From assembly GCA_001179505.1 (NCBI GenBank), contig CDMY01000228.1:1-64000 (forward strand): 64,000 bases of DNA, written 5' to 3'. A program made the position numbers and the translations under genes. The DNA is from Vitrella brassicaformis CCMP3155. Lineage: Eukaryota > Protista > Chromerida. Under the pieces are notes generated by a model, which searched no databases, had not been told where the DNA came from, and saw nothing but the letters and a program-made list of their open reading frames with translations. Shown in pieces: positions 1 through 64,000 of the stretch. The number at the start of each line of letters is the position of its first letter. Position 1 is the stretch's first letter.

Positions 1-24
1 GGGGGGGGGGGGGGGGGGGGGGGG
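1..24. repeat. poly-G homopolymer run (truncated by window edge)
   Basis: 24 consecutive G at the window start. Confidence 0.95.
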
Positions 25-208
25 TGGCTGGGTGTGCGGAGGGAGGCATGCCTGTGCAGTTAGTTGCGCATGGTTGAATGGCTCACATCCATCGGCTGAC
101 CGGCTGGCTGAGGGCCTCTTTTTCGTTGGGCAGGCAAAGAGGACATGGAGGACACACACGTAGTGGGGGACGTTAAGGCAACGCGCCGTTTTTGGCGCGT
201 GGGGAGGG

Positions 209-256
209 GGAAAGTGGCTGGCTGGCTGGCTGGCCGGCTGGCTGGCTGATTGGCTG
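209..256. repeat. (GGCT)n-type microsatellite; representative of the pervasive intronic/intergenic SSRs ((CA)n, (GA)n, (GGAT)n, (CAGA)n)
   Basis: ggctggctggctggccggctggctggctgattggctgg. Similar SSRs occur in most introns and generate the spurious CVCVCV / HTHTHT ORFs. Confidence 0.85.
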
Positions 257-620
257 GACAGACAGTGTCGAAGCACTGCAATTCATCCGTTCATTCAAGC
301 CACGTGTCTGTCTCAATGCAAAGCGTCTCGTTGACGCACCCGCCCGTGCAACAGGCCTTACACTCGTGTCGGGATGACGCGCACTCGTCAGCTGTACACA
401 ACAAGCGCTTCACATGCCGTGGCTGAGTGGCCCACAGACATACGCACACCAAAAATTGCACCAGCAGGACGCTCACAACAAACACATTTCAACCAACCCT
501 AGCGGCCGACCAGCCACCAAACCACCACCAAAATGCTGTCTATGTATTCCGGCTCAGCTTCTATAACCATAGCAGCTGCTCACATCCACACACATGTATG
601 TAACTCGACTCACTCCCTCA

Positions 621-3600
621 CTATGTGTAGACCATCTCTGCCGTCACGCCCGCAGCGTCCCGATTACTCACGAACCGCACCCATCGCGCCACATAGCCCT
701 CAGGGAGAGCCACCTCCCGCCCCTGAATCCCCGCCGGCACCGTGACCGTCGTGAACTCATCCCACACGCCCGTGCCCGCCACATCCACCTCTATCCGAAC
801 CTCCAGCGGCTGATCTCCTGCGGCTTCATTGCAGGAGAGGCTCAGAGCTTTCTTGTCGTACCCATACATAAGGAACGGGTCTGACGGGACGCCCTTCTGT
901 ACGCTGCTGTCCTTCCAAGGCCCGCCCCGGCCGACCGGCTTGCCCAGCCTCCACAAATCGTCGACCACGCCGAACCACAACGCGCCGCTCGAGCCGTCTT
1001 GCGACGTGACAATGGGCGAGTTGGTGGTGGCGGTGCTCAGCACAAGACCAGAAAGGACGAGCATTCCCCGCCACGAGCAGTAATCATAGATGAGCCGGTT
1101 GTGCGTCGAGATAGGTTTCATAAGCGCAAGTCCCCCAGAGATCTCCCGCGGGACCTCAAAGAAGGTCCCAGCTGCGTTCAAGAGGAACCGCTCCGTCACC
1201 ACCTCGCGAAATCCCCTCCCATACAGGCCGGAAAGCTCCTCTTTCTCCCATAATGGGTCGCCAGCCGGCAGGCGAAAGCGCTCGCCTCTCTGGTTGACGA
1301 GCAGGATCGATCCTTTGTCAATGAGAAAGTCGCGCGGGCCGTCCGGGGACGTCTGGTCTGCCAGTATGCCGCGAAAGGTGCTCACTGCACTTCCTTTGAG
1401 GGACGCCCGCACATCACCGACCTTGGTCAGCTGAGAGAGGGCGGCGGAGTCGTTTTTCCGGAGCAGCTTCATGTCGGCGCCGATCTCGTAATAACTGCTC
1501 CACGGTGGCAGTGAAGGTGGAATGGGGGCTGGTGAGGTGATGGTCCTGCCGGCGTACTCGAGCGTTCTTCTGTTCCCGCCCCGAGGTCGAATGACGCCAT
1601 AGGACATGACGAGACCTTCAGAGGTCAGCACGTCGTTGACCGTCGGGATGGACGCGAAGAGGCCCTCTGTGTCGCTCTGCAGGGCCTCGCGAGTGGCGCT
1701 CGATGCCGAATGATGGAAGAAGACCGTCACGTTGCACCCACCGCACCCCTCCTCGCCGGTGTCCTCATCCCTCACCCGTGCTCGTACCCACTCGCCCTTC
1801 GCTGCAGCATCGAAGATCAGGTGGCCATACCGCCGCCGCTCGGAAGCCTTTTCCACCCGCAGAGTGTCGAGCGCCTCCCATTTGTTGTCGCCGGCCTTGT
1901 CGACTTCGAACGTGAACAGCAAGGCATGGGGCGAGTTGTGGGACACGTGCACCATGCGCCTCTCGTAGCCTGCGAAGAGGAAGGGCACACTCACGCCGTC
2001 CTTTTCGTCTCCTGATGTGGCGAAGTCGAGCGGGTCGGTGGTGGGCGGCTCGTTCAGCCAGACGGCGCCCCCGCCCTCCCTGGGGCCGCCAACCTCTCCG
2101 CTGAGAAGCTTCTGAGGACTGACGAACCAGATGTTGGAGTTGGACTGGCCGACGAGGGGATTCTGGAGCCTGTCCGTCCGACACACAGACACACACGAGC
2201 ACACACCGCGTGGGTACTCTGGTCCCCCAGGTACGCATACATGCACATGCTCACTTGGATGCGTCGTCACAAGCGAAGACGGCCTCGCCATCCATGACAG
2301 TCCAGTCGACGACCATCTTGACGTAGCTCGACAGGGGGCGCAGCCCACCAGATGACTTGGGATGGAACCGGGGCGGGAAGTGCCAGAAGGTGCCGTGCAT
2401 GGTCATCAAGTAAGGCGGGGCTGAGGAAGGAGAGGGAGGCGGGTCACCCAGCGGCCTGATAATGTACAAGAGGCCAATGTCCATGTCACCCAGAGCGACA
2501 TTATATATTGTACCTGATGCGAGGCCACTCGGTGTGCCAGCCGTGTTTGCCATCGTACGTATGGGAGGCCTGGAAAGACATACATACACACACGCACAAA
2601 CACGTGACACACACACACGTGTAAGCGAGAGAGGACGGACTGACTACAACCTCACTGGCCTTAGGCAGTCGGTATGTCCGGTACACACCGATGGGCGTCG
2701 GGTGCTCTGGCTGGACGTCGCGCACTTTAAGGATGACGCTCCTGTGGTCCCAGCCGGTCACCCACACGCCCTCGCCCTCCCCGTAGATGCCGCCTGACGT
2801 CGCCACCTCGGTGAACTGGTGACGCGCAATTACATCAAAGCGCATCGGCGACCCAGCGTCACCCTCGCCCGTCTGTGAGGCCTCGACGAGCACGCCTGCA
2901 GGGCCGGGCACCGTCCTGATGTGGCGTGACCATGGAGAGAGGCAGCAGGCAGTCACACAGGGGTGTGGTGTGATGTGGTGCTGTGTGTACCACTGGCTGT
3001 TTGTGGCATCCGGGCTCTCGCCATTGTTGGCGATGATCAGGCGACCTCCAGATGAGCATGCACCCTGAGTAATCCAAGACAGGCAAAGGAAGACCGACAG
3101 AAGACCTCAGCTCCACAGCACAGCAACAACCGAGCCGCTGTCTGTCTGTGTCCATCAGTCACCTTGGCGTGCCATCCAGGGTACCAAGGTCCAAGCACAG
3201 GCGGGTCAAGCGTGCGGCCATCCTGCAGCAGCCTCGTCACATTCAGCGACCGCACATCAACCGAGTAAAGGCCTTCCTCCATCGACACGAAGAACACATG
3301 TGTCGCCGGCATGCTTAGATGCCGCGCCGTGGCTGTGAGACGCCCAGGCATAATGGCCGGGTCGATGCTCCTCACGGTGCCGTCCTTGGCGATGACGTAC
3401 GGGCCCATGATGAGCTGGTCGGTCTCCCGATGAATGAGCCTGTTGGCGTGTGTGCCGCCGACCGACTCTTTCCGGCGTGTGATGTTGAGGCTCACGTCGA
3501 TCTCATAGAGGCCGTCACTGCTGCCGTGCCACTCGCATGGCGGATATGTCTGAATGAGAGAGAGAACAGAGAGAGGAACAGATGAATAGTCAGTTGTGAT

Positions 3601-3950
3601 GTACATGTGTGCTGTGCTGCCTTATCTCTCTGTCTGTGTGTCCGTACCATGATCCACAGTCGTTCAGCCCAGTTGACGATGCCTCCAATGCCACACTCGC
3701 CATAAGTGTTGTAGACGGCCAGGTGAGGATAAACGCCACTGAAGCGAGGGAAACCGAGGGCCCGTCGGTCCTTTGCAGGGCCGCCTTGCAACCGCCATGG
3801 CTGGATGCTCCCATCCTCCACCTTAATGCTGCCACTTCGACCGCTGAGGGACAGCAGGCCATATCTCGTGATCAGGATGAGAGGCGAGAGGGCGGCGAGG
3901 AGCGCCAGGCAGCCGCGCAGTTGGAAAGGCCAAGGCCACCCGATGCCCAT
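621..3950 (-). CDS. Uncharacterised ~941-aa N-terminally anchored or secreted protein resembling bacterial hypothetical proteins; 7 exons
   Basis: Exons 3950-3648, 3549-3163, 3064-2991, 2915-2660, 2569-2514, 2455-2255, 2169-621 are phase-consistent (2826 nt). Hydrophobic N-terminus (CLALLAALSPLILIT). Motifs SGVYPHLAVYNTYGECGIGG, GGTHANRLIH, YRLPKASHTYDGKHGWHTEWPRIR, LWFGVVDDLWRLGKP. The bacterial resemblance is from memory only. Confidence 0.8.
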
Positions 3951-4197
3951 CGGCCCTTGCTGCTTGGGGCGCGCCTTCTTCAGCGCTCGCTTCAGCGTGG
4001 ACGTTGCTGTTGCAGCTTATTCCTCTTCCGATGGAGTGGTGCGTCAAGGTGATGCGCTCTTACAGAGCGGAGGTTGAAGCTCGCAAATGAAGATCGCTGA
4101 GTCGATATTCGTGCGGCCTTTTGCTCCAAGCCCGAGGCTATTTGCGGCAGGACCTCGACAGCATGAAGGCCACCAATCGCGAGCTCCATCCGATGGT

Positions 4198-7100
4198 TTA
4201 CAGGTGAGAAATCCCGGCAGCGCGTTTGCGTATCCAGTTGCGTATCTGATCTGTGCAGCACTGTGTGTTTGCAGCTGCATCTTGCTGCTGCAGCCCGTGC
4301 TTGCGGTGCTGATTGCGCTGCCCTTCACGGCCTCGCACACCTTGCAAAGCGTCTGCACGTCGCACCCCTACCTGTACGTGTGTGAGCGATGTCCGGGAAA
4401 AAATAAACGCTAAAGCAATCACGGCTTCGATGCCCTCCTTTGCAGGGCGCTGATCTGCTGGGCGGTTTGCGCATCTGTCAACCATGTGCAGATCGAGTAG
4501 GCATTCAGAGAGGAGAGGAGAGAAGGGAAGCAACCACCTGATGACTGGCGTTGCCTTCTGAAACACGGCGGGTCCTTCGTTCCATCGTCCTTGTGGCGAC
4601 GTGTTCCCAAGGGGGCATTGGCTGAGGGCATCGCCTGTGGCATACTCTGCGCTGTGTTCCCAATCCAGAAGGACGGCCAAGGTGGTCAGCCTCGTGCTTC
4701 CAATGTCTTGTCTGTGTCGTGTGATGGTGAGTCTTACGATGTGCTGGTCTGCTTGTCTGGATGTGTCTGCAGCCTTCTCTCCGTTTCTGCTGCTGGTGCT
4801 GGCGCTGGTTTGCGTGCTGACCGCAGTGGCTGGAGCTGCGCTGACGGTCAATAGCCGATCCCTGACAGGTAGCTGAGAATGCACTGAGTTACAGACGAGG
4901 CACATGCGCGACCGTCCCTTGCCTTGTCATGCCTTCCTCCTTACATCAGGCCACGCAGTGCTTCCCTGCTACCTGACACACGGCGTGATGCTGCCATGCA
5001 TTACGACGTTTTACGGCACTCTACTGCTGGTCACACGACTGCTTGGGAATGTGAGGGGAAGTGTGAGGGAAGCAGAGCTTGGAATGCTTCACCTGCGCTC
5101 TCTCTGTGCCCCGTAGTCGGTGTTCCTGCTGCCTCTCCTCCTGACAGGAGCTTTCCTCGGTGCGGGGCCACATCCTTCGCTAGTCTTGGTGTCAACGTGC
5201 GGCGAGTACCATCACATCCCCGTGATCACGTCCGGCACCTCTTGGGTATTCGTCGTCTTCCTGCTGGTGGCGAGCACGGCATAAGAAACCGTTGAGCCAA
5301 CCAGTATTGTAGCAGAGAGAAGACAGACAGCGATCATGGAGTGAGAAGGACGATTGATTGATCGATATCGCTCTTGTCGTTGTCTGACACGTACGTGTCC
5401 ATCCCTTTCTGACTGATGTGTGGCCCAGTCAAGCGTCACATTCAAACCGGCACACACTGTCAGTGACGTCTTAAACCAACAGCTCTCCTCATGGAAGACA
5501 GGGACATTAGCACATGCTGCCTAAGGAGGCCCTCCTGTACCATCTATATGAATGCCCTCGAGAAGGGGAACGAGAAGTAGGGGCACATGTCAGCAACAGA
5601 GCCGTCCGCGTTGTACTTGTCCGGATCGATTGCATGCAGCATGAAAAACTTGACGAATACAATGTGCTCGTACTGCACACATCGCAGACAGAGGAATACA
5701 GACAAATCAAAAGCCAAGGCAACGCATCGTCCATTTGTTGATCGATCGGTACTGACATAATGATAAACTCCAGAAGGCATGTCCAGACCTCGGCCTTCAC
5801 GACACCTGGCTCGTCTTCTGAGCGCAACAGCGGCAGATTGTTGATCCGGACCATCCAGAGCACATGAAGGGTCTCGAAAGCGCCCTCAACCACCAGCAGC
5901 ACGATCAGTCCGGCGATGCCGGTGAAGAAGCTGGCAAGAGAGGCGTCTTTGTCCCATATCTGATTGGTGACCAGAACCATCAGATTGGTAAAGACCAAGA
6001 GCATCATTTCAGTCGTCGACCATCTGCGTGAACCCACAAAGACATAAGGAGAAAGCGTGATAAAGGTGGATCGATTTCATGTGTGTCTCTTACAGCCGGA
6101 TTTGGCTCGAGAGGGCGCGCATGTACCGGGGGCTGACCTCTAACGAGGCAAATGCTGACTGCATGCTGGCAGCTGGAGCAAGAGAAGAGGCCGACCTGCT
6201 GAAGGTCTCGCGCATGGAGAGCACTGTCGTGGTGATTGCTGTGCTTTGACATGTCAAAAAACCATTTCCACTTCTCTTGCCAGAGGCCGCCTTGCCATGC
6301 TGACGGTTGCTCGTCACCGTGTCTTGCCGTGTCTCCCCGAACACGGCTGCGTCTCTAGTGCATCGACCAGACTTGAGAAATCTCCGAACGCCGAGGCATA
6401 GCAAAGCCCCTGCATACGGTAAGTGGATCGATCTCCATGTATGCTGCAGGAAGACATACCGTAAGGAAGAAGTATGTCGGTGATGAGATCAAAGCTAAGG
6501 CAGAGAAACCACATGTGAAGACACATTTGTGCTGGTTGTGGCTTGTTCCAAGAAACGCAGCTTACAATGCGATGGCAACTGAGGAGAGTAGTTTGCTGCT
6601 TAGACTCACCATCTCTGCTTGTATGAGTCTAGGTGTGAGTAGGTAGGGCACCGCAGTCCACGCAACCACAAGCGAGCTCCAAACCGGCGGACCCTCCTGA
6701 AACAATTGATGTGCAGACGAAGAGCATTCCTCATAAACGATCTACAAGAACAATCTACAAGCATACTAGTACTCGTAAGAATCTAATGATCTGGTTGACA
6801 ACGGAGACGACTGGCCAACCAGCGACGACACTCTGCAGAGCAATTTGAGCCTAGCAGGGAAAGCATAAACACACAAATGTCCATGTGTAAGGCATGTATA
6901 GGTGCAGTGGTGGAACGAATGTGTCTTATATACATACTCGCGTACCCTAGCATAGTCGTCTCTAGCTTTGCTGCCTCGAGGCAGGAAGTATCTCACCGAC
7001 AAGGAGGCAAACGCCATTTGGCCGATTAAAACTGCTGTTCCCACCTTCATCGCATAAGCGCGTTTCTTCGCAAAATTTAATGAGCTGGCGGCATGGTAGA

Positions 7101-8087
7101 AAAAAGCGAAGGCAAGAAGATACTTCACCGCCAGAAGCAAGGAGGCAAGAATGTATGTTCCCAAAGGAGGGAGCCACCGCAGGTTGTAAAGCACAGCCTC
7201 TATTATATAGAGCACCGACGTCATGGCAACCAACAGCCAGGACTTGCGCAGCAGAGACGTGTTGCGTCGAAAGCTAGCTCCTTCGACGGCGAACGCCGCT
7301 GCAAGAAACCAAGAACAACAAAGCAACACCTTCCGAATCAGGTCAACTGCAGCGCCCATTATCCTCGACTCGCAGCTGAACCAATACATAAGTAGCATGC
7401 TGATTACTACGGCTGACACACACGAAGCGGCCGCCAGCTGCCGCAGCATCATCTTGCCAATCCGCTGCGTGGTCGACCACAGAGGCTCGGGATTGAAGTG
7501 GGTACCAACGACCACCTCCCTTGTGCTGCCGTCGGGGCCACGAACGGTCTTATAGGCTAACACAGTCGGGTATTCCTCAAAGCTTGCCGGATATCCGGCA
7601 GCCTCTCTGAACCTGCAGTGAGATTATCACATGCACAGCCAGTGTTGTTCGTTGTGATGTGTCCCCTCACGTACTCAGCCACCTAGGCAGCTATCGCCTT
7701 CTCATCCCGACAATGCATGACGTCAGGGGCGCCCTCTCTATCGCCTATTGGCCGGTCGCCTCCCTTGCTGTAGTCGTCAATGGCAATCGCCGTTGTCGTG
7801 TGTGCCGTGGAAGTGGAGAGCATGGATCGGTAGGGCGGAATGCGCCCATGGGCCGGCTCTGCTGTCGTCTGGACGCACTCACCAGCTGCCCCCTTGTTTT
7901 GCTCCGAGTCGATGTCATTCTCGTGATGGTCGCCCAAAGCATCCATTGTTTGCTGCTGTGAGAATCTGATGTCGTCGCCCTCTTCTCCAGATGGCTCGAT
8001 GGCATCGCCAGCCGACGGTGGGAGTGTCGCAGTTCCACGCTCTGGTGAGAGAGGACAGATAAAATGATTCTGGTGCTCCCCAGACAT
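4198..8087 (-). CDS. Multi-exon polytopic membrane protein of unknown family (3' end uncertain)
   Basis: ATG 8087 with a hydrophilic N-terminus. Exon 7612-~6900 has several hydrophobic helices (ASCVSAVVISMLLMYWF, SWLLVAMTSVLYIIEAVLY, GTAVLIGQMAFASLSV). ORF 5507-6037 has more (MMLLVFTNLMVLVTNQIW, FFTGIAGLIVLLVVEG). GT-AG junctions between segments. Confidence 0.5.
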
Positions 8088-8098
8088 GGTGAAGAAGG

Positions 8099-8146
<48 letters not shown>

Positions 8147-8347
8147 CGGGGAGAGAGGGGGGCTGCGGCGATCGCGATCGTTTTTGCAGGGTTTTGTTGC
8201 CCCGCAGCTCGCAACCGCCACTGCCCTGCATCACCCTCCCCCTCCTACCCCCCAAGCTGGTTTGACGCGCGGGGCGTGATCTTTTGCAAACGTGTGCAAT
8301 TCTGCGAATGGGCCGACTTGGCGCAGCCAGGATTCAAAGCGAAGTGG

Positions 8348-10277
8348 ATGGATGTAAGGAGAAAGTCCACAGGTCTGCTGGTGTATCTTCTCTCTACTCT
8401 CTTGCTGTGCTTCCTGCAGGCCAGCTGCCACCAGAATGAACACTGTCGAGCCTCCCACATGCCGTCCTTCCCCCGCCTCGGCTGCCACCGGTGCAGCGTC
8501 ATCGCCCTCATCACCGTCACGGCATTCTTCAACTTCTGCTACTTCCCGCAGCTGGACACTTTGGTGGCCAGAAGGGCCAGCCAACACAGAACACACCACA
8601 TACCTCGTCTTCGCGGCAGAGGGAGGAGACTTCTCAGGGCGGCCAGCAGCAGCAGCAGCAGCAGCAAGGAGACCATCAGAGCCAAGAAGGCGGAAGATCA
8701 GTACGCCATGATGCAGAGAGAGAAGAAGAGGTACCGCACCCTCAGCGCCCTCACAACGCTCTATGACGACTTCGTCCGCAAGAACCGGACCATGCTTGAC
8801 TGGGTGGACGCCGTGGCCAGGGCGCCGAAGTACCCTGAAGGCGCATACGAGGGGCGGGGGATCGTCTACACCACGGCACTTGACGACCGATACCTTGTGG
8901 GCATGCTGCTGAGTGTGTGGATGGTGCGGCAAAGTGGTTGCCATTTGCCAGTGCAGGTCATGTTTGTGGACAGCAAGGCCAAGAGGGAGTCTCACCTGCT
9001 GCCGCAGTGGCTGAGAGAGGAGATGCGGGCTTTGAACATCGAGGCCGTCAGCCTCCCCTTCCCCAACACCTATGACCCTTACCGAGACAAGTTCTCCCGG
9101 TTCGTGGTGAAGCCGCTGACCATCCTGCTGTCAAGGTTTGAGGAGACCCTCTTCATTGACTCCGACAACTTTCCAATACGGAACGTCTGCCGCCTCTTCG
9201 ACCTCAATCTCACCGACCTCGCCATCAAGCAGGAAGCCACAAAGAGGCCAGTGCTCGCCGTCCATCCCGGCCCTCTGCACGCCCACCCCTCTCTCATCGG
9301 CAGGAACCTCCTCGACGCCAATGAAAGCAGTCAGGGGTGGGCGAGACGGCAGACCAAGCTGCCTCTCGCTCGTGACAACCCCGAGCAGCCGTGGCTCACC
9401 GAGCCGTCAGCCATCTTTTGGCCGGACTATTGGTGGTTCCCTCTGGATGCCAACCTGACGATATGGGAGGTGTTTGGTTTGGAGAAGCCGAGAAATGAGT
9501 CGGGGATGGTGTCTCAGGAGAGCGGGCAGCTGTTGGTGAGGAAGAGGGGCTGCTGGAAGCCTCTCGTGCTGACAGGGCTGCTCAACTGGGCCTCCGAGAC
9601 ATTCTACGACTCGATCTATGGCTATGCCCCACTGGGAGCGGGGGATAACGACACATTCATGGTGAGCCACACTACGTCATGTCGCCCCTCGCTGATTGTC
9701 ACAGCATGGAATGGATGGATGCTTCTGTTGGTGGTGGTGGTGCATGCAGATTGCATGGCTGGCGTACGGCTGGCCGTCCGTCTCCTACTACTTTGTGCCC
9801 TGGCCAGCGGGCGTCATCGGCCCAAAGGATCACAAACCCAAAAACGCGGGAAGAGTCGCCGGCAAGGTCATCGCACAGCACGAGCCCGACACCGGCGAGA
9901 TCCTCTTCCTGCACGCCGTATCCCACAAGCTGATCGACGTCCGCACCCAACTGCGCCTCAAGCCAGAGGATAGGCGAGATCTGTGGCCCCTCTACTGCCG
10001 ATTCCTGCGTGCAGACATGGCGGGCGGGCGGGGTGAGAGGGCCGTGTCGGTCGAGGATTTCAGCGTAGGGTTCCCCCACTTCGCCAGGGGGAGCGTGTGT
10101 ATGCATTTGTCTGACGTGGTGGGCGGGAGGGACTTGCAGAGGGAGGTGGGGGCGCATATTGAGGAGATTGTGGGGAAGGTACCTGAGAAGGAGAAACATA
10201 TTGTCGACCTGGGACGGGTGAGGGTCAGAAAGGAGAGGGGGCCGCACGACCCACCAGATTTGGCGCATGTTGGATGA
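8348..10277 (+). CDS. Alpha-mannosyltransferase, Mnn2/Mnn1-like (GT71, Mannosyl_trans3); type II membrane protein; 2 exons
   Basis: Exons 8348-9661 and 9750-10277 (GT-AG, phase 0). N-terminal TM. Family motifs GRGIVYT, FEETLFIDSDNFP (DxD), IFWPDYW, QESGQLLV.K, GDNDTF. Confidence 0.85.
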
Positions 10278-11129
10278 GACGAGTGGGGCTGGCTGCATGT
10301 CTGTGTCCGCGTGTATGTGTGTGTGTGGCTGTCAGCAGCAGCCTTTTGCACTGCATGTGATGTGCCTCATTCATTGACGTGTTCGTGTGGACTCTTGTAC
10401 GTGTCGCGCTGAATACATCGCTTTGTTTGTCACAAATAACAAAGAAAGATGCTCCCCACCCCACCCCACATACACACACGTTGTGGGCGGGAGGCCCAAT
10501 CTATGAAGGATGGATGGATGGTGTGCGAGTGTTGTTTGCGCGATGACCGATTCATGGCACTGCACCACTTTGGCTTTGATGGACCTTACTTGGATTGAGA
10601 CCCTTGGGCAGTGCATGAGTGTCCCTTTACACAGACAAATGTCTCACAGCAACTGCATGGATGAAAGCAACACTGGTTGACCGTATCTCTGCGTATTTCT
10701 CCGTCACACATTCGCGTCCCCTGCTCTATCCAGATGACGGCCATGTGTACGACCGTCCTCTGCATACAGCAGCGGAGACGAACGCGTGACACGGGGAAAC
10801 GCACACAATCACCAACACACACCCACTCTCCATTTGCACAATGACTTCTCACTGGGGGTGAGCAAGTAAGTGCACACCATTGTATGTACATGGAAAGGAC
10901 GATAACGATAAACAGGACGTATGTGTGTACGTATGTGTGTCTGGATCGGTGTCGTCAGTGGCCCTCCCCCCGACCACCGCCAAATGCCCGCTCCAGCCAT
11001 TGGTGGGCATTCGACGATGACAAGGAGGATGCACACTGCCGGCACCCTCCCACGCAACTCACTCATACACACACGCCATTCTCTGCAGCTCACAACCACC
11101 CCCCCGCCCCTCCTTGCCCCTCCGTCTGC

Positions 11130-12390
11130 CTACACACCTCTCCCGCCACCTCCGCTGCTGCCGCCGGTCGCGACGCCCCTCGCGCGGCCTCTCCCCCTCC
11201 CTCCTCCTCTCCCCCGCCCACGAGATGGGCGGCCTTCATCTCTCGTCTGATACCCTTCCTGTGTGCCTTCTCCTCCGTGTGTGATGGCCCTGGGCCTCAC
11301 AGGCATAGGCAGGGGCAGCGACGGCCGCACTGAGGGCTGGGGGGGCCGCAGGGCGCCCGGCTGGGGGTGGGTGGGGGTGCCGTGGTAGACTGCCTCATAC
11401 TGCACCAGTCAGGGAAAGCACCATACAATGGAGAGAGGGGGGAGGGGTGTGAGGTGTGAGTTGTGGTTGGTGAAGGGCTTACGAATTCTGGCATCTCCGC
11501 GAAGGGCACGAAGTCCTCATTGACAGGCCGCCCGGCAGCGCGGCGCTCGGCCTCTGACTCAAACACGGTCTCGTGGTCTGACATGGCACACACCCACAAT
11601 CATCAGACACTCATCGCCACACCACAGACGTGCTCACGCACCTTCCCAGTGTTTGTCGCACGCAATGCAGAGGAACGCCGAAGTGAATGTCGAGCACGGG
11701 CACTTTCGGCATCTGTATGGGCGGTTGGGCATGTGCTCCTCGTGGGTGTGCTTGCACTTGCACTTGGCCCGCCACGTCCGCACATCGAAACCTACACAAG
11801 CGTCGGTGTGCCGTGGGAGAGGAAGTGTGGCGCATTGTTTTGGTGTTGGTTCGGTTCGTGTGGTGCGCACACGCACCTGGTCGTCTGGGCAGCCACCACT
11901 CGCCCACCTCCTCCGGCCGGGTGGGGACGAAGGCGTATGCCTTGCACTCACACATGGTGCAGTGCGGCCACAGCGCACGGGAGTTCTTGAACTCGTGACT
12001 GCTGAGCGGGTGACCGCCTGGACACACACACACACACACACATGGATGGACGCATCTATCTATGCGTCATCAGGCCTGCAGGATTACGGCTCGCTTACAG
12101 AAGCATTTCGAGTGTGGCGCGATGCGAAAGCAGTCGTTGCCCGTGCACGACCGCCACACGGCATACTGCCCCGTCTCTATCGCCGTGTTTGCAGCCGTCC
12201 TCTCGTTCTCCAGCATCACCTGCACAACCGACAACACACCGACACACAGAGAGAGTACTCCAAAGTCCAAACCGGCACGTATTATTCATCACCCTCTCAC
12301 CTTCGCCCCGGGTGCCGGCCCATATTGCCGCACCCCAGCAAGCAGAAACTCCATGTAATCGGCCTCCTCCTGAGTTCTCACTGGCCGCAT
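11130..12390 (-). CDS. FAM221: FAM221 family Cys-rich protein
   Basis: Spliced segments: MRPVRTQEEADYMEF..GPAPGAK; HEFK..CTMCECKAYAFVPTRPEEVGEWWL; WRAKCKCKHTHEEH..CRKCPCSTFTSAFLCIACDKHWE; HETVFESEAERRAAGRPV..FVPFAEMPE. Final exon (to 11130) is less certain. Confidence 0.8.
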
Positions 12391-12635
12391 GGCGCCGCCT
12401 CTCCCTGATGGCCGTCGGGCGGGCGGGCCGCCGCCGCGATAGCGCTGCACAGCGCTGCTTGAAGGTGCTGACTCTGCTGAGCCGGACGGGTCGGCGCTTG
12501 ACGAAGATGATGGAAACGACATCGGAAGCTCAGTCGGCCCTTACTGAGGGGGCCCGGGAACAAAGGGGGAGCTGTGGAAGGTCTGTTGCTCAGGCTCGCA
12601 AGAAAGCTCTCGTATGAAACAATCAGAATTTCGTG

Positions 12636-15381
12636 ATGGCGGAGGGCACATCTGATGCAGGAGAAGTGGCAGGAGGAAGCTGCTTGCCATTATCCGCAGA
12701 GATCATGGAGGCGGGCAAGCATGTGATTCTGCGAGATCTGAGGGGCGTCGACTACATCAAGAAGGTCCAAAGGGGCAGGTGAGGCGCACACAAGCGACAT
12801 TTATCGAAAACAGGCGACTGCATTCATTACTTCATTGTGTGTGTGTGTGTGTGTGTGTGTGTTGCAGGGACGAGCGGATAGGCAAGTATAAGTTCCCATT
12901 GGGTCTGCTGATCGGTCAGCCCTACGGCAGCACATTCAGGGAGGAGGGCGGCAAGTGGAAGGGAGCCGCCAAAATCACACTCGGCACCATCGACGGTATC
13001 TATCGTTCAGCACCGCACAACCGCACACCACACGCCCTCGCCAAACACACAATGTGTCTACGACAATGCCTTTCTCTCTGTGTGGGTGTGTCCAGATGAC
13101 GGTCAGGGAGAGGGAGAGGGCGAAGAGGAGGATGCGGCAGCGGACGATGGCGATGGGGATGGCGATGGAGATATGGAGCAGCCAGAGCCTGCTGTCGGTG
13201 GGGCTGGGCTGCAGCGGACCAATCAGTATCTGCAGGACGACAACACGGCGCAGGCACTCACCCAGGACGACATACACAGGATGAAACAAGAAGGTCAGCC
13301 AGCCAGCCAGCCGCTGTGTTGCTGCGGGTGATGCGTGGGTGAGCGGATGTGTGTTGTCGTGCCCCTCTCTGTTGGTAATGCATTCGCACTGGCAGGCAAG
13401 AGTGCAGACGAGCTGATTGCCGCCCTCAAGGCGCATTCCTCTACCTTTGCGGGCAAGACGGCCTTCTCGCAGCAGAAATGGCTCGTCAAAAAACAGAAAA
13501 AGTGAGTGGGGTGGATGACACCACACCACACACACATACCCACTGACTGAGACGGGAGAGAGGTCGTGTGTGTCTTCCTGTGCTGTATGTATGTCATGTG
13601 TGCTGTGTGTGCTGCAGGTACGTGAAGCAGCTGACTGCGATGCGGCCTGGGATACTGGAGCTGTGCGAACTCTACGCACAGATCGACCCTGCAAAGATAT
13701 GGTGGGTAGCGCCCCGCACACACGCATCAACACTTTTTACTGTGTTAACTCACATGTGTGTGTGTGTGTGTGTGTGTTGCAGTGGTCTGCGTGTGGACTA
13801 TGTGGGTGCCATTGTGACGTTGGGGAACGTGTCGAGCGGCCGTCGCGTGATCGTGTGCGACCAGTCGATGGGCCTCATCACAGCAGCCATCGCACAGCAA
13901 ATGGCAGGTGGGATGGGTGGGTATCGCACAGCAAATGGCAGGTGGGATGGGTGGGTGGGTGTGTTGATTCTGTCCGTCCGCCACGTCACGTCCATGCCAT
14001 CCATCCACCGATCAGATCACGACACTGGAGCTGTGTGGTGTGGCGTGTGGCGTGCAGGTGATGGTGTGCTGTATCGGGTGACCCGTCGTGGTGTGAGTGA
14101 CAAGATCGTGCACGAGCTGGACACGCCCACACAGCATAGACAGATCGTCACTGATGTCCCCTCGGAGATCGTAAGGAACCGATCCCACACACACCACACG
14201 GACACCCTCACACGACACACGGAGATACACTCGTGTGTGTCTGTGTCTGTGTGTGTGTGTGTGTCTGTGTCTGTGTTGGCATCTATGTTATCAGCTGACG
14301 AGTGCCAGCCCCTGGGAAGAGCCGTGGCTGAAGCAGACTGCCGCCACCCCACACACGGCAACACAGCAGGGAACAGAAGCAGCAGCACCACCACCACCAG
14401 CAGCAGCAGCAGCAGCAGCAGGGCCAGAGAGAGAAGAACCAGACAAGGACACCACACAGGCGGCCGACGCCCAAACCACTGAACAGGGTATGCAAGCTAG
14501 CCCACACTCACACCCTCCAGACAACAAACCTCCCTCCCTCCCTCCCCCCCTCCCTCCTTCTCGGTCGGTCAATCACAGGCGACAAAGCGGCAAGCAGCCG
14601 ATCTCGTGGCCGCAAGCGGAAAGCCCCGCCAACGAGCAGACCGTCGGATGATGATCCCGGCAGCACCACACCAGCACCGCCGGCATCTGACGTGCGGAGG
14701 GAGCGGCGGATCGCCATCTTCAAACGGCTGGAGAACGAGGGCGTGCAGAGGTGGGTGAGATGACGTGTGAGCGCATCTATGCCGCCGCATTACGTGTGAG
14801 TGTGTGTGGGTGGGTGGGTGGGACATGCATGTCAGTGTGGTTGGTGTGCTGGCTGGCCCGCCGAAGGGTGATCCCGCTGCCATGTCTGGCGAGATGATGA
14901 CTCTCGCCGACCGATACCTCAAACCTGGTGAGGAAGCTGAACCGAACCGAGCAGCTGAGCTAGCCGTGTGTGGTGGTCACTTCACTTACACTCTCCCTGT
15001 CTTTCCCATGCAGACGGTCGCTTTGTCCTCTACTGCCAATACGCGCAGGTGCGGCAGCCATACAGTACAGCCAGGCCCCCCCCGCACAAACACACCGCAC
15101 CGTGCTGTGTTGTGTTGTGTTGTGTGGTGCCACCTTTCATGCCCCTCCCCTCTCTGTCTGTCTGGGTGTGTGTGTGCGTGGTATCCGTCCACCCCCATCA
15201 GCCGTTGACATCGCTGCAGGCGGCACTGCACCGGTCCCCCTCGTTCATCCATGTGCGGGTGGAGCAGCTCTTCCTGCGCGAGTGGCAGGTGCTGCCCGGC
15301 CGCACACACCCGCTCATGGCCAGCGACATGCGCCTCCTCGGCGGCTTCATCCTCTCGGCTATCAAGGTCCTTGACGGCTAG
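12636..15381 (+). CDS. TRM6: tRNA (adenine-58-N1)-methyltransferase non-catalytic subunit (Gcd10/TRM6)
   Basis: IGKYKFPLGLLIGQPYGSTF; DDNTAQALTQDDIHRMKQEG; STFAGKTAFSQQKWLVKKQKK; GLRVDYVGAIVTLGNV; EQLFLREWQVLPGRTHPLM..GGFILSAIKV*. Multiple GT-AG introns. Confidence 0.9.
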
Positions 15382-15807
15382 CTGATATGATGTGTGTGTA
15401 TGGGTGTGTCTGTGGCGATCTTGGCGTGCAGTGTTCTGTGTCTTTCCCTTGCCGTTCTCGATGGTTGCTCTGCCCACTGCTCACATGTCTGCGTGGGAGC
15501 AGTGAGCTGTAGCGATGGTCGGGAACTCAGTGGCCGAGACACGAGACGGCATGTCGGTGTGTGAACGGACGAATTGGGCGATGGGTGCACTGCACGGTGC
15601 ATGGTGGATCATTGGCGATGCGCCTATGCATTGCATTGTACAGTCAACCAGCTTGGCCGCACAGAAAGACACTGTGTTTGCGTGTCTCCGTCTGTACGTG
15701 TGTGTCGGTCTAGCTATGTATGAGTCACGCGAGATCTGTCGTGCCTACCGAGGTCAAAACATTGCAATGACTGCATCTGAGGATTCGGTCGTCGCAAATG
15801 GAGAGAC

Positions 15808-18781
15808 ATGCATGCGGCCGGGAGTGGGGGCGCCCCAGAACAATTGCAACGCGTCTCAACACGGGGGATGCGCGGTTCGACAGGGATGCAGTCTCCCGCA
15901 TGGGCCCACGAAAGCGGCGATGGATCTCCCATGATCTACAGGTGAGGTGCCACTTGGAGTGTCCCAGTGCCAAACTAAGCGTCTCTCTCTTTCGTTCCTT
16001 GCTTATTTAGGAGAATCCCTGTGGAGCCGCGTAGCAGCCCCTTGCCGTCGTACGGCACCCTCCTCGTTCGGTTCTACCACCACAACCACTCGCTGCTCAA
16101 GGTCTGCCGGGCCCTCTTCCATCTCGCAACTGAGGACCCCGCCACTTTTGCCAAGCAGTATGTGCACAGCCTGCGGACACTGAAGCCCCTCATACGACTC
16201 GCACTCACTTCATACACTGAACTCACCAGGTAGCTAGGGGCAAAAAAAGGGGAGAGAGCCCACGCATATTGGTCTCTGCACTGTCTGTCGCACGACTGTC
16301 TGTCGTACGAAGATCGCTTTCGTACGACTACTCGCCTGCCGAGGTCCCGCCGGCGCTGCCAGCCAGGAATGGGCGGGACTTCCCTCCTGAGGACTGCGAT
16401 GAGTTCGGTCAGCCATCGAGCGACGGCAATACAAATGTGAATCGACTGCATTCTGTTTGTGTCTCCGTGTATGCAGGGGTCACGGCTCTGCATTACCTCG
16501 TGGGTTGTGGTTGTGTCGACGGTTGTCGTGAGATACTTGTGGGGGGCGACCCGATGCAGCTTTGCCACCGGCAGGACCGGAGGGGAAGAACACCGCTACA
16601 CTGGGCGGCAATCAAGGGTAGGCTGCGGTGCGGTGCGAGGATGGGTCTTTCTATGTGATCTGTCTTTGTGGGCTCTGATTGATTAAGGGTATCCGAAGCT
16701 GTGCGACTTGCTGATAATGCACGGAAGCGATGCGCACACCCGTGACCAAGATCGCTACACGCCTCTGCACCACGCCTGCTCGGAGGGTGCCAGACAGGTG
16801 AGTAAGTCTGTGAAGTCAGCCTGCCTCTGTGCATACGTCACGTGTGCAGGTGGCTTTGCTGCTGTTGTCCGCCCGGGCGGATCCGAGTGCCCCGGGAAGG
16901 GCTAACAAAACACCTTTGATGAAGGCCAGTACATCTGGTAAGCGACAAATCTCACTGATTAATTTGATGGAGGAAGAGACACAATGGCACCGTCTGTCTG
17001 TCTGTCTGATTGTCTGTCTGTCTCCCTGTATCAGGTCATCTTGATATTTGTCGGCTGCTCATTCATGCAAGTAAGTGCCCCGCTCCCGCACTCCTTTCAT
17101 CGCGGCCATCCGCAAGGTGGTTTTTCGCTTGCTTTGTGCTGTGTGGTGAATAAGGGAGCAATGCCGAGGCCGTAACGCAGCGAGGCAGGTGGGTTTTACA
17201 GCACACGCACACAAGTACGCTGACTGATTCGTGTCTGTGTTCAGGAATGCGCTGCACCTGGCTGCCATGGCCGGCCGTGCCGAGGTCTGTGAGTATCTGG
17301 CCACACATTTCCCACAGTGCCTCCACCAGAGAGACGGGGACGGCGAAACGTACGTGAATGAATGAGCAGTAGACATAAAAACAGAGACACTTGGTGTGCT
17401 CACGTATTTGTCGCTGCAGCCCCCTTGACCTTGCCATTGCGTCAAAACGCGTCGCTTCCTCAAATGTAAGCAGGCAGAGCCAGTAGTGCGCAATGCAACC
17501 CAAGTTTGATTGACTAATCCGGCTTTCTCTCTAATCGGCAGGTTCTTCGCAAGGCCGTCATGCTGTGAGGGAGGACACACACATACCTTCCTTCCCCAAG
17601 CTTGTTCTTCCCGTGTATGGTGGTGCATCCATCGCTCCCTCCTTGTCTGTCTGCAGTCACAAGTACGCGCGGTTGACAGGCCAGAGGCCGCCTGCGGTGC
17701 TGGCCAGCAACGACGCGAGAGTGTGTCGCCCTTTGGTGACCGATGCAACGTCCCAGGTGAGAGATGAGATGAAGGGAAGGAGGAGCTTGGAAGGAAACTT
17801 CTATCCTCACTTCCATGTCTAGGAAGTGAGGATGGCTGCATGGGTTGTCGACCCGGTACGTTGGTTTATTTTGAATTAAGGCACTCACTGGGTGCCGGGT
17901 TGCTCTCCTTTTGTCCATTGGTTGTATGTGTTGGCGATGCATCCAGTGCTCTGCGGTGTGTTCGTATGTGGTGTTGGTACAAGACGTCAAGAAGCCCTCC
18001 AGTCGGTCTTACAAAGTGTAGGTTGGTTCGCAACACCGCACCCCCCCTCTGTCTTACTCACTCCTTTCCCTCGTGCAGGTACTTCGAGCGCAATTCATCA
18101 CAGCTGGCCTACGATCAGGTCGAATTCAGCATCACGCCATACAGGTGCGTACGTGACGTGCGATGTGTCCACCCCGACAGACACAAGCCATATATACCAC
18201 ATTCGTGTCTCTGTCTGTTCTCCATGCGTCTCACTCAAACCACACCACACGTGTGCTCATGGCATGCAGGCCTGACAGCGCCCCTCTGTTCGGCCCCCAT
18301 CTCCACCCTGTTCAGCCCCTCTTCTTCCAGGGCCGCACCTACTCGTTCCGCCTTCTGGCCATATTTGACCCAAACAGCTCATGGGCGAATGGTAAGTCAG
18401 TCACACAAACCCGTGTCGCCATGCTGTATGCTTGGCCTGGGTGGCATTGCAGATCAGTGTCTCGTGCACAAACAGCCGGAGGGAGCGCCGTGCACTGGTG
18501 AGGCCCCCTCCTGGCCAACATACCGACCTCACTCGTGTGAGGTCCTGGACAAGTGCCAAGAGAGCATCAGCGTCCCCCGACAGCGGCCATCGTCCCCGTC
18601 GCCCTACCGCTTCACTGAGATTGAGGCGGATGGGACGGGGGCGGGGCAGAGAGAGAATGGGGAGAGGGAGGAGAGACAAGTGATGGTGGAGTGTGATGGG
18701 GAGAGTCGGTATTGGTATGACAGCGGGGGCAGGCTCGCCGGCGTGTTCTCGCCGTGGAGTGCGCCGGTCACCATTGAGTGA
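15808..18781 (+). CDS. Ankyrin-repeat protein with an uncharacterised C-terminal region, multi-exon
   Basis: ANK motifs VTALHYLV, GRTPLHWAAIKG, RYTPLHHACSEG, KTPLMKAS, NALHLAAMAGRAEVCEYL. Start and several junctions are approximate. Confidence 0.7.
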
Positions 18782-19462
18782 CTGACACACGACTGATGGA
18801 TGGATGGAGTGCGGAGCGATGGATGGATGGATGGATGGATGGATGCGACAGATCGCGGCTGTAGGTGTCTGGTGAGTGAGTGCAGACGGATCGGACGGGC
18901 GACATGACATTCAAACGGAGGCGTGGATGAACGGATTACGTGCGTCACCCACCTTTCACAGACAGAGTGCTTCGTAAGTCCGTTTGTCTCGTGTGTGCGT
19001 GCACGACGTAGAATCAAGTCCCAAACAGACATGACATGGATGTCAGCAGATCAGACACGGGAAACGGCGTCATTCAAGCAACGACCTGGTGGTGCGGTCA
19101 GTCAGATGAATGCTGGGTGCGGTGCTTTGTGTGGTCTATCCTAGGCAAGTATCCAAGGAATAATCAGCCCGTCCTCCCTCCCTCCCAAATCTTCCTTTTG
19201 CTGTAGTGTATGGCTTATTCTACCCTCAGCCAGGGCAGCCAATGCTGCAAGGAAAAAGAGGGGCTCTCCCACAGCCAACAAAAAGAGAGAGAGAGAGGCG
19301 CCCGTCCGCATACCAGACACATATACACAGACGCACATACACACCCATCCATATACACCGTGCACGGACTACCAATGCACACACAAATCCCTCCCCCCTC
19401 TCTCCCCCTCCCCCCCGGCCGCCCGCCATACGTCTATCGTGTCGATGCCTATCTTCGTCGAT

Positions 19463-20288
19463 CTAAGCAGTGGCGGTGTACTGGCAGCCGGCCGGGAACT
19501 GGTCGCTCTTGACGCACTGTGCGTTGGCAGCGGTGCTCTTGGTGCACCCGAAGGCGGCGAAGGGGACGCCACCGCCCTTCTGGTGGACGTCCGTGATGAT
19601 GTCGGCTCGCGTCTTGCGGCTGTCGCTCGACAGGCCCCACGACGACAGGGGCAACGTGGTGCCGGCTGGAAGCATGAAAAACTCGTACCGGTGGAAGCCC
19701 TGGGGAGGCGTTGGTGGCGCGTAGGTCACCACCTGCATCCACCCATCCATCCATCCATCCACCCATCCACACATGGTACTTTGCAGTCAATGTGTGTCGC
19801 CCGCCCTCTCGCGCACCTCGCATCCCTTCCACTTGTGTGATCCGGTGCTGAGTGTGATGAGATGCTCGCCTCTGTGGCACTTGGGGTCCGGCTCCTCGCC
19901 AGGCGTTAGGGAAGTCACGTACCAATGCAGCCAACCGAAGTTGCTCTGACCCGAATCGCACCCATGAGGGGCGTCTGACATGACAAAGGGATATATGGAC
20001 GGGAGAGACGGAAACAGACACAACAGCCAGCCAGCAGGACAGGCAGGTGGGGATGCGCCATGATTGTGTCCTGCACTCCGGGCTACCTGGGTCGATGCAC
20101 ACGATGGATGCGCCCTTGGCTTCCTCGCCCAGCACGAGGTGCTTGGCTACATCAGGCCCTTTCATGGCCTTTGTGAGGTGGAAGGTGGGGGGGAACGACG
20201 CCATTTTCACCGGGTCTACGCTGAACGCCGATGCGGATGCTGCACTCGACAGGAGGAAAGAGATCCCGGCAAAGGACCGACGGATCAT
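19463..20288 (-). CDS. Signal-peptide-bearing PEBP (phosphatidylethanolamine-binding / RKIP-like) family protein
   Basis: MIRRSFAGISFLLSSAASASAF leader; DAPHG..FGWLHWYVTSL; VVTYAPPTPPQGFHRYEF (PEBP-type Y.PP.PP.G.HRY motif). Confidence 0.8.
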
Positions 20289-20335
20289 CCTTGCGTTTTT
20301 CAGCTCGCAGGACTCGGATCGGCAAGCTGTTTTCT

Positions 20336-21324
20336 ATGCGCTCTTTTGGCTCTTCGGGTGCATCGCTGACGTCCTCTTCAGGGCCCGCACAGGACAGGAC
20401 TCTCGGCTCGGCCCTGAAGGCCCGTGGCGGCATCGTTCGAAGCAGCCCCAACGCTCCAAGCGATAAGCCACTGCAAGGCACCAATCGAGGCACCAATGGT
20501 CTGCCTGTGAGGACTATCACGCTCTACGAGGACGCCCAGAGCCTCGCCTCGGCCAGTGGAAAGCCATGCAGAGACCCGGTGGGTACAGAATGTACCGAAA
20601 TGCATTCGATGAAGCGCACTGCAACGGTGCTAGCGCTCTCTTTGCAGGTAGAATGGCTTTCCAGCGAGCAGCAGGGCAAGCTGCCCTCCCGTCGGTCTAT
20701 CCGCTTCGACCCCTCCCGCCCCGCATCAACCAAGCCCCCAACAACGTCTGAGCCCTCCCCCTCCCCACAGGCCAGTGGCAGCACCACCGGTACCACCACT
20801 ATGCTGTGCAAGCTGCGGAGAGGCCCGGACGTGTTTTGGATACAGCACTCGACGCAGATAGTCCACCTGCCAGATGTGGACCCCGCACCCAACCTCGGCG
20901 GCCCATCGCTGGTCGACCGGCGGCCGTCCCCCAGACCTGCGGCGGGTCGCCAGCAGGTTGACCGGAGAAGGGGAGGGACTCAGAGGCGGCCGCCTGGCGA
21001 GGGTGCGGGTAAAGTGGGGGTGGGTGTGCCTGCTCCCCCGTGTGCGCCTCACCCATATGATGGCACGATGCACTCTGCTGACGAGGGGTGCGTGCGGCCT
21101 GCACGATGAGTGAGACAGACAGAGAGATCCACACATACTCACATGGTCAGCCAGATACACACTGGGTGCAGGAGGGTATCGGGTGGATGAGTCTGCCTCT
21201 GCCTGTCTCTCTCTGCGTGTGTGCGTGTGAGTGCAGGGGCGAGGGCGTTCTGTCTTTCATCTCGCGGGTGTTCGGAGTTGTGCATACCTCTGACAGCAAC
21301 AGTGACGATGACCAGGCTGCATGA
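20336..21324 (+). CDS. Hypothetical Ser/Pro-rich protein (splicing of 3' part unresolved)
   Basis: ATG 20336 in the long ORF 20231-21109; in-frame GT-AG intron 20579-20647; candidate last exon to 21324. No recognisable domain. Confidence 0.35.
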
Positions 21325-21654
21325 TGGGAGGGGATGGGAATCATGGGATGGATGGGGGTCTGCTAGGTGTGGTGAGAGAGAGGGTGTGGATGTGGGGGTG
21401 GGGGTGGACGGCCAGGACACTCTATCGCTTGCATACGTTGGGAGTTTGCTAAGACGCCGGGGCGGGCAAGTCAAGTCTGTGTGTCGGTCGACTCGACTCA
21501 AGAAACCACTGGAAACCATTACATGCATGGTCCCTTCGGGAAACGTCATGCTGTCATGTCATGCACATCTCTCTTCTTCGCTGCATTTGCAGACAGACAC
21601 ACATCGTGATGCCATCAGAGTGGCAAAAAGGCCCAGCATCACCCATTATCCCCG

Positions 21655-24600
21655 TCATGGCTGGTTAGTCCTTCCCCCCTCAGCCCTAGCCCTTCTTCTG
21701 TCTAAGAACTGCTCGACAGCCGCCCTACACCTCGGACACAGCGAGTGTCTGCTCGGGGGGTCGTCTTGGCTCCTCGGCGAGCCTTGCCACTCTGACACAT
21801 CCTCGCCCCACATCCAACACCTGCATACACACACACACACACACACACACATTTCCGACCATCATTCTCTCAGTCGTCTTTCCTCCCTTCTCTCTGACCG
21901 ACTGACCTTTCGCACTTGGTCCCGACCGCCTTGCTGACCCCCACAGTGCAGCCACTCCCCGTCTGCTCAGCCGACAGCCGGAACTCAGGGCAGCTGCCCT
22001 CCACTGCACCGGGGGAGTCGGCCAGGTGCACTTGAGAGGTGAGGAACAGGAATCTCAAGTCGTCCACAGCACTGATGCGGCCATCGGTGGTGGTGGTGGT
22101 GGTTGCGAGAAGGGGCGACTGGTCTGGGAGCAGCTCTCTGAGCCACGAGGTGGTCTGGGGGTCGGGGCAGTGGATGTGCACGGCGGCCTCGCTGTTGGCA
22201 CCGACCAGCTTGGCTGTGCGTGCGGACTCGATCACCTGCACAGCACAGCACAACGTAGGGCGGGTTTCGTGAGTGAAGCCGCCCTCTGCTCATACATTTC
22301 TCACCTACTCACCTTGTTGACGTCATCTCTGAGCGTCATGACCAGATCCCACTTGTCCTCCCTGAAGGGGGGTGACGCCTCAGCACCGCTCGGCCACCCA
22401 GCCTCAAACACACTCCCACTCCGCCTCACCCCCTCCCCATCATGAGGCAAGTTCTGCCATATGTCTTCAGCCATGTGCGGCAGCAGGGGCGCGAGCAACA
22501 GGGCAAACGCCTCGGTGACCACCCGTATGACCGACTGGCACGCGCGCCTTCGCCGGTCGTTGGGCGTCGAGATGTAGAGGCGGTCCTTGGAGACGTCGAG
22601 GTAGAAGTTGGAGAGCAGCTGGTTGCTGAAGGCCAGCAGCTCCTGCGTCACCCTGTAGAACTGGTAGGACTCGTAGGCCTCACGCACTCGACGGATGAGG
22701 CTGGCCGTCTTGCCGAGCACCCACTTGTCAACCTCGGGGAGATCTTCATACGCAACACCATCCTGCACACCACACCACCATGGTATGGTAAGACACAAAG
22801 AAAGAGAGTGCAGGGTTTGTCTGACTGGTCTGGTGTGGTGTGGTGTGGGGCTCAGCTCACTTGTTCTTTGTCGAAGTCGTGTATGTTGCCGATGAGGAAG
22901 CGTGCGGTGTTCCTGAGTTTGCGGTAGGCGTCAAAGACCTGCTTGATGATGGTGCCTCCCACCAACACGTCCGAGCTGTAATCCACCGTCGCCACCCACA
23001 GCCTGACACCCACACACACACACAGAGGGAGAGAGAGCGAGATACCATTTAAGTGTCCGTGTGTGTATCGTTTCTGTGCAAATGCCCACCTGAGCACATC
23101 CGCCCCATAGGCCGGCTGTTTCTTCTTGTCGCTGCCGCCCTCGATGATGGTGAGGGGGCTGAGGACGTTGCCCAGCGACTTGCTCATTTTATACCCCTTC
23201 TCGTCCAGCACAAACCCGTGAGTCAGCACCGTCTGGTACGGCGGAGCCCCGCGGACGGCAACCGATGTCAGCAAAGACGACTGGAACCATCCCCGGTGCT
23301 GATGAGACATCGAAACACAACACTTGTTCGTGTGTGGGAGTTCGGTGTGTGTGAGGTGGGGAGGGGGGGGGGATGGTTTCCTTCTCACCTGGTCAGATCC
23401 CTCTAGGTATAGCTCGACGGGATTGTCGTGCCTGAGGTTGTCTCGTGTGTTAACCACCCCCGCCCATGAGCTGCCCGAATCGAACCACACGTCGATGGTG
23501 TCATTGCCGCGAACCCACAGTGACCACTCCGACCTTTGGCCCACCAATATATATACACACACACACACACACGTGTGGAAGGGGGAACGGTGGGTGAGCA
23601 TACAATCCAATCAATCCGTGTGTGTGCGTGTGGTCCGATAGACAGACACCTGTATGGCTCTGGGAGCAGCTGCTGCGTGTCCATGGTCCACCATGCGTCT
23701 GTTCCATGTTGCCTGAAGACCTCCTTGATGTGTGTGATGGTGCTGTTGTTGATGAGTGGCTCGTTGGTGTGGGCCTGGTAGAAGACAGGGATGGGCACGC
23801 CCCAGCTCCTCTGGCGGGAGATGCACCAATCGGACCGGGACGACGTCATCGACGCTGCACACGTCACATCGAGGAGAGAGACAGGGGGCAGGATGGGATG
23901 GCTGTGTGCTGGTGGTGTGTGTGTGTGTGTGCTCTAAAGCACCGACCGATCCGCGTCTTGCCCATCTCGGGGATCCACCTGACCTCATCGATTGCCGCCA
24001 AGGCCGCCTCCCTGCACACACGCCACATGAGACCACAACCACATGCAATGCAATCAACCGTCAGGTCAGCAACATTCATTCATTGTGTCGGTCAGTCAGG
24101 GTCACTGCCTGGCTGGCTGGCTGGCTGACTGACCTGAATGCATCGACGGATATGAACCACTGCTCAGTGGCCCTGAAAATGGTGGGCTTCTTGGTCCGCC
24201 AGTCATAGGGGTAGCGGTGGGGGTAGTCTTCGGCCTTCAGCAGACTCCCACACTCATCCAGCGCCTACACACACACACACACACACACACATCCATCCAT
24301 CCATCTGCTCGTCCATGTGGCCATCCGATCCGTGTGTGTGTGCCTGGATGATCGCTTCATTGCCCTCCTTGAGCACCGACAGGCCTTCGAACCGCTCCCC
24401 CGCCTCAGCAGTGAATCTCCCGTAGTTGTCGACGGGGCTCAGCGGCTCCAGACCATACTTCTGCCCTGCACACACAACACACGAGGGCAGCTGTGTCTTG
24501 GGTGTCTTGGGTGGGGGCGGAGTGTCTCCCATACGCAGGTACCTGTCTCAAAGTCTTCCTGTCCGTGTCCTGGTGCGGTGTGAACGAGCCCGGTGCCAGT

Positions 24601-25716
24601 GTCTGTGGTGATGTAGTCGCCACCAGCCACCACACGAGACACACGACCGTACAGCGGATGCTCGTACCTGTACGACCAAACACACATACATACGTGTCGG
24701 TCGGTGAGTCGAGTCGGTGGGGTGGGGTGGGTGTGGGCGGCTCAGCTCACTGTGTGTCGACGAGGTCCTCTCCCTTGATGGTCGCCAGCACCTCCAGCCC
24801 TTCACCCGTCAACTCGTCCAACGCACCAAGCGCCTTGGACACCTACATACACACAGAGAACAAAACACCACATGTGGTGCGCCACGTCAATCTGGTGTGT
24901 GTGTGTGTGTGTGCGCCAATCAATAGGTACCTCTTTGACAAGGTCCTTGGCCACAATGAGGACCGCGTCGCTGTCAGGCCGCCTGACGAGAGCGTATTGC
25001 AGCTCGGGGTTGACGGCCACGGCCATGTTGCCGGGGATGGTCCAGGGGGTGGTTGTCCACACCGCCACACCCACATCACCCCCCCCACTACCACCGCCGC
25101 CGCCACCGTCAGGCAGGAGCCGGGCAAGCCCATCAGAAGGCGATGTCACCTTGAACGATGCGTAGATGCTCTTAGACACATGGCCGTCAGGGTACTCGAG
25201 CTCCGCCTCCGCCAGGGCTGTTTGCGACGACGGCGACCAGTGAACGGGTTTCTTGCCCTTGTAGACGTGCCCCTTGAGCAGCATCTTGCCGAGGATGTCG
25301 ATCTGCGCCGCCTCGTACTCTGGGTCTAGGGTGAGGTAGGGCTTCTCCCACTCGCCCATGACGCCATACCGCTTGAAGGAGTCACGCTGCTTGTCCACCT
25401 GGGAGAGGGCGAAGGAGGCGGCCCTGAGAGAGAGAGAAGAGAGAGAGAGAGAGAGGTGGGCATGTGTGTGTGTGTGTGTATGGTAGGTGTGGCTGCTCAC
25501 TTTCTTCTGAGGTCGAGTGGTGTCAGCTGCTGCCTCTCGCTGCTCTTCATGCTCTTGAGCACCTGCACGCACCATCGGACAGACAGACAGACATACAGAC
25601 GGACAGGCGTGGCGTCCGTGCTCAGCTCAGCTCACCGCCAGCTCGATGGGCAGTCCATGGCAGTCCCACCCGGGCACATAGCGAACCTTACGCCCTCGAA
25701 GAGACTGATACCTTTC

Positions 25717-25748
<32 letters not shown>

Positions 25749-26653
25749 TGCTGCTGGCTGATGCAGTAAGGCAGGATGGTATGTATGGTAGTTGTCCCTA
25801 TGTACCTGTTGATGAAGTCCTTGAGGATCTTGTTGAGTGCGTGGCCCATGTGCAGCTCCCCGTTGGCGTACGGCGGGCCGTCGTGGAGCACAAAGACCTC
25901 ACCGGGGTTGCTCTCTGCCTGCCGCTCGTAGACCCGCTGCTCGGCCCAAAAGGCCTGCAGCTCAGGCTCTCTGATAGATAGAGGAAGGAAGACACAGACA
26001 TCCATCGTCTGGCGAATGATGAAGGCTGTCATGTCACCTCTCTCCCTCACCGTGTGACAGCGTTGGCGCGTTGTGTGAAGGTGGTCTGTGGGAGGTTGAT
26101 GCTGTCGCTGAAGGGGTTCTCCTCCTCCTTGCCCTTGCCCTTGCCTCTGCCGCCCTTCTTCCCGGCTGTAGCAGTTTTCTGCTCTGATGACGTCGGGGCT
26201 GTCTGCTCGGGGGCCTTCTCAGCCACTGCTGCCGATGCTGCTGCTGCTGCTGGTGGTGGTGGTGGCGCAGTGGACAGCATGTGGCGGGACGGCACTCTCC
26301 TTCTGAGGGCGACGGGGGGGGGGCGTGTAGCGGCCGGTGCAATGAAGCAAGGCGGCTGCAGAGAAGGAGAGAGAGAAGCAGAAGGCACATCGCACCAAGG
26401 CAAGGCGTGTGTGTGTGTTCGATGTGTGTATGCAGCCTCTGTGTGCGATTCTGGGGCATGCACCTACCTCATCGGCAGATCTTTTGGGCGATTGGATGCG
26501 CCTGATTGTCCTGTGCTGCAGGCCCTCTGTGCTTCTCCGACTGCAGCCATCACGCTCAGTGACATCCGCCTTGCCGATGTCAGCAGAAAAGATCAGCGAG
26601 ATGAGAACGGAACAAAACAGTCCCGGCAGCACTGCAGCCGTCCATTGCTGCAT
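21655..26653 (-). CDS. ileS: Isoleucyl-tRNA synthetase, bacterial/organellar type, with a bipartite (signal + transit) leader, probably plastid-targeted
   Basis: HIGH region [24 protein letters not shown]; KMSKS ([11 protein letters not shown]); [11 protein letters not shown]; [15 protein letters not shown]; C-terminal Zn finger KCER/CW..CPRC. Exon 1 (26653-26468) is the hydrophobic leader [23 protein letters not shown]; exon 2 is PPCFIAP followed by a basic Ala/Pro-rich segment. Confidence 0.95.
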
Positions 26654-26872
26654 CCTGAGAAGCGCTCGCTGCTCTCCTGCCCTCCCAACCTTTGTCCTTC
26701 CCTCCCGAGCTCGCACAACAACCGATCGCCGGCCTTTTCCCCACCGATTTCGTAGCGTTTTGCCCTCTCTCTGCTGTGCGTTGCTCACCACTTTCGGTGC
26801 AAGTTCGCCAACCAGCGACTGTCGCTAAGCGTCTCTCTTCTCCTTCTCGAATAGCTATTTGCCGGCACCACC

Positions 26873-27529
<657 letters not shown>

Positions 27530-29753
27530 TACACACCTTGACCACACTATGGGGCCGACAGGGGAGGGGGGAGGTGAGCAAACTACACAATGAATGCCCA
27601 GCCAGTCTGGAGACGCTGTGAGGTGAGTGCGTGGCTTGTGGTGTGTACTGTGCTGCGCTGCAGGTGTGTGATGATGGTGATGGTGTTTGTACGTATCTAT
27701 CGGAGTGCTGCCCGTCCTCCGCTTAGCGTAGGAAATGACTGGCTGACTGTTCCGTAGCCTGACCGAGTGTCTGCCTGCCTGCTCGCCTCTATCTCTCTCT
27801 CTCTCTCTCTTGGTTGGTTTCTTTTGGACCAAAGCCCCCACTCCACACCCCACTGCTCGCCTGCCTGCCTGCCTGCCTGCCTGCCTGAACGACTTGATGT
27901 GGCTGATATATGTGGCTGATGATGTGAATATGCAGTGCACGTGCCATATAGACCAGTCAGTCGCTCGCGCCGTCCGTCCAACACACCACACCACGACACG
28001 CAGCTAACCTACCTGACAGACAGACACATAGAGAGAGAGCACAGCCCAGCCCAGCCAGACGCCCCCGTCCGTCCTGCGTGTTCCCGTCCGTGTCCGTTTC
28101 CGCCAGTGTGTTGCAGTTCCGTTTTTCGATGCCTGTCGATGGTGCGATCGTTGTGTCTGTCTGTCTGTCTGTCTGTGCGCCTGGGTGACTCTCTCCCGCT
28201 CTCTTTGTGGCTGGCTGCGTTTGTTTGTTGGTTTGTCCGTGCGTGTGAGTGAGAGGGGAGCGTCCTAAGTATCGTTTTTCCTCTCCCTCTCTCTCTCTGT
28301 TTGTTTGTTTGCGTGATCAAGTGTGTGTCTGTGTGTGGGTGTAGTGTGGTGTACAGCTAAGCGGCGGGCGGACGGACGGGCCGACACACTCACTACTGCA
28401 GACAGACAGACAGAACCTCGATCCTGCCTGCCTCCCTGCCAATGAATGGATGGATGGATGGATGGACCGATCTGTGAGAGAGCGCAGCTATACAGACTCA
28501 CTCACTCACTTACTTGCACACAAACATACACACATACATACACACATACGTACATACATTATGCGTATCAGCCAGCGAGTGACCTTCGGGTGGATCTGTG
28601 CGTTGCTGTGCCAGCCACAGCTCGCCCATCTGCCCAGATTTTGCACCAAACAACCAGGGAGGGAGGGAGAGAGGGAGAGCGGGAGGGAGGGGGCAGACAG
28701 ACAGACAGACAGACAGACAGACGGACACACGGACAGGAACACACAAACACGCAACCTGATGGAGAGACCAGACCAGGAACAGCCATCGATCTGAGCCCCT
28801 CCCTCATCCCTCCCTCCCTCCCTCCTTGCTTTATGTATGTAAGACACTTACTTGCTCCCTCACTCCCCTGCCGCACTTGTTTTGTGCCCCCCTGTCTGTC
28901 TGTCTTTCATTGCCTACCTACTTGCCCATACAGCCCAACGAAGAACGTATTTATCGATCAATCGACCTGACTGACTGACATACATACACTCAGCAACGCC
29001 CCGCGCACGCCCCGCACACCACACCACACCACACCCCCATCCAACAACAGACACGTGTTTTGCGGTACCTGCTGCATATACAAAGCGCATGATGCTTGTG
29101 GGGTGCGTTTCCTAAGCGTGTGTGTGGGAGGGGGGCGTGGGTGTCGGTTCTGTCTGTCCGTCTGTCTGTTTGTTTGCTCAGTGGGGGCTTTGGCTTGGCA
29201 TGGCTGGTCTACACTGTTTAGCTAGCTACCTCGGGGGCGGGGGTGGACCTGAGAGAGCGACACGATGCATGCATACAGTTTACACCCACACGGCACGGTG
29301 AGCGAGCGGTATTTGCTTGACGTTTCAATCCCATGAATGAACCAGTCCATAGCTGATAGCTAGATATGTGGGGACGGCGGGACGGCCCGGAATTCACTGT
29401 CAGATACCAACCACTCCCACCCACCCACCCGTGACACCACACCGGTCGGTCAACACAGGAAAAATAGAAAGACCCCTCTCTCTCGTGTGCCTCTTTGTCC
29501 CCCTCCCTCACTACCCCACGGTCAATCAGCAACACTCTACACAACACGGAACCTCACCCCCCCACGCCCCACCACCAGCAGCAGCAGCAGCAGCCCCCGC
29601 CCAGCAGCACCCTTCTGCTAGCCATCATCACTGCAACACCTCTTCACTCTCTCCCTCTGCACCTGCACACACGCAGACAAAGCGCAAGCGCACACAAAAC
29701 AAACGTCCATGCCATGCGCCGTCCTTCCCTCTCTCTCTTTCATTCTACTATAG

Positions 29754-30941
29754 CTAGCTCACGCCACGCCCACCTGTGCTGGGGTGTGTGACTTCTGCCA
29801 CTGAGTAGAAGTCGCCATCCCCCTCGTCGGCCACATCCATCCCCTCCTCCATGCCCTCTAAGCCGTCTATGCCGTCTCCCTCCATCCCGAAGTCGCCCCA
29901 AGAATCGCCCTCATGGAGCATGGAATCATCGCGGGACGGCACCAGGCGATACGGACTCCTGCTGCCGCCATCATCGCGCTCAACGCCACCCCCCACACCA
30001 ACACCAGAACCTCCACCACGTGGGGGTGTGGGGGGGTGGTAGGTGTGTGGGATACCACGTTGGGAGTGGTGTCCTGGTATTGCAGCAGTCGCCGCAGCTG
30101 CATATGCCGATGCCGATGCTGGCCCAGCCGCAGCAGAGGATGTGCTCGCAGCAGTCGCAGCCGCAGCAGGCGCAGGAGGGCGCACTGGCCTGCCCGGTAA
30201 CACCACCGGCACCGGCATCGGTGGTGGCAACAAGACTGCTGGCGGTGGCAACGAAGGAGCCATCTGCACTGCAGCAGGGTGCACCGGCAGCCGATGCCGC
30301 AGCTGCACGGGCACAGGTGGAGGACCGATCGGGACGAACTGTGGCACCGGTGTCAGTGGGACGAATGGCGGATAGGGGGACGGGGCACGGGAAGGGGCGT
30401 GGGAGGCAGAGAGAGAGAGGGAGAGAGGGGGGAAAGGCCGATATGTCTGGGGCAGACGGGGACGGGGGGCATTCATGGCGGGCGAGAGGGGGGGCTGCAT
30501 CGCGCCGTAGTCGTGCTGCGCAGTCGAAACAGACAGCGGCGTACCTGACACACACACATGCAGACGCGAACAAGTGGACAACTTGTTAATGAGTGAGTCA
30601 CGCATAAAATGTCTGTCGTGCTGCTCACCGTTTGTGGTCGATATAGGAGTCGGTCCCGTGTGCCCATTGACGTGTGAGTTGCCCGTCGACACCATCCCGC
30701 TGGCAGGCGGACGCCCATTACCGCCACACGCGTACGTCGAGTGCTGTGGCGGCGGACGAGGGAGAGCCACGTGCTGCATCGGCGGTCCTGCAGCTGTGGG
30801 GGGGCCAAACGGGGGATTCCCACACACTGCTGGGGCGGGCGGACCCATTGCCGATGACCAACTTGAATGAGCAGAGTAGAAGCTCGATGCCGGTGGAGGT
30901 GGAGGTAGGTGCCGCCAAGAGGAGGGATCCATCATGAGCAC
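29754..30941 (-). CDS. Proline-rich low-complexity protein with an acidic C-terminus
   Basis: 395-aa ORF (MLMMDPSSWRHLPPPPP...) containing in-frame microsatellite segments that look like introns, and an acidic tail EGDSWGDFGMEGDG. No known domain. Confidence 0.5.
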   Translation of the reverse strand: MLMMDPSSWRHLPPPPPASSFYSAHSSWSSAMGPPAPAVCGNPPFGPPTAAGPPMQHVALPRPPPQHSTYACGGNGRPPASGMVSTGNSHVNGHTGPTPISTTNGEQHDRHFMRDSLINKLSTCSRLHVCVSGTPLSVSTAQHDYGAMQPPLSPAMNAPRPRLPQTYRPFPPLSLSLSASHAPSRAPSPYPPFVPLTPVPQFVPIGPPPVPVQLRHRLPVHPAAVQMAPSLPPPAVLLPPPMPVPVVLPGRPVRPPAPAAAATAASTSSAAAGPASASAYAAAATAAIPGHHSQRGIPHTYHPPTPPRGGGSGVGVGGGVERDDGGSRSPYRLVPSRDDSMLHEGDSWGDFGMEGDGIDGLEGMEEGMDVADEGDGDFYSVAEVTHPSTGGRGVS

Positions 30942-31090
30942 CGATTCTGATCATCAGGGGTCGTCCAGCGCTCCGTGCGATTGCGAGCTAAAGTGCGCCA
31001 GGGTCTGCGTGGCCATTAGCCAGGATGATTCAGTCGTTGGCAGGGCGGCGATGTGATGATGCGGATAAAATAGATGTCCAAGAAGTGGGA
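30881..31090. repeat. Diverged direct repeat, copy 1 (partner 36191-36412); contains the starts MxMMDPSSWRH (minus) and MSKKW (plus)
   Basis: agctcgatgccggtggaggtggaggt(a/g)ggtgccgccaagaggagggatccatcat...tagatgtccaagaagtggga aligns with 36191-36412 with small indels. Confidence 0.92.
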
Positions 31091-31499
31091 CAACCAGACA
31101 GACAATCAGACAGACAATCAGACAGACAAACAGATAAACAGACAAAGAGCTGATCAGGTCTATTTGATCCGTGTGGACCCACCACCCACCACTAGTTCCA
31201 AAGAAGGTCAATTCCCACCTTCTACCCTCCAGCAAACAGCATAAAGGCAATGTCCAGCACATAAACACGGTCTTGGTCGTTTCTTTGCATCGACAAGTGT
31301 CTTTTCTGCGATTGTTTTGTGTGTGGTGATGATGGGAAGACGGCCTGCAGCCATGCGTCCTCATTTGTCTAGGTTGCTTTTGAGTCATCGATCTCGAGAG
31401 ACGGCAGTGCACCATACAATGCCATTTTCTGCACGTACGTACGTACGTACGTATCACGGCTCAATACAAGACACCTGCGACGAGTACATCCCCATGGGG

Positions 31500-34400
31500 A
31501 GACGCATTCGGCGAGAGACCCCTCGGGGCACTATGGTCGTGTCGTGTCTGCATGATAAAGCCAACGTGCCTCGTTCGTCGCCATGACACCAGCAGACACC
31601 GAAAGCAGGAAGAACAAAGAGCTCACCAGGCAGGCATATTTAATCCGTGTGTGTACTTGTCCACATGTACTTGTCCACATGTGTTCTCGCAGCAAATTGC
31701 TTTCATAGTGCGTGCACCCAACAAACAGCTGACCCTCCGTCTCCGAGAACAGAAAGACCTCATCCTCGCCGTCATGAGCATCGCTCGGTGTCCTCTCGAA
31801 GGCCATGGCCGGCAGCCATCGGTTGTGTCTCGAGGAAGTGAGCAAGTGTGCCGGGACGGCGAAGGGCGACTGCAGCGTGACTGTCTCGGTGGCCATGTTC
31901 CAGCGGTGCATGGTGCTCCATGATCGTCTTGAGAGGGGTAAAGGGGTCAGCGGCACTTTGGTGGGGGTGAGGCGGACACAGAAGAGGGGCACCGACCAGA
32001 TGTGGTCTATGTGAGGGCCTCGAGGTCGTCCTTGCTGATGAACGGCACTGCAGCGACCAACTCACCCTCTCCCCTCCCTTGAAGACCCTCCTGGTCTTCG
32101 TCCGCCATCTTGTCCAGGCGTGTCTCTTCTTGTTGCTGACGCCAGCCAGGGCAGTGCGGCAGCAGCTTGTTGAACGCTGCGATCATGAGAGCCTCGATCG
32201 ACCCTCCCGGTTCCGCCCAGAGTGACGTCGCCTGGGAGCTGATGTGGTAGTTCCCCTCCACGTCCGTCCCCATACCAAACGTCGACGCCGTACAACACGG
32301 TGGCGTGCATCTGTCTGTATGAGATCTTCCGTTGTGCAACGGGGCACCACCGACGTGTCTTGTTCGCCTCGTACCCATACCAGCCTCCTGCCCGCTTTCC
32401 TCGTCGCCATCAACAGCATCATTCGGTGTTGCCTCGAAGACAATGGCCGGCAGCCATCGCTTGTGTCTCGAGAAGATGCGGAAGTGTGCCGGCACGGCGA
32501 AGGGCGACTGCAGCGTGACTGTCTCGGTGGCCATGTTCCAGCGGTGCATGGTGCTCTCCACTCACAGCCTGGGTCAAAGGGGCCCAGAATGACCGTCTTG
32601 AGAGGGGTGAAGGGGTCAGCGGCACTTTGGTGGGGGGACGGCGGACACAGAAGAGGGGCACCGACCAGATGTGGTCTATGTGAGGGCCTCGAGGTCGTCC
32701 TTGCTGATGAATGGCGCTCTAGCGACCAACTCACCCATTCCCTCCCCTCCAATCCTCCTGGTCTTCGCCCTCCCCACCCCACACGGCCTCGGCGTATACG
32801 ACGACGGCGACTGCAGGTGGGACATCATGTGGCTGATGGGGTCCAGCTGCCATTGCTGGATCATCATGTCGTCCTCGTGGTGCAGAGTGACCGAATGCGG
32901 CACACATCTCAAGCCGTCTGGCAGTCGGGGCACGCCACTTCTCCACACGAACGTGGCCCCATCAGCCCTCTCAAAAGCAGGCGGCTGCCGATGAGCTTGC
33001 CCTTTCTGCGCCTTTGCTGCCATAAGTCGACAGCCGGAGGAATCGGTGGGGGCATCCATCCATCCATCGTCGTTTCTGTCTTCCTCTCTGTCCAGGATGG
33101 GTTGCGGCAATCGAGGGAGAAGGGCCGGCTGTTGGACGGGCCGTGTGATGGCTGCACGCCGTGGTCAAAACAGAGGTCAGTGCGGTCTTGGTCGTCTGTG
33201 AGGAGGGCGCGGCGCCCCCGATCCCTCGCCATGCCAGCAGCCGGACAGATGTGGATGGGTTGCTGTCTGAGGGGCCGTTCTTGCTGGGTGAGTTGATGCA
33301 GTCAGTGTGGCTTGGCGCTGCTCTGGACGAGAGGGATGTGATCTGCAGCACACCCAAGACACCTGTGTCATGCGATCGATGCTTTGCGGTGCGTGAAAGA
33401 GAAATGGAGACGGGAAGGGGCGAAGTGATTCACCTCTGTATGGGTGATTGGGGAGTACTGCAAGCCGACAGCCATCTCGCAGTACCGATAAGGCGGCAGC
33501 AGCAGCTCTTACTCGCCCATGACCATTCCCGACTTGCCGCCCTCCCGCTCCGACACAAGGGGCCTGAAGCAGCACCCCGGACCCCGGATGGATGAAGTGC
33601 ACGTCAAAGGACACGTTGTGCTGGCCTCCCATCTCGCTACAGGCACTGGACCGCCTGCTGCCTTCACGTGCCGGCGGCAAAGTCGGCGCCACGACGGGGT
33701 ACTCGACGAGACACGTCATGTTGATCAGGAGAGGACACTCGCCCTTGTTGGCCAGAAACAGTGTTCGTGCTGTGGGGATGAACGGTGCTGCCTCGCCCCA
33801 CACGAGCCGCTTGGCGCTTGTCCAGAGAGGCATGGAGGGCGGTGGGGTGCGGAGACGAGGGGCAGTGCGAAGGCTTGGCTGACGCCATTCGCGTCAACGG
33901 CAAGATCGGGGGGATTGGGGAGGGCAAGACGCAACTCCAGGGCGTGGGAAGATGTAGTAGTGAGCTTGGCCAAAGACATGATGTAGAACAGGCAGTTACG
34001 GCAGCGGCAGGTCGAACAGGGCGTCGGTGGCCTCGTCAATGATGATGTGGATGGCTCCAGCCTGCTCCCTTGGCCAGCTCCAGCTGCATGGGCTCCACGC
34101 CAATGTCCAATCCAACCAAAGGATTCAGCGGCGCCTCCAGAAAGGACACAAGAGCGGCTGATTTGTGCACCGCTGGATGCAGCAGGGCTTCTTCCAGCAC
34201 AACTCGTGGGATGTGAGGGCCGTGAGGTTGTCTGTGAGGATGGCGCCCCCGATCCCTAGCCATGGCAGCAGCGCAAATGCGAGGGGCTGGGTGGGATGAG
34301 AGGGGTTCGGCTGGTGGGAGGGCGACGGGCTGGTGGGCGGGCCACAAGAGGCGGTGGGTTTGGATGGGCGTGTGTATAAAATGCCCTCAAGCAAGCCTCA
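31500..34400 (-). pseudogene. Mosaic of duplicated, partly frameshifted coding-like modules (possible decayed gene, or 3' part of the J-like gene)
   Basis: Module ~31782-32075 is repeated at ~32419-32745 (MHRWNMATETVTLQSPFAVPAH..RH.RWLPA), with a 31-nt net indel that shifts frame. ~33195-33240 is repeated at ~34225-34270 (MARDRGR). Internal stops between segments. Confidence 0.45.
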
Positions 34401-34589
34401 GAGAGGCCGCGAGGGCTGTGGGAATGCCCGCAAACTGTGCACGGAGGCACACTGCAGGCGGTGAATGCCCTCGCAACCCCTCACTCCCGAAGGAGAGAGG
34501 GGCGCGAGGGCCACACGCGTCTTGGTTCAGTTGCAAGGAGGGGGGAACCAGTCGCCTGCAGGTCACCACAGAGACAGACAGCCACGACC

Positions 34590-35588
34590 TTATCTCGATG
34601 TGTGTCTCCTCTTGATCGTGCGATCGTGGACGTTCGTACGTTTGGCTTTGCAGCAGCAGGGGAACATGCGCCGCGCTGCCTCCCGCGCCAGGCCCCGGCA
34701 GAAGCGGAGTGCATCCGCCACCCCATCCTTGTAAATCTCCCACCGCTCCTGGCAATCGGGACCCTCCAGGGTCACCCGATAGCCAGGTCCATGTCGCCGC
34801 CACCACTCGCCCTGCCCCGTCTTGGTGTTTGTGTACCACCCCTGAAGGGAAGAACACACACAATTGATTGACACAGAGATTGCACTTGTATGTATGGGCA
34901 GTGAGTGCACCTGCTCCGTCACACCCAGCCTCGCCGCTTCCTCCACGAAGTACCACTTGGGGTACTCGGGCGCACCGGGCCCAAACAGCGGGCGCTGCAG
35001 GCAGGCAGATAGGCAGGCGGACAGAGAAACACACTTGTTTCTTACAATGGATGTGTCCTGTTGTGGTGCTTTCGTACATCGAAGAACTTGTCGAAGAAGT
35101 CTTGCTCTGGGGGAGCTTTAGACGAGGCGGTGGAGTCCGGGCCCTGAATCCCCAAAGGACACGGAGGAGGACGAGAGTGAGGATCTGACCTCGGTGTCCC
35201 TGGATTTCTGCTCACCTCGTAGCCCATAGCCCCGTAGAGATAATTGTTGTCGTACATCCACCGCCTGCCCTCGTTCCCCACCACGCGATACGCCTCGTTG
35301 ATGGCCTGTGACTCCTTGGTAGAGGTGGCGGCGTGGGCGGGCTGGCCGTGCTGCTGCTGCTTGTCAGCGTGGCACCTCTACACACACACGGGGAGAGAGA
35401 GAGAGACGTCAACTCGTGGAGAGCTGCCTGCAAGTACTAGAGACGCTGCACTGACTGTCACAGTGACTGACCTGCAGGAGTGCGTCTCGTGCCTTCTTGA
35501 TGTCCGCCTGCGTGGCGGTCGGGGCGACCTCGAGGGTCGCATAGTACCCTTTGGGGTCGCCCATGCTGCTGCTTGTGGGTGCGGCCAT
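34590..35588 (-). CDS. J-domain-like (DnaJ) protein with HPD replaced by HAD; 3' end uncertain
   Basis: Spliced: MGDPKGYYATLEVAPTATQADIKKARDALLQ|RCHADK...SQAINEAYRVVGNEGRRWMYD, then GPDS..FFD|RPLFGP..TEQ|GWYTNTK... Confidence 0.7.
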
Positions 35589-35751
35589 TTTCGCTCTTCT
35601 CTGATGGAGACTGGGGGCCGCATGCAAGGTTCATCCGGGGCCACGGGATCGAGATCCGTATGGCTGCGAACTCGGACGTCTAAGGCAGCCCCGGGTCAGC
35701 CCATGGACGAGTATTGAGCTGCCCATAAGGAAACCGGCACGTGGCTGCCGA

Positions 35752-35772
35752 ATATATATATATATATATATA
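35752..35772. repeat. (TA)n microsatellite abutting the foldback element
   Basis: atatatatatatatatatata ends 1 nt before the left arm; the only long TA run I saw in the window. Confidence 0.95.
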
Positions 35773-35773
35773 A

Positions 35774-36179
35774 CAAGGCAAGCGTCTTGGTGGTCCAAAA
35801 CTGGCTGCGAGCCACGAAAACCGACCTCTGATCCCAAAACCAGCTTTGCACAGTGCAAAACCGGTTTTGCGACAGAGAGAACCGGTTTGCGATAGAGAAA
35901 ACCGGTTTTGCTTGTTTTCAAAGCCCGGTTTTCCCTGTTTGAGTGCCGGTTTTCGAGCCACAGTTTTGTGGAGACATCTATTTGTGGTCGTGTCTCTACA
36001 AAATCGGCACTCAAACAGGGAAAACCGGGCTTTGAAAACAAGCAAAACCGGTTTTCTCTATCGCAAACCGGTTCTCTCTGTCGCAAAACCGGTTTTGCAC
36101 TGTGCAAAGCTGGTTTTGGGATCAGAGGTCGGTTTTCGTGGCTCGCAGCCAGTTTTGGACCACCAAGACGCTTGCCTTG
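35774..36179. mobile_element. 406-bp foldback / MITE-like element: 175-bp perfect inverted arms with phased internal AAAACCGGTTTT subrepeats
   Basis: 35774-35948 is the exact reverse complement of 36005-36179 (checked base by base). 56-nt spacer with an inner 13-bp stem (35964-35976 / 35991-36003, one G:T). AA dinucleotide on both sides. The inverted repeat is certain; mobility is inferred. Confidence 0.75.
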
Positions 36180-36190
36180 AACCGAGTTTG

Positions 36191-36412
36191 AGCTCGATGC
36201 CGGTGGAGGTGGAGGTGGGTGCCGCCAAGAGGAGGGATCCATCATCTGCACCGATTCTGATCATCAGGGGTCGTCCAGCGCTCCGTGCACGGCGGTGCGA
36301 TTGCGAGCTATGTACCAGGACCCAATGGCCAGTTACGGTGCCAGGATGATTCAGTCCGTTGGCAGGGCGGCGCTGTGATGATGCGAATGAGGTAGATGTC
36401 CAAGAAGTGGGA
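36191..36412. repeat. Diverged direct repeat, copy 2 (partner 30881-31090); candidate bidirectional promoter with the helicase ATG at 36396
   Basis: Aligns with 30881-31090; its left edge lies 11 nt from the end of the foldback element. Confidence 0.92.
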
Positions 36413-39400
36413 GGTGGTGTGGCGGTCGCTGATGCATCACCTCAAGCTCAGCGAGGAGAACGTCAAGGTGGATGCCATCCACCAGCCCTCGCACAAGCGG
36501 TTCCTCCTCAACAGAGTCGTCCGGCTGCCCATGCATGGCGACATACAGGTGTCTGGACACCTTATGCTGGAAGGCCGATATTCGATGGATGCATCATCTG
36601 CACACTTGTACTTGGCTTCTGTCTGCAATGACTGCAGTTGGCTGGTGTCGGCGAGGCGCCTTACACGAAGGAGAGCAACGCTCCCCCCATGAACCAGATC
36701 TGGCCAAATTCGCCGCTCCTTCCGCCAATGTGCACCGATAGCGTCCCTTTGCCTTCATTCAAGACTGGTCGGCCGGCGGGCGATGAAAGATCCGTCCGTC
36801 ATGCACTCACTGACGCCAAGCTATGTGTGTGTGTCCGTGTGTGTCTGTCAGCCTGGGACCGGTCTGTCCGTGAGGTGATCCGAGATGCACTGAGAAAGGG
36901 TCCGCCAACGGGCGGGAAGAACGGCTGGCGAGGATACATACTATTACCTGCCCGTCTTCTGTCTGCAGATGTGTTGCGTGCGGATGCGTTGGCCCCGCTG
37001 CCTTCGGAACTGCGGAAAGCTGTCACAGAACTCACTTCCCAACAGGTGTGTAGAGGGAAACACACACTGGCGTCGGGAATGTGTCGAGTGCTGTGTGTAT
37101 ACCATACGGCAGGGTGGTGACCATCGGATGGGCGTTCGGCAGCTGGTTGACGGCTGGTATCAGGCCATGGACGTGGATCACCCCGCGGCGAGACGCACAC
37201 TCATTCAGCACTTCCCGCCACCCAAATGGACGCGCCAACGCGGTGGGTGACTATGGGAGGGACGATCAAAGGCGGACCTTGTGCAGCTCTGTGTGTGTGT
37301 TGTGTTGTGTTGTGTTGTCTTCTGTGTGTCAGGGATGTGTGTGCCGATCGATGTGTATCGGCAGTGTGCTGTGGGGCCTGCCCTGAGGCCGCACGCAGCC
37401 TGGGACGTAGGACAGACCGCTCACTCACTCACACAACATCTCAACATCTACATCTACACCGTCATCTATCTCACCCCTTGTCAGGCGCTGGACCATCTGG
37501 AGCGGAACATCGACATCGAGCCGCAGGAAGACATATCGGAGACGTTCATGCCCACACGGCCACCCGGTGCCGCTTCCGGTGCCGGTGGCCATCGTGGGGT
37601 GGTGAGGGAAGGGTCAAGGGAACTGGGGACGGGCAAGGGAAGGGGCGACGAATCTGGCCCAGGAATGGAGTATTATAGGTAGGTCAGTTTGAGCCAATGA
37701 CCAAGGCCACCCGGCATGTATGTATGTGCACATGTGCGCGTCAATCAGGAGGTCGCTTGTCACTCTCGAGAGGGAGCGGGCCTCACACATCATCGATGTA
37801 AGTCAGTCAGCAAGTGCGGACGACACGACCCCTCAGCGGTCACTTTTCCTGCGTCCTTGCCTGTCTGCGCGTCGCGTTGGTTGGCAGACGTACTATGCGT
37901 TGCTGAGCGACCCCTATGAGGGCCACGAGCTGGTCCGCAGCGCGTCCTTCAAACAAAAGAGGGAAGCACGATTCATGGTCGAAGGTAGGGTGGGTGCATA
38001 GGAAGTCAGAACCCTCGCTGCATACAAGAGACAACCATGGGACCAAGCCTCTTGTGTGTCAGCTGACATGTCCCACGTGAGTCGCGATGACCTCTGCGTC
38101 CTCATACCGAGAGACGAGGTGTGCAGAGTGGACATGACGCAACCAACATCTGATCATGTATCTGATGTCATCCTCCTTCCTCTTGTATCTATCTGGTGTG
38201 TCTCGTATGGTCAGGACACGTCTCGCTTCGTGAGCGACGTTCGTCACATCCACGGAGACGCATTCGACTACAGGTAATACATACAAAGCCATCCATCCAT
38301 CCATCCTTCGTCCTTCTGCCTGCTCATCTCCTCAGCGCCGTTCACATCGCTCCACCCCATCCCCCCGCCCACGCGACCCCCAATGTGCGCCTGACATGTC
38401 TCGCCTGTGAGAAGCCCTTCGACCTTCCCCCATCACGCCTCCTCCAGCCAGAGCCCCTGCAGTGCCCCTCATGCGGCCACTCAAGCAGGCCCACAAGCGG
38501 CGTTCATCACGGAGGGGAGCAAGTGGGCCAGGGGGAGGGTGGGGTGAGTGGAGGCCGGAAGGAGAAATCAAGGCTTAGGGACGCTGAGACAAGGGTGGGT
38601 ATGCACGCTGAACAAGGAAGGCTGTCTGGTTGCCGTGGCAGACTGTGCCTGCGTCGTCTCGACAATGCAGGACGTGCGAGACCCTTACCGCTTCTGCAAA
38701 CGCGATGAGGTGAGGTGAGGTGAGACGACAATAAAACCCCTGCAAGCATCCCTTGCATTCTTATGCAACCTACCTCTCTCTGTCTCTTTCTCTCTCTGTT
38801 TTCCAACTGACAGGCGTGGGTTGGCCAGGTGGTCCGCATCCGTCAGGCCAACAAGATCTGCTTGCTGCAGCTCAAGGTCCACCCCATCCTCATCTCAGCC
38901 CAGGACCCCACCACCACCACCACCCCGTCCAGCGACCCCCACCCCCTGGCGGGCTCTGTGCCCGTGGAGCCCTCCTACTGGGTGGCCTGGCCGTCGGTCA
39001 TACCAAGGGTCTTCGATAGACAGCTCAGAGCACTCAGAAGAATCGCACTTTTCGGTATGTATGTGCGCCTCTGTGTGGGTCGATCCTTGCATGCACATGA
39101 CTGCATGTGCGTGTGTGTGTGGATGCTGGATGCTGGATGCTTTCGTTTTGTTTGCTAGGTGACGAGTATTGCTCTGAGTCGGTGCGGAAGCTTATTCTCT
39201 CCCCCTCGGGCAACCCTGTCGGACCGCTGCAGAAAGCGGCCGGGCGTGAGCCTGCTGGTGATGGTCTTGGTGGTGCTGGAGCTGGTGCTGGTGCTGGTGG
39301 CGATGAGATCCAATCCTGCTTCCCCGAGCTGAGCGCGGGACAGAGAGACGCAGGTAGGTAGGTACAGAGAGAGGTGTGATGCAGTAAGACTCCTAAGTAG

Positions 39401-42400
39401 GGAGATTATGCTGTGTGTTTGGCATCAGTGAGGAGTGCCCTGTCGTCTCGCGAGCCAATCTGCCTGATCCGGGGTGAGAAAAGAGGAAGGAGAAGCCGAG
39501 AAGGAACGGGCCGATTGTGGTCTGTCATGTGTGCAGGTCCTCCTGGCACGGGCAAGACCGCGACAGCAGCAGCCATTGTTGCAAGTATGTATCCACCAAA
39601 TGCACACACACACCACACAAACACACACACACACACGCAGGTGCAGAGAAAAGACGATTAGGAGTTTTCCCCTTCTATCTGTGTGTCTGTGTGTGTGTGC
39701 GTGTGTCTTAGTGTGGGCCACATCGGACCCAACGGACTGCTCGCCCATCTACGCCTGTGCCGGTAGGCAATCCAATGGAGGCACGGGTCCCGTTGTGTCT
39801 GTCATCCAGTTCGCCCCCTTCCCCTCCGCTCCACCCTCCTCATGTGCCACAGGCACCCATGCGGCCGTGGCGCAGCTGAAGCGGCACCTGCTGCGTTGGG
39901 GCATTCGCCCCAGCAACCCACGCGACCACATCAGCAGCAGCCACAGCCGTGACACCGCGACCGCCAGCTCTGCGGATGAGGCGGCGGAGAATCCTGAGCC
40001 TGATGGCGATAGCGTTGGTGGGGATGGCGAGGAGGGTGAAGCAATAAGCGATGGGGAGGGTGCTAGAGGGGGTGAGAGTGGGGGCGACTCGGATGGTGCT
40101 GGAGGAGAGTGCGGAGGAGGGGGCGGGAGGCGGCAGCACGCACATGTGTTTGTGCAGACTGTGTACCAGGTAGATAGATCAGTTACACTGGCATGCCATG
40201 CCTGACGACGCCATGAGAAGGGATGTACGTATGTGTTGTTCTGTGGGTGGTCAATCAACAATTCATTCAGGCGTCCATCTTTGCGCGTCGGGAGCTGCCC
40301 CGCGTGCTCATCGACGAAAGCACTCAGATATCGGGTCAGTCAGCTAGCTGAGATGGGACAACACACACGACACGACCCTTCATGAGCCTGCTTGCCTCAT
40401 CCACTGTGGGTGGATGGATGGATGGATGCTTGTCTCTTGTCTGTGGTTGTGGGTGCGGTGCCGACGGGTGAGTGAAGAGTACGCGGCGCTGATCCCCCTG
40501 GCACAGAGGTGCCGGAAGCTGCTGCTCATCGGAGGTAGGCAGGCCAGCATCAAGACACTGTCCTGTGTGTGTGGTGTGGAAAGACGTGTGTGGCCGATGC
40601 TGCTGCTCCTGCGGTGCAGACCCTGCCCAGTTGCCCCCCCTCTCGCCTCTGAACAAGGTAGACAGGGCGGTTCGGTCGGCACAGATGGATTGGATGGATG
40701 TGCTGCTGCACATGATATGTGCGCATATATATGATCCATGTTGTGTGTGGTGTGGTGTGTCGTCTTCAGCAAGTGTACGGCGAGCGCCACGAGCCCGTCA
40801 CCAGCCTGTTCGATAAACTGCAAAAGCAGGGTAAGGGAAGGTAAGCTAAGACAAGACAGATGCCAAGCCCGTGCCAACCATCCACAGCACAGCACACAAG
40901 AGACGTCCCTCGCTCATGCCTGCCTCTGCACTGCACGCCTCTATGCTGTGCACTCCACGTGTGTGTCAGGTCTGCGGCCGGTGTCTCTGACGGTTCAACA
41001 CCGGATGCCGCCCGTCATCTGCTCCTTCCTCTCCAAGCACTTCTACAGAGGCAACCTGCACACCGACTCCCTCCTCGCCAACAACCCCCCACCACTCCCA
41101 AGCGGCTTCCCGTGGGCCCGGTCGGCCGACGACCCCTCTCTCCCGATGCCCGTGCTCTTCATCGACACACATGGGGGCGGGTATCTGGAGGAGCTGAGAG
41201 ACCGCTCGCTCATGAACCCACTGTGTGTACTGTCTGTATGCTGGAAGGGAGGCGGACACAGCGCGTGTCAGTCAGCATATATTGGTTTGTGTGGTGTGGT
41301 GTGGTCAGTGAGTCGAGTGTGTGTGCAGCCGTGGTGCGGCGCTTGCAGCAGCTGGGGGTGCCCGCCAGCGAAATCGGTGAGTGACGCACGCGATGCGATG
41401 CGATGCGCAGAGAGACACAGAAGGGTGCGCAGAGAGAGTGGCTGGAGACTGTTTGATTTGGGCAGGTGTGATAACGCCCTACGACTCGCACAAGCGGCTG
41501 CTCAAGAGGGCCATACACGGAATGGTACACACACACACACACACTCATGCACGATTGCAGGCGTCCGTCACTCACCTCACGGTGTCTTGTCTGTGTGTGC
41601 TTCCTTCTACGTGTGTGTGTGTGTTGTTGGGCCTGCAGGAGGGCGGCATCGTCAGCCGTCGGGTGGCTTTCCTTTCGCAGGCAGGCAACCAACGCTAAGC
41701 CACACACAACGAACGCCAGCCACGTGTCAGACATGACATCCATCATGCCTGTGTCGTTGCGTGTCTCTGGCTGTGTCCCCCCTCCCCTCAGCTGGATTTG
41801 CTTGAGTTGGAGCCCCACCCACACGTTCTCACCGTAGACGGCTTCCAGGTGGAGTACCTACCTAGCTCACTCACATGAAGACCAATGCGTCACAGTGCCG
41901 GATGAGTGGATGGATGGATGGATGGATACGCCTCTCTCTGTCTGTCAGGGGTCTGAGCGCGACTTCATTGTCTTCAGTGCCGTCAGGTCTAACCTACAGG
42001 TACAACGCGGCTGACTGACTGACTGACAACATTCGACAGACAGAATCATCTTTCGGTCGAATCTGTGTGTCGGGGGGCTGTGCGGTGTGCCGCAGGCGTC
42101 TCTCGGGTTCCTCAAGGACGAGAGGCGCATGTGCGTGGCGCTGTCGCGTTGCAAACGAGGTGAGGCACCACTCACCACCAACACACAACACACGTCCGTC
42201 CTCGAGATGTATGTATGTCTTTCGGGCCGTCGGTTGTCTGTCAGCGTTGATAATGGTGGGCGACTCCAAGACACTCAGCTCACACCCCATCTGGCAGGTG
42301 GGCGACAGACACACAGGGCTGGTTCTAGGCTCCATATCACTCATTTGTGCGTGCACCGTGACCCACCTAGGAGTGGGTGGCGTACGTGGACTCGCTGGGC

Positions 42401-42499
42401 TGCCGGGTGTCTTACGGCACCTTCATGAGGCAGCTCCACCAAGCACACCACACACACGGGCAGGGATCGATGAGTGTGTGCAGGAGTAGTGTAGTGTAG
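36396..42499 (+). CDS. Superfamily 1B RNA/DNA helicase, UPF1/NAM7/SETX-like (AAA_11 + AAA_12), long divergent N-terminus, many exons
   Basis: Walker A GPPGTGKTATAAAIV; Walker B VLIDESTQ; LIGDPAQLPP; LTVQHRMPPVICSFLSKHFYRGNL; IGVITPY; VHTVDGFQGSERDFIVFSAVRSN; GFLKDERRMCVALSRCKRG; LIMVGDSKTL. N-terminal CxxC..CxxC knuckle (CLACEKP..CPSCGH). Linkage of the first exons is inferred. Confidence 0.88.
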
Positions 42500-42745
42500 T
42501 GTGTAGGCCGAGACGGACAGACGGATGATTGCGTGTGCCTTGCTGTCTATTGCTGTCCCGTCCCCCTCGACCATTTCTATTGCTGTCCTGATATCTGTGA
42601 CAAACAAGGCGCGACAGACCATGTTCGTAGAAGAGTCCACTTTCTCAGCCGTTTTGGCCGCCTAGGGTGCTGCCTGAAACCGCTGCTGCTTTGAGAGAGC
42701 TCCCTTCTCCCAGTGGGGAAGAGGCGGGTGTTCCGAGGGCATTTT

Positions 42746-45700
42746 ATGATGATGTTGTTCTTGATCTCCCTCCTCCTCCTTACAGCAAATGGACACGCAG
42801 GTAACCAACCACACCGACCGTCACTCCATTCATTCGTCAACACCCTTCTGCTTTGCAGGGCGGCCATCGGCCGGTTTGGAGGCTATCCGGGAGCTGAAGC
42901 AAGCTGCTCTCTCGGTGTGCGAGGGGAAAGGCAGCACGTTCAATGCAAGTTTGGACGTGCATTTGTCGTGTGAAATTTGTGTGAAATCCTCTGTTTGTCG
43001 CCTTCAGGGGGATACAGTGTTGGCGCAGCGAATGCTGCACGAGGGCGCCGATCCCAATGAGGGCAGGCCCGACAACAAGACGTCACTCATGTGGGCGATT
43101 GATGGCACTCTGCCGTGGAAGATGGTCAAGGTGCTGCTGCCCTACGTGACCGACCTGGATGTGCGAGATGAAAGATGGATGTCGGCTCTGCACTACGGGG
43201 CCATCAAGGGAGACGACGGTGTGGTGAGGGCGCTTCTCAATGCGACAGGAAACGTGAGGGGCGATGCGCGGCTGCCGGACGTCAATGGACGGGACAGCAA
43301 CGGAGCCACGCCTCTGTTACTTGCTGTGAACCACGGTGACTTCCCTGACGTCGTCCAGACTCTCCTGGACCACGGTAGGAGGGGGAGGGGGATACCACGG
43401 GCAACAAAGCCGTGTTGCGTTCTCTCGAGTGTGTTAGGTGCCGATATAGAGGCGCAAGGATTCGTTTCTTTCTCGTCCAATATTGCTGTCAGTCCACTCA
43501 TCGAAGCTGCTTCGCAGGTGCGACACTTTCACAATGCACGACCAACATGGAAGGCAGCTGCTTCGACCTTTTGATGCTTGCAGGGGCGCGTGGAGAGTGT
43601 GCAGCTGTTGTTGAAGAATGGAGCGGACATAAACCGAGGCGGCGGAGAGCAGATCACGCCATTGATGGTAGGGAGCTCTTGCAGATGCGCATGGGGGCTC
43701 GCGTGCAATCTGGACCATAAGCCCCAGATTGTGAAGATGCTGCTTGACCAAGGAGCCGACATTCACGCCCGTAACAACATTGGATGGCAGCCTCTTCACT
43801 ACGCTGCGAGAAGGTAACAAAAAACGCCTCCTGATACGTGGTCATGCCTCTCTGCTGGCTGGCTCTCTTCGGCTGTGCAGGGGCTGCGATGAGCACGTGG
43901 GCATTCTCATGGTTAAAGCATCTGCCGACCCCCTGATTCCCGCGAAGGATGGCCAGGCGCCCGCTGAAGTGGCACATAGCGGGGTAGGCTAAACAACTGT
44001 CACTTTCCCTTGCGCGTGCCACCGCCTGTCGATTAAAATGTGTGCAGGGTTATCACGCTCTCGCGAAGCGCTTGAGGGACTATGAAGACCGCAAGTGCAA
44101 GTAGCCGGCAACCACGTCGGTGAGCAAAACGATCATCTTGCATGTGTAGAGAGGATTCGCGCGATGCTGGATGCCACTGACGAGTCAACAAACGGCTCTG
44201 TGAGCAGTGTGGACCTCGCCATGGGACTCAAACGTGCTGCTTTCCACGTAAACCGGGTGTCTCGGGAAATGACAGAGCCTTGTCAACTCGATACTTGGCA
44301 TTCTTGTGTTGTCAGGGCAATAGCCTTCTCGTGTCCCTCTTGTTGGATGAGGGAGCGGATCGGAATGAGCGTCAGCCCGATAACAGGACAGCCCTCATCT
44401 GGGCGGTAAAAGGCGCGAGCCCCCTGCAGATGGTGCAGCTGTTGCTGCCTCACATGCGAGCCATCGACGACGTTGACGGCGAATCCAAGTCGGCCCTCCA
44501 CTATGCTGCGATGACGGGTGACGCTGCGGTCGTCAGGGCCCTGTTGGAGGCAGCCAGCGCTAGCCGAAGGGCTCTTGACGTGAATGGCCTCGACAACCAA
44601 TGGCAGACTCCGATGTTCCTCGCCGTCTACAATGGCGACTGGCCAGATGTCGTGGAAACACTCATAGAGTTCGGTGAGTGGCCAAGGCAGGATGCAGCCG
44701 CACTTCACCTCCGTTATATCCTGTCCTCGTTTGGGCGATTCAGGTGCACACGTGAATGAAACGCGTTTGGTGCCCCTCCTCGCGGCTGCCTCGAAGCGTC
44801 ACGTTGGTGCAGTGGAGGTGTTGCTCCGACACGGAGCGGACCCAAATGCAGGGGAGTACGTAGACGTTGCTGGGGGTGAATGGACGCTGCTGCAGCATGC
44901 CTGCACGTGCACCTGCGGCAACAGCCCGATCAGCAAGGAGCTGTACCTCATCCACTCCATGTACGAGTGTGACGAGCGCCACAGCAGAATGCTTATGCTG
45001 GCCCTCTCATACGGAGCAGATGTCAATGGTGTCGGATATGAAAAATTCACTGCACTCCATCTAGCTGCGTTGGGGTGAGCTAAGAAACACCCCGCTCACA
45101 CACTTGGGTGGATGCGTGTGTGTGTGTGTGTTGTCTTGTGCGTGTCTCTTTCATGCAGGGGGTGCTCTCGCGCTGTCACGACGCTACTCAAGGCATCTGC
45201 AGATCCGACAATCGTTTCAAATCTCAATGGACGCACGCCAGCTGGCGACGCTTTCGAAGAGGTAGGCAGGCCGTGCTGTACAGGAGCTGCGCAGCTCGCC
45301 CCGAAGGGATGGTACTGACTGCATGGCTACCTGTCTGCAGGGTCACATTCTTCTTGGATGGCATCTCAGATACCACGAATGTGAGCCAAAAGAAGAGGAG
45401 AGGAACGTCATGCGTGTGGTGGACCGCTTTCTCTCTCTGCATTCGCTGTCTGCAGACAAGACTCACCTCATTCGGTTCTTCTCCTCGCCATGGTCTGTGG
45501 CTCTGGTGCTCTGCTGTGTTGTGATCCTGCTGCTGGCCAATCGGCGGGTGCGTCGCCGTCTGCTCTTCGCCACCAGATGGCTCAATGAAAAGCTAAAGGA
45601 AAAGCTCCTGCATCGTCTGAAGGCGTCTCAAGAAAGTGAGAAAGGAACAAACCAATAGGGAATGTTACAAGGTCTTCATGGTGGGTCTGTCTGTGGTTTG

Positions 45701-47301
45701 CTGGCACCACTTCAGCGGGCACACAGCGCCTCAGCAAGCGTGACAAGAACAGACTGAAGAAGGGCCGTCCTGAGGACAAGAAGGAAGGCTCACGAATTGA
45801 AGAGAGGCGCCCAGACGCCGATACCGCAGAGAGCACCATCGAGTCGGTGGCAGCAACCATCGTTCAAGAAGCACTGTCTCACTGTTTCGTCTGGTGGGCT
45901 GCAGTGACGCTGTGGATGAGAAGGACGCCACACGAGCCACAGCGAGGCCGGCAGACGCCGATCCCACCGAAAGCGAAGCCAGGTGGGTGACAGCCACCAC
46001 AGCCACCAGTCCCGCATAAGAAACCATGTCTCTGCCATGTGTGTCTGATGATGAATTAGTCGCAGATATGGAGAGGTTGTCAAGCGCTGGGAGGAGAAGT
46101 ATTCGGCGGCCATCCGCGAGCGCAACGAAGCCCGAGAGGCGCTCAGACAGACAGAGATCACCCTGAATGCCGAACGCAATAAGTGAGAAGAACCAACCAG
46201 CAGAGAACAGGAGACTACACTTGTACGTGTGGTGCAGGGGAGAGTCTGACCGACAGAAGGTCAAGTCGCTCAACACGTCGCTGCAGCAGGCGAAGCAAGA
46301 ATGCACCAAAGCCCAGAAGGAGGCCAAGCAGCTCAGTACCAAGTAAGAGTATTGACGAGGTGCAGCTGCATCAACCGTATGTTCTCTGGGTCTGGCGCAG
46401 GTTAGAGAAGCAGCTAGAGGTGGCCAACAGGGAGAAGGCCAGCAAGGGCGAGACCATAGCTGCCGCCCAGCGACAGGCCCACACCCTCAGTGACGAAAAG
46501 AGCAGGTGAGCGGCCATCCAGCCACACAAGGCACCGCTCAGCCACATGCCGACTGGTTTCCCTCACAGGATGAAGGCTCGCCTGGACGGCACCGTGAAAG
46601 AGAGGGACGCCGCACACAAGAAGATCCGCGAGTAGGCGGCGGGATGAAAGGGTCACAGATTTCGTGTTTCTCTATTGTCTGTGTGTGTGCAGGTTAGAGG
46701 CATCTGTCCGCGAGCTGCAGGCAGACGTGGGCTGCCTCGACTCTGCTAGCATCGACAGGTGGGCGCCACTTAAAGAACGAAAAGCCAACGCGTCGCTGGC
46801 CTGTCTCTCGTTATGCATGCCTTTGTCATCAGGTTGTCTGCTGACCGGCTCGAGCACACCGACCAGGAGGGCATCCACAGTCTGCAGAACGACATCCAGG
46901 AGGCCCTGCAGCAGCTGGCGTCTGCTCGCGACCGGCTGATGGGCCGATTGGCCGGCGTGTCTGACCAGGAGCGGCAGCTGCGTGAGCTCGAGGTGCAGGC
47001 CAAGAGGAAGGCCGATGACCTGCAGAAGTGTGTGGTCTGTTTGGACGAGCGCGCCACCATTGTGCTGAGTCCCTGCCGCCACATGTGTCTGGGCGAGAGC
47101 GCAAGTACCGCAAGAGAGAGTGCCCCATGTGCCGCAAACCTTTTGACCGCGACAGGTCGGGAGCCGTCTACACATCGTAGCTATATGCAGCTGAGGGGGG
47201 TGGGTGAGTGAGTCGGGTGCCTGGGGTGCGCTGTGTGCGTGTGGATGGCGGTGTATGAATGCGTGTAGTGTGCCATTTGTGGCTTTATAGACAAGTCATG
47301 A
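42746..47301 (+). CDS. Signal peptide + two ankyrin modules + TM + coiled coil + RING-like domain (receptor-like E3 architecture); could be two genes
   Basis: MMMLFLISLLLLTANGHAG leader; ANK motifs SALHYGAIKG, ATPLLLAV, WQPLHYAA, SALHYAAMTG; TM WSVALVLCCVVILLLA followed by NRRVRRR; heptad region; CVVCLDERATIVLSPCRHMC. Confidence 0.7.
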
Positions 47302-47792
47302 ATGTGTGGGCAGGGCCGGTAAGTAGCTCTTGCAGGTATACAGTGCATGTGTCGGGTGGTGCGTGTACAGTGCATGTGTCGGGTGGTTTGCATGGCTTGT
47401 GTGTACAGTTCACTGAATGCGTGCATGTGTGCAGTGTGCCATCTGTGGCTTTATATACTGTGCAGGTGTTGATTAGATCTAGATTAGTATATATGGCGCC
47501 GCCTTCTTTTGCTTAGGCATCTTTGTATGTGTGTGCGTATATGTTTGTCCAGCCGTCTGCCTATTGTTCTGGCCAAGTCGGACACAAGATCTGGCCATTT
47601 CGCAAGCAGACTGTATCCGTGAGCATCAATGCGGTTCATGTGCCGGTGCATTCGTCCATGGACAGCACCACACACAAGACATGCCCACACAGCACCCACC
47701 ATGCAACAACAAATGCAGCTGGACATGTCGTGTGTGCGTATATACATGTCTACACCGATGTGGAGAGCTCCGTATGTGTGTGTGCCGGCGGT

Positions 47793-47848
47793 CTATTTCT
47801 TTGCAAAGAAGTCGGTCATCTTCTTCATCCCCTTCACATCTGCACACA

Positions 47849-47885
<37 letters not shown>

Positions 47886-49879
47886 GGAAGGCATAAAATG
47901 CATTGAGACACGACAGCCTCTCTCAATGCACATGACATTATACCTCTCGGGTTGGCGGCTTTCGGTTTGGCTTTCGGCTTCGGCTTGGCCGCCTTGACAC
48001 ACACACGCACATCGATACAAGCAGCCGTCGGTCGTCTGCCTGAGCGTCATCATGTGTATCTGCCTCGCCTTTTGTTTGGGTGCTGGGGGTGCTGCTGCAG
48101 CAGCGGCAGGCGGCTTGCCGAGGTCACTCTTGGGGCCCTCGTCGATCCTGACAAAGCCGTGTGAACAGTGGCGAGGGAAGGAAGCAGACCCACGCCCACA
48201 CATGTGGTTTACTTGAGTATGTCAGCTACGATCTGTCTGAGTTGGGGCTCCAGCTGGGCCCTCGCCAACTCCGAAGCCACACCTCGCAATGCACCTTCAC
48301 ACACACACGACACAGATGAGCAGAGAGAGACAGGGAGGGTATGTCGTCCTAGGCAGCCCATTTGGCTAACTCGTGTTGATGTCGAATGTGTGTTCGCTCT
48401 GGGGGTCATCGCCGACGTCGTCGGCCGCAGACGCCACACTACTGCTGCACACCTCTGCACACACACACAGCAGAGAGAGAAAGAGACAAAGGAAGACGGG
48501 GGCTGTCTGTGTCTGTGTGTGTCCATCAAGCTGACCGTTGACGTAGAGGTTTTTGTCTTTGACCACCGCCATGATGCGATCCATCTGTGTCACACAGACA
48601 TTGACACACACCGCACATAAATCTGTGTGTGTGTGCCATTGCTGCTGACACACTTACTTTCTTCTGAATGAATTGGGCGAGTTTGTCATAGCTGAGCCGA
48701 ACCAACGGCACATCGTCACCATCAGGACCACCTGACACACACACACAGTGGGTGGATGGATGCCCCCCACCCCCTCCGCTCTCTCTGTCTTACCGGGGAT
48801 GGCGTCGCATATGAGTGCTATTCGGTGTCTGACGTCCTGTGTGCGCATCAGCTGCGCCATGACGGTGCGGCAGCCATTACCGCTCTCGTCAACGTAGTCA
48901 TAGCTATACCCCCCACCCCTGCCCTCCGCCGATCTGTCCGTCGGGCTGCCGCCCCCACCCTGTCCACTACTGCTGCTGCTGCCGACATCTTGGTGCTGCG
49001 ATGGGTGTGTGTGGCTGCTGCTGCTGCTGGCAGCCACGTTTGACGTGCGGTGGTCAGATGGCGGTGGGTCGAGTGTCTGTGTGAGGGGGCAATACCGACC
49101 GCTGCCCTGCTGACACACACACACACACAGGGAGGCTCCTATAGAGTTGCGTCGCTCCCTTACCTCTCCCCTGGCTCGTTTGCGCAGCGGAATGAACAGA
49201 AAGAGCGGATCGATGTGCGTCACCAAATGAAGCCGACCATCTGTGGGAACACACAACACACACATCCATCCATCAAGATGTGGCCCTCCCTCCCTGTCCC
49301 TCTGTGCGTACCAGCGATGAGTGTGTTGCCGACGAACATGGAGCACTCGCCCACCGCCCGGCGGCAGCTCACTACCTCCAGCACATCGACGGCAGCTGCT
49401 GCTGGGGTGTTGCCATCCCCATTCCCCCCTGTGTGCTGCTGTGGCTGGCGGATGACATACATGGCCGGTTTGCCGCAGCCGGGGTGCGGCAGACGCACCA
49501 CATGGTGGACCACACTCCCACCATCGCCGCCGCCATTGCCATGATTGTCGTCGATGAGGCAAACGCGGCATCGCTGCAGCACATCGGGATCTTCGTACGC
49601 CGCTGCTATAGGGGCTGCTACTGGCGTGTTGATGGCCGCACCGCCATGGGCATGGTGGCCTCCTCCTGCTGCTGCTGCCGGTGGTGGTGCCGGTGTGCTA
49701 CGGTTGGCTGCGGTGGTCAGATTGGGTGGCGGTGAGATGCAGATGTCAATGCCCTCGTGGGAAGGGCTGTGCATCATCATATCGGCCCTTTGCAGGCCCT
49801 GTCCGGGGCGGAGATTTACCACACTAAGCTCGCATTTCAGGAGGTGTGGGTACAGAGTCCAATCGTTGAGCTCATGCAT
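47793..49879 (-). CDS. RNASEH2B: Ribonuclease H2 subunit B
   Basis: VVRLPHPGCGKPAMYVI; SMFVGNTLIADGRLHLVTHIDPLFLFIP; LVRLSYDKLAQFIQKKM; C-terminal PIP-box-like GMKKMTDFFAKK*. True start may be the MMM near 49780. Confidence 0.85.
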
Positions 49880-50045
49880 GCCATGGGCTCCAGGCCGACG
49901 AAAAACTCAAGCTGCGCTCGAAACACACGTGCATCTGTATACGGTTCCTCACTCACTCATGAGACAGTCATCAACAGTCGCCTCATGCACTGCACGTCCT
50001 CATTCCTCAAACCAACCACACTCCTAGCACCGCCTGCCTACTCAT

Positions 50046-50972
50046 TCACAGCTCCTTGTAGTCGTCCTCGAGCTTCCCCGACATGCGGTCCATTCTGCCA
50101 GATAGACAGAGGCAACCAGACGCGCACACACGTGGGTGGGGTGGGCGGTCCCTGCTGTCGAAGTGAGTCCGTAGGATTTCTCTCACCTCTCGGTGTTTTT
50201 GATGACGAAGTATCCCAGGCCGATGGCAAATGATGCCGTCAGGGCGATGCCAAACACGATGATCTGCTTGCACAGCATACCCGAACACCGCACACACGTC
50301 AGAAATGAAGTACCTACCGGTGATTGGCCCTCCTTTGTCTTTGTCACCTGTACAAGGCGGTTCTCCATGCCAACCTGTTCCCACAGACTCTCGCCAGTCG
50401 TGATCTGAACTCACACACACATATACACAAACAACAACACATTGCAAGCATCCACACGAACTCTCATCCCAGAGGGGATGTCGCGCCCCTCCCTCCCCCG
50501 CCCGGCTGACCTCCTTGATGAACCAGGCAGCCATGGCAATCATGGCGGCCCGTCCGTTCTGCAACTCAGCGTTCCAGCCGAACCCGAAGTTGCCCTGACC
50601 CGTCGGGTTGATGCGCCACGGGTTCACATTACTCGGGTCAAAGTCATCCTTCTTGCCGTAGCCGGGAGGCGGCGGCATCTCGCTTGGTGCAGCTGCCTTG
50701 GTCTCCCCCTCTGCGGGTGGTGTCGCGAAAGCATCAGGGACGGCCGATGAAGACGATGGCGAAGATGGCGTGGCCTTCTCGGTCTCGGTGCTTCTCAGAA
50801 CGGATCTCGCCGCATGTCTGTGAGGCATCACTGAGGGCTGGGAGGCTCGTGAAAGGTGAAGTGGAGGGACGAAGGCTGATGATGAGTGCTGGGAGATGCG
50901 GCGATGAACTGCAAGTGCATGATGCGAAAGAAAGAGAAAAGCGAAGACGGCAGGAAGGGCTGCACGCTGCAT
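50046..50972 (-). CDS. Light-harvesting-like (LHC superfamily, OHP/SEP/Lil-type) protein with a bipartite plastid leader
   Basis: Signal peptide then SSSAFVPP; LHC motif FGFGWNAELQNGRAAMIAMAAW; second hydrophobic helix QIIVFGIALTASFAIGLGYFVI; last exon ...EDDYKEL*. Confidence 0.85.
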   Translation of the reverse strand: MQRAALPAVFAFLFLSHHALAVHRRISQHSSSAFVPPLHLSRASQPSVMPHRHAARSVLRSTETEKATPSSPSSSSAVPDAFATPPAEGETKAAAPSEMPPPPGYGKKDDFDPSNVNPWRINPTGQGNFGFGWNAELQNGRAAMIAMAAWFIKEVSRAGEGGARHPLWDESSCGCLQCVVVCVYVCVSSDHDWRESVGTGWHGEPPCTGDKDKGGPITGRYFISDVCAVFGYAVQADHRVWHRPDGIICHRPGILRHQKHREVREILRTHFDSRDRPPHPRVCASGCLCLSGRMDRMSGKLEDDYKEL

Positions 50973-51064
50973 TGTGCCTGGGGAGAAGGGACGGTGGGGA
51001 TGAAGAGATCTTCCGACCTGAGCTTGCATCTGCGAGCTTAGCGCCAAAAGGACGAAGCGATAAA

Positions 51065-53112
51065 ATGGAGCCAGAGGAGAGTTCAGCGTCCTCAGTTGAC
51101 AGGAATACCCGTCTGCGCCGTTGGCTGGCTGAGCTGCCGAGTCAGGGCCAGGGGAATGAGCTGCTGGCGCCCGACGTGTCGCCGCCTGACGAACAGGAGT
51201 GGGACGGGCACCTGGCTGCTTTGCAAAGCGAGCTGCAGACCCTACACATTGAGCATTTCATCAGACACACTGAGATTAGGTGAGGAAACGAAGAGAAACG
51301 GGATGAACAGGCAGGGGGCAGTGCACCATAGACGGTGGCCTTTGTCTCTCGTGCGCAGGCATTTTGGCTTTGACGACGCTTCGAGTGGGATTGTGGAGTA
51401 CGTGAGACAGATACTTGACGACCAGGTGAACAGGGAAAGCCGCAATTGTCATCCCCATCCGTGTGAGTACCATTCTCTGTTGTGTTTTGATTGTGTCAGG
51501 CCGCCGTGCTGGAGACGGAGCTGCAGATGCTCCTCCATCAGGTGCAGACACAAACTGCCACATCAGACGGAGAGAGACAGACAGCAACAATTCTGCCGTC
51601 CATTTCATGATTTCGTGGCTGATGGATGCAGCGTGAGATCCTATGTGCTCAGCTCAGGGCCATCGCAACGCTGTCTGTGGGCACCACAGTGTCCTCGCTG
51701 GTATGTCAGCTGGGATGCGCCGCATGAGTGAATGGCGGTCTATTTGTTGTGCCTTCGCGCATGCAGGCCCTTCAGGAGCTGATGGGTGAATGGGAGGCGC
51801 TGCAGAGACGGACGAGTGAGGCGCCGGCCGAGCGGCGCCGTCAGGAGCCGAACCTACGCTCTGTCAAAGTGGGTAAGATTGCTGTGCTGTAGTGCTGGCA
51901 TTCCGGCTCTTCTTCCGCATGTCTGTGTGATGTCGTGTTGCCGGCAGATGCCATTCTCGTCTGTCACGACCTCCTGCTGCAGGTTCGTGAGTGAGCGCGA
52001 GACACGAAGGACGAGTATGGATGATGTCTTTTGTGTCTGTCCAGATATTGCGTGCGGATAAACTGATGGGCGAGGGGCTTGCGGGTCTCATTACGGCCAA
52101 GGAAGAGCTGAAAGCAGCCATGAGAATACTCAACCACAGAGTACTTACTTCTGTACACAGAATGAATGACAGCCAGCAATCCTTGTGTGCAACTCGTGTG
52201 TCTCTTTCCTCCCCTCTCTCTCAGGGTGACATATTCTCCAAGCGCCGTCTGTGTCGCGTCGGCGGCATTCCCCTATTCCAGCTGGAGTTCTGGGAGCAGC
52301 AGCAACTCGACACTACCAAGGCGGCTCCCTCATCTGACAAGCGGCCGTCCTTCCCCCCTCCCGCTCCATCGGGCAGCGGCCAACTGGCTCTCGAAGGCAT
52401 CGCACCCGTCTGGCCGGCACCATTTGTTGAACAGGTGAGTGCGTGAGACACACACAGGACCTCTCGATCCGCGAATGGATCTGTGGTGTTTTGTCGTCGT
52501 GTTGTGTTGTATGTTGAAGAGGGTGGCGGTGAACAATTTGGATGCGCATTACTATCAGCTGCGGTATGAGAATGCGATCCTCAAGACCCACCTTGAGATC
52601 GAGCAGTGTGCCGCGGAGGAGCGGAAGATGGTCCATGATTTGTTCCTCAAGAGCACACAGGAAATCACCAGGTCAGCGAGACACATGATACACACGCAGG
52701 CGCTATGTGAATGTCGATGTCTCCACTTATCATCATGGCCGCAGGACGCATGCCGTCGGCACTCGTGAGAGAGCGCTGCGATGTCTGTCTCAGTGGAAGG
52801 CCTTCTGCCAGACAGAGAGGCCCCTCCCACGCATCGTCAATGCACTCTTCACCGAACAGGACAGAAAGGTGGCCGCAGGACCGACACACACAACAGAGAC
52901 CCACCCACACACCTTGTTTGTGTGCCTCGAGGCACTCTGCATGTGTTGATCGGCAGGATGTGGCTGAGAGGGAGCCCCCCGCTCCTCATCACTTCAGTGG
53001 CTACACGGATGAGGATGAGCAGCCCGTGCAGACCACTGATCCCAGCGAGTCGTGGGGGCATTTGCTGCCCGCACTCGAGAGGTGGACGCCCGTCTCTCAG
53101 ACAGATACGTAG
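51065..53112 (+). CDS. Hypothetical coiled-coil protein, multi-exon (3' end uncertain)
   Basis: ATG 51065; spliceable helical segments HFGFDDASSGIVEYVRQILDDQ, LDAHYYQLRYENAILKTHLEIEQ, ALRCLSQWKAF. No recognised family. Confidence 0.55.
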
Positions 53113-53254
53113 GAGGAATGCACTGTGTGTGCGTGTGTGGTCTCTGTGTGAAAGTGCTGGTGTTGGTCTTCATAATAAGAGCATTGACAATAGTATTGTG
53201 ACAGGGCCAATCGTTCACATGCAGTGTGAGCAATAAGCTTTCATGTCTCAATGA

Positions 53255-54159
53255 TCAGTTCCCCTGTGCACTCTTGTCGAGAGCTGGCGCCTTCGCATCC
53301 TGAACAAACGAACGACACACCAGCACACACACACACCCCACATCCGTCCACTGAAGGGCTGCATGCTACGGCACCAGCTCACTTTGTAGAGATTTTCAAT
53401 GTGTCTGTCCACAAAGCTGGTCAGCTTGGCAACGTAGTCATCATAATATATACGCCTGGAATGCGGGCCGAGACACACACGTAAAGCCTTCTCCTTTCTG
53501 TCTCTCCCACCCACCCTCACTCACTTACGCGGCCTCGCCTTGCTCCTTATCGACAGCAAAGTCCACAAATTCCGACATCTCCTTCTCACGCAAAGCAGAG
53601 GACCCCGACGCCAGATACCGCTTCATCTGATCAACCTCTATATACCCCCTGCCCTCCGGGTCAAGCACCTGCACCCACCCACACACGTGACACTGTGTGG
53701 TCATTCCTTAGTCGGATTACTCACTCTGAAAGCGGACAGGAGGTTGTCTTCATCGTCGGGGTCGAATCTCTTCTGCAGCAGACACCGCAGCATCATCTTC
53801 TCAAAGGCGTCATACGGCACCACATTGGACCCGGAAGGGCCACCGACACCCTCGTCTTGCATCTGAACAAGGACACAGGACACAGCGGCTATGTACTGTG
53901 CCAGTTGCTTCTGCATGTGCTCACATCTCTGAGGAGGTCTGCGACCTCCATTTCGTCAGGGAACTGACCGAGGTACCGCATTATGGTGCCCACCTCCCTG
54001 CGCACAAGACAGTGAGGCCATCAGCTCGCCCTGAGCACGGCGCCCCCTGTCCAAACCTTACTCCTGGAACACAGTGTTGATGCCGACTTTGTCGAAGTAG
54101 CTGAAGGCCTCCTTGATGATACTCCGCAGACGCGTCAGGCGCTCGCCTTGCTCCTCCAT
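53255..54159 (-). CDS. EFCAB2: EF-hand protein EFCAB2 / dynein regulatory complex subunit 8
   Basis: IIKEAFSYFDKVGINTV; VGTIMRYLGQFPDEME; YDAFEKMM; DEDNLLSAF; LDPEGRGYIE; RIYYDDYV. Confidence 0.8.
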
Positions 54160-54244
54160 GATTGGAAACCGAGACTGGGGGCGAAGGAGCCCACACGTAA
54201 ACACTTCGGGCTGTCGCGATCAAACACCCACAACGGCCGCCAGA

Positions 54245-54895
54245 ATGGGATCTAAGGGTGGATTGATTCCTGTGCGGTTCCTGGTGACATTGGGGCAGAT
54301 GCTGGGCATCATTTTCCTCCTCTACTCCAAGGCAGAGGCCGCCGGCACACCGGGGAGGATAGGGCATCCATCGCTGTCATTGTGTTTGTGGTGCAGGGTG
54401 ACCACGTCCGTGCGGCGCTGCCCTTTGACTACGACAAAGAGGAATACAAAGACGCCGAACGAAGGTAGCACACACAGAGGCCAAGCCCCACGGAGATCCA
54501 TCCATGGTTGCACTTGTGTTTCGCTGCAGTTTTGAGGCGGCGATAGGCTTGTCGATAGCGTTTCTCATTGTGGAGCTGATTGGCCTGCTGGCGGGGGTAT
54601 CGCTCTTCTTCACGGCCGTGGCGTTCGTGGACTCTCTGCTGCACGGCCTGGGGTGCGTCCTGCTGGTCATGTTCATCACCAACGAGTGGCGCAGCGAGAC
54701 TCTGTGGATACTTTTCCCTTTCATCAGGTGGGTGCGAAGGGGCCAGCACCGCACTCATGGCATGGATGTGAGCAGCAGCCAGAAACCCTCTCTCTGTGTG
54801 ATGTGATGTGATGTGATGTGTGCAGTTTGGTGCCCTTTGTGTGTGAGGTGTGGGCATTTGTGGCCGTCTTTGGGCTGCAAGTGATGCCATATTGA
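54245..54895 (+). CDS. TMEM107: Ciliary transition-zone protein TMEM107
   Basis: GLIPVRFLVTLGQMLGIIFLL; AAIGLSIAFLIVELIGLLAGVSLF; SLLHGLGCVLLVMFITNEW; SLVPFVCEV...MPY*. Four TMs, about 140 aa. Confidence 0.88.
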
Positions 54896-55402
54896 CGCGC
54901 CAACAAAAGACCATATGTATTTCATCAAACTAATGCACGAATGAATGCGTGTCTGTCCGTGCCAAAATCTATGCGCACTGACCTCCACATGCACACACAC
55001 ACACATATGCAATCGGCTGGCTGCGTCAGCCACATGGTTCTCCCACTGCCCACCCGTATAAGCAAGCAAAGCAAGGATGCAAAACATTCGGGCGGGCGGG
55101 CGGACACCAAATCGTGTGTCCCTCTCCCACTCCACTCGCGAGTGCTCACGCAACACGCTCACGACAGGCATGCAGAAACCAACCCACACGTCATGACCAT
55201 CCAGACCCGAAACCCCACACTCCCGAAGCAACAGAAACGCAGGCGGCAAGAAAGCTCCCTCCCACTCGGCATCTCGCCCTGCCTGCCGATCGTCCCTTCG
55301 TCAAGGGGACGATGGAGTCCGGTCGAGATGATCAAGAGAGGGCTGCCTTTCTGCCTGCCGTCCTCCCCATTGATCGATCCCCTCACTCACTGTTGGTTCT
55401 AT

Positions 55403-57271
55403 CTATTTGCCGTTGGCCTGTGTGTTTTGCAGCTGTGTGATGGCCTCCGCCAGCCGCTTGACGCCCACCTCGATGTCCTCGGCGCTGTAGTAGGAGAAAC
55501 TCAACCGCAGATACGAACCGAAGCCCTGAACCCACACATGACACGCCACACACATGACACGCCATGAGCAATACAAAGTGGCGGGGTGTGTGTGTGTGCA
55601 CACCTGTCCGAACGAAGTGCCCGGCAGGAATCGCGCCTTGTTCTTGACGGCAACATCCAGCAGGTCCGTCGACAGCATACCCTGCACACAGGCAGCACCA
55701 CAGCAGGGCAAGACATGCACACATGCGATGGTGATTTCGCCCTGTTCTCTGAGTGTGCGAATCCAATACAAGAAATACCTCAGGCAGTTTGACAAGGACG
55801 AAGTAGCCGCCCTTGGGCACCTCGTGCGTCACGCCAGCTGGCATGTACTTGTCCAGTGCAGACTGTACACACACACACACACACACACCACATTCAATGG
55901 GTGGTGGGTCGGGTGAGCCGTCGGTGAGTGCGTCCTTACACACCATGAGTATGTTACACCTCCTGTGCAGTTCTTCCTGCACGTAGGCCAGGTGCTTCTT
56001 CTGCAGTCCCAGGTCGATCGCCTGGTGCACGATGCCGCTGATCACCGGATTGATGCCCTGACACGCACACGGCACACACAGATGGATGGGCAGTCAAGAC
56101 ACACACATGTCTTTGTGTTTTGTTTGTCGGCCACTCACTGACCCCGCTGGAGTCGAGTTGTCCGCAGTCGATGATGGGTTTGAGTATCTTCATGGGCCCC
56201 TGCATCCACCCCAGCCGCAGGGCGGGCGCCAGGATCTTCGAAAACGACCCCAATGACACCACACGCTCCTTCTTCTGGTCGTAGTACGGCATCGGCAACG
56301 GACTCGGCACACCTGGTTGGCTCACCAAATGAACGGAGGAATGCATGCTTCCGTGGTGATTCATTGACTACGTGTGTGTGTACCTGGGAATCCGAGAAGG
56401 TGGTAGACCTCGTCTGCGCAGATGACGAAGTTGTATTTGTAGGCGAGCTCGACGATTTTCTTGCGTCTGTCCTCAGCGAGTGTCCTGCCGGTGGGGTTGT
56501 GGCCGATGGGGATGGTGTACAGGAACTTGGGCACCTGCTTCTGCAGCTGCTTCTCCAACTCCTCGGGAATGATGCCGTCCTGACACACACACACGCACAC
56601 ACACAGATGAGTGGGCCATTCACATACCTCTCTCCCCCGGGGTGTGTGTGTGTGTGTGTGGCACCCACTAGTTAGTTACCTCGTCCATGGGAATCTGCAC
56701 GACGTTGAGTTTGAAGTCCTCAAAGATGCGGAGCGCCAGGAAGTATGACGGGTCCTCGGCAAACACCAAATCGCCAGACCGACAGAAGATGCTGAATGTA
56801 ATCGAAAGCACACAGACAAGACAACACACGATGCGGCTGAGTGCACTCACTGCCTACGGGCCCCGCCTGTCTTGTTCTCCCTTACGTGATGAAGAGCGCC
56901 AGCCCGCCGGTTATGCCATTGGTGACCATCAACTCATCCGGGCTCACGGGCGCACCATATTGCTGAATACACGAAAAACACACACAAGCAAACCACACGA
57001 CACACAGTGACCTCCATGAAGCCGGCCCCTCACACACAACACACACAGACGCACCTACCTCAGTAAGGAATCCCGCGAGTGACTTCCTGAACTCCAGGTA
57101 GCCTGGGATGTCGCCGTACTGGAGAAACTTGGGGTCGGTTTCTGCGAACTTGGCGTTGGCGGCCTGCCGCACCAGGTCGAGCGGCAGCAGCGTGTGGGGC
57201 GACGGCTGGCCGACCTTGAAGTTCACCTCCTGATCCACCGGAGGCACGTCATACTGACCGTAGCGAACCAT
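55403..57271 (-). CDS. PLP-dependent class I/II aminotransferase (2-aminoadipate / aromatic amino acid type, LysN/ARO8-like)
   Basis: LQYGDIPGY; LMVTNG; FAEDPSYFLA; FLYTIPIGHNPTG; ICADEVY; PLP-lysine motif SLGSFSKILAPALRLGW; PKGGYF; YLRLSFS. Confidence 0.92.
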
Positions 57272-57518
57272 TGTCGGCAGGGAGATAGATGAACTTGCTG
57301 ATGCTGGAAGCTCTCGACAGCAGGGTTTCAGGGTCAAGGGCTTAGCTCGCGTACGGGCGGGGTCGTTCCTTCCCTCTCTCCCCTTCCTTCACAGTTCGGC
57401 AGCTGGGGCGACTCACCTAGCGCGGCCCCATCCGACAATCGACAGCCGCGGCGCAAAGAGTCATCTTCTGAGAGGTCTCATCTCGCGGGTCATGCATGCC
57501 TGACCAGCCCACCCATCG

Positions 57519-60500
57519 ATGCGGCGGCGTCCACAGCGGATCACACCCCTGTTAGTGGTGGCCACCCTGCTCATATTTGTCCAGCCATCCATCTGGCGAG
57601 GCGTGCGTGGCGAGGTCGGCAGCAAGGAGGAGAGGCAGCGGGGCGGCCGACGTTCCAAAGAGAATGGCGGCGGCAAAGAGCTGCTCGAGAGGCGGGACAA
57701 CAAGAGGACCGAGGCGACCAAACACACAGCACAGCAGCCGACCGCTCCCACCAACAACGTGAGCAACCAGACACAACGGGCAGCTGCCGACGGTGGCGGG
57801 GGTGGGCGGAGTGCTGCCAACAGCACCAACAGCACCAACACCACTGCCAGCACCAACGCCACTGCTGCGAAGGCGCAAGAAGCAGCAGCAAAGAAGAAGG
57901 CGGGCATCGTTGCCGATGACGATGGCGGCAAGATATCGCTTGAGGCGGTGATCGACCCGCCCGGGGGAGACCAGAAGGCCGAGAAGATGGGCCACAGGGG
58001 CGGCCGGCTGTTCAACGGTCCCATTCTGGGAGGCCGCTTCGACGATGACGGGCCAGATGAGCCGGAGACCGCCGCGTACCAGGACGACTACTATGCTGAC
58101 ACAGACCCTGCCATGGATGTCGGGCACAAGTATGACAGCCACTACACATACGACGACACTCATCCCATGCTGCCCGACCACCACACGTCGCACAAGAAGA
58201 TCTACTCGACCACCGAGATGGACGCCTACTACCCCGACGAACACAAAGATGGCTTCGACGACTACGGCTACGACCACAAGATGGACCACCACACGGAGTG
58301 GGTGGAGGTGCCCGGCAAGCACCACAAGGGCAAGGAGCACGTCTACGAGGTCCATCCCAGCCCGGTCCGCAAGACGCCTCCGCCCCCTCCACCCATCCCA
58401 GAGGCCACACCGCCCCAAGAGAAGCCCACAAAGAAGCCGAAGCCCAGCGGGTCTGAGGAGATTCTGGAGCAGGCCCAGCCGGCGTGCTGCGTCGACGCTG
58501 AGATACGGCAGTACAATTGTCCGTTCGCTTGCTGTACGGTCAAGGACGGTCACTTCGCTGACAAGGACGTCTGGGACTGCGGACGGGTGGGCAGATGCCA
58601 TGGCAACACACACGCCACCAACACACACGACACACACATGTATGCGTTGGAATGTTTCAGATTCCGAACGAGCTGGATGCGGCCTTTGTGCGTCACGTGA
58701 TCCGGCTGACCGACCAGGTGCCCCAGTCCTTCAAGACCGACTCACAGCAGGTGGACATCACCGTCAGGGCCCTTCACGTCATCAACTCGCAAGATCCTTC
58801 CCTCACCGAAAACGGCACCAAACCGCAAGTGGGCTTCCTCCGCGCCGGCCTGCCATCGGGCGACCTCTGCGGACCAGCCGACGGCGAGGGCGAAGGGAAT
58901 GGACGGTCCCCACCCCCTGTGTGCCCCGAGCAGCTGTCGGCTATGCAGAAGGCATTTGCTCGTCTGCTGCCCCCCGACTCGCCCACCGCGACGCCCACGC
59001 AGCTGTGCAAGGCCTTCCTGGGCGGCAGCAGCTTCAAGCAGACGGACTTCGGCCTGGCCTCGACGGTGTTTTTGAACATCCAGCCGGCACCCACGAGCAA
59101 CGGAACCACCCCGACGGGCATGGCGGGAATGGCTGCCAGTGCTGAGCTGGCCATGATGGCTCATGCGTCTCCTTCCGACGTCACGGGCAATGATGGTGGC
59201 CACAACAGCACCGACGCGAGCAAAGACAGAAGCACAAACACGAGCGACGCGAGCAGCAAGCGGGAGTTGGCGGTGGTCCTTGACGGCGACAAGGCCATCT
59301 CGATGGCTGGGGTGCACGTCGGCCACAGCAAGCAGTACACCAAGAAGAAGATCCTCCCCGTCCGCGACAAACAAATCGGCGAACGCAAGATCCGCACCAC
59401 GCGCAGGGATCCGCCCAAGCCACGCGTGCCTGAGGGCGCACCCGAACCTGCCGACGATGAGCCGCCCGACGAGCCTTCCCCCAAGCCCACACCAGCAGCC
59501 GAGGAGGATGTGTTGAGTGATGTGATAGGGGAGGGGGAGCCCGAGGGGCCGTCGGTGCTCGTGGTGGAGCTGGGGGCTGCACTCATCTTCTTCGGCAGGT
59601 GAGTAGTGGACAACGCACAGAGAGGGGTGGAGGAGGAAGGAGGGAGAGACACGACGTATGTGTGTGTGTTGCGTCTGTCTGTCAGTGTGGCGACGGTGGT
59701 GGAGGGCCCCGTGAGCAACCAGGGAGTGCTGTACATGGACGAGGCACTCGACCGGCCGGGCTGTGTGACCCAGCTGGGGCCCAGCCCCTGCCGGGTGCCC
59801 TCCCTGTCGGCCTACGGCAGCATCATCGCCACCGAGCCCATCCGTGCGCTGTGGCTGCAGATCGGGGTGGGGGCGCTGTCACCCCCCACTCGTGAGGTGT
59901 GGGAGGGGGTGGTGGAGTGGGGCAACGACCTGCCCAAGAACCAGTTCAGCCAGATATCCTTCTTCGGTGACAGTGTCGTGCAGACCATCAGGCCAGGAAC
60001 GGCATTCTCATTTCGGTGAGAGGTTGGGCGGAGGGGAAGGTGCAGATTAGGCACCACTGCATGTGTGTGGGTGTGTTTGCGGTGTGTGTAGGAGGATATC
60101 ATTCCCCTTCAGTGACACCAACTCGACGAGTGTGGCGGTGCCGTCAGGTGGGCAGAGTGCGGGCCTCGTCATCTATGTGGATGTCTTCGACACTGACGGC
60201 TTCGTCGGATGCTGCGAAGGTGAGTGGGGGGCAGACACATGCAGACGTCGCACGACATGTGTGTGTACGCCTTTGTGTGTGTGTGTATGTGTGTGTGGTG
60301 CAGACGTGTTTGTGGACGCCGTGGCTCAGTTCGACGTCAGCGGAGTGCCGCTGCGTCTCGCGAGATACCACAATCTGCAGAAGGACATCGGCGAAAGAAT
60401 CGGGCCGGCCGTAAGCAAATATGATTGAAACGGAGAAGCGCTGCGGCACTCACCTCACCCACCGCGTTGTGTTTGCTCCACCCATTCCCCTACCAGATAT

Positions 60501-60940
60501 CAGAGCAGGTGGTGATACGTGGCGACGTGATCGTCACCGACCAGTCATTCGCTGGCCTACCAGCAACCATCCCATCCAGCAGAGTCCGGCTGGTATATGC
60601 GCTTGGCCACCACACACGCATCTGCCATGCCATGCCATTCTTACACACCTGCCTTGTGTGTCCTTGTGTGTCGTGTCAGACGAACGAGGAGCGTCCTCAG
60701 ATGATCGGCGGCCCCAACCGAGACATCTTGTATTTCCAGTGCCGGCAGACGTGCACCATCACGCAGCAGGCATTCGCCAACACGGGCGGCGGACAAAGCG
60801 CATTCGTCGAGGTCAGCAAAGAGGTCGCTCGGGAGAGGGGCACGGATCATGTGCCTGTCTCTTGCTCTCTCTCTGTGCGTGTGTGTGTGTGTGAGCAGAT
60901 AGCGCTTGATCTGCCTCGCGACAGGGTCGTGTTGGCATAG
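57519..60940 (+). CDS. Large secreted or surface protein with a His/Asp/Tyr-rich tract, a Cys cluster and a globular C-terminal part; family unknown
   Basis: Hydrophobic leader ITPLLVVATLLIFVQP; N-x-S/T-rich linker; H/D/Y tract 58075-58365; CCVDAEIRQYNCPFACC; ORFs 58595-59602, 59606-60019, 60063-60428, 60425-60940 join at GT-AG sites. Confidence 0.65.
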
Positions 60941-61878
60941 AGAGACATCAGGTGTCTTGTGGCACGTTGACGAATCGCAGGGATGGGGGGTACAGGCAGG
61001 CAGACATGGGGGGGGTACAGGCAGGCAGACACCTTCAGGCAGCATGACCCATGTATGTGTGTACATATGTGTGTACTGACTGCACTTTGTTGCTCTCCGT
61101 TGTGTGTACATCGATCGCTACGTGTGTACGTTTTTTCCCCACCCACCCATGGCCACCCAGTGAGTGCGTCCATGCCATGCGTGTGTCGAGGTCTGTGTGC
61201 ACTCTGTGTATATGGCGCTCTCCTTTACTTAGCTCTCCCCAAAGTGTGTATCTCTCTGCACACACACACTCACACGCACATACATCACATCTACACATTT
61301 GTCTGTCCACACTTCGGTAGCCAAGTGCATATGAATGAGTGCCTAAGGTGTGTGTAGTGCTCGCTTTCTGTAGTCAGGTTGCGTACTCGTCTAGGTTGGG
61401 TGGTTGGCTGGCCGCTACAGCTCACGAGGGCAGAACCTCAGTGTGAGCTCCCCAGCCCCGTTCACTAAGGCTTTGTAGTCAGGTTGGTTACATAGTTACG
61501 CACGAACTTATGTGTGTCAGTTTGTGTTGCAGACAGGGAGGTCATTAATTGTGGATGTGGACAGGGTGCGTGTTTCTATATATTGGTCGCCACGCCGTGT
61601 GTCCGTGTGCTTTCCCGTGATTTGTGTGTGAAGCAGGACAGCCATTTCTGGACACGCCGACATGATTCATCCATCGCACACGCCAAACTGACTGATATTC
61701 ATTGATATTGATTGAAAACACCAGAGGGTTGTCATTGTCACCCAGTCGACCACTCTCCCTCTCACACACACTCACTCTCTCTTTCGCTCTCTTGACAGAC
61801 CTCATACCATTACACACCCACACAGACCTCTCAGCAGAGTGTTCCTCATCTCTCCCATCCCATCCAGCGATTTTCTAT

Positions 61879-62501
61879 CTAGCCGCGTCCCCTCCCCCCT
61901 CTCCCCCCTCTGAACCCCGCCGCAGCAGCGCCCCTCTGCCGCATGGCCTGTGCCCTCCTCTGTGCGCCCAGTCCGAGTGCCCTGCCCCTGCCCTTGGGAC
62001 CCACAAACTTGAACATGGGTGCGTGCCGCAGCATGTCGGGCAGAATCAGGAAACGGATCTGGCTGCCGCGGATGTACAGTTGCTGCACACAGACAGGGTC
62101 ACACGGACACACAAACAAGGGGAGAGGGAGAGAGAGAGAGATGCGCATGAGGGTGGGTGCGTTCATCCTGTCGTGTGTGTGTGTGTACCTCGAGTTGTGA
62201 CGTCTTGCCGTCCTTGGCGGTGACTGTGATGGACTCGAGCATGATGTTCATGTTGTCCTCGGCATTTTGCTGCACATAGACACAACACACCCAGAGAGAG
62301 CACATGCATTCTGCTTGATCTGACTCTCAGCGTCTGTCGTCCGTGTGTGTGCGCATCTGTGTGTTGCCTAGGAAGGACATCGTGCATGGCCTGATCTCCC
62401 ACCAGAATGCCTCTGAAGAGCTCTCCCGATTTGGTCTCCACTGTCACGGTGTGTCCGAGCCCTTCGTACAGCACCTTGATGGGAATGCCGACCTGCGCCA
62501 T
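61879..62501 (-). CDS. SNRPD3: Small nuclear ribonucleoprotein Sm D3
   Basis: [31 protein letters not shown]; [25 protein letters not shown]; [24 protein letters not shown]; RGG tail. Confidence 0.96.
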
Positions 62502-62797
62502 CCTTCAACGAACCGCTGCGCACCTCAGAATCCCTTCCCTCCGCAGGCTCAGCTCGCAAACGGTGTTCGACGGCCTAGGACATTCCGTAAAACTGCTCTC
62601 GCGGCTCTGTCGCCCCTGCGTTATTCTTCCTCACGAGGCTCTGCACCGTATTGAAGTCTGACTTCTATGCGGTGCAAAGGCTCTGCCGCATCGAAGTCAG
62701 GCTTCAATGCGCTGGAGAGCCTCCTGAGTGGGAATGATGCAGGCGCGATAGAGCACGCCGGGACCGCTGCTACTGCGACCAGCCTGATGACGCAAAG

Positions 62798-63240
62798 ATG
62801 AAACTGGGAAGCGTCTTCGTCCCGGTCGCGATTTGCTTCTCTATCTTGCAGGTGAGTCAGATGGCCACGCATCACAGTGCATTGTCCGCATCACATGCAG
62901 CTTCCATCTCATTTGCTTTGCCTCTGATCTGACGGCTGCGTTTGTGTCCTTTCAGTCTGTCTGCTTGTCTGCGGCGTCGCCATGTCAAGCACGGGCGGAG
63001 AGCGGCGGCTGGGAGGCGTCGGCAGTCGCAGGTCGACGATGACGAAGGCGAGGCACCAGAGGCATCTTTCGCCCGATGCGACAGCTCAGTGATGAAGACA
63101 TTGTGGTTGGTGCTTGTCAGTCTGGCCTTCACCCTGCACTTCGACGACCTGCCGCTCGTCGAGCGCGTCGCATCCGACAACCTCAGTGTGGTGTGCTTCA
63201 ACTCTTCACAAGCCGACTCCCCCACCCCAACCACACAGAG
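62798..63240 (+). CDS. 5' part of a hypothetical membrane or secreted protein, probably continuing past this region
   Basis: MKLGSVFVPVAICFSILQ|GT donor at 62852; downstream frame VDDDEGEAPE..MKTLWLVLVSLAFTLHF. Splicing is ambiguous. Confidence 0.3.
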
Positions 63241-63745
63241 GCGTATGCGCTCTACATGGCTGTGTGTGTACTGTGTGTGTGTGTGTCTTGGTCATCTGTG
63301 TGGGTGGTGGGAGGTAGGGGTGCATTATATACTGAGTTGTAGGTCTGTCTTGTGTGTCGGTCGTGGTCGTTCCTTCCTTCGATCATCGGAGGTATGGATG
63401 GCCAGAGTGTCTCTCTTGACTTAGTCGTGCGTGTGTCGGCTTGCCTGAATCAAAGGTGCTCGTTCTGCCCTGGCCACTGATCGCTTCTTGTCGCAACACA
63501 CATACCAGTAGAGTGACTTTTGTGTGTTGTGTGCGCATGCATTGGAGGGTTCATTTGGCGTCAATGAAGAACGTTCGGTTGTGATGTGGGCGAGCTGGCT
63601 TAGTGCGAGGGACGTATTGCATGCTCTGTGTCTCAGTCAGGGCTTTCTGTTGCCTGGGTGGACGACTGGCTGTGTGTGTGTGTGTGTGGGACTCGACTGG
63701 CTGCTGAACGGACAATGGCGCCTGCACGGAAGGTGTCAGTTGACA

Positions 63746-63778
<33 letters not shown>

Positions 63779-64000
63779 GGGCATCACAGCCGGTCTGGTC
63801 CACACGATGTGCAGTTAGCGCACCTGGTGGGCTGTGAAGATCCGCGAGCCATCATGGTCCGTGACTGCGTGGTGGTTCCTCACAGCTTACCACTTAGTCG
63901 GTGTGCCTGTGCCAAAAAGCCGAGCACTCACCTTCACACAAACACACACAACTTAACTACCAGAGACCGTCCCACATCTTCACCGCATCACCCCACCAAC

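What the first reader, a model, noticed from the sequence alone, without database searches (positions are those of the whole stretch)
35774..36179. Perfect 175-bp-arm foldback element built of ~21-bp phased palindromic units
Seen: the arms 35774-35948 and 36005-36179 are 175/175 complementary, with a further 13-bp inner stem and 14-nt loop. Each arm carries 8 degenerate AAAACCGGTTTT-type units whose cores sit at 35801, 35821, 35840, 35861, 35882, 35902, 35925 and 35946 (spacing 19-23, mean ~21 nt, two helical turns). It is flanked by AA on both sides and by a (TA)n run on the left, and is A/T-tract rich in a GC-rich context. Known: foldback (FB-type) elements and some MITEs have long TIRs with modular transposase-binding subrepeats, and some MITEs associate with (TA)n. 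Inference: a recent or arm-homogenised non-autonomous DNA transposon. Its CAAGG terminus and possible 2-bp AA duplication match no superfamily I can assign. If transcribed it would form a ~175-bp perfect dsRNA.
Basis: partly seen in the sequence, partly recalled or inferred. Interest (0 to 1): 0.78.

Follow-up and report, generated by a model that had tools for sequence, protein, structure and literature searches.

The report
Foldback MITE of a CACTA-type transposon
The perfect 406-base hairpin is a real, small, non-coding jumping gene of the alga Vitrella brassicaformis. It is a stripped-down relative of CACTA/EnSpm-type transposons that still exist in the same genome, so it is a useful annotation and not a new kind of element.

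Summary
Window 35774-35948 and 36005-36179 are 175/175 complementary. There is an inner 13-bp stem and a 14-nt loop. AAAACYRG units recur every 19-21 bp, and AA flanks both ends.

The genome is Vitrella brassicaformis CCMP3155 (72,700,666 bp, 1064 scaffolds). The element is one of about 10 copies of a family. Four copies are full length. Four others end at assembly gaps or contig ends. Their flanks are unrelated and the target duplications are 2 bp. A related 571-bp element has an empty site that proves a 2-bp (CG) duplication.

The terminus CAAGGCAAGCG grades into CAATACAAGCG and CACTACAAGCG in sister families. In all five families read, the first AAAAC motif starts at base 24 from the end and then recurs every 20-21 bp.

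A terminus that is 21/22 identical to this family lies about 575 bp from the 3' end of a transposase gene fragment (C481). An open copy of that gene (C401) aligns with Transposase_21 (CACTA/EnSpm Tnp2) proteins at hhalign probability 98%.

Verdict: a foldback MITE of the CMC (CACTA-Mirage-Chapaev) group, and a new member of a known kind. The perfect arms may partly reflect collapse in the short-read assembly. Other readers of this scan noted what look like related elements on other DNA of this genome (s1-221989, s1-201666). I did not check that they are the same family.

The parts
35752..35771 (.). (TA)n microsatellite next to the insertion site. It is target context, not part of the element.
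   Evidence: Read directly. Absent at all other copies.
35772..35773 (.). Left copy of the 2-bp target-site duplication (AA)
   Evidence: AA on both sides. The 2-bp duplication is supported by other copies and by an empty site of a related element.
35774..35948 (+). Left arm (long terminal inverted repeat). The terminus is CAAGGCAAGCG. Forward AAAACYRG units start at 35797, 35817, 35836, 35857, 35878 and 35898. Reverse units start at 35925 and 35946.
   Evidence: 175/175 complementary to the right arm. Unit positions. The motif core is G-S-AAAACYGG.
35949..36004 (.). Central 56-bp asymmetric region. It has an inner 13-bp stem (35964-35976 with 35991-36003) and a 14-nt loop (35977-35990).
   Evidence: Mismatch list. 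Centroid fold. The region is conserved in copies C758, C91c, C91a and C91b.
36005..36179 (-). Right arm, the exact reverse complement of the left arm, ending in CCTTG
36180..36181 (.). Right copy of the 2-bp target-site duplication (AA)

Best explanation
This is a non-autonomous 'foldback' MITE of a CACTA/EnSpm-like (CMC group) cut-and-paste transposon of Vitrella brassicaformis.

Shown:
- It is one of about 10 dispersed copies.
- It ends in CA...TG and is flanked by a 2-bp target duplication.
- It consists almost wholly of two long inverted ends.
- Those ends carry a 10-bp motif (G-S-AAAACYGG) that starts at base 24 and recurs every 20-21 bp.
- The same layout is found in four sister families, including one with true CACTA termini.
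- Coding relatives with the same kind of ends carry a DDE transposase homologous to Transposase_21, with an N-terminal C2H2 finger and an inserted PHD finger.

Inferred:
- The element arose by internal deletion of such a coding element, whose own inverted ends appear to be about 400 bp long.
- It is moved in trans by that transposase, which makes cuts staggered by 2 bp.
- The phased motifs are protein-binding sites lined up on one face of the helix (two turns apart). They would help pair the two ends, as TnpA does on the subterminal repeats of En/Spm.
- The perfect arms of this copy come from copying one arm onto the other (hairpin-templated repair or gene conversion) or from a recent origin. 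Assembly collapse may contribute.
For: Family and termini:
- Whole-genome DNA search and an exact terminus scan found 15 family termini at about 10 loci, against 0 in the control.
- The flanks are unrelated.

Target duplications:
- AA/AA, CA/CA, TT/TT and one imperfect TT/TG in this family.
- CG/CG twice in the CACTA-ended family.
- Filled site C1048:4227-4797 against empty site C1019:114915/6 gives CG.

Phased motif:
- Three AAAACYRG motifs spaced about 21 bp apart gave 73 hits against 0 in the control, at 18 loci.
- The first motif is at +24 in all five families.

Transposase link:
- The C481 terminus is 21/22 identical to this family.
- It lies about 575 bp beyond a fragment that is 83% identical in DNA to the 3' end of the C401 transposase gene.
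- C401 has open frames of 470 and 395 aa and matches public protein P0001.
- Six of the eight distant relatives scanned that match its catalytic core carry PF02992 above the curated cut-off.
- BLASTP aligns both catalytic D residues with E = 9e-12. hhalign gives 98.2% probability and E = 2.8e-14.
- C(2)C (CYGC), H(3)H (HAYTH) and a following E can be read in the sequence, as described for the CMCT clade (PMC12730594).
- C739 joins a CACTACAAGCG terminus and motif arrays to a transposase C-terminal half.

Mirrored substitutions.
Against: - No complete autonomous copy with both ends was read. The C401 contig starts before the right terminus, and its left part could not be fetched.
- C481 is only a 3' fragment.
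- Mobilisation in trans, motif binding and the origin by deletion are inferences.
- The family terminus is CAAGG, not CACTA.
- Pfam does not recognise the Vitrella transposase directly. Homology rests on intermediate sequences and a profile comparison.
- Two elements lack matching 2-bp flanks (C739, C620).
- Copy number is low for a MITE.
Confidence: 0.8

Rival explanations
1. The foldback is real, but the perfect 175/175 identity is an assembly product. A de Bruijn assembler (velvet, k=75) merged two nearly identical arms into one sequence and wrote it out in both orientations.
For: The assembly method is given in PMC4501334. Four other copies end exactly at 300-N gaps or contig ends inside the palindrome, so the assembler struggled with these elements. 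The mirrored private substitutions are what a collapse would produce.
Against: The same assembly resolved arms that differ at 5 positions (C758), or by several substitutions and a 20-bp deletion (C91c). The asymmetric 56-bp centre was assembled intact. The arms of this copy can differ by a few bases at most, so the biological reading does not change.
Confidence: 0.2
3. It is a host hairpin-RNA or small-RNA locus, or a regulatory palindrome in the divergent promoter, and not a mobile element.
For: It lies between two divergently oriented gene starts (J-domain gene ATG at 35588 on the minus strand, plus-strand ATG at 36396). If transcribed it would form long dsRNA.
Against: It is dispersed at unrelated loci with target duplications, and a related element has a filled and an empty site. 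I had no expression data.
Confidence: 0.03

Closest known systems
CMC / CMCT clade of DNA transposons (CACTA/EnSpm, Mirage, Chapaev; Kojima 2025, PMC12730594)
   Same: CA...TG termini, with true CACTA in the sister family. A target duplication within the 2-5 bp range. Subterminal repeats. A linked DDE transposase homologous to Transposase_21 with C(2)C and H(3)H motifs.
   Different: This family's terminus is CAAGG. The transposase is so diverged that Pfam misses it, and only 3 proteins out of 1.8 billion representatives match at E <= 1e-10. It carries a PHD finger inside the catalytic region.
En/Spm (maize CACTA) subterminal 12-bp TnpA-binding repeats (textbook knowledge, from memory)
   Same: Many short motifs in direct and inverted orientation fill the subterminal few hundred bp of both ends.
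   Different: Here the motif is about 10 bp, strictly phased at 20-21 bp, and anchored at +24 from the end in five families. No TnpA-like second protein was identified.
Drosophila FB (foldback) elements and Galileo-type long-TIR elements (from memory)
   Same: Long inverted arms built of short internal repeats, little or no unique centre, and arms that can be homogenised.
   Different: As I recall, FB makes 9-bp duplications and has no sequence relation to this element. Here the duplication is 2 bp and the partner is a CMC transposase. The resemblance is in architecture only.
Emigrant MITE / Lemi1 (PMC1636448)
   Same: A MITE whose inverted repeats and subterminal repeated motifs are bound by the proteins of a related autonomous element. 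This is a model for mobilisation in trans.
   Different: That system is pogo-like (Tc1/mariner) with TA targets, a different superfamily.

Membership tests
CMC/CMCT DNA transposons (non-autonomous member) | 5'-CA...TG-3' termini | tested here: met
   CAAGG...CCTTG in all full copies. CACTACAAGCG in the sister family. The criterion is from PMC12730594.
CMC/CMCT DNA transposons (non-autonomous member) | Target-site duplication of 2-5 bp | tested here: met
   2 bp: AA, CA and TT, with TT/TG imperfect. CG/CG twice. The empty site C1019 against the filled site C1048 gives CG.
CMC/CMCT DNA transposons (non-autonomous member) | [quoted passage not shown] | tested here: met
   hhalign 98.2%, E = 2.8e-14, against PF02992-bearing proteins. 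Both D residues align. CYGC, HAYTH and the E are read in the C401 frames. The gene fragment lies about 575 bp from a terminus 21/22 identical to this family.
CMC/CMCT DNA transposons (non-autonomous member) | The element is actually mobilised by that transposase | not testable with these tools
   This needs a transposition or excision assay.
Canonical plant-type CACTA/EnSpm | CACTA termini and 3-bp duplication | tested here: not met
   This family ends in CAAGG and the duplication is 2 bp.
Mirage lineage of CMC | 2-bp duplication, and the transposase groups with Mirage in a phylogeny | tested here: inconclusive
   The 2-bp duplication is met. No phylogeny with Mirage reference transposases was possible because I held no reference sequences.
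Drosophila FB family | 9-bp duplication (from memory) and FB-type arms | tested here: not met
   The duplication is 2 bp. I made no sequence comparison with FB elements, so the difference rests on the 9-bp figure recalled from memory.
Tc1/mariner-derived (Stowaway-like) MITEs | TA target duplication | tested here: not met
   The duplications are AA, CA, TT and CG.
MITE (descriptive class) | Short, non-coding, terminal inverted repeats, target duplication, several near-identical copies | tested here: met
   406 bp, made up of the two inverted arms and a 56-bp centre. The only ORFs listed across it run through the repeat arms and I treat them as spurious. Copies are 85-98% identical. Copy number is low, at about 10.

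The most novel reading that the evidence does not exclude
The strict layout (first G-S-AAAACYGG site at +24, then one every two helical turns, switching orientation deeper in the arm) is kept in five families whose spacer sequences, and in one family the termini, have diverged. This layout may be the assembly code of a deeply divergent, PHD-bearing, RAG1-related CMC transposase lineage that may be confined to chromerids. The mirrored substitutions in this copy would then show that foldback arms are actively re-copied from one another.
Probability: 0.3. Interest if true: 0.55.

Novelty: new member of a known kind. Interest (0 to 1): 0.4.

Why it matters
The genome paper left the DNA transposons of Vitrella essentially unclassified. 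It reports 0.17 Mb of Class II sequence, most of it without a superfamily. This work ties a foldback MITE family and four sister families to a CMC-type transposase, and gives exact ends and a 2-bp duplication proven by an empty site. That helps repeat masking and gene-model curation in a key relative of apicomplexan parasites. The elements also break the short-read assembly, which explains several gaps. The phased motif arrays offer a simple system for asking how CACTA/RAG1-related transposases recognise and pair their ends.

Tried and rejected
- Pfam searches of the whole genome with PF02992 (Transposase_21) and PF12940 (RAG1) found nothing. The tool warned that nothing rang in its control genomes either, so these blanks carry no weight.
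- Direct Pfam scans of the Vitrella transposase frames gave only weak zinc-finger and PHD hits.
- ORFs inside the C620, C275 and C22 elements showed no transposase.
- No empty-site paralogue of the window locus exists. Only the right flank is duplicated.
- No left end for the C481 element was found within 15 kb.
- The (TA)n association was rejected because it occurs at one copy only.
- Searching earlier scan notes by sequence gave nothing.
- I did not scan the viral, metagenome or prokaryote collections, because they cannot hold this eukaryote's relatives.

Full report
**1. The observation**

Window 35774-35948 and 36005-36179 are complementary at 175 of 175 positions. The repeat finder extends the pairing to 189 nt at 97%.

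Folded as single-stranded DNA, the 406 nt reach -257 kcal/mol, against -61 +/- 5 for shuffled sequences (z = -39). The centroid structure shows a further 13-bp stem (35964-35976 with 35991-36003) and a 14-nt loop.

Units of the type AAAACYRG start at arm positions 24, 44, 63, 84, 105 and 125 in the forward direction. Reverse units start at 152 and 173.

AA flanks both ends and a (TA)n run touches the left end.

**2. The organism and its assembly**

The window's genome has 72,700,666 bases in 1064 contigs. These are exactly the figures published for Vitrella brassicaformis CCMP3155 (PMC4501334).

The assembly was made from short reads with velvet at k=75, followed by scaffolding and gap closing. 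This matters for the claim of perfect arms (section 8).

**3. It is a dispersed family**

A DNA search of the whole genome found three more full copies:
- C758:833-1238, 96% identical
- C91:187433-187818, 92%
- C705:2296-2660, 85%, with an internal deletion

It also found partial copies that stop at 300-N gaps or contig ends inside the palindrome: C91:182772, C91:186370, C91:194631 and C206:167189. A 100-bp left end lies at C351:317.

A scan for the 22-bp terminus with up to 3 mismatches gave 17 hits, against 0 for the reversed control. Fifteen of these belong to the family or its close relatives.

The flanks of the copies are unrelated. Four insertions lie within 12 kb at the end of contig C91.

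**4. Ends and target duplication**

All copies begin with CAAGGCAAGCG and end with its complement.

The two bases outside the ends are AA/AA (window), CA/CA (C758), TT/TG (C91c) and TT/TT (C705, whose first base is lost).

A related 571-bp element at C1048:4227-4797 has a matching empty site on C1019 at 114915/6. The filled site reads ACCG-element-CG-TGG and the empty site reads ACCG-TGG. This proves a 2-bp duplication.

The six bases next to the insertion sites are 62% A+T, against 42% in the window. That is a mild preference for A/T-rich targets. The (TA)n run occurs only at the window copy.

**5. Sister families share one layout**

A pattern of three AAAACYRG motifs spaced 11-16 bases apart gave 73 hits in the genome, against 0 for the control. 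The hits include loci that do not belong to this family.

Four other groups emerged:
- the C1048/C481 type, with termini CAATACAAGCG and CAAGGCAAGCGTG
- a family with true CACTA ends (CACTACAAGCGG) at C138, C471, C556, C491, C739, C704 and C1040
- a CACCACCAGG-ended family at C620, C275 and C626
- an array at C22

The CACTA-ended copies at C138 and C471 have about 400-bp inverted ends and CG/CG duplications.

In all five terminal types that could be read, the first AAAAC starts at base 24 from the end. Further motifs follow at 20-21 bp or multiples of that spacing. The sequence between the motifs differs between families. Over 89 units, only G-S-AAAACYGG is conserved.

A conserved anchor and a spacing of two helical turns, kept through sequence divergence, argue for a functional constraint. 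The most plausible constraint is protein binding.

**6. The transposase**

Inside the C739 element, next to the right-hand motif array, lies a 379-aa open frame with a PHD-like start and the motif KLHAYAHLP...FGP...W.F.SE.

Used as a query against the genome, it found relatives at C401, C790 and C481. It also found small remnants beside motif arrays at C491, C704, C1040 and C275.

C401 carries two open frames of 470 and 395 aa on one strand. They match a 733-aa public protein, P0001.

An exhaustive HMMER search of 1.8 billion representatives found only 3 proteins at E <= 1e-10. Eight weaker hits cover the catalytic core, and six of those eight pass the Pfam cut-off for PF02992, Transposase_21.

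BLASTP aligns both catalytic aspartates and the CxxC motif with one of these proteins, at E = 9e-12. A profile-profile comparison gives 98.2% probability and E = 2.8e-14 over 215 columns. The protein atlas also pointed to Plavaka and Transposase_21.

The motifs C(2)C (CYGC), H(3)H (HAYTH) and a following E are present. These are described for the CMCT clade, together with CA..TG ends and 2-5 bp duplications (PMC12730594).

P0001 also has an N-terminal C2H2 finger (weak hit) and a PHD finger above the Pfam cut-off (E = 1.7e-7).

**7. The link to this family**

The right end of the C481 element is 21/22 identical to the terminus of the window family. Its arm is 72-82% similar to the family's arms.

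About 575 bp inside that end, C481:26610-27195 is 83% identical in DNA to the 3' end of the C401 transposase gene. It is about 86% identical in protein.

The left arm of C1048 matches the reverse complement of the C481 right arm over about 420 bp. The coding elements therefore seem to have long inverted ends themselves. An internal deletion would leave exactly a foldback.

I could not read the left part of the C401 element, or anything beyond the contig start at its right.

**8. The perfect arms**

Against the family consensus, the window copy has three substitutions (arm positions 23, 59 and 106). All three are present in both arms.

The arms of C758 differ at 5 positions. Those of C91c differ by several substitutions and a 20-bp deletion.

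Independent mutation would not mirror three changes. Either one arm was copied onto the other (gene conversion, or repair templated by the hairpin), or the copy is a recent product of a symmetrical source, or the assembler collapsed two nearly identical arms. The last possibility cannot be excluded without reads.

**9. Setting in the window**

The element lies between two divergent gene starts. One is a J-domain gene whose ATG is at 35588 on the minus strand. The other is a plus-strand gene starting at 36396. It therefore sits in a shared promoter region of a very compact genome.

**10. Verdict**

This is a real foldback MITE of a CMC-type transposon lineage. The duplication is 2 bp and the terminus CAAGG is a variant of CACTA.

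It is not a member of the Drosophila FB family, and it is not a Tc1/mariner-type MITE.

It is a new member of a known kind. The strictly phased, terminus-anchored motif arrays and the very divergent PHD-bearing transposase are its most interesting features.

Binding of the motifs, mobilisation in trans and the deletion origin are inferences.

Noticed in passing
window 30868-31090 versus 36178-36412: The 235 bp to the right of the element (promoter plus the first 6 codons, MSKKW..) are duplicated 5 kb upstream at 83% identity. The homology starts within a few bp (at most about 35 bp) of the element's right end. This could be coincidence, or a break at the transposon end could have seeded the duplication. 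It is the subject of note s1-205840.
   Followed up: partly
G000 C91:182772-194818 (L016, L023): Four insertions of the family lie within 12 kb at a contig end. Two are cut by 300-N gaps and one by the contig end. This suggests local hopping or a transposon-rich region, and it shows that these palindromes break the assembly.
   Followed up: partly
L037 (C401:179-2857, minus strand); protein P0001: The CMC-type transposase appears open, with 470 and 395 aa frames separated by an intron inside a PHD finger. The public 733-aa gene model seems to splice out the stretch that holds the third catalytic residue (SEMMH...).
   Followed up: partly
L021 (C1048) versus L025 (C1019:114728-117999): Contig C1048 (5.1 kb) is a permuted near-duplicate of part of C1019. 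It is either an alternative haplotype or a collapsed tandem repeat. The two differ by the 571-bp element and by a 9-bp duplication (TATCATGCG) near the site.
   Followed up: partly
L034 (C491:47755-49834): A nested wreck. A fragment of the C401-type transposase (88% aa identity, 48686-49045) is followed by a CACTA-ended foldback (49102-49702). After that comes a remnant of the other transposase lineage.
   Followed up: partly
L022 (C481:25400-25760): Upstream of the transposase fragment, a frame resembles a retroelement protein (..FDVCVTDADAPSY..FTPLVVTVDG..). It probably truncates the DNA transposon.
   Followed up: no
L030 (C138:100373-101484): A 1.1-kb CACTA-ended element has 404-bp arms (92% identical) that are each themselves a foldback of motif arrays, so it is a palindrome of palindromes.
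   Followed up: partly
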